A stretch of DNA of 62,183 nucleotides, counting the filler, from Choristocarpus tenellus KU-1152 (lineage: Eukaryota > Protista > Phaeophyceae), in assembly GCA_964200185.2 (NCBI GenBank). It is 11 parts of 11 records of this genome, joined end to end, with 100 filler letters (N's around TTAATTAATTAA, not from the genome) between each part and the next. Parts side by side here need not be neighbours in the genome. Positions count along the whole stretch, not along the records: positions 41,866 to 45,654 come from CAXNAD020017911.1; 10 more parts are not named here. One strand, written 5' to 3'. The first letter of the stretch is position 1. Each line of letters begins with the position of its first letter. A program made the translations under genes and the position numbers. Below the pieces are notes generated by a model. That model did not search any database. It saw only the letters and a program-made list of their open reading frames with translations, and was not told the DNA's origin. Shown one piece after another: positions 1-62,183 of this stretch.

Positions 1-249
1 AAAATTTTTTTTTTTTTGTGTGTGGAGGGGATTTAGGGGTTTGGGGGGGGGGGGAGTGGTCGCATTGTCAAGGCCTTCATTACGTATGTCATCTTTTTGT
101 TTGTGATAGAGGAGTTAAATTCTTGGTATTGCATAGCATATCTCACACCCCTGGATTTTTCAATAGTAAATGCTACGTTCTTGACCTCCCTTGGACTATA
201 TCAAGTAGTTTACGATAGCTCTATTAATTCCTTTACTTTAACCGTTTAA

Positions 250-630
250 ACAAGTTTACTGTAACTGCATGAACTAGTTTACTCTATTTGTATTAACTAG
301 TTTACTCTATTTGTATTAACTAGTTTACTCTATTGGTATTAACTAGTTTACTGTACCTATATTAACTAGTTTACTAGTACTACCTCAACTATATGAACTA
401 GTTTAATAGTATTACCACAATTATATTAACTAGTTTACTGTACCTATGTTACCTAGTTTACTAGTATTACCACAACTATATGAACTAGTTTAATAGTATT
501 ACCACAAATATATTAACTAGTTTACTGTACCTATGTTACCTAGTTTACTATTATTACCACAACTACATGAACGAGTTTCCTTGTAACTATACTCACTACT
601 CAACTATAACCCTAACCCTACCTAGTTTAC
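250..630. repeat. AT-rich minisatellite (AACTAGTTTACT core, ~23-29 bp units)
   Basis: Repeated aactagtttactctatttgtatt and variants in tandem. Confidence 0.85.
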
Positions 631-1516
631 TACATGTTCATTAAATTTGATTACCTTCCCTGTACAATTACCAAGATAGTTTTAATTGTTCCTGGCAACC
701 ACCATATCACAGTTTCATCCCCAACACCTATCTACCCCATCCTCAAACCTCTACCCTGAGTCATTCTTCTTGCCACGCCTTTTTGGTGTTGAAATGTATA
801 CCCTCCGGTGTGTATACCGTTCTAAAGACTACACATTGGTATACTTCAGTCCCCTTGTTGTCAGTGGAATGCCATTCTTTTATGACCATCGTTCTATTCT
901 ATTAGTCCCGGGTTAGTCACGTAACTTGTAGGGTGCCTTTGCCGCCTCGGGCCGTTTCACAGGGGATGGGTTTCCCGGAACGGATGCTGTCCATGTGAAC
1001 TAGAGACACTGAGCAAGGGGTCAGACCTGGTCCATTTGATTTTTTTTTTAATGTCAACCTCGTAAATCCCGTTCAGGTCCTTCAAAGCCAAGTTAACTAA
1101 TGAGAGCGTAGTGGGTTAAATTTGTAAATATCACCCTACGGCTTCTTACTGAAAGGTTTAAAACTATGTGGTGCTTGGTATGGTTGAATAGACTATTGGT
1201 ATATGTAGTGAGAATGGTGGTTAAATTCCGCGCTATTCCTCCTTAATTAACTAGATCTTGGCTGTATGGGTGATAGGTACAGTTTAATAGGAGACCGACC
1301 CCGCGAGCAAGAAAGGGTGGAAGCTTCAATCCCAATTCCATCATGTATCTTTTGTTGCTCTAGAGATGCCCTAACCCACAGGTAAGAGTTTCATCCCTCT
1401 CCCTAACCCTATCCCTGACTCTCTCTCTCACTGTATGTGGAACTGCTTATGTTGAGTATTTTTTATGCTGTTTGAAAAAAAAATGTATCGCCCCTCCCGC
1501 CCCCTCGGTACCATAG

Positions 1517-4500
1517 GCGAGGAGTTCCTATGCCATTGGGCAGGCGGCAATGAGGATTGTGACTGTGGCAGATGGAAAGGGTTGGGATGGGGTAATGTTT
1601 TCTGCATTGCGTTTGGGCAAGATTATTGCTGGCATTGGTGAGTTTGTTGCAAGTTATTTTTATTGTTATTGTTATTGTTAGTATTATTATTATTTGTAAA
1701 TATTTGTGTGAAGTGTTTTACTGATATCAATATCATGACTGGTGCTTTTTGCACAAAGTCGTTTCTATTTTTTACCTCATGAAACAGATGGCATGATTGG
1801 CGCTGGTGATAGTGTGTGTGTTACAAGTTATCATTCGTGTCAGGCATTTTGGCATTAATAATTTTTCTGTTATTTTACTGTATGTAACCAACGGTATTAT
1901 CAAGGCTGGTGATAGCGAGTTCCAAGTTATTTGTATTATTTTATTATTATTATTATTGCAAAACGATAATGATGTCGATAACATGTCAGTTTTTTTTTTC
2001 TATAAATGTTTTATTATGTTACTGTATGTGATAGACAGCACAATCAAGGCTGGTGTTGGTGAGTTACAAATAATACTACTATTGTTACTACCATATATAT
2101 ATTATGTGATATACTAGTGATGTATGTGGTACTGTTGCCAAGATCACAGAAAATGTTGGTGTGTTACAGTGATTATTTATCATGTCACTATTACACTCGT
2201 TTCTTCTGTTTTTTCTCATTATAAAATTTAGAGTATTGTTATATTTAGTGCTAGTGATTTTGTTATCTTATCAAGGTCCTTTTAGAGCATGATGCTACTA
2301 TTGCAGTTGTGGCTAGTTCTCTCACTGCCATCAGTATCATTAGCGCATACATATCTTCTGTTACATTTATTATTATTCCTGTATTCTTGTTTCACCATCC
2401 TGTATTATTATTATTACTATTATTATTTTACAATTTTTATTATTGTTACTAATATTTTGCTCTGCTTGTAACCACAACAAATAATTGTATTTGAATCATT
2501 ATATAAATCAACCCAGGACCCTCCATCGTTGCACTGTCCCTGCTTGATCAATCTCCGACTGTAAAGGTTTGTCCAATAGTATTTATTGGTATTTGCAACT
2601 GACAGATATGCTGACAAATGACATTCGCAATGACGGTGGTTGTCTCTGCCACGGTACTAAATTATACCGTAATTCTCGCAGTAGGATTAAGTTTTGCAAA
2701 TGAGTCAAACCAACTGCAAGGTAGGCAGGGTTGCATATGAAGGGTCCCGAGAAAGGGCAAAAATATGTAATGTTGTACAATTGCAGATAAGAGAGCCTTT
2801 GGTGAATTGTGTTCTAATTCTGTGTGTGGAAAGGGGGAACACCAATTTTGGGTACATTTCTACTGTGCAAATACATTTTTTTGTTTTTTGAAGACTTGAA
2901 TTTTACAGGGTGTGAAAGGTGGGCTTAGAATGCAAAAAGGGTCCAAGCATGCCTACCCTTCTATTGGTTTGACTCAAAGGCGTACACATACACGAGAAAA
3001 TATTTTCACGGTACTGTTACGGTTGTATTTCCATTTCGCGGTACTGTTACGGTTTTATTTTCATTTCACGGTACTGCTACGGTTTTATTTTCATTTCACG
3101 GTACTGTTACGGTTTTATTTCCATTTCGCGGTACTACTACGGTTTTATTTCCATTTCGCGGTACTGCTACGGTTTTATTTTCATTTCGCGGTACTGCTAC
3201 GGTTTTATTTCCATTTCATGGTACTGTTACGGTTTTATTTCCATTTCGCGGTACTGCTACGGTTTTATTCTTATTTCACGGTATGGTATGTTACGATATA
3301 TGGTTGGGCTTCTGTTTTAGAGTATGTGTAGCTCTTTGGGATGCTGTCTAATTTGGAACTTTTGGAATATTTCTGCTGAGAGTTAGAAATTAGAGGTTGG
3401 TGGAGTGTTACAGAGCTATGCGCTTACTACTAACTGAACAATGAATTATGTGTGTTCCGTAATCATCCCGTAATGCTGACTAAACCGAAACATTGGTGTT
3501 GGATTCAATCCCACAACCTATGCACTTTGTACTTAACTCTCTCCAAGATGGGAGCATGATATTCATACAGGATTGTAGATGCGTATTTTAATCATATGGT
3601 CTTGTCGGATCTATGTATGCGTAGCGTTTCATTGATAATTAGTAAAAAAAAATGGTTTGTAGTGGCACAGTAGTGCGCAATTAATCAAGTACTTTGTTGT
3701 ATGAACAGCACCAGGGCAAGAAGTTGAATGGTTGAAGATTGTTATTGTGAAGATTCACCACTAACAATAACGTATTATTAATTACGTATATATATAGTGT
3801 TTGTACACTTTATTATTCATTATCGGCTTTTTACGATCAGTGCACCACTGGATCATACAGATACGGTAAGTTCATACCCATTACGGTACTATTACGGAAC
3901 AGTCCTGGTTACTTTGAGAACGAGACAGTATGGTCACTGTATGTCAGACCACTATCTGGATGGTAGGGTACAGAAGGGTGAATAGCACCCACGGCTCTCC
4001 AAGGTACTGTTACGGAATTGTGATGATCTTTCATGGTTCTCTTTTATGTCTCATGGCTCCCCACAGTCGGTTGTAGACTTCCAACTAGGGTTAAGGTATA
4101 ATATTTGATGAATCATGGACACCTTCCCTAACCCTAACCCTAACCCTAACTATGAGACAACTGTGGTTGCTATCGTGGTTGTGGCTACTGTGTAGGACCC
4201 TGACTCTCACCTAAAGAATAATCGGGATGGGGCTGGAATGACGCGATACAAGACTATGGATGCACTCTTCTTGCTGTGGTCGTTTTTTTATTTTCTCCTG
4301 ATAACTTTTTTTTTCCCCCTTTATTTTTATTTCCTTGTCCCTTTTCATTTTCTATATTTTTTTAATATGTAAATGTATATATATATATATATATTTTTTT
4401 TTCCTGCACACTTCTGTTTTTAGAGTTTAATTGGACCAAGAAAAGGCAGGTTACCATTGGGGTATTTATTTATTTTTTCACAGTCAATAAATAACTAGTT

Positions 4501-6113
4501 TCTTCAGAAAATGGAGATTCTACTTAACATTCGATTTTTTTTTTTGGCCGCAATGTCCCGACAGCGATGAAAGAGACTGGAGGGTGTTCCTGAAGAGGCT
4601 GTTGTGGTCATTTGGAACATACCATTTTTGTTTTTGTTTTGTTTTTTATTTCAAAATTGTTTTTAGAACATAAAAATGATGAGATATTATATTTGGATGG
4701 GAGCCTCAGCCGCTGAGCTCCTATTCACTTTAGACTAGATATCTCCTACCTGAAGAAAAGGTAGGTGCATTAATCTCCTCTCTTCCTGTTTCTCTTTTTT
4801 TTTTGTAAGTAAACCAATTCCAAGGCTCTTTTAAAAAAATCTCAATGAAAAGCTCTGGGCCGCTCTAAATCAGCTCATAACGCCCGGTAGCAATAGCCCT
4901 TTTGTTTTTTTGCGATGTTCCGGAGGTCTGTGCATCCTTCTCGCTGTTGTCTACGGGGCAAAACATCTTCCAGTACCGCCTGTTTTAATTTAGAACACCT
5001 GCAGTCCCAACCCTGTAGACAGAGTGATACAACAGTGCAGTAGAGTTATTTTTAAAGAGACCTTCCAACACAATCATGGAATCGCTTGCATCTTGTTTCT
5101 GATCTGGGTGTGGGTTTGGCATGTCTTCGAGCCTCTGAATATATAGTTGTTTTTTGGTTCTTTTTACCTTTTTCTTTTTCAAGAGTATGTTCCTTCTTAC
5201 GTGCCCTAAATGCTAGTCCTTGTCGAGATGTGAATATTTTTATTGCTGTATATCTCTATATATTTATGTATGTACTTTGTATGAATTATTGTTTTTTTTA
5301 CTATATATATAGATATATGTATTTATTAAATTATGTGCTTTGTATGAATTGTTGAATTTTTTTGGAACTTTTGATTTGTGTTTTTTTGATGCAAAGTTAT
5401 GTATGTAATATAAACGTGATACAAATTGTGACATGTCTGTCTGACACACATGTTTTTTCTTGTCTTTTCTTTTTTAGGGGTCTGTATGGATGGAAGTACC
5501 ATGTCAATAGAAGTACCATGTCAATAGAAGTACCATGTCAATAGAAGTACCATGTCAATAGAAGTACAGTGGTGATATCCGCGGTACTTCCACGGTCACG
5601 AATGGAAATGTGTCCATGCTTACTGCCCGTATCCCAAGTGTAGTGTTTGAAGTCTGTAGTGTACTACCTGTATGATATATATATAGTAACCATGGTGACA
5701 TTGGGAAAATGTCCATAACCATCACAATTCCTAACTATCAGTGAGTTTGTAGTGAGTAGTTTTTTTCCGTATCATTCCACTCTGTGATGCACTTGTCTAG
5801 ATGTATTCTACTGCAATATCCATACCATCCTTACTATATATTTTTTTTCATCACTAAACTATTTTTTTTTTTTAGNNNNNNNNNNCACTTGTCTTGATGT
5901 ATTCTACTGCAATATCCTTTCCTTCTTTTCTATATTTTTTTTTTCATCTCTATTCTATTTTTTTTTTTAGCTGCGGCGGGGGAGTGGGAGCGGCATGGAA
6001 GGGGGGTCTTGAATCGAATGAACTTGCTTGGGGTCTCCTCAATGGAGGCGTCTTCTTGGACAGCGATGCTTTTGGCACTGAGTCGACTGGGGAGAGCTGA
6101 AGAGAGCATTGAG
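1517..6113 (+). CDS. Pentatricopeptide-repeat (PPR)-like protein, partial; exons 1517-1637 and 5971-6113
   Basis: AG/GT-bounded exons with compatible phase 1. Exon 5971-6113 reads AAGEWERHGRGVLNRMNLLGVSSMEASSWTAMLLALSRLGRAEESIE, which matches the PPR helix-pair pattern (GEWE..VL..M...GV....SWTAML.AL.R.GR.EE). The join to the first exon is tentative. Confidence 0.55.
3004..3283. repeat. 30-bp tandem minisatellite, ~9 copies
   Basis: (ttc[a/g]cggtactg[t/c]tacggttttattt[c/t]cat)n; produces the spurious ORF 2912-3331. Confidence 0.95.
5493..5567. repeat. 17-bp tandem repeat, ~4.4 copies
   Basis: (gaagtaccatgtcaata)n, perfect copies. Confidence 0.95.
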
Positions 6114-7103
6114 GTAACCCTGATTGATACGTAGTAGGAAATGTTAAAACGGCATGTACAACACCTTCTTTGAAGTACCCATTATTCTATTTTGTGTAAG
6201 AATCGTACCTGAGTCAGTTACGGAAGGAATAAGAGCTAACAAAAACCCCCCGATCTTTGTCGCCTTTGCACAATATTTTTTTTTTTTTTTTTTTACAACA
6301 AAAGCATACTTCAATGTAAGAGAAATAGAAGTCCTCACAAACTGCACAACCGCATATAAATATATATATATATATATTTATTTATTTATACTTATATTTG
6401 TGTGTGTGGCTAGGGTTATGGTCGGAGGTATTTTTAAACAATAAATGTCATTTTTAGAGCCTGTCCCTTTATGTTGTCCATTCCCCTAAATAACACATTT
6501 ATCACTTGAATTTAATTAGTGTAGCATGAAGTGGAGCTTTTTTTTGTTATTATTATTATTTCTCTGGAGGCATGACTCTATCATATCCCCTAAAGAGACA
6601 TCTACATGCATACCTAGACAAAAATAATATAATATAATATATAACATACACATACACATATAATACATAATATATGCACATACATACATTACTTAACATA
6701 CACATATACACACAACATACAACATATACATATATATATATAATGTGTGCATCTTTTTCTGTTGGATTTTGTATTTTTTTACGGTCTTCTTCTGATGGCG
6801 CTCGCTATAGTGCGCGTGTGTGTTTGTACTTCTGGATGATTTTTTTTTAATTATTTTTATTTTTATTATTATTATTATTTTTATTTTTATGGCATTGCAT
6901 GTACACGCGCGTGCTTTTATTTAAAAATAGTATTGATGATAATAATTATTGTTAGTGTTAAATATAAAAAAATATCAGATACGGCGATGGATAGCTTTCG
7001 ATTCTGTGGCAGTTTCAAAGCTGCACCTATCTGTGCTTTGTCTGTTGGTGTGGTTGGTGGCTGGCTCTTAATAACTGATGTTTACAAAAAACAAATGTAA
7101 GTG

Positions 7104-7320
7104 AGTCTGTCTCTGTCTCTGTCTGTCTCTGTCTCCTTATCTGTCTCTGTCTCCTTATCTGTCTCTGTCTCTGTCTCTGTCTCTGTCTCTGTCTCCTTAT
7201 CTGTCTCCTTATCTGTCTCTGTCTCTGTCTCTGTCTCTGTCTCTGTCTCTGTCTCTGTCTCTGTCTCTGTCTCTGTCTCTGTCTCTGTCTCTGTCTCTGT
7301 CTCTGTCTCTGTCTCTGTCT
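7104..7320. repeat. (TCTCTG)n microsatellite at contig end
   Basis: Directly visible. Confidence 0.95.
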
Positions 7321-7420
7321 NNNNNNNNNNNNNNNNNNNNNNNNNNNNNNNNNNNNNNNNNNNNTTAATTAATTAANNNNNNNNNNNNNNNNNNNNNNNN
7401 NNNNNNNNNNNNNNNNNNNN
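7321..7420. other. Artificial contig linker
   Basis: 44N+TTAATTAATTAA+44N (six-frame stop spacer). Confidence 0.99.
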
Positions 7421-7477
7421 TGAAAAAATTGACCCCAAATGGACAGCCGCCACCCCCTCCCAGATATTTTGAGCCTT
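7421..7477 (-). mobile_element. End of MITE family A (TIR GGCTCAAAGTATCTGGGG)
   Basis: Reverse complement of the ends at 37525-37587 and 38455. Confidence 0.75.
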
Positions 7478-8564
7478 ATGTGCACCATACTTGTGTCTTT
7501 CAGGTTAAAGGAAAAGACACCGCTATCAATACCACTGTAACACTAACTGATTAGGAGAGAAAATTGGGCTTTTGAGTGAAGGAATTGAGAGGGGTGTGTG
7601 TTTTTGACAATTTTGAGTTTTAAGTTTTTCTCGGCTTGTGCAAGGAAGATGAGGACAATTGAAAAGGGTGCCAATAAGGATAAGTTGTTTCTGTGAACTG
7701 AATGTAATCATGAAACAGTCAAAATGCGCTCCACACCTGTAGACTATGTGCTCCAAAAATAGGTGCCACCCAAAAGTTGGAAGGGTTGTTAAAACTCAGC
7801 AGCACCCGCTCGGTTACTTTAACTCTTTTTCGTTCCACACTCCTGGTGCCATGCGGCAACTCGAAAAAATGGGAAAATGTGATGTGGCAGGGAGGAAAGA
7901 GGGGGAGATGGGGGGGATATTCGAGTATAATAGTACACAAGGTGTTGTTGATGATCATGATTGTGCTCATTACCTCTCCAAGGAAAGTATAGGCAACGTA
8001 ATAAGCAATGCTACATGCAAGAGATGAAGCTTGAGGCAGCAGAATAAAGGTGTTCGTTTGGTGTTGGGGGGTCAAGGATGACGTTTGAAGTAGATTTTTC
8101 GGTGTTTAAAACTGCGTATCATATATAAGCGAAATGTGTAGGGCTAGGATTCCGAAGGTCTACTTCAGAACATTTCTTCTAGCATAACAATGCAGCTTTT
8201 TTCGCCATCCTGAATTGCTCACGATAATGATATCAATAATTCCTTGTGCCACTACTATGCCATGCCTCACCAATCTTGTGTCTTCTAAAGGAAGAAGCAC
8301 ATCCCCCTTATTTTTCTGGTAGCCGGTGCATACCATACTTGACCTCACCTGTGTCCTGCAATCACAATCACCTGTGCCACAGCTAAACTTTATCTCAAGT
8401 CTTTCTGCACACGACCTGTCTTCTCAGTTGGGAGGTGGTTGAGTTGAAAAAATATCGAGGAATACTGGCAATATCGTGTTGAATCTTGTCTAGAGTGTCA
8501 AGGTCGATGGGGAAAGGAGAAAACATATTCTTTCGTTGGATCGAGTTTACGAGCTTTTATGAAA

Positions 8565-9095
8565 GTGTTGTAGTATAGCTGGTACTCAAATACTCTGGTA
8601 GTAGATAGATTCTGGGAGATATCTTTCACATTTACGGTGACTGTTACTTTTACAGGGGTCCTATGATATTGGTTTGGCTTTTCCCCTGACACATCTGCAA
8701 ATTGTCAGAGGGCGTAATATTATATAATACACAATAATATAAAGTTTTGGGCGCCTCCGTAAGCAAGCAGAAAGTTTTCTGGATGAGTTGGCTACACACA
8801 CAGTGGAGGGGAGAGGGGCGGGAGTGCAAAGTAAGAAAGTGAGTAGATAGTCGGTTTCTACGGTGCATTTTTAAGCACGAATGGTGCAAGTAAGTACTTC
8901 GACATACACCGTCAACAGTTTCGTTCTTAGACATAGATATATCTTTACGCCCTCACATATTTTGCAGATGTGTCAGGGGAAAAGCCAAACCAATATCACA
9001 AGGGCCCCTGTAAAAGTAACAGTTGTCGTAAATGTGATGCATACCTACCTCTCCAAAGACTAATTATTATTTGAATGCCAGGTATACAATAACAC
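8565..9095. mobile_element. Foldback/MITE-like element with ~160-bp inverted arms
   Basis: 8565-8728 is the imperfect reverse complement of 8936-9095 (e.g. gatattggtttggcttttcccctgacacatctgcaaa / tttgcagatgtgtcaggggaaaagccaaaccaatatc). A third partial arm lies at ~9325-9400. Confidence 0.8.
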
Positions 9096-9874
9096 CCCCT
9101 AAACGATGGCAATTGCAATGTTATATGTACCCTGCTGCTATGCCTCTAACCCAGCTTAGCCCTACACAAGTGGGCGAGGGGTTAGGAAAGCATCCCAAGA
9201 ATCTGACAGGCCCCTTCTTGCCCATCTGCCTGATGTCTCTAGCTTGAAGCGTATGGCAAGTGTTGAGAGAGGTATTTGTGTAGTGATGGACACGATTTGC
9301 CATAAGCGGGATATATTATTAGTACTACATTATTATGCCCTCTGACCTTTTGGAGCTGTGTCTGAAAAAAGTCAAACCAAAATCGTAAGGACCCTCACTA
9401 TACATGAATGTAAGTATAATTACGCTCACTCCTTTATTACAAGATAAGTATGCTCCACACTATGTTACCAGGTTTGCTTTAATCCTCTCAGATATTTTAC
9501 AAATATTAATGTATTTTTTGTCTATATAGGATTGATCATTTACAATCCTATTTACAACAAAGGATCAAGAAATAAAAAAAATGGTGAGAAATATGGTGCC
9601 AGCAGTAACTCAGGAGGTCATCAACTAAATATCTTTTTTTGTGTAAAGTCATAATACTATATGTACCGCCAATTTACCGAAACGAGGAAGTTGTGAGAGT
9701 GATGTGTGAGATAGGTTGGATATGTTTCTTCTTTCGACATGATTTTCCTCTTATCTCCAATTTCTATTGTTAATTTCTTTATTATCTTCTCCCTTCCTGT
9801 TTCTTCTTTTTCCTACTTCACAATTCGTCCCTGTATTGTTGGCTCATAATATAATATGATAGGGATAAAGACAC

Positions 9875-11510
9875 TACATCTATATATATGTGTACACTTC
9901 GAAAAATACATAAATCCTTTGACCAATCGGACGCAACCTCAGGGAAAAATAAAAACAATCCTCACGATATTTCTCAACAACACATCCCCCACCACTATTA
10001 TTGTATCGGATGGATTTCAAATTCAAGAATTCGCGCACTATTAACGCCTTCACTAGTTTGAACTTGTTTGTCTGGTCCAGTAGGTACAAGATTCTACGCA
10101 GTACAAGATTTCCTACAAGTTCGAAGTGTACATGTTCAATTTGAATGAGTCCTGATGGGAAGCACGAGCTCATCAGAAAGATCTCTATGACCTGACCAAG
10201 CACCTTGTATGGATTCTTCTTCACAGGATTGCGAGTATATACCCCATCGGACCTTATATGCCCAACACTCACTCGGCACCAATGTTGATGGTGAAGCTCC
10301 ATTACCTCAGGGTAGTATTTCGGGCAAGGAGGAAGGAAGTGGTCGCCTGGTCAGGCGCACAGACCCCAACTCCGCACAGGTCGAAGTGGGCACTGTGCTC
10401 ATATCTGTTCTAAAAAAAGATAACGAAAGATTCAGCAACTGAAGGTATTATGGAGTGGTGGAAGTGGGGTAAGGACACCACAAGCGACAAGGCCCGAATA
10501 TTGTAAATTATCTTTCTAATCCTACATGCTTTCAAGGCTCTTGACTTGAATGAAATGTTCAACATAATGGTGTGCAGAGAACAGGGGTGTGAACTGGTCG
10601 TAATCCACCCCTGTCGTTTCCGTCCATTGTTTTGTTGATTGATGGCTGTGATCAGAAGGAGGTTGCGATTGTTCCGTGCAGAAAGCCTTTGAGAAGACCG
10701 AAGTTTCCCTCTCTTGGCTGAGATGAGGAAACATGGAATGCCGTCATATATGTGCACTCTATCCAGGCCGAGAGTTGGTAGAGGACGACCATATAATGGC
10801 TAGTCCGAATCATAACACCGTTTTTGATTCTTTTGGGTGTCATATAGTGACGGTTGGAAGGTGACAACACATAGGATAGTCACACCGCGCTAGTATAGAT
10901 ATTTGCATGGAAGAGTGTTAGGAGGAACGAGCTAGTTTAGACAAAGATGTTGGCCAAGTCGGAGGGTGCTGAACAGGTTAGGAAATGAAACTGTGTCTTT
11001 CTTTTTTCATCATTCTCCTGCTTATACGCATTCGTGCTATTCATGACGTTCTCAGCATTCTCTGTGGTGTGGTTGCTGCTAGCATATTTTTGCTCTGCCT
11101 GACTCACTCTACTCCATAGAGTTTTGCACTTGGTGTGTTTGTCTATTCTGTGTTGGCTGGACCAGACAAACAAAGAACAAGTTCAATTTGGTGAAGAACA
11201 GCAGATTTCAAAAATTGAGGATGGAGCTTTTCATTGAGGATGGGCTTGATCCAAAATTGACTGGGAGAAAGTGTCGATATGTTTTTTTTTGTAACAGCCC
11301 ATCCTCAATGAAAAGCTCCATCCTCAATTTTTGAAATCTGCAGTTGAAGGCGTGAATGGTGTGGAACTCTTGTATTTGTCATCCATCCGATTCAATAGTG
11401 GTGGGGGAAGTGTTGAGAAATATCAAGAGGATTGTTTTTATTTTTCCCTGAGGTTGCGTCCAATTGGTGAAAGGATTTATGTATTTTTGGAGGTGTATAT
11501 ATAGGTGTAT
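9875..11510. repeat. Inverted pair of ~120-bp repeats (9875-9998 and 11394-11510)
   Basis: ggacgcaacctcagggaaaaataaaaacaatcctc versus gaggattgtttttatttttccctgaggttgcgtcc. Confidence 0.85.
11197..11345. mobile_element. Short MITE (family C) with ~50-bp TIRs
   Basis: gcagatttcaaaaattgaggatggagcttttcattgaggatgggct and its reverse complement at 11296-11341; another copy at 28859-28956. Confidence 0.85.
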
Positions 11511-12527
11511 TGTATCGAACGTATAAGTAACTTAGTACTGAGAGACAAGAAGGAAGTAAGAATAATATCAAATGGAGGAAAAAAAATGGTCTCACCGAAT
11601 TGACAAGAGACATTTGACAATCTCCACTAGAATATGTATTTTTAGTACTATTTTCATTTTTCTAATTTCTTTCTGCATAGAAATATGTCTTGAATATACA
11701 TATATTTGTTGTCATGGACAGAACTCCAATAATACTCATTCCTTGGTTCCAATATTTTATACCTCCTATATTTCTTAGGTTTTGGAGGTAGCCCTTACTG
11801 GTTACTATTAGTAGTTCAGTAGTTTGGCATACAAAAGATATTTTTGTTTAGTTGCGGAGGTACTACTAAAAGACGTCATTGTCTATCAACATAATAGTTT
11901 TGTCAAGAGTGATGTCGTATATTGAAATGTGTTTAAAAATAGAATATTCTATGTGCAGTGGTGAGGTATAGGGGATTTAGTGGTGAGAACTAGAAAATGA
12001 TATCCGGAGTGTTTCACTATTTATGGGATTACTTTCCACAAAGAATTACCATATCATATGTATCGTATGAAATCATTCCAAAGTCAACGAGTAAGAGGAG
12101 TAGCGAGGAGAATTCATATTGGAGGTTCTTGATGGACATTGGTAGGTTAGCGAGGTGAAGAGAGCTGTTGAAATTCTTCGATTTCACATTGTTGTGGCAG
12201 GAACTCTCCTGCCGTCGAGAACAACAACGGCATAATTCACCACAAGTCCACACTAGGACAAGAACCAACAAACATATCTAAACTACACTGTTGGTGAGTC
12301 TACAAGATTGGGTCTTCGATCTTGATGAAGGGGACATCCTCACGTCAATGTGACTCTTGACTTTTTCCTTATTATTGTGTACAATCTTGTGATCAAAGGC
12401 ACCACGATTATTGTCACGGAACGAATTTGTCCTGGTGTGTTTATCCACCCTCTACTAATTCGACCACCACGTCCCAACCCAGCTTGTAGATAATCGAACT
12501 CTTTCATCTCCCTCCTCAAGTGCAGGG

Positions 12528-15500
12528 ATGTCCCCGTCAACAGGATTCGAGTCCCCTGGACTCGGTGTCGCGTTACAGGAGCGTGGAGAACTGGCTCAGC
12601 GTCGTTATAGACGGTTTGTTCGTCCCAGCAAGTCCCTTGATGATCATGCCCCGCACGATCCGTCCATCTCACACATGGGGACATTACGGCGGCCCATTCC
12701 TCGTACTGGCTCATCCGTAGTGGATTCTTATGGTTCCACTGGATTGCAATATAGTATGGAGAGGCTTTACGGACAACCTTCGGACCACGACGGACTATAT
12801 TCAGGAGAAAGACAACCCTCGGCGCGGGAGCATGGATGGGAGAGAGAGACCCAACGAGTTCCAATTCCACGTAGCGCCTCCGCAGTCTCTACCGTTGCGC
12901 CATCGCGTGGGTTCAAAACTATCACCTGGACAGAGACTGCGAATGCAGACGCCACTGTACCCGTTATCTATGAAGAGGATGATGAAGCCACCGATGGTCG
13001 CCGTCTTTCTCTCCCACAATATCCCAGTAGACCTTTACGAAATACAGTTAAAGTGGATGCACCTCCCATACTACGTTCTGTGACGAGTGGAGATGCCTGG
13101 GGGAGCCAATATTCTAACGCACAGCAAGCAGCAACAGCCAAACTTGCCAGCGAGACGGCCGCAGTTTCGGTCAGCTCTGGAAGTAGTCCGAGCACCATCA
13201 AAGGTCTGGGCTTAACTGGACGTGGGAGATGGGGGAGCGGTGACTTAGATGCTGAGAGCGACAGTGCAATCACCTTCGAGAGGAGCCTTTCAGAGACATC
13301 TTTGCCTTCGTTGCTGGGTTGGAAGTTTGCCGGCTCGATGCCATCAGATTCTACGAGAAGTGGCTTGGGTGATACGCCAGAGCCCTTAAATCAGAACCTG
13401 AAGGGGAAAGGTGTTGCAGCAATCTCCAACAAGTGGACAGACCGTCGACACAGTTCTGAGGCACGACCGAAAAGGGGCAATCCGCATGGTCTGGCTCCCA
13501 TTTCCATGCAAGGGTCTAATATCTTCAGCACCGTCGCCGAATCCACCCCGGAAAGGAGAGAAGCGCTTGTCAAGAGCATGGGCATTGAATGTGGTGGCCG
13601 CCAGCTGCCCAATGATGACACTCATATTGTTGCCGAGAAAAGCCTCTCTGACACATCAGTGATCAGCTCAGCTCATGGAAGACCCGAAATTGTCCGCAAT
13701 GTAAAAGTGAAAGCTGTGAATGACGAGAAAGTGAAGGAGGAAGACGGTGTGCTTGGTGGCAGCGTCGTTGCCATCAGCCGTCTATGCGCAGCGGCAGGTG
13801 GAAAGGGTAAAGGGATGACAGTCTACAAGCACAAGCGTGCTGGAGGAGGGAAGTCCAGGAAATTTCTGAAGTACGATAGAGCTGCCGGAGTGATAACGTG
13901 GACTGCCACCCGTCCACCTTTTTCAAAGACATCAATCAAGTTAAAGGAGGTCAAGGAGATTTCCCGGGATAGTCGGGTCGTGAAAGTGGTCATCACAGAT
14001 CAGGAGCCGGTGAGGTTGCAAATGTTGTATCTCGTTGTAGATACGTTGTCCAAGGCCATTACTCCCTGTATTGAACCAGTGACTTCTTTTGCTCAACTTT
14101 TCGCATGTCAGAGCGAAAGTATGTGAGCATATTTTCGCCTCTATGATTTCAGATGTTCAAAACTGTGCAATTTGGATGTAAGCCATGACAAGTTAATAGA
14201 CTCTCACCAATGTTCCCCTGGTACCACTTCCTATCAAGGTGCAATTCGAGACAGACAACCTCACAGATGCAATTATACTTGAGTCAGGTCTTCGTGCCTC
14301 TTTACTGAAGCCTCCACAGCCATCATCCATGGCTGGTGTTGGTAGGAGGGGAGAATTTCATGTACCACAGAAGCAGGCTGGTGACTCTCGGTCAAGCTTT
14401 ACTTCGAGCAATGCTAGCACTATTGTGGCATCCCCTGTAGCTGTAGTCGCTACCCCAACTAATCCTACTGGCTCACCTGCCACTGGTCAAGCGCACGTAA
14501 ATGGACAATCTGCAACATCCGTTGTGAGGCGGTCTAGGAATTCTTTGCCGTCTCGGAGTACAGGTGAAACCCCATCGAGACTTGCTCCAAGGAATGACAC
14601 CTTCTTGACACCACCCAGTCAGAATGGCCTTTCTGCAGATAACCGACCTGCCCGAAATGGGGATCGGCACATTTTATCAGCAATGCCTCGGCAGGATGCG
14701 ATGCGGGCGAAGGAGCAGCAGCGACCGCTAAGTTCTGTGCCGAAACGTTTGCAGGTTGTGGATCGTCAGGATAGTAGGGTCTCAGATGGGTCGGTGACAG
14801 GAGGGGAGGTCATGCTCAAGAGGAGTCTATCTGAGTCTTCTCTGCTTGAATCTTCCTATAGCCCAAAAGGGAATGTTGTTTCTGCTTATGAGATTGAATC
14901 CATCCCAAACACCGAGCACACAGTTGTACCATCGCCATCACTGCTGTCGGCAGAGGATTCTGTTGCCCTGCGCCGCCTGTGCCTTGCTGCCCCAGCCAAG
15001 GGCAAGGGGATGGCAGTGTACAAGCGCAAAGCTGGGAAAGAGGGGCGCATGGGTCGCAGGATCTTGAGGTTCGATGGCGCAGCTGGTGTTCTGTCATGGG
15101 CTGCACCTCTCCCCCCTTTTGGTAGGACAAGAGTGCAAGCCAGGGATATTCTGGGTGCTGTTCGTGCGGGTCGGATCATCACTCTGACACTGAGTGACCG
15201 CGAACCGGTGAGGAAGAGGGAATAGGTTTTTTCTTATTAACTTTTTTCTGAATGTGATATGGCAGGGGAGTAGGTTTCTAGTAGGAGCAGTTTTGTCTTG
15301 TTCAACGGCCTGATTTTCAGTTATGTGTGCTGCTCATGCTCTTCATTGGTTGAAATGGATCTTCCTTTTCCACTCGATGAAGTGGAGATTGAACACCGAT
15401 AGCTGCTTCTATTGTCATAAACATCTGTCCTTGCATATGTGAAATTCTTACTAGTCCCGTTCCCTGTGCCTGTACACTGCTACACATTACCAAAGGTGAT

Positions 15501-15579
15501 CTTTGAGACCGACCAGCTTTCGGAGACAATGATCCTTGAAGGCGGACTCAGTGCCATTGCAAGGGTGGCTTTGCGGTAA
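12528..15579 (+). CDS. Ser-rich disordered protein with two PH-like domains; exons ~12521/12528-14009, 14239-15207, 15496-15579 (possible upstream exon 12201-12293)
   Basis: Long ORFs of 532 and 328 aa. GT-AG introns in phase 0 complete both domains: KGKGMTVYKHK...VITW...DQEP|VQFETDNLTDAIILESGL and KGKGMAVYKRK...VLSW...DREP|VIFETDQLSETMILEGGL...TAA. The pattern fits the PH fold (beta strands plus C-terminal helix). Confidence 0.8.
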
Positions 15580-18394
15580 CCCCTTTTGTGAGAATTAAAA
15601 ATAATGCCAACTGGATAGAAAATCTTACCTGTTTTTATAAGCTAGGATAAGGATCCATGCGCTATATTGCAAGGACATGGTGGTGCTCTTGTACTAACAT
15701 CTTGTGTTAAGTCTGCGAAGCAAATGTTGAGGATGATATGTGAGTAAGGTGTTCTCTGTGCTGTGAGTAGACCCCATTCTTGCTCTATTGTTGAGAAATA
15801 CTGCAGTGTTCCTGCTGTGCAGTGGTCTCTTTTCATTGCACTAATGGGGTTATTCTTGGTTTATGATATGTTCTTACACTTAGTAGTTGTCTAGAGGGTA
15901 GACTTTTGCATGCCACTGAATTTATGGCATCAGTGCAACCTTGTGGTTTAGTTGATGCATCGGTTGGAAGTGGGACTGTGTTGTGGCTTGGAATGGATAT
16001 GTTGCCCCTTGATTTACAACTTCCATTTTTTGTAGTTATGCCTTTAGTAAAATATGTGTTACACATTCTGAAGCTAATGGTAATGAAACAATAGCAGATG
16101 AAGAGAGTGTCACCTGGAAGTATCTATGTTTTACACTATGTAGCACCCTCTCTGGAGATTACCAGTAGAGTTGGTTGTTACACTGTTTTTTATGTCAACC
16201 GACTGTTTAGATCTTGTGTTTTGCATCGAAGCATATTTTCCACTTCCTATTTCCCTCCTGTTTGGCTAAGAAGTGACGAAAGATATTGAGTTTGGAGGTT
16301 GGGAAGAATTACGTGTAATGTAGCAGTAGGCCTACTGTCTCAAAGCAGTCAATCCTGGTTGAACTTACAATGATTGTGCAAACGATCTTTTACTGTAACG
16401 CAAACTGTCGATTTCCTTGCCTATCCAATAGGGATCTATCACGAATTTGACTTGTATTGCTACAGTACCCACTATCTGGCTTAACAGAGAGTACATGGAT
16501 ATTTTCTAGGTTACATGTATTTTATTGTCAGATGCTTTTTTTAATTTTATTGGATATGTAACAACTGCTTGATCTTTTTATTTTATGTGAATGGCATATC
16601 TACAAAACAGAGGAACATGCATTGTGTTGGAGAGTCTGTGCTAGGAAGAATTTGAGGGCTCTATACCGGACATGTGCAGTTGTGGAAGGTCCAGTCATGT
16701 ATATAATGACAAGTGTTTTTAAAAGGATATCCAGATTGTGGACTATTTGACTGCTGACATTTCCGGGAGATCAATTCCCAAGCAACTAGGATTTCTGAAA
16801 GGTCTGGTTCGGACTGTGGCTGACTTGCATCATTTCATCGTGAAATATTCAGTTCAAGGCTGCCAAGGACTTTTGAAAAGTTTGGTTCGGATCACTGTCC
16901 CATTTAATCTCCTTTTGAATGAGACAGTGCCAGATCAATGGGGTTTCTAAGAGATCCGATCCAGACATGAGTCCGCTCCAATTCTGGTCCTGCCCCACCC
17001 CAAGGGACTGGTCTGTCTGTGGTTGTTCGTAAAAGAACTCTAGATATGACTGTAGTATGATAATTGTTCTAATTCTACTTTTTGCCTCGTAGTCTGATCC
17101 AACACTGATATGTGGCTGGCACTGTTACCTTCCTGCTTCAACATCGTTCACAACACGAACCTAATGAGTAGATTAATTATCAACCTGAGACGCACACTAT
17201 CTTAAAGGTATTCTAAAATTGTATTATTTTAGCAAGTGTGATAGACTGTAATGCTCGCAAAAATATCCTCACGCAAGTTTTTAGAGGCAACATCAACAAT
17301 GGTGATGGTGTGAGTCCTGATTGCTGCTCATGTCATGCACGTAGCGAGGGTTGAGGTGACGCATACAGACATTGCCCATGAAGCAGGCCCATGAAGGAGA
17401 ACAGGAACATTGATTGCTATGAAAACATGATGCTCATCAAGTGTAGAGGAAGGTATCTTACTGGCTAGAGGTGATATTTATTAATACCTGAAGTATAATA
17501 CTCTTGGTGTTCAAAAACTGGACTCCCTGATCAGTAGTACATTTTCATACTTATGATACTTGACATCCGTGCTGAAATGTTGTGGTAAATATGCTTTAGT
17601 TGTGAATACATGTATCACAAAGTATGATGAGGATGTCTCGATGTCTCGGAACGTATGGAGTGTGACGAAACATACACATATATACCACATAGATGTATTG
17701 TATATGTATATGAAGAGAACAGTATTACGTGTTGGAGTGGGGAACGGAGTGTGTGATATTATCTTCATATAATGGATGTTGGACCTCCCGAACCATTTAT
17801 TCACTTTTTTTTCGTATATCTAGCATAGTGTTGTGTACGTTTGTGTATGAAATGAAGTTACATTATATAACAGGTGATGCAACACATGTTGAAAAACAAT
17901 AAGAATACTTCGATGTAGAAGTGCGTAGTAACATATAGTAGGGATGCCATGCCCTGTAAGCAGTCTCGTCGAAAATATACGCTGAACGAATTTTTTTCAT
18001 CCCAAAACACTGAAGTGCAAAATATATCTAGGTACATATGTTTTGTCCATAAAATGTTGTCCCAAATGTTGTTCATAGCACAAAGTAAACGTTTACAACA
18101 TTGTGTTGTGAAAGAAATACTACGTTGTCTGGTTGTGTAGGACTTTTTTGGAACATCTTCAGTAGTAGAGGTCTGTATGACTTTTAAGCTAAAATTGTAT
18201 TTTTTTTGTGTTCAGTATGATCCACAGGTTTGTGGTCGTTGCAATGTTTTAAAGGCAGGCACATGAAATTAGCAGTGCCCTCACAATGCAACATCGGAAA
18301 GTTAAGCGTTAGTACATAACCAATGATGTTGATGATCCATCGGAATGATAATTGTGATGGTAACGATGCCTCGACCCACCAAGCCAAACTAAAC

Positions 18395-18703
18395 CAGAGA
18401 TGCACAGGTTTTGGTCGTTTCGCATTTTAAGCCAGTTTTTCAATCTTTTGCATTTCATCCATATCAAGCCAAACCAATTGAGAGATAGATAGGCAGGTTT
18501 GGACCCTTTTTGTATTCCAAGCCATTTTGGGTCAAAGTATCTGGGGGGGGGGTGGCGGCTATCCATCTGGGGCCAATTTTGTCATGTCGCGATTTTTGGG
18601 TGATTTAGTTCCATACGTTGGATGGATAATAAAAGTGCACTTTTCCTAGTATTGGTCCAAATGGACACTCTGGTGTAGAATCACCCACCACCCTCACACC
18701 CCC
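18395..18703 (+). mobile_element. Dispersed repeat / MITE family A copy running into the contig end
   Basis: gggtcaaagtatctggggggg...aaatggacactctggtgtag matches 38455-38629. 18470-18530 is similar to the reverse complement of 2925-2975. Confidence 0.7.
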
Positions 18704-18803
18704 NNNNNNNNNNNNNNNNNNNNNNNNNNNNNNNNNNNNNNNNNNNNTTAATTAATTAANNNNNNNNNNNNNNNNNNNNNNNNNNNNNNNNNNNNNNNNN
18801 NNN
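18704..18803. other. Artificial contig linker
   Basis: 44N+TTAATTAATTAA+44N. Confidence 0.99.
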
Positions 18804-19850
18804 CCCCCCAGATACTTTGAGCTATATAAAAATAATACATCGTATACCTCCGGCATATAATAATACATAGAACATATACAAGCCAAGTACAGTCTACATT
18901 CTGTGCATCACTATTTAATACGCGCAGCGCAGTAGAAGCAGTAGAAGTACTACATACTACACTCAGACGTAAGCACACAGTGCTAAACATTGAACATGTA
19001 TGACAAAAAGTATTCTATATACATATTGAAGGTACCGACATACAGACAACACATGCACGCAAACATCTGTCTTCTTCAACATGCAGACGGTAGTTGTGGA
19101 TTCCACACTCTGTTGAAGGCTCTCAACAAGGAAAGAGGGTTATGCATACTGAACATGTCTCTGTTACATGTTTTGCAGGCTGCTCTTCATTTCAACTATT
19201 TATTTAAGAAAGTGTGAAATCCACAATTGCCATCTGCAGGACTTGCGTGAACCTCCATAGATCTTTCTTAATTGATGTAGCGTTCAACCCATGAATTAGA
19301 AAAACCGCCTGAGGATACAGACCCAGCAAGAATGGGAAGGGCAGGGGCTAGTAGGGAAACAAAAATAATTGTAGATCAGAGATATTTGAACTCCTGCTAA
19401 CTAGAGATGAGCTGATGTTACGTTGGACGATAGAACTGTACAAGCAAACAATACCAGCACTACTGCTTGGTGTGGTTGGAGCTATCACTATTAATATCAC
19501 CACTAGCACTGTCATGGTAGGAAATATAGCAAATATTTGAAGTACTGTCTCCACTTCTAACTGTTAGTGACAACTACCATCACCGCCACACATGAGAAAT
19601 GATGAGAAGCACTACCTTTTCCAGCACTAATCAAAAGGACAAGAATGGTAATCAGTGTTTTTTGCAGCAACCTTGGTGAGAAACAAAAACATAATTGTGG
19701 AAAAGAAGGATGGAGAGGGAACGAGGCAAAGAAGCACCACTGGTATGAAAGAAGCTCGTATAATCGTGTTGCCAAATACTAGTGTAAACATGTTACATCA
19801 TTTAAACAGTTCTTTACCCACATGCACAAGAAAATCAAATTATGATATGA

Positions 19851-20109
19851 AAGTAAAAGTATCTCAGAGGGTAGAGCCGCGTCCATTTGGGGGTCAAAAT
19901 CCAACCTTGCAATTTTGATGTAATTTTGGCTATCTTGTTTGTTAGGAAATGCCAACATCCTTGTTCCGGACATACCTTTTCGTAACGTAAACATTTTATC
20001 TACTCCAAAAGAATTTTGGAGCAGGTAAAATGTCATTAAAAACCCGTAGGAAGCCAAGCCCCAAATGGACAAACAGGGAAAAACTTGTACCTCTAAGATA
20101 CTTTCACTC
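19851..20109 (+). mobile_element. MITE family B (~260 bp), 4-bp TSD ATGA
   Basis: TIRs aagtaaaagtatctcagagggta / tacctctaagatactttcactc; ATGA on both flanks; homologous to 24907 and 60246. Confidence 0.85.
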
Positions 20110-20659
20110 ATGATGAACACCCCCGAGTATTAACACCAGTACTAGTAATAACCCACCCATGAAGACCCCCTCCAAGTCACATGTTAGAGTATCAAAGATC
20201 AGCCACACCACATTGTCCTAGCCAACCCTACGTCAGAACCCATGTGAGGTAGGTACACAGAATTGATGAACAACTCAACTTATGAAAAAACATGGCCATG
20301 TTGGACATCTCAGACTCAGTCCCTCCCCACTCCACCTTCTACAACTCTAGCATCTTGTGACAAAAGCATATCTTATCGAAGATAATCTGTTCAACAATAG
20401 TGGTGGTTAACCTGTATACGCCTTGGAAATGAGCGGAAGTAAAGTACAATTGTATTAGCATTGTTGACTACCAACCCACCATTGAATGCGACAGCCTACT
20501 AAGTGCTTTTCAGACCTCGTCAAAGCAGGACTAAATTGTCGAGGAAGACTAAGTGGATCATTAATTCAAGGCTATGGTATTCCCCAATACCCTCTCCCTT
20601 GTACTGCAGATGGTTCGACTGACGTCGTCCTTGGCATTTTCGTCATGGGCCTCATTCTC

Positions 20660-23095
20660 AGCTAGTATAGACTGACTTTCTCCTCTGCATGGTCACCACA
20701 GGCCTCATTCTTAGCAAGCTGACTCCTGTCAAAATCCGTACTTTCGCCTATAGGGAAAGAGCGCGGAACAATTTTTGGGTGAAACACGGGCCACACAAAT
20801 TGAGCAGCATCAGAGTAACAAAGACTAACTATTCCGTGACAGAAAACGAGGAGTTAATTACCAAACCAACTTGGGATGTAGAAATGTGTTCGTTTGAACC
20901 ACTTCAATCCGTGACCAAGACACGACGCTGAGTGAAGAAAGAGCCCTGCACCTTTGAAACAACAGAAGAACATGCAATTGAGTGTATAGTGTGTTCTACT
21001 GGGGCCTAGACATGTTTGGGAAGGCTAAGTCGACTACATACCTCCACTCTGCTGTGCTTCTTTATTGTGGTGACTAGTGGTGCCCCAGAAGAGATTTTTC
21101 GTGGAATAAGGAAGATGGGTCGGACTGCAACTGGACGGACGTAATTTATCTGTAATCGAAGTTCTCTCGAACAAACGCTTGGCAAACTTAACATATGTGG
21201 GTTCCTTCGTATGTATTGTTCTAGATGCCAAATTGTCAACAAATAATGTGTACCTATTCCATAACATAGGCTATACTACAAGAATCAACACAGTTATCAT
21301 CATTCGGAAAAGATCGCTGTAGAGGGATGAAAGACCTGCCCTCTGTTCTTATAAACTCTTCTTTCACAAATTTCACGATTTCCTGTTTATTTTAGGAATC
21401 AACGAGTATTTCTCAGAACTTGACTAAAAGTTTAAAAAATAAAATTGGGCACTATCCTCATGTTCAGTTTTTTTCTGTCCTGGCTGTTCACGCTTCCTGC
21501 CCCTCCACCAGGACACTTGAGACTTTTTCACCTCCAACAGTGCGGCTACTGTGGCAGAGGCAACCTTCTACCCAATCCTGGCAGGGCTGGGCGTGGTTAG
21601 AATAGATCTTGTCAGGATGGGTCGAACATGTTACAATTCGAAAGTGCTTGGAGAAATTTGTCTATCCAAACGATATGATGTTTCTAGGCTTTGGTAGGAT
21701 CAGGCTAGATTCCGGTCGCTAGATGGCCCAAAGGATAGGAATTTAAATGTTTTGGGCAGGGTAACTTGGCACCTAGATGACGTGTCCCAACACCATCGAC
21801 TCCAAAGGTATGTTTGCCACCCTTGGTAATGAACGTATGAAGGCTGAACTCATTGCCATTTCAAGATACCCCAAGATTTTATCAATCCGTGTAAGGGGAC
21901 AGATGGTATTGAGTAATTCAGTTGCACACAGGAAGGTAAGCACGCTCCCTTCTTGTTTAGCACCGGTGGTATGGCCTGCTTTTCAAGTAACGATTTCAAT
22001 GCTCCCTCAACGTTGCAACAAAACAACTGCCCAATTCTTAGAATACGAAAGTTTTACAAATCTCATGTTCTATTCGTTGCTTACGGGCTTGATACACACC
22101 AATGCCTCAATATTCCCTTCCTGCTTTGTTCTATGGACATAGGAAGCTCCAAGAGTACAGTGAGACGCGGAGGGACTCCACTGTAGGATTTCTGCGCTTT
22201 GGCATTGTCGACTTAATAGATTAGATGCCCGATCGAAGCAAGAATCACCTCTACGTTATGACCAAGATTGTACTTCACACAGCCAAGAACATTACATGTA
22301 TATAGTAGTATCCTGAAGTGACCTCTGCTGGACCTACTGCTGCTCGATCCTCTACTACTACCACTACTACTACGACGAAGATTGCAATTTGTGGATGAAT
22401 ATTGAATTGATAAGGTGTTTGTGGCTGCATCCTACACACGTTTTACTTCGAATTATTCATTTCCATGCTTTTTTTTTTAGGAAACACCTACCACCTGTGC
22501 TATCCTCTTCCTGTGCTTAATGGTGCACGGGGTAGGTTCGCTCATTACGTTGCTACCATCGTTTCTGTTCCCCTTTACTATCATCTCTTGCTTTTTTGCA
22601 TATTTTTTTCCTGTTATTATCTACCAAGGTGTGCGGTCAAATATTGAAGTGCCATCACTGCTTCAGCACTTGTTGAAGAGGTGTCTGTACTCAGGCATCT
22701 TGGTATAGACAACGAATTGATGACGATGTGTGTCTGTTGTTGTTGTTATTATCGACCTCTGGCATTCACAATCCATTTGAAGTTGACATATCAGGACAAC
22801 TCCTTCACCTAAAAAAACACCATCACCTCCCACACACACCCTCCCCCGCGGGATTTTGGCGGCATAGAGGCACAGTATGCCATTTTTTTTAGTGGAAATG
22901 CTGTTTGTTATTGATATTGTTACTGCTGTGTGGTGAGTAGCTGTTCTTGTTGTCGTGTTGTATTGACACAGCCGAGAGCGAGTGGTTTGACACTGTGCAC
23001 CCATCCCTTCAACATTAAAGCCACTCAATACTCCTACTGCTGCTACTAGTTCCTTAATTTCTCGTTGGTTTTCTTATTTTTCTCCAGCTTTTTCT

Positions 23096-23134
<39 letters not shown>

Positions 23135-26100
23135 GCAGCATTACTGGTATTGATATTTTTACTCATCACACATTATATTGCACTCGCTACTCAAAAGACC
23201 ATTACTACTACTACTAATGTACAATAATCATGAAGTGGAGAAAATTGACAAAAAATTAGGAGTAACGCGGTTTTGACAGCCACAACAACAATGCCACAGC
23301 AGGGAGCGGAGGAGAAAAAGAGGAAGCGCAGGAAATAATCAATCATAATGTGCGTGAGCTGTCAGTGTATTTTGTGGTGGCAGTGGTAGCAGTTGTATTT
23401 ATAGCACTGGTAGAAAGTAGTAATAATAAAGGTTTAACACAAAAGAACTCTCATGGTCACACACACAACGTACAGAGTTACATCAAATTAAACAACAGGC
23501 TTCACCATGGATGGCCACAAAATGAATGAGGTTGGAGGTACACACCATATATTGCCAACAGAGTGCACAAATGCCTATGACACAGCACCGTTAAATATCA
23601 ATAGACTTGTCCTCATCTCAACAAGCCTCACCAGCGACAAATTAAATGTGTATGAGAAAATTATGATTTTGTTCCTTCTCACAGAACATAATGGCTAAGA
23701 AATCCAAGTTCGAGGAAAAGTCACTCTGGGTTTCAATGAGCGACTCTGAATTGAAAACATTCTGCGCTGAAAATTGGGTATATTTCATAGGGGTATAAAA
23801 AAGGCACATTACGGAAACGGTCAAAATTTGTAATATATACTTTGTACATTTTAATTAGAATGAGGTGGGAGACTTATTTTGGCAGATTAGACACATACCT
23901 ACGATAATCTAGAAAATACTTCCCACCGTTCCGAACAGTGTTAATGTAAGATAGAGCAAACAATAATGTATAATTAGCAACGGTGTGTTTTAGTCATACA
24001 GTACAATTGATGCAAGAATAATCCCAGGCTACATACATATTACACACTCCACGGTACTCCTTAGTAACATTAATAAGGCTGCTATCCTTATCGATACTCC
24101 TGGAAGCAACACATGTACATCATCATCATCGATAATTTCGCATCATCTACGATTAATGGTAGGTTAAAAAAACTATTCACAGTGTGCATCGCTACCTATT
24201 TCACACCTTGCATATCTAGCTACCTGAGGTCTGGATCACTGCTGTGCTATAGCATCTGTTGACCTTTGATGTCAGGACAGCACTTCCTCCTTGAGTAGGA
24301 GAGTCGGTAAAGGGACACATTTGTCTGTGTCAGCGGATCTACTGGTGGGTGAGTGTTGGAACTTTGATTAGGAACAACAGAAGAAGAGCTTGGTGATCTT
24401 CTATAGTCCTTGGAAACGGTGGTATTGTTTTCTGCGAGTAGTGAGGACTGAAAGTGTGATCTCCTCCCCTTCTTTTGATCAAGGAATGCACAAAAAGATT
24501 AATAATGAAGTTTTTAGTGCTGTGAGTCAAGAGCACGATGTCGAATAACTAGTGTTTCCTTTTGTCGTGTGTGCTGATCGATGTGTATAAAATAGTTTCT
24601 TGTAATTTTATCCTTAGTATGGTACAATACAAAGTAGTAACATACATAGCGGTATGATGGGCTAGTCTTTGGCCATACGTCAGAGATAATAGATGGCTAA
24701 GACAATGGCCCAGCGGATAATCAATAACCAGTGTATGTTTACCATGTAACTCAACCAACACCTTCCGGAGACAAACCTTTCCTGCACAAAGCTATTCAAC
24801 ACAGGAGAGATTATCTTGCACAAGAAGAGATAAATATTTGTTATAGTAGTATCCGTTTTTTGCGTGATGGTGATTGGTGAAATAAATTTTGTACTCCTAA
24901 TGAATTGAGCCAAAGTATCTTAGAGGGTAAGGCCGCGTCCATTTGGGGACCAAAATCCAATGTTGTGATTTTGATGTAATTTTGTCCATCGTGTTTGTTA
25001 GGGTTAGGATTAATATCCTTGTTCCTGACACACCTCTTCATAATGTATACATTTTACCTACTCCAAAACATTTTGGAGTAGGAAATTGTCCTAAAAAAAC
25101 ACATGGGAAGCCAAGCCCCAAATGGACAAACAGGGCTAAACTCGTACCCTCTAAGATACTTTCACTCAATAGGATGAATTTCCCTTGCAACACCTTTGCA
25201 TACTGTCTAGGTGGGTGTTGCCATTGTAATAATCGTGTGAGGCTATGGTTTATGAGAAAGGAGGGGGGGGAGTTGCATAGTGCTTAAGTAAACCTCCTTG
25301 TCTATAAGGGTGCGTCCTTCTGTGTATTGGATCCCATCTATGATTCAATAGGCAGTTTCCCTTTCAATTCTGCACACATGACCAAGCTTTTGTACTTGAG
25401 AGTATCTAATTGGTGTGATATCGACTTAATATTTGTTTCTTTGCCATATCAAGATTAATTTGCCAAGTTCCAGGAACAAATGCTTGATCAAAGACAACAA
25501 CCTCTGTTGCAAACTAAGGTACCCCAAAAAAATGTTTGGGGTTCCTCACCACATCTATCATCTGTTGTGCTTTCTTGATCATCTCTGTTGCCTTTTCGCC
25601 CATGCCCTTCCCTATCCCCAGCAGCCGTGTCTTTAAGTCCACTTCCTCAGTATTCTCCAGGGGAGTTAAGTTACCAGGAGATAGAAAATCCTCACAATTT
25701 AGGTGTTTCCAAGAAGTATTATATGTTGAAATTATTCTTAAGCAGGTACAGTAATATCATTTACAAATATTCAACATTCAAATTTGACAACTAGTAGAAT
25801 TCCTACGGAGCGATCACTTTGCAAGAGGAAAATTTTGAGGATTACTGATATACTGCAGTGGGGCAAAGAACCTGGTATCTAAGAGGAAGCCAAAGATGGT
25901 CTCAGTATTTTGTTCGACACATCTTGGATAATTTGTATCAGTAATTTTAATGCCAATACAACCAGCACGATATGTGTGATGACTAGAGAATTTTGCCATA
26001 GCCAGATCAAGCATAGTGGAGTATCTGTGTCAAAACTCTATTGCAAGGTAAATTATCATCAGTACACTCCTCCAACATGAGCAAGTATTGAAGTAAATAA

Positions 26101-27872
26101 AGAATGTGTAACCCACTATGAGTACTGTCCTACCTCACGACACTCCAGCCAGTACATATGGGCACTGTCCTGATGTCCCAACAAATTGTACTTGCAAAAA
26201 GAATCTGATGCTGGTTTAGTTCTTGAATTGCTCTAAGGCAAAGCTCTCATCATCTCAGGAACACCTTTTGACCTTCCGACATGCTTTATCAGCCATATGG
26301 TTACTATTGGTGATGATACTGTTCATTGATATATTTGCTGGGCAATGTAAGTGCTGGGTGTCCAGAGGATCTACTACTCTTCAAAATGAACTGCTTTACA
26401 ATCCATTTCATCAAGTGTCCTTGACCCACTTTGTCTGAGTCAGATTCTTCTTCGCTCTCCTCATCAGAGTCCCGATCTTCATCATTGTCATCGCTGCTAG
26501 TATCATTGTCATCTCCAGAGCTATTGCTGGAGGATTCTGATAGTGTTGATCTATTGCATGGGAGGATTTAGGTGTTTGAATTTATGTCCAGGAATTCATG
26601 CCGTCTCCATATGGGATTCTTGTGGAAACATTAATTTAGATACGGTTTAGACATAGGTCGAAAATACTACTCCATTCTGACATGTGCAGGGTCAGCCAGT
26701 CAAAATACAACCAGCAGATTGTGAAGCGTGTTGTAAATATCCAGATCTAGTTAGGGAGACAAGAAGTATTTTACACCCTGCTGTACACAGAGTCTTTCGA
26801 AGCTGAATATCTTCCATGACCCGCTCAGTCAAGCTTCACAGAGAGTCATAGAGTACTGGCAGGTAACCAATCTACTGCACATATGTGATTATCTTCCAAC
26901 TCCAGATATCCTTCATAGTCGTACATGTAGGTTGATGAAATATACATTCTAGTACCTTACTCAGAAATAGATCTCTCCAAGAGTTTAACCCACAGGAGTT
27001 TCACAAAGCTGCAACACATTGGATGCGGACAATCTCCTGCCCTTCCCTGATACCGACCTTTCGCCACCCTCTTCCATTTCTTCGCCCACTATTCGTGTGC
27101 CTGCTCGGGGACGGCTCCACTTCTGTGGACAGAGGGATTGGATCATGCTTGCAAATGCGCATGAACTAATTGTCAAGGTACCCCCGATACTTAAAGGAAC
27201 TGGTTGGAACCATGTTGACGGGAATAGGAAAGGACTCAAACATTGTGAACGTTGGTAAGAGATTCTCAATAGCAACGGAATATTAGCGATTGCGTGTCCT
27301 TGTACTCCTTTCTCTAGCACATGAAAACATGTCAAGAAAAGATGTGCTGTTAATCACGTCGCCATGCTGCTTCAACTGATACACAAAAGCAAGTGACTCC
27401 AAATTCTGGGAATCGCAACTTCCTCACGATCCAAGTCCGATCATGCAACTCCTCCCCTCAGTTTGTATGGCATACGGCACACAATAGGAAGCCGGGACAG
27501 CATGATAAATTCCTGAAGTTTCAGCTTAGATCTGATTCGAAATGATTTCAATAACTTACGCGCGGCTACCAACCCCTAATATTACTAACAATGACGATGA
27601 CATAGTGTTCTATGGAACAACTTCTGATCTAATATAGCCATCTCCTCTTGAAATTCCATAGCTGTTACCTTGTTCCGGCGTATGATGGCCTTCACGTCCA
27701 GAACGTAGACATAGCAAGGCCTCTTGGTCGAATGACGATGCGAACATGTTTTACAGGTCTGGCGGGGTGCACTGGTGTAGCCCTGTGCTCGACGTGGTGC
27801 AAAGCACTTGTCGCAAAAGTCTTCGTCCAGTTTGTTCGATACACCACACTGGGCACATTTCCAGTCCGACAT
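20660..27872 (-). CDS. Multi-exon gene beginning with a RanBP2-type zinc finger (first exon 27872-27669); internal exon model tentative
   Basis: MSDWKCAQCGVSNKLDEDFCDKCFAPR fits W-x-C-x2-C-x3-N-x6-C-x2-C. It is followed by CxxCxHxH..C and a GT donor at 27668. Further candidate exons: acidic D/E/S tract at ~26430-26550, ~25550-25660, 21042-21149 (clean AG/GT) and a terminal exon at ~20660-20747. Confidence 0.5.
24907..25167 (+). mobile_element. MITE family B copy, TSD AATT/AATA
   Basis: TIRs gagccaaagtatcttagagggta / taccctctaagatactttcactc. Confidence 0.85.
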
Positions 27873-28858
27873 TGACCAATCCCTCTTACCAAAACTTGAG
27901 ACTTTCAAAGGAACTTGCGTCTTTTGATGGGCATGATTCAATGGTTGCCTGTTGGTCGGTTACAAGTCGCGTGTCATCAGGTCAAATCACGCCTCGCGCA
28001 ACCCTTCTTTGTGTACTAATGCTCCTTCACCACCCACTGTTTGTAGGACAGTTACAGTTATAATAGCACAATCACAACAGCTGTATGTAAGTGGCCTCTA
28101 CCAACCTACCATACAACACAACCCCGTGTTGCTTCCAAGGACAAGGGGTTTATGGAGTGATAGTCACCACCACAACAAGGTTCCAAATATTTGTGACTGC
28201 AGTTTCAGTTCCGGATTTGAATCATCCCCATATATATATTTATGTAGCGATAAATATTCAAGATGTATACACCGATAATGATTCTAAGAATTGATACGTA
28301 TATTTGTATGTAGGGTTTGGTCCCTAAAGAAAATCTGATCATATTCTAATTTCATCATACACCTTACCATGTTCTAGGGAGTCTTTCCTGCCTTCTTGAC
28401 TACTTTGTAGGGTTATGCTAGAACATTCGTTTATTTTTTCCAACATTATTGTACAGTACATAATATTGTTAAGTTCGTAGACTAGTAGGACAGAATAATT
28501 AAAACGGTAATGTTGTTGAAGTTTTTGTGAACTCTTTTGATCTTTGCCCCTCCCCTCGGAGGCATTTTGAGTATGTTAGTAGAGGTAATATAATTCATAA
28601 CTTATTCTCTCCATGACTTCTGCAAAATGCCAGTGACCAATATGTACATGTATACATATTGTCATAAACATGACCCTTACCATTGCATTGTATCAACTCC
28701 ACTTTTTAAGAGTTTTCTTCTTACGGTGAGAGCAGCACCTCTACATGGAAGGTCGTGTACTCTATTGACTAGGTTCATGTACCCTGTTTATTTATCCACA
28801 CACAGCATATGTTTTCATGTAACTTTTATTATTACAATTGGTAAATAAAATCAACGCA

Positions 28859-28956
28859 TAACAGCCGATTTCAAAAATTGAGGATGGAGCTTTTCATTGA
28901 GGATGGAGCTTTTCATTGAGGATGGGCTTGACCCAAAATTGACTGGGATAAGGTGT
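28859..28956 (+). mobile_element. MITE family C partial copy at contig end
   Basis: Same sequence as 11197-11280, with an extra internal ~20-bp duplication. Confidence 0.8.
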
Positions 28957-29056
28957 NNNNNNNNNNNNNNNNNNNNNNNNNNNNNNNNNNNNNNNNNNNN
29001 TTAATTAATTAANNNNNNNNNNNNNNNNNNNNNNNNNNNNNNNNNNNNNNNNNNNN
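28957..29056. other. Artificial contig linker
   Basis: 44N+TTAATTAATTAA+44N. Confidence 0.99.
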
Positions 29057-29537
29057 CTTCTTGGTGACCTTTTGCATTTCCGGTTGTGCTTACGTGTGTG
29101 TGTGGGGGGGGGGAGGGGGGGGGGTTACTTGACGTGTCCGCCGGCCTGTTCTGCTTGTCATCGCAATGTTTGATTTTTATTATTGTTTTTGTTACTGGTA
29201 TTATTATTCTTATTGTTAATTGTTACCGGTTTTACGATCGTTTTTTGTTATATTGGTATTGTTTGTTGTTTTGGTATTATTATTTGTTATTGCTTTTGTT
29301 AATCTTATTATTATTAGTTTTGTTACTGGTGTTGTTACTTTATTTATTAGTCATTAGTGTTTTTGTTTTGTTGCTGTTACTATCGTTTAAACATTTTTTT
29401 GAAAGTGATCTTATTTTTTGTTGCAATTATTATTATTATTTTTTGTAACCGTTCTTGTTATTTTTGTTTTGTTTATTTTTCTGTATGTACGTAAGAGAGC
29501 GGAAAAATAAAAAAGAGAAGAGAGTGAAAACACGTAG

Positions 29538-29630
29538 GTGTGGTGGATTGTGAGCACTGGAATGGAAGGTCCTACCTACCTGCCCGTCTCAGTAAGGAGT
29601 GGTCAATCCATTGCCCTGCAGAAGGATGTT

Positions 29631-29667
<37 letters not shown>

Positions 29668-31783
29668 GGTAGTATCTGTAACGATCTTTGTATCATCTTT
29701 GTTGCTAAACCTATACCTACTATGTATAGGCTTCAGATTCTTTAAAGAAATTTGTAAAAAAGAACTGGCCTTTTTTTTCTTTCAGCACGTGCGGGGGAGG
29801 TATACATCCTATTGTGTATGATAAAGGTATACATCCTATTGTGTATGATAAAGGTATACATCCTATTGTGCACAATAAAGGTATACATCCTATTGTGTAC
29901 GATAAAGGTATACATCCTATTGTGTACGATAAACAATATGCCCCCCCTCCCCCCCCCCTCCCCTCCCTTTTTTTAAAAGCTCTTATCCTTTTGTTTGTAT
30001 TGTGTATTATGTGTGAATATACTTACGCATGTATTGTGTGTATATGTGTATCTATATGTGTTTGTGTGTGTGTGTGTAGGTGATGCTGAATTCTGATACT
30101 TTGCTGAGTTCAGGAGGTGGGTCGGACCGTGCCACCTTTGGAGTGGGAGGGGCAGTGTGTGACCTGGATGACTGCTACACGTCATGCTTTGCTGCCCATG
30201 CAGAGGCGGATGCAAACAACATTAATGCCGCAGATACTACCTGTGCCAGTATGGGTGACCTTTTAGCACCTTCTACAGATCCTGCTGGGGCTAACTGTTC
30301 TTGCAGTGACGAGGTGAATGTGTGGTGATAATAACAATAGTAGTAATGGTGGAGGTGGTGATAGATACGATATATATATATATATATAATATTAGTATAA
30401 ATAATAGTAATACTAGTGGAGATGGTGATGGATGTGATGGTATTTGTAGAGTTACTAATAATGGTAGTAATGGTGGAGGTGGTGATGTATGTGATAGTAT
30501 ATATATAATATTAGTGTAAGTAATAATAATAATATTAGTGGAGATGGTGATGGATGTGATAGTATTTATAGTATTATTAATAGTAACGATAATCTTAGTG
30601 AAGATGGTGAATATGTTAATGTTGATAGTATTAATAACAATAGTAGTAATGGTAATATTGATCATATTTACAACAATAACAGTACGAAAGATGCAGTAGT
30701 AGTAATGATAAAAAACAATAATATTTGTAATGGTAGTTTACTTGGAATAAAATATGGCGGTCATGAAAACGATGATGCACAATAACGCCTGTCTAGTTGT
30801 GTGTGAGTGAGTGTGTGTGTACAACTAATGTGTGTGATATGCAGTCCGTACATTGGAATGTTTGGTGTAGTGTTTTACTTCCCATTTATTTGAATGAAAG
30901 TCAACTTCAATCACCTCTTGAAGAGGCATATATCTGGAAAATTCTTTTTATTTTTCAAACTGGTGGTCAAAATTTCAATCATTGAAGGGGTTGTCTCCTT
31001 ACTGGTTTTTCGTGTTCATGTTTGAATGATGAGGACAAGATCTTGTTCAGACAACCCCCCCCCCCCTTTTTTTTTTTTTCATTTTTCCATTTTTTCTCTT
31101 ATGAAAAATAATAATTATTTTTTTTTGAATATTAAAATAAGTTCTATTAACGGGGTAATGTAACGCACAAGACAAACTTATCCTTTTTTTTTCTTGCAAT
31201 TGTTATTTATTGTTTTTGCCAGGAGGTGGATGAAGGATTTAGTATTGGTAATCCCTTTTTCTACAATGAAATCAAATCTGATTTATAAATATGTATGTAT
31301 GTATGTATTTGTCTATATTTTGTAAAATTTATACTCTGTTTTCACGACCACTCTTATCCCTACAAAATTGTGCTGGAATACACCTTTCTTTGTTCCTCCT
31401 GCCCCTGCCCCCTTCCACCATACACACACACACACACACACTTAACCTTTTGCTTTTTGCCTTTCTCTTTTTTTCTTTTCTATTCTATTCTATTCTCTTG
31501 TCTTTGCTTTTCTTTCTCTTCTCTTCTCTTCTCTTCTCTTCTCTTTTCTTCTCTTCTCTTCTCTTCTCTAAAAAAAAAAAAGCTCACGGTCCGACTTCGG
31601 TGTTTGAATGAGGGCTGCGCTAGTCGAAGTCAGTGCTACCTTACCGGTGATGTCATCTCCACGGTGGTGCTCTGGAACGACCAAGTTGACATTGTGGTAT
31701 ACACCTCTGGCATTGGTTTTTCCTTTGATGCTGCTGCTGTGGAGAGCGCCGTGGCTCTTTGGCTTAACGTGGACGTGTCTGCG
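29538..31783 (+). CDS. Cys-rich, probably extracellular protein, partial; exons 29538-29591, 30080-30313, 31583-31783
   Basis: Three GC-richer, AG/GT-bounded phase-0 exons that stay open when joined: VWWIVSTGMEGPTYLPVS|VMLNSD...VCDLDDCYTSC...CSCSDE|LTVRLRCLNEGC...AVALWLNVDVSA. Confidence 0.6.
29799..29932. repeat. 27-bp tandem repeat, 5 copies (intronic)
   Basis: (gtatacatcctattgtgtaygataaag)n. Confidence 0.95.
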
Positions 31784-32250
31784 GTGAGTTCGAGTTTTTG
31801 AAAGGAAAAAAAAGAAAAAAAAAGGAAAAAAAGGAAACCGAATTAAATAAAAATAAATACGTCGAGTGTATGTATGCGTGCATATTTATTTATTTATTTT
31901 GAAAGGGGTATGGGGTTATTTATTTTTTGGTTTTGTTCTCTCGTGAGGGTTGTGTATTCTTTTTTTTATTGTTGATTTGTGTGTGTGTTTCTTTGTTCTG
32001 TGCACTGGCTCTATTTTTTTTTAAATACCATGGGGTCTGGGGGGACATTCCTCAGATGATATGATGCATTGACAAATGATATAATCCTAATAGTAATGGT
32101 AATAATAATAATAATAATATTTTTATTAAACAGTGATTTTATTATATATTGTTAGGTGTGACCTAATTGCGTTTTTTGTCTCAGTCATTTTTGTACTGTT
32201 GCATTTTTTTAAAATTTTTGTAGGGTAAGGGTAGGGGGGGAGATGGAAGG

Positions 32251-32350
32251 NNNNNNNNNNNNNNNNNNNNNNNNNNNNNNNNNNNNNNNNNNNNTTAATT
32301 AATTAANNNNNNNNNNNNNNNNNNNNNNNNNNNNNNNNNNNNNNNNNNNN
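32251..32350. other. Artificial contig linker
   Basis: 44N+TTAATTAATTAA+44N. Confidence 0.99.
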
Positions 32351-32623
32351 TGTTGTGTTGTTTTTTGGTGGCTACACCAGGGTGTCCATTCGGACCCTGA
32401 CCAGGAAAGGTGCTCTTACATTTTCTATCTGACACATGCAACCAAATCACCCAATAATTAGGACAGGGAAAAATGGGCCCTGAATGGACAGCCGCCACCC
32501 CCCTCAGATAATTTGAGTCTGAAACCACCCATAGCCTCCAGCAAGTATTCACATTCGTTTCACATTGTACGATGTTGGGGTGGGCATATCTTGCGACTGA
32601 TGCTGTACTCTTGATACACATAG

Positions 32624-35266
32624 CTAGTGAAGGAAGGTGATAGGGAGACCAAGACAACAATAATTAACAAGTACCGTGTGGAGAAGGAGGTGGGCAAAGG
32701 GAGCTACGGCTCCGTGTACAGTGTTGTGCATGTCAGCACTGGTGTCAGATATGCCATGAAGGTGCGACCTGTTGACTCTCGAATTTTTCAGAAGACTCCT
32801 TGAACTCAACCGACAGATAGGAAATGGATGAGGATTGGGAGTGGGGTAGGAGAGGGGGGAGCGTAAGCCTAGCTTGTTGAGTGCTGTTTTAATAACCATT
32901 GATGTCCATATTGGATCACATCGAGTGAGCAGTGCATGTATTAAACCTTGAATTTGCCTCCGTGGACAAATGAAACCTAAAAATAGGTGATCAATAAGGC
33001 CAAGAATGGACCTAGAAGTGACCGCCTTCGTGAGAGTCTCCAGAGGGAGGTGGAGGTGATGAAGAAGCTGCGGCACCCCAACTTAGTCACTCTATGGGAG
33101 GTGATAGATGATCCACGCGCACAAAAGGCACGTTCCTAAGCTCACAAATCCTGGAGAGGAGGATTTCGATTGAAAGACAGTGAAACTGCCCCACCAGAGT
33201 GGGTCAATATTTGAAATCCAATCTTTTTCTTCCTACGGTGCAATGACCATTCTGAGATGCTTACCCCTTCTAATGTGGTAAGATATCTACATAATTAGTC
33301 ATAGGCTGATCTCAATTAGTGTCAGGAAGGCAAACATACTCAAGGGCGCCTTCCTCTCATATCTTCTTTGTAGGTGTACATGATCCAAGAATACATGGAG
33401 AAAGGAGCCGTCCTTCCTGAGAACTTTTCTGTCGAGCCTCTTTCAGAGGAGGTTGCATTGGCAGTCTTTGTTCAGGTGACAGCCCTTGCGTGATCCATTC
33501 GCAAGGGTGTTGTACGGGTATGTATGCAACATAACGTTTCCCGATACTAAGACCATGTCACCACTAGCAGTAGTCCTCTCCCCACAGGCACCCTTCCAAA
33601 ATACGCACATGTGTGAGAAATTCTAAGCACAAGCACTACCAATCAATAACTATGGACAAATTGAATTTGTTTCCACCAGTCAACAACTTCCTTTTCTCAG
33701 TCACATACTCTGAGGCAATGGCATTTGCGTTACTTTTGCCCCTAGAATATGCTCAGGGTGATAGCGGATATCCTTACTCTTGAATGAAAATCTAGAGGGA
33801 CTCACACATTCCACATAGCAACTCAGCAGCCTCCCGATCTCCTCAATTCATCTGTAGGCTGCTCGTGGTCTGCACTACCTGCACTCACACAGCATCTGCC
33901 ATGGTGACATAAAGCCTTCCAATCTACTTGAGAGTCAGTCGGGACAGGTGGGAATGAAGGGGCGACAGGTGGGGTTCATATTGTCCTAAAATGCATTTTT
34001 AGTGCTGTAAGGTAGACTGGAACAGCACAAAAAATAATTAGTCCCATAAGTGTATCGTCAGAAGCAAAATATCTTAACGTTAACCTCTAAGGCAGAGCCT
34101 TTGCATTAGTGCATACAATACAAAAAAAGTAATGTGATTAAGGTATGTATAACAATCCGAACTTCATGCTCCACAAATATGTTTCTAAGAATATAACTTT
34201 CCGTCCCTTGTAGATTTTACGAAAGTTATTTTCAAGGTTGGAAAAAGGTCTTGCCTGTTTTCACATTTAGTCCATTACTCGTGAATATAATGGGACCAAG
34301 TTGCGTATGCCCTAACATATAAAGTAACTGCAAATTTGCTGTATTTACCTCACCAAGCTTTTACATTATGAACGTGTGGCATTTCTGCCCGGAGACATGT
34401 ACATTATTTCAGCCTGCCTAATGTCATGGATTCTTCCATTAAATAGCCATCAGAATACACCTCAGTATGTCTGTCTTTGACCTCCAGCACAAAGTCAACA
34501 CAACAGGACCTTTGCAACAGATCTGTGTAGCATTGGTTGTGCAGAAAATGCGATGAAAGATGTGATTTTACTCTTCCTATTCCCTCTTTTTTCATCTCCA
34601 ACCTTGTCTAGAGCACTACTCCATGCGCTTTGGTCATGAATTGTTCACTGCTTGAAGTCTATGCCATACTCTCTTCAAAGGTATGCTTATATCAAATCCC
34701 ACCCATTCTTTTGGACGAAAATGTGAATATATATACGTTTTTCGAAATTGGATGTAGAATCTGGCATGTCACTTCCACCCCAATCAACTAGTGTTCTGAT
34801 TCTCGTTGACCTCATATCCCAAAGATCAAGATTGGAGACTTCGGGGCCTGTTTTGTAGTGGATGAGAATGAAGGGGAGGGTGAAATATCTGAGGACACTG
34901 ACCTGGTTGGGGATAAGGGTGGGGGCGAGGGAGAGCCAAGACAGATCCACAAAAAGAAGCAGGTTAGTTCAAGTTATATACTCTAGTTGGGGCTGCTAAT
35001 GATGAAATGCATGGCATGGTGATGAAATTACCAGGGAAATATTTTTTGAGGAATCACATGTACTGAGTACAAGTATGTTCTCCTAGCAATCAATGCTACA
35101 GCTACATTTCTCATCACTCAGGTGTCAAGAAGATCTCTGATTTGGATCAATAACAATATCTCCATTAACTTGATTGTCACACCCGCCCATTCGACCTCCA
35201 ATGCTTCATCACATTTAACATGATCCCAAATAATCTTATCACCTCTGCACACATAGCTCCTTAGCA

Positions 35267-35339
<73 letters not shown>

Positions 35340-36299
35340 CAATACCTCGACCAATGGCTTGTTTCGATTCCCCTCCTTCATACGGCTCTTGGATGAGAAG
35401 AAGCAGGTCATTGGCACTCCAGCGTTCCTGGCACCAGAACTCTTTGGGGAAGATGGTATGTCGAATCTGTCATATGCTTGTGATGTCTGGGCGCTTGGAG
35501 CATCACTCTATCAGATGATTGTGGGGCGGACACCGTGGTTGGCATCAACGTGAGACAAGCCTGGGCTGATTTCTTTCTATACCTTCATCCCTACCTATAT
35601 CTTCATCATTGAGCAAATCCGGTAGTCTTACTACTTCTTGCAATCAAGCCCCCTCCTCTCTATCATGACCAATCTCCATCCCAATACACCTAAACTTGTC
35701 TGTGGTCTGTTCCCTTAATGTATATTCTATCAGGTTCTCTCCCTCTATGCCGGATGCACAAAAGTCTACTTCACCTGAAATTTTCCCTCAAACTCCACCC
35801 ATTGCACATCTTTTCATTGACTTCTTACCCTTGTTGTAATCTGTATTTTCTTAGTAAGAACTGAAAATGTTTTCCCCTACCTCGAGACATCATCAACACC
35901 ACATCTGACCCTGGAAAATGGATTTACTTGCAGCAATACAAGCAGCTCTCAACAATCCTCTCACTACCTAGTATTCACCCGCAGACACCATACCCAGAAA
36001 ATGATAAACACATATGATTGAGCATGAGATATCTCAATTCTGAAACGATATTTCCATGTTCGAAATTCGTGCCCCATCCTTTGGCCTTTTCTCAATCTCT
36101 GTCTTGAGTTGTGATCTTCCTGATCTTGATGGCAAATATTTTGCGGGGTGGTCACTTTCCATGTTATTGGTGGTGGCTTTCATGGGGCGCGAAACGTGAT
36201 CCACAGACATGCTGAACTTGAGCACGCAGTGAGATTCGAGTTGTTGACTTTCCCAGATGGTCATGAGATAGAACCTCACATTATCAACCTCCTGCACAG
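32624..36299 (+). CDS. Ser/Thr protein kinase, CaMKK/GRIK(SnAK)-like, partial; exons 32624-32761, 32987-33127, 33374-33475, 33858-33947, 34825-34962, 35407-35549, 36207-36299
   Basis: All subdomains in order and in frame: [83 protein letters not shown] and HGD are typical of the CaMKK/GRIK group. Confidence 0.92.
35267..35337. repeat. ~70-nt poly-C tract in kinase intron
   Basis: Directly visible; true length unreliable. Confidence 0.7.
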
Positions 36300-36900
36300 G
36301 TAAAGTTCATGTGCCTATTTAGGATCACCACTTTGAAAAGGTTGAGAAATGCTCTCTGAACCGCTCTACTTTGTCTGGTGGTAGTGTTGCAGTCTGAGAT
36401 AGGATCAGTGTGTAGGCATGGGTCTATAGATTTCTTGTTGAGGGGGGAAGATCCTCATATTAAAAAAAAAGGTGTACTATCGTGTTGGCTCTCCTCAAAC
36501 GTTTTGAACAGACTGTGCCAATTGATCTCAAAGTGCCCCTTACATGTACACCAGTACACAACCTCTAATTTTTTCAGATCGGAATCCTTTCGAGAATGTG
36601 TAACTTTGGACACAAACTATTTCCATCAGATGGGATATATTTTAGAGAACAGAACTGCTAAGTTAGATGAGAGATGTATTTTTGTATTGTGATTTTTTTT
36701 TTGTAAGTTATTTGGATGAAGATTGATTATGTGCAGAGATGAAGCTGTGTTACAGACTATACCTTGTGAGTGCTTTGAAGTACCGTTTTTTCTTTGGTTT
36801 TGTTCATAGACATGTCAATCATTTTCAAAACGAAGTCTAATGTATTATTAGTGATGTTGCCAAAAATAATGGCATCCGACTGAGAACAGAAAAATTGATG

Positions 36901-37073
36901 TCAAGTCTATATAATTAGAAGTGGTCGCAGCAGCATTCTGTTAAGCTCTCAAGCCAGAAATCGCTCATACTGTTGATGCCCTAACTCAAGTCTATATAAT
37001 TAGAAGTGGTAGCAGCAGCATTCTGTTAAGCTCTCAAGCCAGAAATCGCTCATACTGTTGATGCCCTAACTCA
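36901..37073. repeat. ~86-bp near-perfect tandem duplication
   Basis: tcaagtctatataattagaagtggt[c/a]gcagc...gatgccctaac twice, one mismatch seen. Confidence 0.95.
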
Positions 37074-37524
37074 GGATCCGGGTAGATGTTTGGTCACCCA
37101 GAGATGACCCCACACTGCTTGTGGAATACATGATGACTTTGTTCATCTTTCACAGTCGTATTCCAAAATTCGGTGTGTGAAATTTCGTACAACTCTACGC
37201 TCGACGTTTTTCTGGACTCCTCCAGAGTTAGAAGATTGTATCACTATCAGGAAACCAATCGCAGGACACAAGAAGAGTATGGCACGAGCTTCAATTCTCT
37301 AGCTCATAGTTAACACACTGAGTTAATATAGTTTTCAAGAAAAGCTCGTCTGTCAAAATCTTCGCATATCCTGGAGAGACTAGTGTGAAGGATTAGATTG
37401 TGGATGCAGGTCTTAGGTGTGTGCAGAATGCTGTAGCATATGGAAAACCGATGTTGCCTTTGCAATTGGCGCAGGCATCTGCTCTGTACTCCCTCTTGCT
37501 CTTAACAAATGGAGTAAAAAGAAA

Positions 37525-37587
37525 GGCTCAAAGTATCTGGGGGGGGGTGGCGGCTGTACATTTGGCGTCAATTTTTTCATATCGCGA
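37525..37587 (+). mobile_element. MITE family A left end at contig break
   Basis: ggctcaaagtatctgggggggggtggcggctg... Confidence 0.75.
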
Positions 37588-37687
37588 NNNNNNNNNNNNN
37601 NNNNNNNNNNNNNNNNNNNNNNNNNNNNNNNTTAATTAATTAANNNNNNNNNNNNNNNNNNNNNNNNNNNNNNNNNNNNNNNNNNNN
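37588..37687. other. Artificial contig linker
   Basis: 44N+TTAATTAATTAA+44N. Confidence 0.99.
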
Positions 37688-37754
37688 CTGTGGGAAGCCA
37701 AGCCCCAAGTGGACAAACAGGGCAAAACTCGTACCGTCTAAGATACTTTCACTC
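37688..37754 (+). mobile_element. MITE family B right end at contig start
   Basis: gggaagccaagcccc...ctaagatactttcactc. Confidence 0.8.
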
Positions 37755-38139
37755 GTACATGTTTTTACTTTTTGATTGGTAACTCCCTCATTTAGATTGT
37801 GAGTTCATGCATTAAGTGTACCTGATACACAATTTGATGAGATATGTTCAGAGTTAATGTATCCATAACCTTCTTCATAAGGTAACAAGCCCCTACGCAG
37901 AGCGTGCATGATTCCTTTGAATGCACTACAGAACAATACCTCATGCCACAGTATTCAACCTCCATCCATGCAGAGCATGTAACAAGATTAATCACACTGA
38001 AATTTATCGGTCTTTCATTGCACTATGTCACCCTTCACATACAAGACTTCAAGCGTCTACACTGAGCACTTCACCAGAACCACCAATAAATGTAATTCAA
38101 GGTTCAACAGGTTATGAGCTTCACACGATTCCCCTTGGT

Positions 38140-38895
38140 TAAACGTGAATATGCCAGGGGTAGGTACCTGGTAGGTACCTCTGTTGTGGAGACAGGTGTG
38201 TACACGGCAAGAGGTAGGGATAGTGTTGGTTTCTGCACTATATCTGGAAGGGCTCAAGGTAGATAAGACCAGACAGAGTGCCGCCCAGCACATCAAAGAC
38301 AAACCTAGCAGGTTACTGAGAGAACAAAAGCACAATAGTGGAATCGTGAAAGTGATACCCCATAGTACTCCCCAAAGACAAGTTGGTGGATCTCAAAACC
38401 CTCATCGTGCTTAAGCCATTGACCAGTGAGCCATGTGTATGGCACTCGCCGATGAGCTCAAAGTATTTGGGGAATGGCGACTGTCCATTTGGGGTCAATT
38501 TTTTCACGTCGTGCTTTTTGGGTGATTTGGTTGCATAAGTCGGATGGATGATGTAAATACACTTTTCCTTAATTTGCCCCAAATGGACACCCTGGTGTAG
38601 ATCCCCCTCCCACACAGATACTTTGGCTCATGCACCAAGAAATGGTGGAAATGACTGATCCAACCCAGGCAATGGGAAAGAGAAGGCGAAGGGTTCAGAT
38701 AATCTTCTTCAAGAGATACAACCTGGCCTACGTGAGAACAAAGTTATCTTCCAGAGTTTCAACAATATTGTGTTGACTATGTGGGACCAGGAAGTTATGA
38801 CGCAGGTTAAACAGATGTGATCATCAAAGTCGTCCATAAGAAGAAGAAGGATCGGACTGATTGAGGTAGCTGTCGGGGCGCTTGTTGGCAGCACA
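38140..38895 (+). mobile_element. Degenerate LINE (RTE/L1-like) fragment upstream of and into the start of the RT domain
   Basis: Broken frames read ...AQHIKDKPSRLLRE..., AMG..KAKGSDNL, IFQSFNNIVLTMWDQE and DVIIKVVHKKKKDRTD*GSCRG. These resemble the LINE RT motifs KAxGPDG and I..LHKKKD..C.NYRGISL. Stops and frameshifts present. Confidence 0.7.
38455..38629 (+). mobile_element. MITE family A, complete copy inserted in the LINE remnant
   Basis: TIRs gctcaaagtattt / agatactttggctc; ATG on both flanks. Confidence 0.8.
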
Positions 38896-38896
38896 C

Positions 38897-39968
38897 GCTC
38901 TGATTAGGCTAGATGCAAACTGAATGTGATTGTATCCTGTGACTTTTAGGGGAGACATTCCCAAAGGAAGCAAGATACACATTGATCTCAGCTGTGATTG
39001 GGAAGGTCGGAACTAGGGACCCATTATTTGTCGGCCAAGTCAGAGATGTATGCTTTGTAACTTTTGAACCACCCCTTCAAAACGAACAAGTGTATACTCA
39101 GATGATGCTAGACACAAACTGAATGTAATTGTATCCTGTGAAGTTTAGGATGAACATTCCCAAAGGAAGCAATGATACGCATTGATCACATTTGTGATTG
39201 GGAATATCGGAACTGGGGACTCTTTAATAGTAGACCAAGTCAGAGATGTATGCTTTGTAACTTTAAACCAGACCATCAGAAGGGACAAGTGTGCCCTCTG
39301 ATAGGCTAGATGCAAGGTGAATGTTATTGTCTCCTGTAATCTTTAGGATGGACATTCCCAAAGGAAGCAAGATACACATTGATCACCCCTTCGGTTGGGA
39401 AGATCGGAACGGGGACCCATTAATTGTAGACCAAGTCAGAAATGTATGCTTTGTAACTTTTGATCCACGCCTTCAAAAGGAAGAAGCATATACTCAGATG
39501 GGGCTAGAAATAAAACTGACTGTGGTTGTATCCTGTGAACTTTTAGGATGGACATTCCCAAAGAAAGGAAAGATGCATATCGATCACCCCTTCGGTTGGG
39601 AAGATCGGAACTGAGGACCCATTAATTATAGGCCAAGTCAGAAATGTATGATTTGTAACTTTTGAACCAGACCCTTAGAAGCAACAAGCATATTACTCAG
39701 ATTAGGCTAGGCACAAACTGACTGTGATTGTATCCTGTAGCCTTTAGGAGGGATACTCCCCAAAGAATCAAAGATATACATTGATCACATTTGTGATTGG
39801 GAAGGTCGAAACTCGGTCTGCATTAATTGTAGGCCAAGTCAGAGGTGTATGCTTTGTAACTTTTGAACCAGACCCTCAGAAGGAACAAGTGTATACTCGG
39901 ATGAGGCCAGACGTGAACTGACTGTGATTGTATCCTGTGACCTTTCGGATGGACACTCCCAAAGGAAA
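38897..39968. repeat. ~200-bp satellite, ~5.3 diverged copies
   Basis: Units start at about 38897, 39097, 39296, 39493, 39695 and 39896 and share gtatcctgtg...cattcccaaagga...ccaagtcagaga.gtatgctttgtaactttt. Confidence 0.95.
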
Positions 39969-40179
39969 CTAGGGGATACCTCATCAATGAGAAGGAAGCA
40001 CTAGGTAATTTGGAACTGGAATCCCTGTGGAACCTAATTAGAGACGAATTATTTTTGGGATTCTAGCTTTATCATCCAAGGGTAGCAGAATCATGCTGCC
40101 ATATAAGGATCGAGGTAGATGATAACAGTTGTCCTAGCCCATGACAATCACCTGTGGTAATCATGGAACATGTATACCT

Positions 40180-40441
40180 GACCAAAATATTTAAGAGGGT
40201 AGGGGTGGGTCCGTTCGGGGTCATAAATCCAATGTTGAAATTTTGGTTAATTTTGTCTATCGTGTTTGTTTGCAAGTGTCAATATCCTTGCTCCAGACAC
40301 ACCTTTCATAGTTGTATACATTTTAGGGTTAGGTTTAGAGTTCAAACAGAAAACAAAAAAGGGGCATAAAGAAAACGTGGGAAGCCAAGCCCCGAACGGA
40401 CAAATAGGGCAAAACTCCTACCCTCTTGAATGCCTTTGGTC
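40180..40441 (+). mobile_element. MITE family B, old diverged copy
   Basis: Aligns with 24907-25167 (agagggta...gggaagccaagcccc...taccctct). Confidence 0.7.
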
Positions 40442-40539
40442 GCCTAGTTTATGCTGAGGGGCATGTTACAGGCGATTAGCATGCCTGCTTTTGCACTCTA
40501 GCCAGTGTGGGCAGTTATATTCCCGAGTCCAATCGGTGT

Positions 40540-41640
40540 TCTTCGCATTGAAGCAGTTATATTTCATTTTCACATCTTGGTGGTGGTTCCATAAACGCCA
40601 TTTTGACCTCAAGTTCCCAGATTTTCTACATTATTTGTACTTCTTGAGTATATATTTTATAGTGATGATGATGACCATTGCATATAACGATCATGATACT
40701 TACAAGGTGAATAATCGAAGATCCAGCATACTTCACGACTTGTGCATCATGGAGCCTTATACGAGCTTCATGGTCCGTGTGCATTCTTGTGGATTGGAGC
40801 TGCATATCCCAACGTGGTAAGCTTGCGGAGCGTTTTGTATCACTGGCACCTCTTTGATAGGCTAATGGAGGCCTTGCCAAGGGTGCTTCTACGCCAAGGC
40901 ATACCAGCATGCAGTGCTGAAGTCGATCAAGACCCGAGCAACAAAAAGGTTCGGTTGTGTATTTGTAGATTTTACGGGACCGATTAGGTTACCTAGTCTT
41001 GGTGGGAAGCATTGGGCAATTTTCCTCATCAATAGCTACACATAGATGAGGTGGATCAGGTTCTTTCACGAGAAGAGGGACACAACAGACACGCTCAAGA
41101 ACTTCATTGCGGACGTTGTCACACTGTCAGGGTTGAAGATCAACATTATCTACACTTACGAGGATAGAGATCTGAGGGACGCTTTTCAACAGCTACTGAA
41201 AGGACTTGTCATAACACATGAACGCACTTCCCCCGAGACGCCCCAGTGCAATGGTGTAAGCCAGAGAGAGCGAATGGAATATGAAAAGAGAAGCCAATGG
41301 ATATACTACAAGACTAAATGTAGGTAAAAGTGATAGGCTTTGGGCAAAAGTGGTTGATACGGTATGTGATGCAACCAACATCTGTCCAACTATCACCAAC
41401 GAGGGTGTTACTCTGCTATACAACCTGTGGTACAGGATACTAACTACCCAGAACAAGATTCAACCCTTAGGAGGGGTACATGTGCAACAGAACAAGAAAT
41501 CACAACTGAAGAAAACCACAGGAATTGAAATGTGTCATGCTAAGGAATAGCTCACAACCATCCAAGCAACATGTTCAGAGTGTGTAACCTCAAGGCCAGA
41601 GAGATCCCATGCAAAAAAATGCGATGTGGCACCCAGCGTT
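40540..41640 (+). mobile_element. Degenerate Ty1/copia LTR-retrotransposon integrase region
   Basis: DLRGPIRLPSLGGKHW, MRWIRFFHEK.DTTDTLKNFIAD, ITHERTSPETPQCNGVSQR (TPQxNGVAER) and LWAKVVDTVCDATNICPT (LWAEA..TA.Y..NR.PT); stops and frameshifts. Confidence 0.85.
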
Positions 41641-41765
41641 GCAAGAAGGTAAGGAGCAGGCCTTGAAGCATAGTTACATGGGGGGCAACTGTGCAAAATA
41701 GGACAATAGTGAGGTGTACCTTATGTTGTGTATATGAGGTTATTGTGTTGAACTGAGTCCATGTG

Positions 41766-41865
41766 NNNNNNNNNNNNNNNNNNNNNNNNNNNNNNNNNNN
41801 NNNNNNNNNTTAATTAATTAANNNNNNNNNNNNNNNNNNNNNNNNNNNNNNNNNNNNNNNNNNNN
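41766..41865. other. Artificial contig linker
   Basis: 44N+TTAATTAATTAA+44N. Confidence 0.99.
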
Positions 41866-41944
41866 ATGAGGGGGCAACGCAGGGGGCAGCGCAGGCAACG
41901 AAAGCCACGCCCTTGCTGTGGGAGCAACTGTCATGGTGTTTTCG

Positions 41945-42740
41945 GGCAACAGGCGGTCTTGGGCAGTGAGAAGGTCTAGGAGTGAATTGAATTTGAAGCC
42001 GGGCATACGATGTTTGAATTTGAAGAGACCCATCGGACCAAAATGAAATCCGTGTTCTGGAAAACGCGTTTATTCTCGCTGCGATGAAATAAAAACTAGA
42101 TTCTAATCTGGCTTCAGGCAACAGTCGGTCTTGGGCACGATAGAATTGAATTCGACGCCGGGCGTATGAATGATGTTTGAGTTACGGGCGATCTGTCGGA
42201 CCACCCTGAAATCCATGATCCGGAAAATACGTGCATTATGGTTTTTAGAAATTAAAAATTCGATTATATTCGTAATTTCAAGAAATAAAAATACAAACTA
42301 CATACTTACTTGATCTTATACGTTTCAAATGTTCCGAAACTAAAAGGTCACAAAAAACTTACACTTTCTATCTGTTTTAAATATGAAATCGTATACTGTT
42401 CGATATTCACACTTTTTGGAACACAAGTATCAACGTAAAGAGAAATCTGATGTTCTTTAGGCACTGACCGACCAGCCTGAAATCCATGTTCTTGAAAATA
42501 CGTGTATTCTAGTTTTTATGAAATAAAAATTATACTCTATTCTTAATATCAACAAATAAAGATACAAACCATATACTTGATCTTATACATTTCAAATGTT
42601 CCGAAACTAAAAGGTCACAAAAAACTTACACTTTCTATCTGTTTTATATATGAAATCGTATACTGTTTGATATTCATATTTTTTGGAACACAGTTATCAA
42701 CGGAAAGAGAAATCTGAGTTCTTTGGGCACCGACCGAACA
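41945..42740. repeat. Nested direct repeats upstream of the ParB-like gene: ~170-bp pair (41945/42117) and ~270-bp pair (42206/42477)
   Basis: ggcaacag.cggtcttgggca twice; tttcaaatgttccgaaactaaaaggtcacaaaaaacttacactttctatctgtttta twice; tgaaatcc.tg three times. Confidence 0.9.
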
Positions 42741-42856
42741 GATGAAATAAAGCAGCACCTCCCAGCCCTCACTCCTCATTTCCATTCCTTCCCTTCTGCA
42801 CATACCACCAGCAGCTCTTTCTTATCTATCCCCGAAATACCTTCCCAATCTTCACC

Positions 42857-45654
42857 ATGTCAAACATTCGCTCAAAAACGACCCCCCTGCGCGCCAGTGA
42901 CGCTGCCCACGGATCGAGAGCATCGGACAGCAATGCCAAGGGCATGTCCTCGCTCCTCAAACAGCACTACCTCGGCATTTACAAGATGAAACTCGGCAAC
43001 ATCACATGCACGGAGATAGTGCGTCCCCTGAGCGAGTGTGGTCTTGCGCGCGTCAGCAAGTCCATCCGTGAAAAAGGCTGGCTCGAGCAGTTTGTTCCGT
43101 CCATTGTCATCCAACGAGACTGCTTAGGCAACGGGGATCAGCTCACCGCCGACACTGCGCTTGCCGTTCAAGGACGAACACTGGACGGAAACCATAGAAC
43201 AACAGTGTTGAAGAGAGAGTTTGATCACGAATGCGCTTTCATGATGAGGGTCTACATGGAGTTCAACCAAGCAGAAGAAAGGCTAATTGCCAACAGTGAG
43301 TGATCATTAGTGTTGTCGTTGTTCCTTGATTGCCCGAAGACTCTTTTGATCTACCAAGTTGTTGCCGTGTTTCCTTTGTTTAGTTCATCGTCAGTCAGTC
43401 CGTTTTTGGTCTTTTCGTTGTTGATCTTTTTTATCCCTCGTGGTCTTTCTGTCAGCAGCAACATTTTGCTCACTACTACCTTCCGCATGTGTCCTGCGAC
43501 CACTTCCCACCTACCCCTTGCCCCGTTCGCCCACGGCACCGCCACGCTTATAGCATTCAACGACGCGACCGAGAGTGTGGTTGAGCGCACGATGTACAAT
43601 AAGGTATATTTTCAGCACGAGCTCCAAGAAGCTATCAAGCGCCAGACAAGGAAGAAAGAAGTGTCACTAGCTGAGATCCGCAAAATATACAAAAAGGTGA
43701 GGGAGTTGTCAACGTTGGTGGGATGGTGGCGCTCTACTCTTCCTCTTGTTGGGTTGCAGCTGTTGTGAAGATCTCTCTATGTCCTCCTATTCAACCTAAG
43801 TTCAGATAGTTATCCCGCGTTTAGCAACCCTGTCAACCAAATGCTTGATTTTCGGGCGACCATGTAGTATGTGTGTGTGCAAAATCACAGACGAAGTGAA
43901 CAGTTTCTTCTTTTAGCACTAGGTAGGCCAGGCCGCTGAGTATCATACCCCACCCCCCCACTCCTCCCCCGGGTAAGGTCCACTCGAGGGGGACCGTTGC
44001 AGTGTTGCCTGAATTAATAAACACACGATGCGTCCTTTTGTGAACCAAACCCTCTCCTTCGTGGGCAACCACATGCTGTGTCTGTGTTGTATACACACGA
44101 ACAATAAAAAGCGTTCGTGTTTGTTTTATCGTTAGGCCAGGCCGCTGAATAACACCCCCCCCACATTCATACATACCCCGTTGGCGTGGTAATAACGATG
44201 CCTTATCCTGGCTGGCTGAGTGCATCATATTTTTCTATTCTGCGCATCGCGAAAGTGGGCGTTACTCCCCCGCCGAAAACAATTCTACGAAACTGGCAGC
44301 AAGGCGTAAAGCCTCTTCAACCAGAGTCCTTCGAGGTACTGAAGGAAGTGTGCGAGACTTCGTCACCGCAGGTCAACCGCAACGCGGTCACACTGAGCTA
44401 TCTGAGTCGCGAGGAGTTTGCCGGCTTCACTTCTCTGAAGCAGGGGCTATGCATCCGTCTGCTTGCGAGGCAAGTCAAACCACCACTGTGTTTTATCGTG
44501 TAGACAGCAGCAAGCGGCATGTGTGCCGGTCGCAGCACCTTCTACAGGAACGTTCAATTAGTGTCTCCTACGATGAAGACCGTAGTCGGGCATTGTTGTA
44601 TCGAACGACGAACCGTTTGTAGTACTGCGGAAGGACTACCTGCAGTGTGTGTTTCCTGTGTATGTGTGATCTTGTCTTTTCTGAACTACAACAATCGTTC
44701 CATAGAATATTTTCTGCAGTGGCGACCCTTTACTCATCATTACCTGCGCATCATTCTCGTTGACGTCCTTCATTGCCATTCTCTTTTTGCAGGTACAAGT
44801 CGTTCAATGAGAAGACTCCTACGGCGAGGGACTACAAGGAGATCGAATCGGACGCGCACATATCCGAGATGCTTATCTCACGCACCAGGCAGATTGTACC
44901 CAAGGAGAAGTGGACACCAGAGATCCAAAGGTTGGTAAATGGTGCAGTTGCAGCAGTTCTCTTTTTTTGCCTTTTCCGTATCTCCTGCGCACCCATACGT
45001 CAACATGCACCCCTCAATTGCAAAATGTGCTGTCAGCATCTTTTTTGGCACCGTACTGATTGATTGTTGCAAAAGTGCTCTGCACTTGGGGACGTTGCGT
45101 GAATGATGCACGGGCTGCCAGAGATATGGACAGGCTTGCATTTGAGAGTACCTCATTCCCGCCTACAACACGTGTCACTGTCGTAACCTACAGACAGGCT
45201 GGCGTCCTCGACAATGACTTCTTTCAAACTAATTCGCCCCGCAAGTCGCTTCCATTAGACGCGTTAACCACGTCAACCGTATTGTTTGTCTGCTCGATTG
45301 ACATGCTATCGTTCTTCATTACACCCTCCCATCTCTTACGTCACAAGCGTCTCCTCCTCTCCTCAACAATGTTCTCCGCCATGTCCACCACCAGATTCTC
45401 GAGAAGGACTCGACGCTACGCACTTACCTCACCACCTGGGATGGGAAATACCAGGATGTCCTCAACCAGGTCAACTTCCATCAGGTCCACAGCAGGCGAG
45501 GGGGCGGTGATGGCAGCGGCGCCGACGTCAAGAGCAACAACGGATCGTCATCAGATGGCGGGGAGAAACAAGATGAGGGAGGGGACAAAGGTGAGGGAGG
45601 GGATGAAGGCGAGGGAGGGGACGAAGGCGAGGGAGGGGATGAAGGCGAGGGAGG
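42857..45654 (+). CDS. ParB/Srx-domain protein with probable HTH and acidic Gly repeat, 3'-truncated; exons 42857-43295, 43554-43696, ~44255-44469, 44793-44930, 45194-45240, 45348->45654
   Basis: Exon 1: IVRPLSECGLARVSKSIREKGWL...PSIVI...LDGNHRTTVLK...MRVY..FNQAEERLIAN|TFN, the ParB N-terminal fold pattern. Exon phases are compatible, with GC donors (GCAAGT) at 44470 and 45241. The in-frame exon-3 acceptor reads AA rather than AG. The last exon ends in (GEGGDE)n. Confidence 0.75.
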
Positions 45655-45754
45655 NNNNNNNNNNNNNNNNNNNNNNNNNNNNNNNNNNNNNNNNNNNNTT
45701 AATTAATTAANNNNNNNNNNNNNNNNNNNNNNNNNNNNNNNNNNNNNNNNNNNN
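45655..45754. other. Artificial contig linker
   Basis: 44N+TTAATTAATTAA+44N. Confidence 0.99.
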
Positions 45755-46335
45755 TTTGTTGTTAAAAAAAAGAAGGGATCAAATTGATGCGAGAAAGGAT
45801 TGCACTTCCTCCCTTAAGCATCAGTTCAAAAGGTTTGTTGGCCAGGCTATCAGTACATGAGATGGCATCAGATTCTCTTTCATTCATGCAGGGGCTTTAT
45901 TGCAAGAAGTCATTTAAGAGGTATACCCCAAAATCTCACCAAGATCTGGCTCAGCTCTGCCTATTCTACGCTGCCCTCTGCGAAGCCGTTAGAAACACCT
46001 TCCCTATATAGTGCTTTTCCTCATCTTTGCTGACTGTATGTAGTGATGCTTTAAAAAAAGGAAGTGACATGTGAACAGCAATAATAATAATAATAATATT
46101 GATAGTAATGATGACGCTAATAATAGTAATAGGATAGGGTATGGCCATGAGCGTTACTCTGGACAGCAGATGCTATGGGGTGAATTGGATGAACCAAGGT
46201 GTATCCCAGAGAACAGACGTTAAAGAGCAATGGACACCTAATGTCGCCCCTACTGACGACAAAACATTTATGGTCAAGCCTGTAGGTGCTAGGCAACTTA
46301 TGCTGTTGAGGAAACAAACTCGGGTGTTTGTATGG

Positions 46336-46562
46336 ACAACTGAAGTGCTCCAGAACAATTGGAAGTGGTACAGACTATTTGGAAGTGCTCCAGAGCAATT
46401 GGTAGCGCTCCAGAGTAATTGACAGTGCTACAGATCAATTGGAAGTGGTACAGAGTATTTGGAAGTGCTCCAGAGCAATTGGTAGTTGTACAGAGCAATT
46501 GGAAGCGCTCCAGAGCAATTGATAGTTCTACAGAGCGCTTGGCTGTGCTACAGAGCATTTGA
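46336..46562. repeat. 20-bp minisatellite, ~11 diverged copies
   Basis: (gctccagagcaattggaagt)n alternating with the variant ggtacagagtatttggaagt. Confidence 0.9.
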
Positions 46563-47175
46563 CCCATTTACGTTGTCCCAGTAATGGACTTTACGGAGGA
46601 AGTTGACTCCATCAATGGCAAGTGTTGATGTCAAGGAGGACTCGTGTCATGAGTCGAAGGTGACTGAATGCTCTAGGGGGGAGTGGTAGCGCTGGGTGCT
46701 ACGCCTTCCATGGTGTGCAACTGTTACATGTTGAATATTTGTTGAGAATCCTGTGTGCGCCGGCGTCTGCTCTATGCACAACACTCATCATTTCATTGTT
46801 TTGGTGTGTTCTTAGGCTCTCTGGTGGCAAGATTTTTTTTATTTTTTTTATTATTATTATTTTTTTTTCGGAGCGCTTTGGTCTACGGCCTGTCAAGTGC
46901 GTTTTTGTCTGTTTTACAGAAGGTGGTTGTCCTTTCCTTATTGAAACCTTCTTTTGAATGTCTTGATCTTTTTCTAAGAAAATACACAAAGTTGAAGTTG
47001 AAGAGAGTATTTGAAGAGTTAGAAACAATCAAGAGATACCCCCCCTCAATTAGTTACTGACTCTATGTCTTGAGTAACGGCTGAGTGCGACATGACTGAA
47101 AATGGGTAATGCAGAGGGGAAGAGATTGTCAATAGCCGACTCTTGGACATCGTGAGCCTTGTTTCTTCGATCGGT

Positions 47176-47240
47176 TGGGGTTAGGGTTAGGGTTAGGGTT
47201 AGGGTTGTAGTTAGGATTGGGGTTAGGGTAGGGGTTAGAG
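47176..47240 (+). repeat. Interstitial telomere-like (TTAGGG)n
   Basis: Four perfect units plus degenerate ones; similar tracts at 4126-4150, 51650-51721, 53686-53711 and 53875-53891. Confidence 0.8.
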
Positions 47241-49683
47241 TCAGGATCGATTTTTTTACTCTACTGTATACTTCACTTTGATGGTGGATGCTCTTCTCCA
47301 TTTGTGAGTTGAATGATTTCGTTTTTTTATTTATTTTTTTGCCCCGCACAGCGTTCTGAAGGAATAGTTTGACTTTATTGTTTTTCTTTTTGATTGTGGT
47401 GATGTTTCTTGTAGTCCCCTTACGTTTTGAGGGTTAGGGTTACGTGTTGCGGTTGGGTTTGGTGTTGGCGTGTTCAAGATTAGCCAGGCCTTGAATCTTG
47501 GCCTTTTTCGGGTTAAGAATTTCAGCCCTAAGGCATTGAAGTTGGTTCTATTGGGGACGAGAAGTACTCCCTACATTGTTCAATCCACGTTATCTACTTA
47601 ACTACCTACCTGCTTAGTTACCTACCTAGCTACCTCTGGAGATGGTTACTACTCTGTGGCGGAATAGTCAAAAGAGCAATGAGACTGCATTACACCTGTG
47701 ATTTTTAATTATTTTTTAGTTATTAATATTATTATTATTACTATTTTTGCAAAGTATGCAGAAGATTTTAAAGTTGCACATGAGCGAGGTTTAGTTGTTA
47801 CTAATATTATTATTTTTGTTACCTTTATAACTGTTATTGTTATTATTATTATTCTATTTTCTGGTGATGAAAAAGCACAACTTCTGACTGAGAAAAAAAA
47901 GCAAAAATTATCTTACCCAGGCAAAAAAATAAAAATGAAGGCAAGCGAATGCGTAGTTTTTTTTTTAGTTGTGTTATGAAAGCTGTAGAATTAGGGCTCT
48001 TGATGTGTTGAGAGGGGTGTGTGTTGTGCATCAAACAGATACACAAACCTAAATATAAATATATGTACTTAAATTTGAAGGATAGGGTTAGGGTTTTGTG
48101 ATGAACTTGTGCAAAAAGCAAATATGGAGCTCAAAAGTAGTTTAATTAGTGAAGACTAGCTCAATGTGTGACCACATTCACACAAACACACACACACATA
48201 CGTATATATATATATATTTATATGGATAGATATACACACCTCAGACACATTACCTGATCGATACATGGTGATAAAATACTTGACTATGGTTTGGCAAGAA
48301 GATGTGAAGTACAGCTAACTCTGGTGCACTTTTTTGGACATTTTTATTTTGTATTTTTTTTCACCTTTTAAATTTATTTTGTTTTTTTACTTTTGTTTTT
48401 TATGTTTCATTTTTTTTTCATGTTTATTGTTGGAAAGTAAACTTGATGTGTATGGCCTTGATTACTGTACCTACAAGACTCTTTGCCATTGTTTATTATT
48501 GTTTATTCCTTGGTGACTTTCAGGTATGCTATTTGTTTTGGTGGTAGGTCTTGAAACGGGCTCAGCGCCAAGAATATTCTTTTTTTGTATTTTGCTAGAA
48601 GTAATGAAGCGTTGTTGGAAGGTGTTAGCATTGCTGCACGGTTTTATGTTCATTTGAAAACATCTTTTTTCAGATCGATTTCTATTTATTTTTTTTGGCA
48701 CTCCTGTTTTTTATTCCAGTCTGTTGGTGTGTTTCAACTATACCCCTGCCCTGAACAATAACTTGACTTAGGGTTAGGGTTATTGGCTGAAGTCAGACTC
48801 GACTGACTTTTCAAATTATCCTATGAGAATAGAACCCGAGAAACCCTAGAAAGAGGGGAAAAAATGTAGAAAAAATAGGAAGGAACAGAAGTCTCTGCAG
48901 AGATAGATACTGACATAATTTTTTTGTTAATATTTTTTTTATTTTTAGTGTGGATCTTTTGCTTCACGTCCTAGTAATAGAGTCACCAGGTTATGATTTG
49001 ATGAATGGGAGTTGGTTGGTGAGAGGCGTGCCGGTTAAAAAAACCCAAGTAAGTGCACGAGGAGGGAGATGGAGTCAAGAGATGATGTACAGTTGTTGCG
49101 TTAAAATGGCAAAAAAACAGAGTGCTTGTGTTAGTGGTACAGTCCCTAGATGATGCTGGTTGTTCTTGCTTGTTCAGGCTAGAAAGTGAGCTGTAATAAT
49201 TATTGTAATTGTTGTTCTACCAAGATGATAATACTGCTACTTCTACTATTACTATTACTACTAGTACTAGTACTAGCTATTGATATAGTAATAATGATAA
49301 TGGAAAATTGTAGGTGGTGCTCTGCTAGTGGGTTTACTTCCTCAGTTCAAAATCAATTTTAACAGTTTTGCCGGGCAGTGTGTAAGGAAATTTTCAACGC
49401 ATGTATCACATTATAAACATTTTATTGTATGGGTCTTTGCAAAAATCCCATCACAATGCTGTTGATCTACCATCTCAGTAGGTATTTTGCTTCCAGAAGA
49501 ATTGATCTTTGTCGGAGGCGTTTTGATATATGTGTGTTGGTTTTTTCTAGAAGTGAATCACCCCACAAACTGTCGGAAGTGAAACTGACTGGGGGAAATG
49601 CTATATTGTTGATGTTTTAGTTTTTTTAAAAGAGTTATTGCATTTACGTTTTTTTAGTTCCCTCCCTCCCTCCCTCCCTCCCT

Positions 49684-49783
49684 NNNNNNNNNNNNNNNNN
49701 NNNNNNNNNNNNNNNNNNNNNNNNNNNTTAATTAATTAANNNNNNNNNNNNNNNNNNNNNNNNNNNNNNNNNNNNNNNNNNNN
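49684..49783. other. Artificial contig linker
   Basis: 44N+TTAATTAATTAA+44N. Confidence 0.99.
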
Positions 49784-52331
49784 GTGTTAAGGTGTCGTTG
49801 ATGATCTGTTGTCCCACTCAACCAGTTATATTATTGTTTATTAGCTGTATCACAGTTAAGAAGAGAGTGAGACACCATCACTAGATGGGGCTCACCAAGC
49901 CTTACAGTAAATGACTCAGAATACCCCAAATGAATCAACAGTCCTCTAGTACACGTCGGAGACACTCCGACTCTAACATTCCACCAATTGCTTCTGGTCA
50001 AATGATACCCCTAACCCTAAATATCCTTAATGTCCCGGATCATCGTCTGTACATAAATAAAATAATTATATTACTTAGAATGTTAATTCTCACAAATGGT
50101 CAACCATAATCTTTGACAAAAGGTAGCAGCGTTCTCTCATGTCCTATCATTTCAAGGTTCGACAAAAGGTGATGGTGGTACCGATCAATCGGAACAATTT
50201 TTACGACACGAGGCACGCCAGGAATATTATTTTTTTAATGGAATTATTTGTTCCTGTTGATGGTCGTCTGCGAGTAAGCGATAATATGATTAATAATAAT
50301 AATGATAATAATAAAAACGGTTTCAAATTTTCCCGCTTGAAGAGCCATTTATTGCAATGTTGTACCCCCCCATCAGGAGCAGAACGTGGAACTTTTTTGG
50401 GGGGGTTCCCAACGCAAGTCACAATCTCGGTTGCGATCAAGAAGTACATGTATAAATTTATGTGTATATGTTGTTTGCTGCTGTATTAAATATTCTCTGA
50501 CTCGTTTTTTTTTCCCCGTGCGTGTGATTTCGTTTTTTTTTGTTCTACCTAGAAAAAAAAAACGGAAAGTTTGTTTTTGCGCTTCAACAATGAAAAAAAA
50601 ATAGTGAATTTCGTTCAGTATTTCAATTTAGAAGAGTCTGAAGTATGTTTGTGTGTGTGTGTGTTTTTTTTTTATGGTTCCTTGTTTAGTGTTTTTTAAT
50701 GCATCACGATTTTTCGCTTTTTTTGTTGTAAATATTTGTATTTATATTTATATTTATATTTATACACATTTGGAAGTATCGTGCTTGGAAGGCACATCTT
50801 GAGAGCCTGTTTTTTTTGTATTTTTAAGAGTATTATTTTTGACAGAGAGGGGCAAGGCCTTGAAAAAATAGAAGACAATGGTGACAGGACCAGGGCATGG
50901 GCCGTTTGTCCCTAGCAATTGCTGGTCTGGTTTAAAGTTCTGATTTTTTTCAAGTTGATTTTTATGTTTATCACTCTTTTTGTGTGTTGTGTTTTGAAAC
51001 CCCTGCAGCAGTTTTCTTATTTACCTTAACAAAAGTCCTTTTGTGTAGGAGTAAAGATGTACCTCCTTTTGCTCTGAGTAAAACAGTGCGGCGATCGGTT
51101 CTCTTCTGATTGTGAAAGCTCCCAATCGAGGCAAGAATAGGGAGTTGCTTTCGGTTGGTACGGCATGTTCGTTGTACTCAAGTGAAATTTCAACCGTCAT
51201 TTGGAGGGAGGGAGTGGTTTTGCAATTCTGCAGGCGTTGATAGATAATTCTTTTTTTTTGCCGTCAGTTGATGGACTCTTTCCGAAGCGGCTTGTCCTCT
51301 TGAATCAGTTGTCAATTTATTAATTTTTTTAGTCAATTTGCGGAGTACGGGTCATGTAAACAATAAAAATGTGCCGTGTCCGTACGGAGTATATTAACAA
51401 AAAAACAAAAAAACTGGGAGATAGATGTATGCTCTTGAGAGGTTTGCAGACTATTGCATGCAGTAGTAAGGTAGTGTTTTATGTAGAGATAGATTCACCG
51501 TGGGTGTGAGTAGCCTCTCTATTGACAGATGAAGTGCACTCTGCCTTATGTCTTGGTTGTTGTCATGTTCTGTTTGCAATATTTGAAATGAAGTGGGAGT
51601 AGTGATGTGTCTGCAGAAAGAGTTGTACTCCTGGAATGGTAAAAATCCCAACCCTAGCTAGACCTAACCCTAGCCCTAGTGAAAGGTACTGTGGTAGGAT
51701 AAGGGTTAGGGTTAGGGTTAGTGCAGCTTGTCAATGCTCGAGAATTATGAACCTGCTGTTCCTGTCGTAGTTTAACTTTTTAACTTAGGGTTAGTTTAAC
51801 TCAGTGCTTTTACTTGTGATAACTTGGCATGAAGACTCTGGTTCAGTAGGAATGGCTATGGCTTGTGGTCCCAGGTACTTGTGGTCCCAGGTACTCTTTT
51901 ACTCTCTTGTGTCACGGTGTTGGTATTTTATTCTATGTAGTCTTTTCTTATCATTTTTGGGCTATCCCAAAAAAAGAAGCTATCCCAACCAAGTTGAAGT
52001 ATGGGCGAAGTCTCTGGTTCTGCTCTAGGTACCACTTTTGACACAAGTAGGATACTCTGCCAGTCCGTGACACTCTGAAGCATGTGTTTTTTTATTTTTA
52101 TCTTTTGTGAGGCCAGGTTGTAAAGGTTTTTGTAGTACATTGCAGGCAGTTTTGGATGAGTGTTATTTGGTTCCTCACTGGCTTCGCCGGTGGATGACCT
52201 CTTGGATAGAGTATTTTTGTACATATTCACTATTATTATTATTATTATTATTTTACTTCGTATTGTTTATTTTGTTGTTGTAACTATTGCGTGTATGTTT
52301 TTCACGCCTATGTCTGTGGTTTGTTGTTCAG

Positions 52332-52415
52332 GTGCACATCAGCAATGCCAAGGGAGGTGCGTCGACTATATCCGTTAAACTCCATGAGAAGACTAGGGTG
52401 GGCGATATATTCCAG
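52332..52415 (+). CDS. Isolated coding exon, possibly the start of a ubiquitin-like/RBD fold (next exon perhaps from 53502)
   Basis: cag|VHISNAKGGASTISVKLHEKTRVGDIFQ|gt, phase 0, beta-beta-alpha pattern; identity uncertain. Confidence 0.35.
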
Positions 52416-54036
52416 GTGATACGTTATTGCTATTGAAAGGTTGAAATGACGAGGGGTCCCCTTGCACCAGATTTCAGACCGGCCACCCTCTCCCCCCTCT
52501 GTACAGTCTCTGAAACACGAGAGCTACAGAGCACCATGGATTGCTCTGTGCTGCTCTGGGCTATGATGTATTTATCCTTAACCCTTACCCGGTTTGGGGC
52601 CCTGGACCGCCCCGGCACCGTGTCCACCTCATGCACGGCGCTTCTGGAAGATTTTGTACAACATTGATATCGGTTTTGTTTACAGCTAAGGTACATGCAC
52701 TACATTCACCCCCCTCCTCCACATGTCGCCAAAGGTATCACTTGAGGGGTTGGCATCTGCTTTTCTGGTACGTGGGGGAGCCCTTGCGAAGACGTACCTC
52801 TTTTTATCATAATTTTTTGTACCTCTTTTTGTCATACCTCTTCGGTATTGAGTTCTTGTGACGTGCAGAGCGAGAGTGTGTTTGTGATGTCATAATGATG
52901 TCATCACCCTGGGGTAGGTAGGGTACTCCTTAGGAGCCTTCATCAGTACCACAGGTTCACTAGAGATTTCAACTACCATTACCCTCTGGGTCCTTTGCTC
53001 ATCATTGCCCTTCACTACTACTTCCAAGTACTTCACCTTGATAGCATGTCTACCTGTACCTTGGTTGATACTCATGGGTAGGGTGACACTATTGACACTA
53101 TTGACACCATGAGCCATCAGGACCTGTTTCACTGGCTCAGCCACGGCGTGAACATTCACACTGGCATTTGAATTTGAATTTGAATTTTATTGTTCTGATC
53201 TCGCACGGTTACCACCTACCATTTACTCATACGGCGGGCGTAAATGGTAGGTGGTGGCGAGAAGCATTGAGGGTTGTGGTATGATAGGGAGGCGTTGCAC
53301 AGAGTCAATTGGATATGCATTCGCACTACAGCCAACCTCTTTGTTGTTTTTGTTAGCCCGACCCTAACCTGTGTGACTTGTGTATTGATTATGGTGTTAG
53401 GGTTAGGGTTGGAGATTCGAGTCAACGCAACCGAGAGGGGGGCAGACGTGTTTGTTTTGGGCGTTTTTAAGTTTATTTTTTTTTCGTTTCTGATTTTGTA
53501 GAACGCGAAGGCGTTTGAGATGAAGGGCGTCAATAAGGATGAATTGAATTCGATTCACTGCGTGCCGACTGCACCTTCTCATGAAAGAGCCAGAATACAC
53601 TCTTCACTGTTGTGGACTGGGATATGTTGAATATTATGTTGGGGTTAGGGTTGGGATGAGATTTTATGCTGAAAATGACATTTTGGGGGTTAGGGTTAGG
53701 GTCAGTTAGGGTGCAAGGCAGGAAATGGGTACTGGGGGCAAGATCGTAAGATAGTTCTAACGATGTCTTGTTGTTGTGATACTCCCAGGGCTACAGACGA
53801 TTTCGGCATGTACCTAGTTTATGTTGTGGTTTGGTATAGTATGGTACAGTCAGCACCATGCAGTATGACCTAACTTAGGGTTAGGGTTAGGATTGCTGAC
53901 ACTGTTGCTGTAATTCACAACAATATACCTCTCAGATGAATGCCGATTTCCTAGTCATGTGAAAGCAGAAAGATCTAGATTGGTTGGTGGCATGCCGTTG
54001 GTAGTGCTTCTGTTTTATTAGAAGACTGATGAAGGA

Positions 54037-54077
<41 letters not shown>

Positions 54078-54702
54078 ATTGATCGTCCTTTTTGTTTTTA
54101 GTCTTAGGTAGGTAGGCGTGTTGCTGATTTTAGCATGTGTATACAGGTGTCCTTGTTTGAATGATGTCAAATCAAGGTTTATGCTTGGTGCTTTGATTTG
54201 ACTGATCTCAAGTGGGTATCTTTTTTCTATTAAAAAAAAATAAATGTGCAGTAGTTTTAATCAAAAACAGCAGTGCTTTTTCTTGGAACAATCTTGGTGG
54301 AGTTTGTTTTGTGTAAGTTGTAATGGAGTATAAAATTAATTAATTTCAATTGAAATAAAATTAATTTCAATTAATTGTGAGATCTTTTTCACGTACTCAA
54401 TTCATTATGAATGCCTCTGCGTAATTGACCGCTTGCTGTCTTTTTTATTTTATACTACTGCTTCAGTTGACCCTCCCTTAACCCAGTAGTACCCGTAACC
54501 TTAACCTTAGAACCCTTGAAAATAAAAATTATAAAATAAATATAGAACCTTATCCCCTCCACTACATGATGAAGGTTCCAGAGAGGATCATTTTTTTTTT
54601 TAACATCCACCGAAATAACAACTTTACCCCCCCCCCCCCCCCACCAAAAAAAAAAAAAAAAAAAATTACACTTAATAGTGAAGAGTTTATGACTAAATTA
54701 TT

Positions 54703-54802
54703 NNNNNNNNNNNNNNNNNNNNNNNNNNNNNNNNNNNNNNNNNNNNTTAATTAATTAANNNNNNNNNNNNNNNNNNNNNNNNNNNNNNNNNNNNNNNNNN
54801 NN
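54703..54802. other. Artificial contig linker
   Basis: 44N+TTAATTAATTAA+44N. Confidence 0.99.
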
Positions 54803-56128
54803 AAACAAAAAACGAAAAAGCGATAAAAGGCAGCGAAAGCCGCGCGGCCCCCCCCCCCCCCCCCCCCCCCCCCCAGATACTTTGACCCCCCGGTGTGGTC
54901 ACGGATTGAATCCAGCCTGCCATGGTTTGTTTGCAGGGAGCGGAAGAGCCCTAGGCCCAGGGTGTTCCAATCCGGTGGTGGCTGGGTAGGTTTCTCGAGT
55001 ACATGGATTGTGTAGCGAGGACTCTTCTGTGAGCGTTCTGTCACGGAGCAGCTCACCTATCATGTTGACTCTTTTGTGTTTCTCTGTAGTACGCTTGGTG
55101 TGTGACATATGCTGCGAGAATTTTCTCGTAAATTTCTCTTGAGAAAAAAATGTTCTTTTTTCCAGCTGTAGTGTCTCTCTCTCTCTCGCCTGTGCCCGTT
55201 AATAAGAGCAGCAGTTTTTTTTTTGAGGGAGGGCAAGGGAGGGATGGCAGCGCAAGGCCGCGTATGGCGTGTTCTGATGAGGATACAGCGGGCGATTTGG
55301 GCTTGTAATGGAGGATTTCTCGATTTTTTTTTTTGTTGCCTTGTCTTTTGTCTTGTCTTGAGAAGGCTGATGATACGGAATTTTCTACAAATTTGCTTGA
55401 GGATGATGCTTGAACAGCAGCGAAGGCGCGGTTCCGGTTTTCTCAAGGATACATACAGTACTTGTGCAAAATATTGTTCTTTTTAGAATGGTTCTGTTTG
55501 AACGTGTGGAGACCTACATTCTTCCGCTGTCTACTTGAAAAGGGATAAGTGGTGTTTTCTGGTGATAATCTAATCTTGGTTACTATTTGTAGGGTTCATT
55601 CGGAGGCGTGTATCGTTCAAGGGCTTGGACACAATCCTGTTTTCATTTTTTTTTTAGGAGTATTGAACAAGGATAGGCACTGATTATTAAGAATTGATCA
55701 TTACGATATATGCTATGTAGTAATTGAATGGAGAAATAAAATGTAGTGATTTTTTTTTTTAATTGAAGAATGAGAGTTAGGGGGATCTTAATGGAAGGGT
55801 ATGGTTTGACTTGTGGGTTTAAACCGTGTGCTCTATCTATTGTACATACACACACTCTTTTGTTTTTTGGGGCTTTTTGTTTTTTTGTTTGTTTTTTTCT
55901 CATGCGTGCATGAATGCAAGTTTTGGTTCCGACTGAGTGTTGATACGTGGATGAGAGTATCTTTACATACATACATACAGATACATACCTACATACACTT
56001 TTCCATGTGAGAAAATGTTTTGTTTGTGCTAGTTGAATGCTGTAAACTATGTATTTACGTTGGATATATATTTTTTCACTTTTTATTTTTCTTGTGGACA
56101 TGTACCCTAACCCTGAAACTGTTGTCAG

Positions 56129-57016
56129 GGTTAAAAATGTGGAGCGTTCGGGCGGAGGACCTAGTCCAGGCCTTCCCATTGATCTCCTGAAGAGCAGCAT
56201 GTCTGGTGACGTAAGTTCGGGAGGGGGGAAGAAGGGTGGTGGTGGGGCAGCGGTGGAAGGAGGTGGTGCGGCACTCAAGAGGGGCAAGACTAACACAGGA
56301 AAAGCGCTGGCCATGGTGCAGGGGTCCACAGCTTCCATGGGAAAGTGAGAGTCAGCAACTGATGATGATTAGTGGCACTGTTGTTGTGTGTTGTTATGTG
56401 TTGGGTGTTTTATTGTTGGTTGTGTAAATCAAGGTATCTTGTGGTGATTGTCAAGTGAGTTCTTTTTAGTAAGATGTTTGTTTTTGGAGGATTGGAGGGG
56501 TTGACTAGTTCTATGTATGAGGGGGAGTTGGTTGGTTGTATTGGTTGTACCACTCAAGTTGGGATGGACACACATGAAGTTGTCTCTTGAGAGGTAGGGT
56601 GTAAACAGAAGGGTGTGATGTAATAGATCAATTAATTTTATTTATTGTTATATTCTTGGGAGTGGGGTGTGTTTCCTCAGAGTTGATAAGTTTGAGGTGA
56701 ATAAATTTGCAATGAACACCATGAAATATGAACTGTAGTATAAATGGCATTAATCTTACTGTTTTTTATCAATTTTTTTTTTCAAGATTGTAGAGATACA
56801 CCAACTGCCGCTGTGGTGCTGTAGTGTTTTTTTTAATTAAAACATCCAAGATACTATTGCCACTGCTTTTGATCTTCTTGTCTTGTTTTGTTTAGGTTTG
56901 ATGAGAGGAGGAAGGCGGAGCCGGAGAAGAGGAACCAGGGTGTTAGGCGCCAGTTCAAGCCGGTGACACAATCAGCAGGAGCAGAATCACAGTCTGCAAT
57001 CAAGATTTTGAATTCG
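56129..57016 (+). CDS. RRS1: Ribosome biogenesis regulatory protein RRS1, C-terminal exons 56129-56344 and 56896-57016
   Basis: A phase-2 splice gives ALAMVQGSTASMGK|FDERRKAEPEKRNQGVRRQFKPV...E...AIKILNS. STASMGKFD followed by a KRxF.P-like motif is the RRS1 C-terminal signature. Confidence 0.85.
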
Positions 57017-59070
57017 GTGAGCTGTAATGGGTGTTTCCCCACCACCGCCAACACCACTACCAACTCAGACGGCTTCCTATATATACACCATGTATACTCG
57101 TGAGGGATTCTTTCAAGAAGAAAAATGTTAATACATGCACTCGGTTGATTATTTTTTAATCAAGAGTATTTTATTACAATATTTGAGGTGAAATGTAACT
57201 TCTTTTTTTTAACTTGCGGCGATGTTTCTCTCTATAGATATTTTTTTGTTACTACATACGTATTTGAATTTGTGTTTGATTGGTCGTTGCTCAACATCCT
57301 ACACTACAAGTTGTGCACACTTTTGATTAATGGGGTTTCTTATGGTGGAGGCCTGATTCATGTTGCTGGAGTCCTCAGGTCTCAGAAATAAGTATTCTTT
57401 GATGAAAGATGCAATAACACAGTATTTAGTGATGAGAGATTTATTGGAAAAGGTATTCTGTATTAATTTATTTGTTACTAAATAATAAATATATATATTG
57501 TCTCGCTCTCTCTATATATATATTTGAAGGTAGATTGTACATCTGATGTGGTAATGTAATGTGCTTTATTGCTCCTTTTTGTTGTTGAGATTCTTTTGGT
57601 GTACTTTGCCCCAGCTGATCTTTACCTCTTGCCTCTTGAACATTATAGTACCACAATAATTAATTAAGATTTGATGCAGGGCTTTGGTCCTGAGGAGGAA
57701 CTTTGTGTAGAGGCAGTTGGTTGGGCAGGTAGGTTGAATGGTGCTGTCCAGTAGGCGTTTTTTGTAGGTGCGAGGTTTGCCAACTTTTTTTTTAATGGAT
57801 GAAATATATATGCATATTTTGAAGTTGATTTTAGGTAATTACTTTTTCGTTTTTGTACAATAGAAATTGTAGATTATTTCTTACTATTTTGATATTTTTT
57901 CAAGGGATTGTTGAAAGGGAACTTTTTGTTTTGAATTTTAAAACAAAAAACAATGATTTTATGTTTTTTAGTGTGCTGGCTCTTTTTTTGTTATTTCAAA
58001 CCTACCAGACCTACCATCTGGTCAGGTCTACATAAATACATTATAAACCTACTGTATATTGCTGTATATTGTGATATAGGAAGGTTGATGAACTGTGAAG
58101 AGGAACTATATTTTTTCAAATACAACAAGCAGCACTGTGTAGTCTGTTGTTATTATAGTGCTCTCGAATCGCAACAAAGATCTCCCTTTAAGTCCTACAT
58201 TTTTTTTAATTTCTTCTAAGAACAATTTTGCAGTAGAAAGAGAAACAAAATACACTCTTTTTGTGTCAGATAAGTGTTACGGACTCATTATTTTTAGTGG
58301 AAAGGTTTTGTGGTGTCCTGCTTGGTGCTGTGACTAGTTTCCAGTCTTGATGCGATATTGATCGTTATGTTTGTTTTTGGCCAGTCTTGGTGGGGCTACC
58401 AGCCTCCCATATACCTTAAGTCAGATACTGCAGAGGAAGAGATGGGGAGCTGCATTTCTTCATTGTTCCACCACAGTGTATACGATTCTTGATTCTTGTA
58501 GACCTTTTCTGTACTCTTAAGGGCTTGAAAACACACATTATGAGCCTGCCTGTGTAACAGGGGTAGCCAAAACATGGAAGGCGCTTTTTTGTACCAAGGG
58601 TGGTGAGGGTCTGCGGTCACTTACAGAGCCAGTTCATCGAAACGAAACCTGCGGTTTCTTTTGTAACTGTAAGCGCAAACTGTGGTTTGTTTGTTTCACT
58701 ATATTCCTCCCCGTGACCTCCACCTCAAGTTGAAGTAACCGAGGGGGTCACATGCTTTGATCTTGTGGGGTTTTTTGGAAAAAGTTTTGCGAATTTGTTT
58801 TTCAAGAAGATGAAGACATTCAAGGGTCAGCATAGATAAGGATAACTTGCCCCTGCCAACCCGAGTGTGCTCTCAAAAACAGTAATGAGGTACTCCGCAG
58901 CCGTGGACCCTGTTTGGTCCAAAACATTTGTAACAAAAAAATTAGAGGGGTCCTTCAAAATCAGCGGTCCCTCACTCTTGGATATTTCAACTCCTCCAGC
59001 GTCTTTTGTAGTCAATGTACCCCATCGGTGGGGGGGAATACTTGCCAGATGGATTGCTACAGCCTCAGAT

Positions 59071-59170
59071 NNNNNNNNNNNNNNNNNNNNNNNNNNNNNN
59101 NNNNNNNNNNNNNNTTAATTAATTAANNNNNNNNNNNNNNNNNNNNNNNNNNNNNNNNNNNNNNNNNNNN
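59071..59170. other. Artificial contig linker
   Basis: 44N+TTAATTAATTAA+44N. Confidence 0.99.
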
Positions 59171-59639
59171 CTTCAATTCAATGTTTCTCCCACAGAATCA
59201 TATTTTACACATGAATAAAAAGCATATTCTTAATAAGGTGGCAATGCTTATGCTACGTTCATTTTTTTCTCATCTACCGTTTATTTGTTCTGCTTTACAG
59301 ACGTTGGAATGCATCTGAAAGCCATTGCTGACATTCCCGAGTTACAGATGTTACTCTGAAACTTCTAGCAAATCGGAGTTCCTCTTCACAAGGTTCCCCA
59401 TTCATGTATATACAGCTCGCACTTGTTAGAGTGCGGAAATAAATACTCGCGCTATTTGCCTGTAAAATATATACTCCACTCTTGTGACTTGATAGAAAAG
59501 CACCAGAGCCCACTTTTTTGTGGGCTATAGATTAGGAAGCATGCTGGTTTTGTTTCCATTTTTAGGGAAGGAAAACGGGGGGTGAAGAGCAACATACAAG
59601 CAAGCAACAAAGTAAGGACAATCCATACCATACAACTTG

Positions 59640-61530
59640 CACACATGTAGTCGTGGACCGACTTGAAAGTCACAGTTGTACCAGGAAGTGTTGAGGTTCC
59701 GACCTCGCATGTCTTATTGACTGGTAGGGTTTAAACTGGCCGTGGTGACGCAAAACACAGCAGAGTTTCTCCGTTCATGAAGCAAGTATGGTTCACATGT
59801 TGATGACACGGATTATTCTTTCACTCAAACTTGAATACATGTCCCTTCATGGAATATTGTGCAGGTTGTTGTTGGTATGGAGAACTGAAGAAGTAACAAC
59901 ACACAGCAGCAGGCACCAGTCCGTAGAGGAACCAATCACGTTTGAGAACTAGTGTTTGCCTGCACCTCTTGTCGCCAATAGCTTGTACTCAAGAACTTCA
60001 TCCTGCTCGGTGCAACAGTGTGGAGAAGTCCCCTAGTCCAGCCTTTTCGTCCTCTCTCCCTTAAGTCAAGACGTGGGGGTTCCATTTCTACAATGGGAAG
60101 GTGAAATGACTGAACCTCTGGCATTATCACCTCGCGGGGTGTCTCAGTCTCCTCTTCTCACAAAATCCACCCCCCTAATCAGTCCAACTTGGCGTGCTTG
60201 CAACACCCACTGTTATTGATGTACCCTCCATTACAAGTTGCTCATGAGTGAAAGTACCTTAGAGGGTATGAGCTATGCCCTGTTTGTCCGATTGGTGCTT
60301 GACTTACCACGGATTTTTTAAAATCATTTTTCCTACTCTGAAACATTTCGGAGTAGGAAAAAATGTAAACGTTATGAAAAATGTGTGCAGAACAAGGATA
60401 TTGACACTTCCTAACAAATACGAGAGCCAAAATTACACCAAAATCGGAACATTGAACTTTTCCCTCCAGACGGACGTGGCCTTACCCTCTAAGATACTTT
60501 GACTCTCATACCATATAGTATTCTGTATATCGTCTTCTTGAGGTCCTGCATCAGGGCCTTGATGGCATCTACCTCCTCCTCTTGTAGTAGTGTAGCCATT
60601 CCTGAGCCTTGGTGTGATACTGTATTGGGGGGTATTGGATTACCAGCTTCCTTGTCAAGGTTGGCTGATACCTTCTTCCCAAGCCAGTCTAGTCTCTCAG
60701 TTTCCCCCACTCCACGATCTTCCTTGGGCGCCTCGAGCTTCTGTAGGAGGTCTGTGAGGTTACGGACACAAGCGTTTTGTCCAGGTGCACCATGGATTAC
60801 ACAACGACCCACCGCTGCTGTGAGGTCAGCTTGCTTTGGGGGACTTACCATGCTTGCTAGTGCAATTTGGTTGAAAATTCAGCCACCAATTTTTCCCCTG
60901 GTTGTTGCCATCAATCAGCCCAGAACAGTCAGTGTGTCCAGTCACTCTCCTCACATGTGCGGGAGGAAGACGGTGGTCGTAAACCACTTTTGAAGGTGGC
61001 CTACTTACTTGGAACATCATGCTTCCTCTTCCTGGAGTGAGTGCACGGAGGCTACTCAGACCGAAAAACATCGTGTTCCTGTTGACTTGCCAACAGGGCT
61101 AATGGCATCTCCTGTGGCCCTTCAACAACCGCGATCAGACACTGGATTGCCACAATGGCATTTGTGCCAAGCCAAAAGAGAGTTTCTAGTATTCATTTAG
61201 GCGTGTGCCTGAGAGTGGCTGGAACCATGTCATGTTCCTCTAGTATATGCATGTGGTAGATGCGGTAGCCACTCAGCACTTGGTGTGGGTTTCAAGGTCC
61301 CCCATCCCCCCCTTCCCTTCCCTTCCCTTCCCTCTTGTCTAATCTATGTAACAAATACTGGGAAATGTATCTCTGTCGTGATTTCCTGCTCACTTCCTTG
61401 TTCACCAAGAGAACCATAACCCACGGGGGGGAAGAAACCGACCATGGGGAGTTGATTCTCGCTCTAGACTGAGTTGGTCTGGATTCATCTTTGGCCGTCA
61501 ATATTGCGGAAAACGTTCCCAACCCACAGG
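59640..61530 (-). mobile_element. Probable degenerate non-LTR retroelement (RLE-type, post-RT region)
   Basis: Intronless broken ORFs (QADLTAAVGRCVIHG...LDWLG; EVQANTSSQT; H.C...G, SIRH) resemble the C-terminal region of RLE-clade elements as I recall them; interrupted by a MITE. Confidence 0.4.
60246..60505 (-). mobile_element. MITE family B copy (inverted), 4-bp TSD TCAT
   Basis: gagtgaaagtaccttagagggta...taccctctaagatactttgactc flanked by TCAT on both sides. Confidence 0.9.
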
Positions 61531-62106
61531 TGTGTATCTTGTGCCTTTAGTCCTTCTCCTATCTTCTTGCATCATATAACCAACTGACCGCAGATAGATA
61601 ATACACAAGGCCCTAAGGCTGGCGAATTTTGTTGATAGTGCCGATTACTGAAATTAATGTGTGCGGAGCATTGATAGTGCAATTTGTCAGGTGCCTTGCG
61701 ATGTATTGATGTTTTGGCAATAAAACTAAATCACATGCTCCAGAGCATTTTGAAAGACGGTTCTCGTGGTTATCAGTTGCGCGAAGCAGGTGCTGCTTAT
61801 CGTAGTAGCAGTACTACTACTGCTACTACTGCGTAACTACTATAGACACTATTTTCAAAATATCCACTCCTTTGTGTTATTTCAACTCCTCGTATTAGTA
61901 CAATACACATGGAAAAGGTACGTACTAATGGGGCAGAATTTTATTTCGTTTTGAGCACCCAAGGTCTACGTGTAGCATGCACATTGATTTTCAATCAAGT
62001 ATTGGCCTTTGCTGGAACAGTATCTTCAAGCCAATAGACAATGGTGTACTAATACGCTATACAGTACATCGCATTGATTTACTTTTACAGCAGCATCTAT
62101 AGTTTT

Positions 62107-62140
62107 GACTCAAAGTATCTGGGGGGGGGGGGGGGGGTTT
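62107..62140 (+). mobile_element. MITE family A-type TIR near the window end
   Basis: gactcaaagtatctggggggg. Confidence 0.6.
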
Positions 62141-62183
62141 GTGAGGGGGCGTCGGGTTATTGCAAACAACTTTTTTTTGCTTA

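Follow-up and report, generated by a model that had tools for sequence, protein, structure and literature searches.

Organization of the locus

The stretch of DNA analysed here (the window; 62,183 nucleotides, 11 joined parts of the Choristocarpus tenellus KU-1152 assembly GCA_964200185.2) contains, in the piece derived from CAXNAD020017911.1 (positions 41866-45654), a five-exon gene on the + strand that extends from 42857 to 45654, where the contig ends inside an acidic GEGGDE repeat. The features of this piece are as follows.

41941-42170, upstream of the gene: two direct repeat units of roughly 163-172 bp (repeat families D5, D7 and D3)
42199-42748, upstream of the gene: AT-rich tandem array found by TRF, period 267, 2.1 copies, 87% matches
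42857-43295, + strand: exon 1, an ORF with ATG start and GTGAGT donor; low-complexity N-terminus, then the core of a predicted ParB/Srx-type N-domain, with the ERLIAN helix (ParB box III-like) at the end
43181-43198, + strand: the LDGNHR motif, in exon 1
43296-43553, + strand: intron 1, GT..AG, phase 1; the junction IAN-T-FND agrees with the spliced proteins P0013 and P0015
43554-43696, + strand: exon 2, predicted linker helix and first HTH helix SLAEIRKIYKK (43664-43696)
43697-44254, + strand: intron 2, GT..AA in the window copy, its acceptor mutated relative to the orthologue L005
43924-43971 and 44133-44180: a pair of 48-nt direct repeats inside intron 2
44255-44469, + strand: exon 3, predicted HTH recognition helix VGVTPPPKTILRNW (44255-44296), then the start of a helical middle region; GC donor GCAAGT
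44470-44792, + strand: intron 3, GC..AG, donor GCAAGT
44793-44934, + strand: exon 4, helical middle region, 57-60% identical to L001/L002/L005
44935-45394, + strand: intron 4, GT..AG, its acceptor preceded by a long pyrimidine tract
45395-45654 and beyond, + strand: exon 5, with a conserved ILEKDSTLRTYLTTWDGKYQ segment ahead of a Gly/Asp/Glu-rich linker; the frame has not closed where the contig ends

The five exons all have collinear counterparts in a locus of another species (L005), at 50-63% amino-acid identity, and most of the 137 divergent clusters of the protein family retain DGNHR, so the gene is not a chance pattern. Exon 2, collinear in L005, is 70% identical to residues 104-150 of P0015 and 53% identical to P0013; exon 3 is 63% identical to L005 1755-1964 and also aligns with P0013, P0073 and P0037; exon 4 matches residues 256-288 of P0037 weakly; and exon 5, in which 18-nt (GEGGDE) repeats make up the linker from about 45570 onward, is 62% identical to L005 9430-9540.

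A sequence-only reading of this DNA had described a spliced eukaryotic gene, and both spliced brown-algal proteins and spliced X3 contigs bear this out. The junctions between exons 1 and 2 and between exons 2 and 3 are backed by annotated spliced brown-algal proteins (P0013, P0015, P0073, P0037), the latter also by an X3 spliced contig (joint 43696>44255, both=3), and two X3 contigs cross the GC-AG junction between exons 3 and 4 (joint 44467>44791, both=3, equivalent to 44469>44793). Three X3 contigs break exactly at 45395, the start of exon 5. Every peptide quoted in that reading is present and in the order given, and the exon layout reached by hand splicing stands, with the exception of two sites. 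Exon 5 starts at 45395 (ccaccAG/ATT) and not at 45348, because in L005 a TAA and the lack of another AG make the equivalent site, CAG/GTG, the sole usable acceptor. The acceptor of intron 2 reads gaaAA/GTGGGC in the window copy, as against gaAG/GTGGGT in L005; the nearest later AG lies one base on, and its use would lead to a frameshift into a stop.

A predicted ParB/Srx-type N-domain and HTH

The window exons were searched singly, and for structural modelling a natural full-length homologue was folded in place of the joined window protein. Exon 1 of the window, which aligns to residues 25-146 of the Cladosiphon protein P0080 with about 33% identity, gave a pLDDT of only 52.7 in AlphaFold2 with a 10-row alignment, and this model was not used; residues 1-400 of P0080, modelled by AlphaFold2 with a 130-row alignment, gave pLDDT values of 78-98 across residues 30-140. 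The sequence-only reading had proposed an AlphaFold and Foldseek comparison, and when this was done on P0080 the best 50 PDB matches were ParB/Srx relatives throughout, all of them ParB, KorB, Noc, Srx, PadC or SbnI. Comparison of the model by VIA with CTP/CDP-bound ParB and Noc (7ng0, 7bnr, 7bnk) gives a Z of 10.5 and an rmsd of 2.1-2.4 over 94-95 residues, and the best 26 rows all have the ParB/Srx fold, the first unrelated match appearing at Z 6.2. KorB (8qa9_B; Z 10.3) aligns with 136 residues of model 38-220, Noc (7nfu_A) with 146 and ParB (6t1f_B) with 132 through the same segment, and pNOB8 ParB through 24-277. Because these alignments run through model 38-220, the structural match takes in the HTH: the P0080 helices at 191-200 and 209-221, equivalents of exon 3, lie inside the stretch aligned to the N-domain plus HTH of KorB, Noc and ParB, and the HTH equivalents of the window are at 43664-43696 and 44255-44296.

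Matches in BFVD and the ESM-Atlas are likewise all ParB-like, one of them being a phage ParB_N+N6_N4_Mtase cluster. With hhalign the family matches seven phage ParB_N-MTase fusions with a probability of 79% (E 1.7e-5), placing DGNHR on their G-h-x-R. Pfam gives weak, sub-threshold matches in 28 of 130 members (DUF1015 in 14, GmrSD_N in eight, DndB in four and ddrB-ParB in two), and there are matches to the ParB-like phrog_1033 (E 0.0024) and to TIGR03187, DGQHR (E 0.028). Pfam ParB_N (PF02195) matched no exon and no family member, the exons searched singly being blank up to E 10, and searches of the PDB sequences by phmmer and hmmsearch with exon 1 and with alignments A1, A4 and A5 returned no ParB and no methyltransferase; from the large alignment A4 we left out the exon 3/4 fragments, which had been placed on the N-domain in A3. 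The fold matches of the homologue and the profile match to phage ParB_N uphold the earlier proposal of a ParB/Srx-type N-domain followed by an HTH, and this architecture is supported for the window product as read from its distant homologue.

A brown-algal family with a conserved C-terminal domain

The family comprises 137 clusters at 50% identity, and all of its named members are brown algae (Choristocarpus, Sphacelaria, Pylaiella, Ectocarpus and Cladosiphon). DG[NA]HR is present in most of 143 family proteins, and exon 1 matches brown-algal proteins only, with E values from 1e-50 to 1e-17. This brown-algal version is a large and old family, extending from Choristocarpus to the Ectocarpales, that has been missed by Pfam and whose DGNHR motif hardly varies. 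A word-indexed protein search with full-length P0080 returned P0080 itself only and one with its C-terminal part gave no match; tblastn searches of phage records with the N- and C-terminal parts yielded chance-level matches only, with no close prokaryotic or viral relative. A horizontal origin from bacteria or phages is plausible, as judged from the architecture. The introns, spliced contigs and brown-algal homologues led us to reject bacterial or phage contamination as the source of the piece.

Cladosiphon, Ectocarpus, Pylaiella and an ENA assembly each have a full-length protein, in which the parts are, in order, a ParB/Srx-fold, putatively nucleotide-binding N-domain with DGNHR, an HTH, a middle region of helices, a Cys-rich segment, an acidic linker and a C-terminal domain, the last three elements all being present in L005, L006 and P0080. 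The C-terminal domain is conserved and collinear in four species and lies outside the window, past the contig end. The suggestion that an effector such as a methyltransferase may lie beyond the break is partly sustained: the homologues do have a further conserved domain, but its identity as a methyltransferase is favoured by ESM features and unsupported by Pfam or profile comparison.

Could this domain be an active N6A/N4C DNA methyltransferase, with which the protein methylates its own element? An ESM feature search with P0080:590-843 returned PF01555 clusters (score 0.91, 23 of 30 matches), the order of the scaffold motifs agrees by eye with that of beta-class enzymes (LHPxGT for LkpgG, GRRxExFV for lgRxxiGiE), the phage fusions share the order of ParB followed by methyltransferase, and the domain in the published Ectocarpus accessory protein has been named a DNA methyltransferase (PMC12477816). 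Nonetheless, both signature motifs are replaced in the four species examined: by eye, the positions of the catalytic DPPY are occupied by NRAP, PGVN, GAEP or AADP, and those of the SAM-binding FxGxG (DPFxGSGT) by TFTAESDG, TLTADKDG, SLSAEKHS or VTAFEHNP. Full-length P0080 has no methyltransferase match in Pfam, the PDB profile search returned no methyltransferase, comparison of the C-terminal family by hhalign with 11 PF01555 proteins gives a probability below 1%, also after Pylaiella and Ectocarpus fragments are added, and a second ESM-Atlas query, with an Ectocarpus C-terminal exon, gave no signal. With the domain also wholly outside the window, we consider an active enzyme unlikely; the C-terminal domain plausibly resembles a beta-class N6/N4 DNA methyltransferase that is devoid of DPPY and FxGxG, a resemblance that we offer as a lead only.

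Comparison with known systems

The gene had been put forward as a candidate undescribed module, a view that the literature does not support, since giant algal transposons with accessory genes of the ParB-like plus DNA-methyltransferase type have already been published (PMC12477816), and so have ParB_N-N6_N4_Mtase fusions, which are common in phages (PMC12704722). The window gene is real, but the kind of system to which it belongs is already known from giant algal DNA transposons. The 21.5 kb Ectocarpus element Sola1-1_Ec32 carries an accessory gene for a 1104-aa ParB-like plus DNA-methyltransferase protein, and the related reports cited alongside it deal with green algae (Iyer et al. 2011) and with the red-algal Plavaka PAG3 (Petroll et al. 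2025) (PMC12477816). Compared by description only, the Sola1-1_Ec32 gene and the present one are both brown-algal, intron-containing and situated on a repeated element, and in both a ParB-like N-terminus precedes a putative N6/N4 methyltransferase-type domain. They differ in that the methyltransferase motifs are absent in four members of our family and Pfam recognises neither domain, and in that the Sola1 transposase and terminal inverted repeats were not seen in the homologous loci examined. Plavaka PAG3, which joins ParB to a 2OG oxygenase and lies beside tandem inverted repeats (bioRxiv 10.1101/2025.02.11.637652), resembles the present locus in having a tandem repeat array adjoining an algal ParB gene.

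The phage fusions (PF02195 plus PF01555), exemplified by the Wolbachia phage WO DNA methylase (L009:934-2160), of which 323 phage records cover at least 80%, agree with the algal family in domain order and in the N-domain alignment given above. They are, however, intronless proteins of 350-500 aa that Pfam recognises and in which DPPY and FxGxG are retained, whereas in the algal proteins an HTH, some 250 aa of helical sequence, a Cys-rich segment and an acidic linker are added and the catalytic motifs are missing. Canonical ParB, KorB and Noc clamps share with the family the N-domain fold (Z 10.3-10.5), an HTH in the same arrangement directly after it, a GxxR-type motif and a box III-like A..N helix; sequence identity to them is only about 12-16%, and the algal proteins, known here from sequence and model, are eukaryotic and multi-copy, and are without a ParA partner, a ParA-binding peptide or a recognisable C-terminal dimerisation domain. 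In full-length P0080 Pfam finds neither a ParB C-terminal nor a KorB domain, and the gene calls for the homologous loci include nothing ParA-like.

DndB, GmrSD_N (DUF262) and DUF1015 have a D-G-x-H/Q-R motif of the same type (DGQHR or DGQQR in theirs) and match some members weakly, but far under the curated cut-offs, and the partners differ, with neither a Dnd nor a GmrD setting. Sulfiredoxin, the usual eukaryotic protein of the ParB/Srx fold, shares the core fold at Z 7-8.3; it is a single-domain protein of about 100-130 aa with a catalytic Cys in GCHR, whereas the algal proteins have GNHR followed by the HTH and long C-terminal regions of several hundred residues.

Copy number and origin

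Short contigs that match the window piece at 90-99% identity number 3,033 in run X1 and 2,457 in run X2, and in both they cover exons, introns and the upstream tandem repeats alike. Pylaiella has six near-identical copies on six contigs, and the C. tenellus contig L018 is 86-92% identical to the piece across 41866-43959, with the exons no more conserved than the introns. Exon 1 of the window differs from that of L018 at seven synonymous and 25 nonsynonymous codons, and by this measure the window copy is diverging neutrally from its paralogue. The contig counts and the neutral divergence bear out the earlier proposal that the gene is carried on a repeated, probably mobile element. Because neither a transposase nor terminal inverted repeats nor a target-site duplication was seen in the 3.8 kb piece or in the homologous loci examined, a transposon is argued for by copy number, neutral decay and analogy. 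The gene is not intact here: truncated by the contig end, with a broken intron-2 acceptor and under neutral drift, the window copy itself is probably not functional. In genome annotation such loci should be masked as repeats and not called as host genes.

These data point to the piece being one copy of a high-copy, probably transposon-borne brown-algal repeat, from Choristocarpus tenellus or a very close relative, that carries an intron-containing ParB-HTH accessory gene, and we regard this as likely. A non-mobile host gene family, for example of chromatin or DNA-binding regulators, that has expanded in brown algae by segmental or tandem duplication would account for the want of a transposase or terminal inverted repeat adjoining the gene in any locus examined, for the existence of spliced transcripts, and for intron positions and exon order that are conserved across distant brown algae as in an old, vertically inherited gene. 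It is quite improbable given that the Ectocarpus ParB plus methyltransferase gene sits inside a Sola1 transposon (PMC12477816). The thousands of 90-99% identical fragments, as dense over introns and upstream sequence as over exons, the neutral divergence between copies, and the dispersal of the six Pylaiella copies over different contigs also speak against such a family. That the piece is what is left of a giant virus integrated in the genome (a phaeovirus-like provirus), with a viral ParB-like gene, is very improbable: phaeovirus insertions are known and common in brown-algal genomes and giant viruses do have proteins of the ParB/Srx fold (Orpheovirus and Yasminevirus are among the BFVD matches), but four spliceosomal introns, one of them GC-AG, are conserved across species, the copy number is in the hundreds, and tblastn against virus records was blank, which is weak evidence as the collection consists of phages.

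Upstream repeats and a possible mode of action

The probably transposon-borne repeat that we favour has an AT-rich array of 267-bp units ending 109 bp upstream of the ATG, and this array is kept in the C. tenellus contig L018. An inverted-repeat search shows that each unit contains an imperfect palindrome around GTATAC (42380-42407 and 42648-42673); we infer that the units may be binding sites or a promoter.

ParB-fold NTPase switches are familiar chiefly from the segregation of chromosomes and plasmids in bacteria, and reports of them in eukaryotic mobile elements are only just beginning. By analogy with ParB, KorB and Noc, the N-domain might work as a dimerisation or clamp switch gated by NTP, with the HTH binding repeated sites on the element's own DNA, for which the AT-rich palindromic array just upstream of the gene would be the obvious candidate target. 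The C-terminal domain would then serve as a DNA-binding or scaffold module and not as an active methylase, and the protein could mark, silence or tether the element that carries it, or regulate it in another way. In its fullest form this would be a brown-alga-wide, transposon-encoded eukaryotic ParB NTP-gated clamp, with a dead fused methyltransferase as DNA-binding scaffold, that loads at its own palindromic repeats and spreads or bridges to tether, silence or protect the element; we put this forward tentatively, as a rather doubtful proposal. If true, it would be the first ParB-type NTP-switch DNA clamp acting on nuclear chromatin, and NTP-dependent binding to its own element would make the protein a tractable example of self-regulation by a giant transposon.

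The 163-172 bp units that lie further upstream differ in number among copies, with X1 and X2 contig joints (41985>42149/42150/42164) that skip one unit.

Structure of the gene

The segment under study (41866-45654) contains an AT-rich repeated region (41941-42748), beyond which lies a plus-strand gene whose exon model refines the hand splicing of the sequence-only reading:

42857-43295, +, exon 1 (ATG start, GTGAGT donor)
43181-43198, +, LDGNHR motif, within exon 1
43554-43696, +, exon 2 (refined splice model)
44255-44469, +, exon 3 (GC donor, GCAAGT)
44793-44934, +, exon 4 (refined splice model)
45395-45654, +, exon 5 (frame open where the contig ends, within an 18-nt repeat that encodes (GEGGDE)n)

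The gene noted in that reading is confirmed, with junctions 1-2 and 2-3 backed by spliced protein annotations from brown algae (P0013, P0015, P0073 and P0037) and junctions 2/3 and 3/4 by spliced contigs of X3, one of three public sequencing runs. Exon 5 is placed at 45395 because in the orthologous locus L005 a stop codon and a lack of further AG dinucleotides rule out every acceptor except the equivalent site, CAG/GTG, and three X3 contigs end precisely at this acceptor. The letters preceding the break in these three contigs (consensus AGAATAAAACCAACACAACGGGTCAGAGCC, agreement 0.63) mismatch the end of exon 4 in the window, and may represent another upstream exon or divergent paralogues.

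The intron 2 acceptor is AA in the window copy versus AG in L005, and the next AG lies one base further on, where its use would yield a frameshift and a stop; the window copy is probably defective. Intron 2 contains a pair of direct repeats (43924-43971 and 44133-44180, 209 bp apart), beginning TAGGCCAGGCCGCTGA and continuing with C-rich runs, that could mark the two ends of a small nested insertion. Because read depth is lowest in the intron 2 bin at 43898-44024, many copies may lack this pair.

A ParB-type fold with a helix-turn-helix

Window exons were searched singly, each as its own query, and the full-length Cladosiphon homologue P0080 was used for the fold. Pfam gave no match on any window exon or on ten longer members, nor did PDB sequence searches give any. 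At the sequence level there are weak yet mutually consistent hints: phrog_1033 ('ParB-like partition protein', E 0.0024), TIGR03187 ('DGQHR domain', E 0.028), and the commonest sub-threshold Pfam families among 130 members scanned singly, namely DUF1015 (14), GmrSD_N (8), DndB (4) and ddrB-ParB (2).

The decisive evidence for a ParB/Srx domain plus HTH is structural, and comes through a predicted model of the homologue. An AlphaFold2 model of P0080 residues 1-400, built on a 130-row family alignment, has pLDDT values of 78-98 for residues 30-140 and 75-90 for 160-250. In the Foldseek comparison proposed earlier as a check, all of the best 50 PDB matches (50/50) are ParB, KorB, Noc, pNOB8 ParB, PadC, SbnI or sulfiredoxin. 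VIA-align scored the CTP/CDP-bound ParB and Noc N-domains at Z 10.5 (rmsd 2.1-2.4, 94-95 residues) and KorB at Z 10.3 over 136 residues (model 38-220), with similar spans for Noc and Caulobacter ParB; these KorB, Noc and ParB spans include the model's HTH helices (191-200 and 209-221), and the first unrelated row scores Z 6.2. Matches in BFVD and the ESM Atlas were to ParB-like proteins only, including a phage cluster with PF02195+PF01555.

Phages are enriched in ParB_N-N6_N4_Mtase fusions (PMC12704722), and hhalign of the family alignment against seven of these, their domains verified with Pfam, gave a probability of 79% and an E of 1.7e-5, pairing SIrekGW with SIrEFGF, LDGNHRvaAlK with iaGhxRxxAA, and the ERIIAN..N helix with the phage box III-like helix. 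Window exon 1 aligns with residues 25-146 of P0080, and exons 2-3 with its HTH region, and the ParB plus HTH assignment therefore transfers by homology; the model of exon 1 itself, from a shallow alignment, is poor. The structural matches through the HTH and the hhalign result together support the ParB-HTH reading.

The C-terminal domain of homologues

P0080, the Ectocarpus locus L006, L005 and the Pylaiella locus L003 share a continuation, in which an acidic linker leads to a Cys-rich segment and then to a conserved domain of ~250 aa that is absent from the window and seen only in homologues. A further domain was thus rightly anticipated; its proposed methyltransferase-type nature is plausible and unproven. 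An ESM feature search with P0080:590-843 found PF01555 N6_N4_Mtase clusters (score 0.91, 23/30 matches), and visual inspection shows a scaffold-motif order consistent with beta-class enzymes (LHPxGT for LkpgG, DxxLIAH, and GRRxExFV for lgRxxiGiE). The DPPY position reads NRAP, PGVN, GAEP or AADP in homologues, and that of DPFxGSGT reads TFTAESDG, TLTADKDG, SLSAEKHS or VTAFEHNP. A methyltransferase-derived, probably inactive domain is kept as a lead rather than a result, since profile-profile comparison of the C-terminal family with 11 real PF01555 proteins was not significant, and a PDB profile search and a second Atlas query with the domain gave no match. Fusions of Dam-type methylases with a ParB-type HTH were noted in chlorophytes and chytrids in 2015 (PMC4738411).

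Family members

All exon 1 matches are to brown-algal or unnamed eukaryote-like fragments, with the top one (83% identity) from Choristocarpus tenellus itself. An exhaustive profile search gave 137 clusters at 50% identity, most members retaining DG[NA]HR; named members are from Choristocarpus, Sphacelaria, Pylaiella (six copies at at least 90% identity, on six contigs), Ectocarpus and Cladosiphon (P0080, an 843-aa full-length model). Loci L001, L002 and L005 of an ENA assembly carry all five exons in the same order, at 50-63% amino-acid identity; intron lengths there differ from those of the window, and intron 3 is ~5 kb. The family overall is clearly under selection across species.

Most database members are fragmentary or chimeric gene models. 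One such is the NCBI Ectocarpus model P0100 (L006 1973-5814), in which an unrelated upstream ORF contributes ~320 residues ahead of the ParB-type N-domain, the model then ending in the intron. At L004 (9998-10420), from that ENA assembly, exon 1 is 54% identical to that of the window and exons 2-5 are not recognisable before a conserved ORF 2.4 kb downstream; this paralogue is probably an internally deleted copy. P0114 (567 aa) consists of ten tandem repeats (…IIIGRSGIVVAGVGV…TILDG…), and its match to the exon 1 profile (E 2.9e-7) is apparently spurious and driven by the repeats; it was excluded from the alignments.

Copies, neighbourhood and possible action

When contigs of the three public runs were aligned to the segment, 3,033 (X1) and 2,457 (X2) short contigs were placed at 90-99% identity. 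They spread over upstream sequence, exons and introns without distinction, and include variants with different numbers of the upstream repeat unit. In C. tenellus, the paralogous 3-kb contig L018 matches 41866-43959 at 86-92% identity. Conservation against it is no greater in exons (91%, 88%) than in introns (88%, 95%), exon 1 has 7 synonymous and 25 nonsynonymous codon differences, and the ATG of L018 is lost. This divergence pattern matches the behaviour of dead transposon copies, and the copy number and unprivileged exons support the suggestion that the gene is carried by a large mobile element. No transposase, TIRs or target-site duplications were found in the short segment or the fetched loci, and the other loci yielded just one conserved ORF downstream of the ParB-type gene. 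Ectocarpus contains a 21.5-kb DNA transposon, Sola1-1_Ec32, with 282-bp TIRs and 1,989 annotated copies or fragments, which bears a 1104-aa ParB-like plus DNA-methyltransferase accessory gene (2025 TE survey, PMC12477816).

The idea of an undescribed module does not hold, as similar algal transposon accessory genes have recently been described: in Plavaka elements of the red alga Bostrychia, PAG3 combines ParB with a 2OG oxygenase, and tandem inverted repeats adjoin the gene (bioRxiv 10.1101/2025.02.11.637652). The window gene is a new member of this kind.

A 267-bp tandem array lies 109 bp upstream of the ATG, each unit with an imperfect palindrome of 26-28 bp around a central GTATAC (42380-42407 and 42648-42673; 76-81% complementary). 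These could recall parS-like sites, or be chance products of AT-rich DNA. Alongside the fold, motif, HTH, repeat status and neighbouring array, which the analysis establishes, we propose a mode of action in which the HTH would recognise repeated sites on its own element, the array being the candidate, the DGNHR N-domain would bind an NTP and form dimers in the manner of ParB, KorB and Noc, and the protein would coat, bridge or regulate that element, with the C-terminal domain perhaps an extra DNA-binding or scaffold module.

The downstream ORF lies on the same strand in L005 (12819-13679), L004 (12834-13304) and L006 (11659-12288), at 37-56% identity, with the motif LF.iDg.nYd.G..DLP.WG...RLLHVA...LYLRV; it has no Pfam match, and may belong to the ParB-type protein as its final exon or else be a second accessory gene. 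L001 1-96 holds the end of a 1199-aa LINE-type ORF (Exo_endo_phos + RVT_1), roughly 10 kb upstream of the orthologous gene, and short repeats that L004 shares abound in the introns of L001, L002 and L005.
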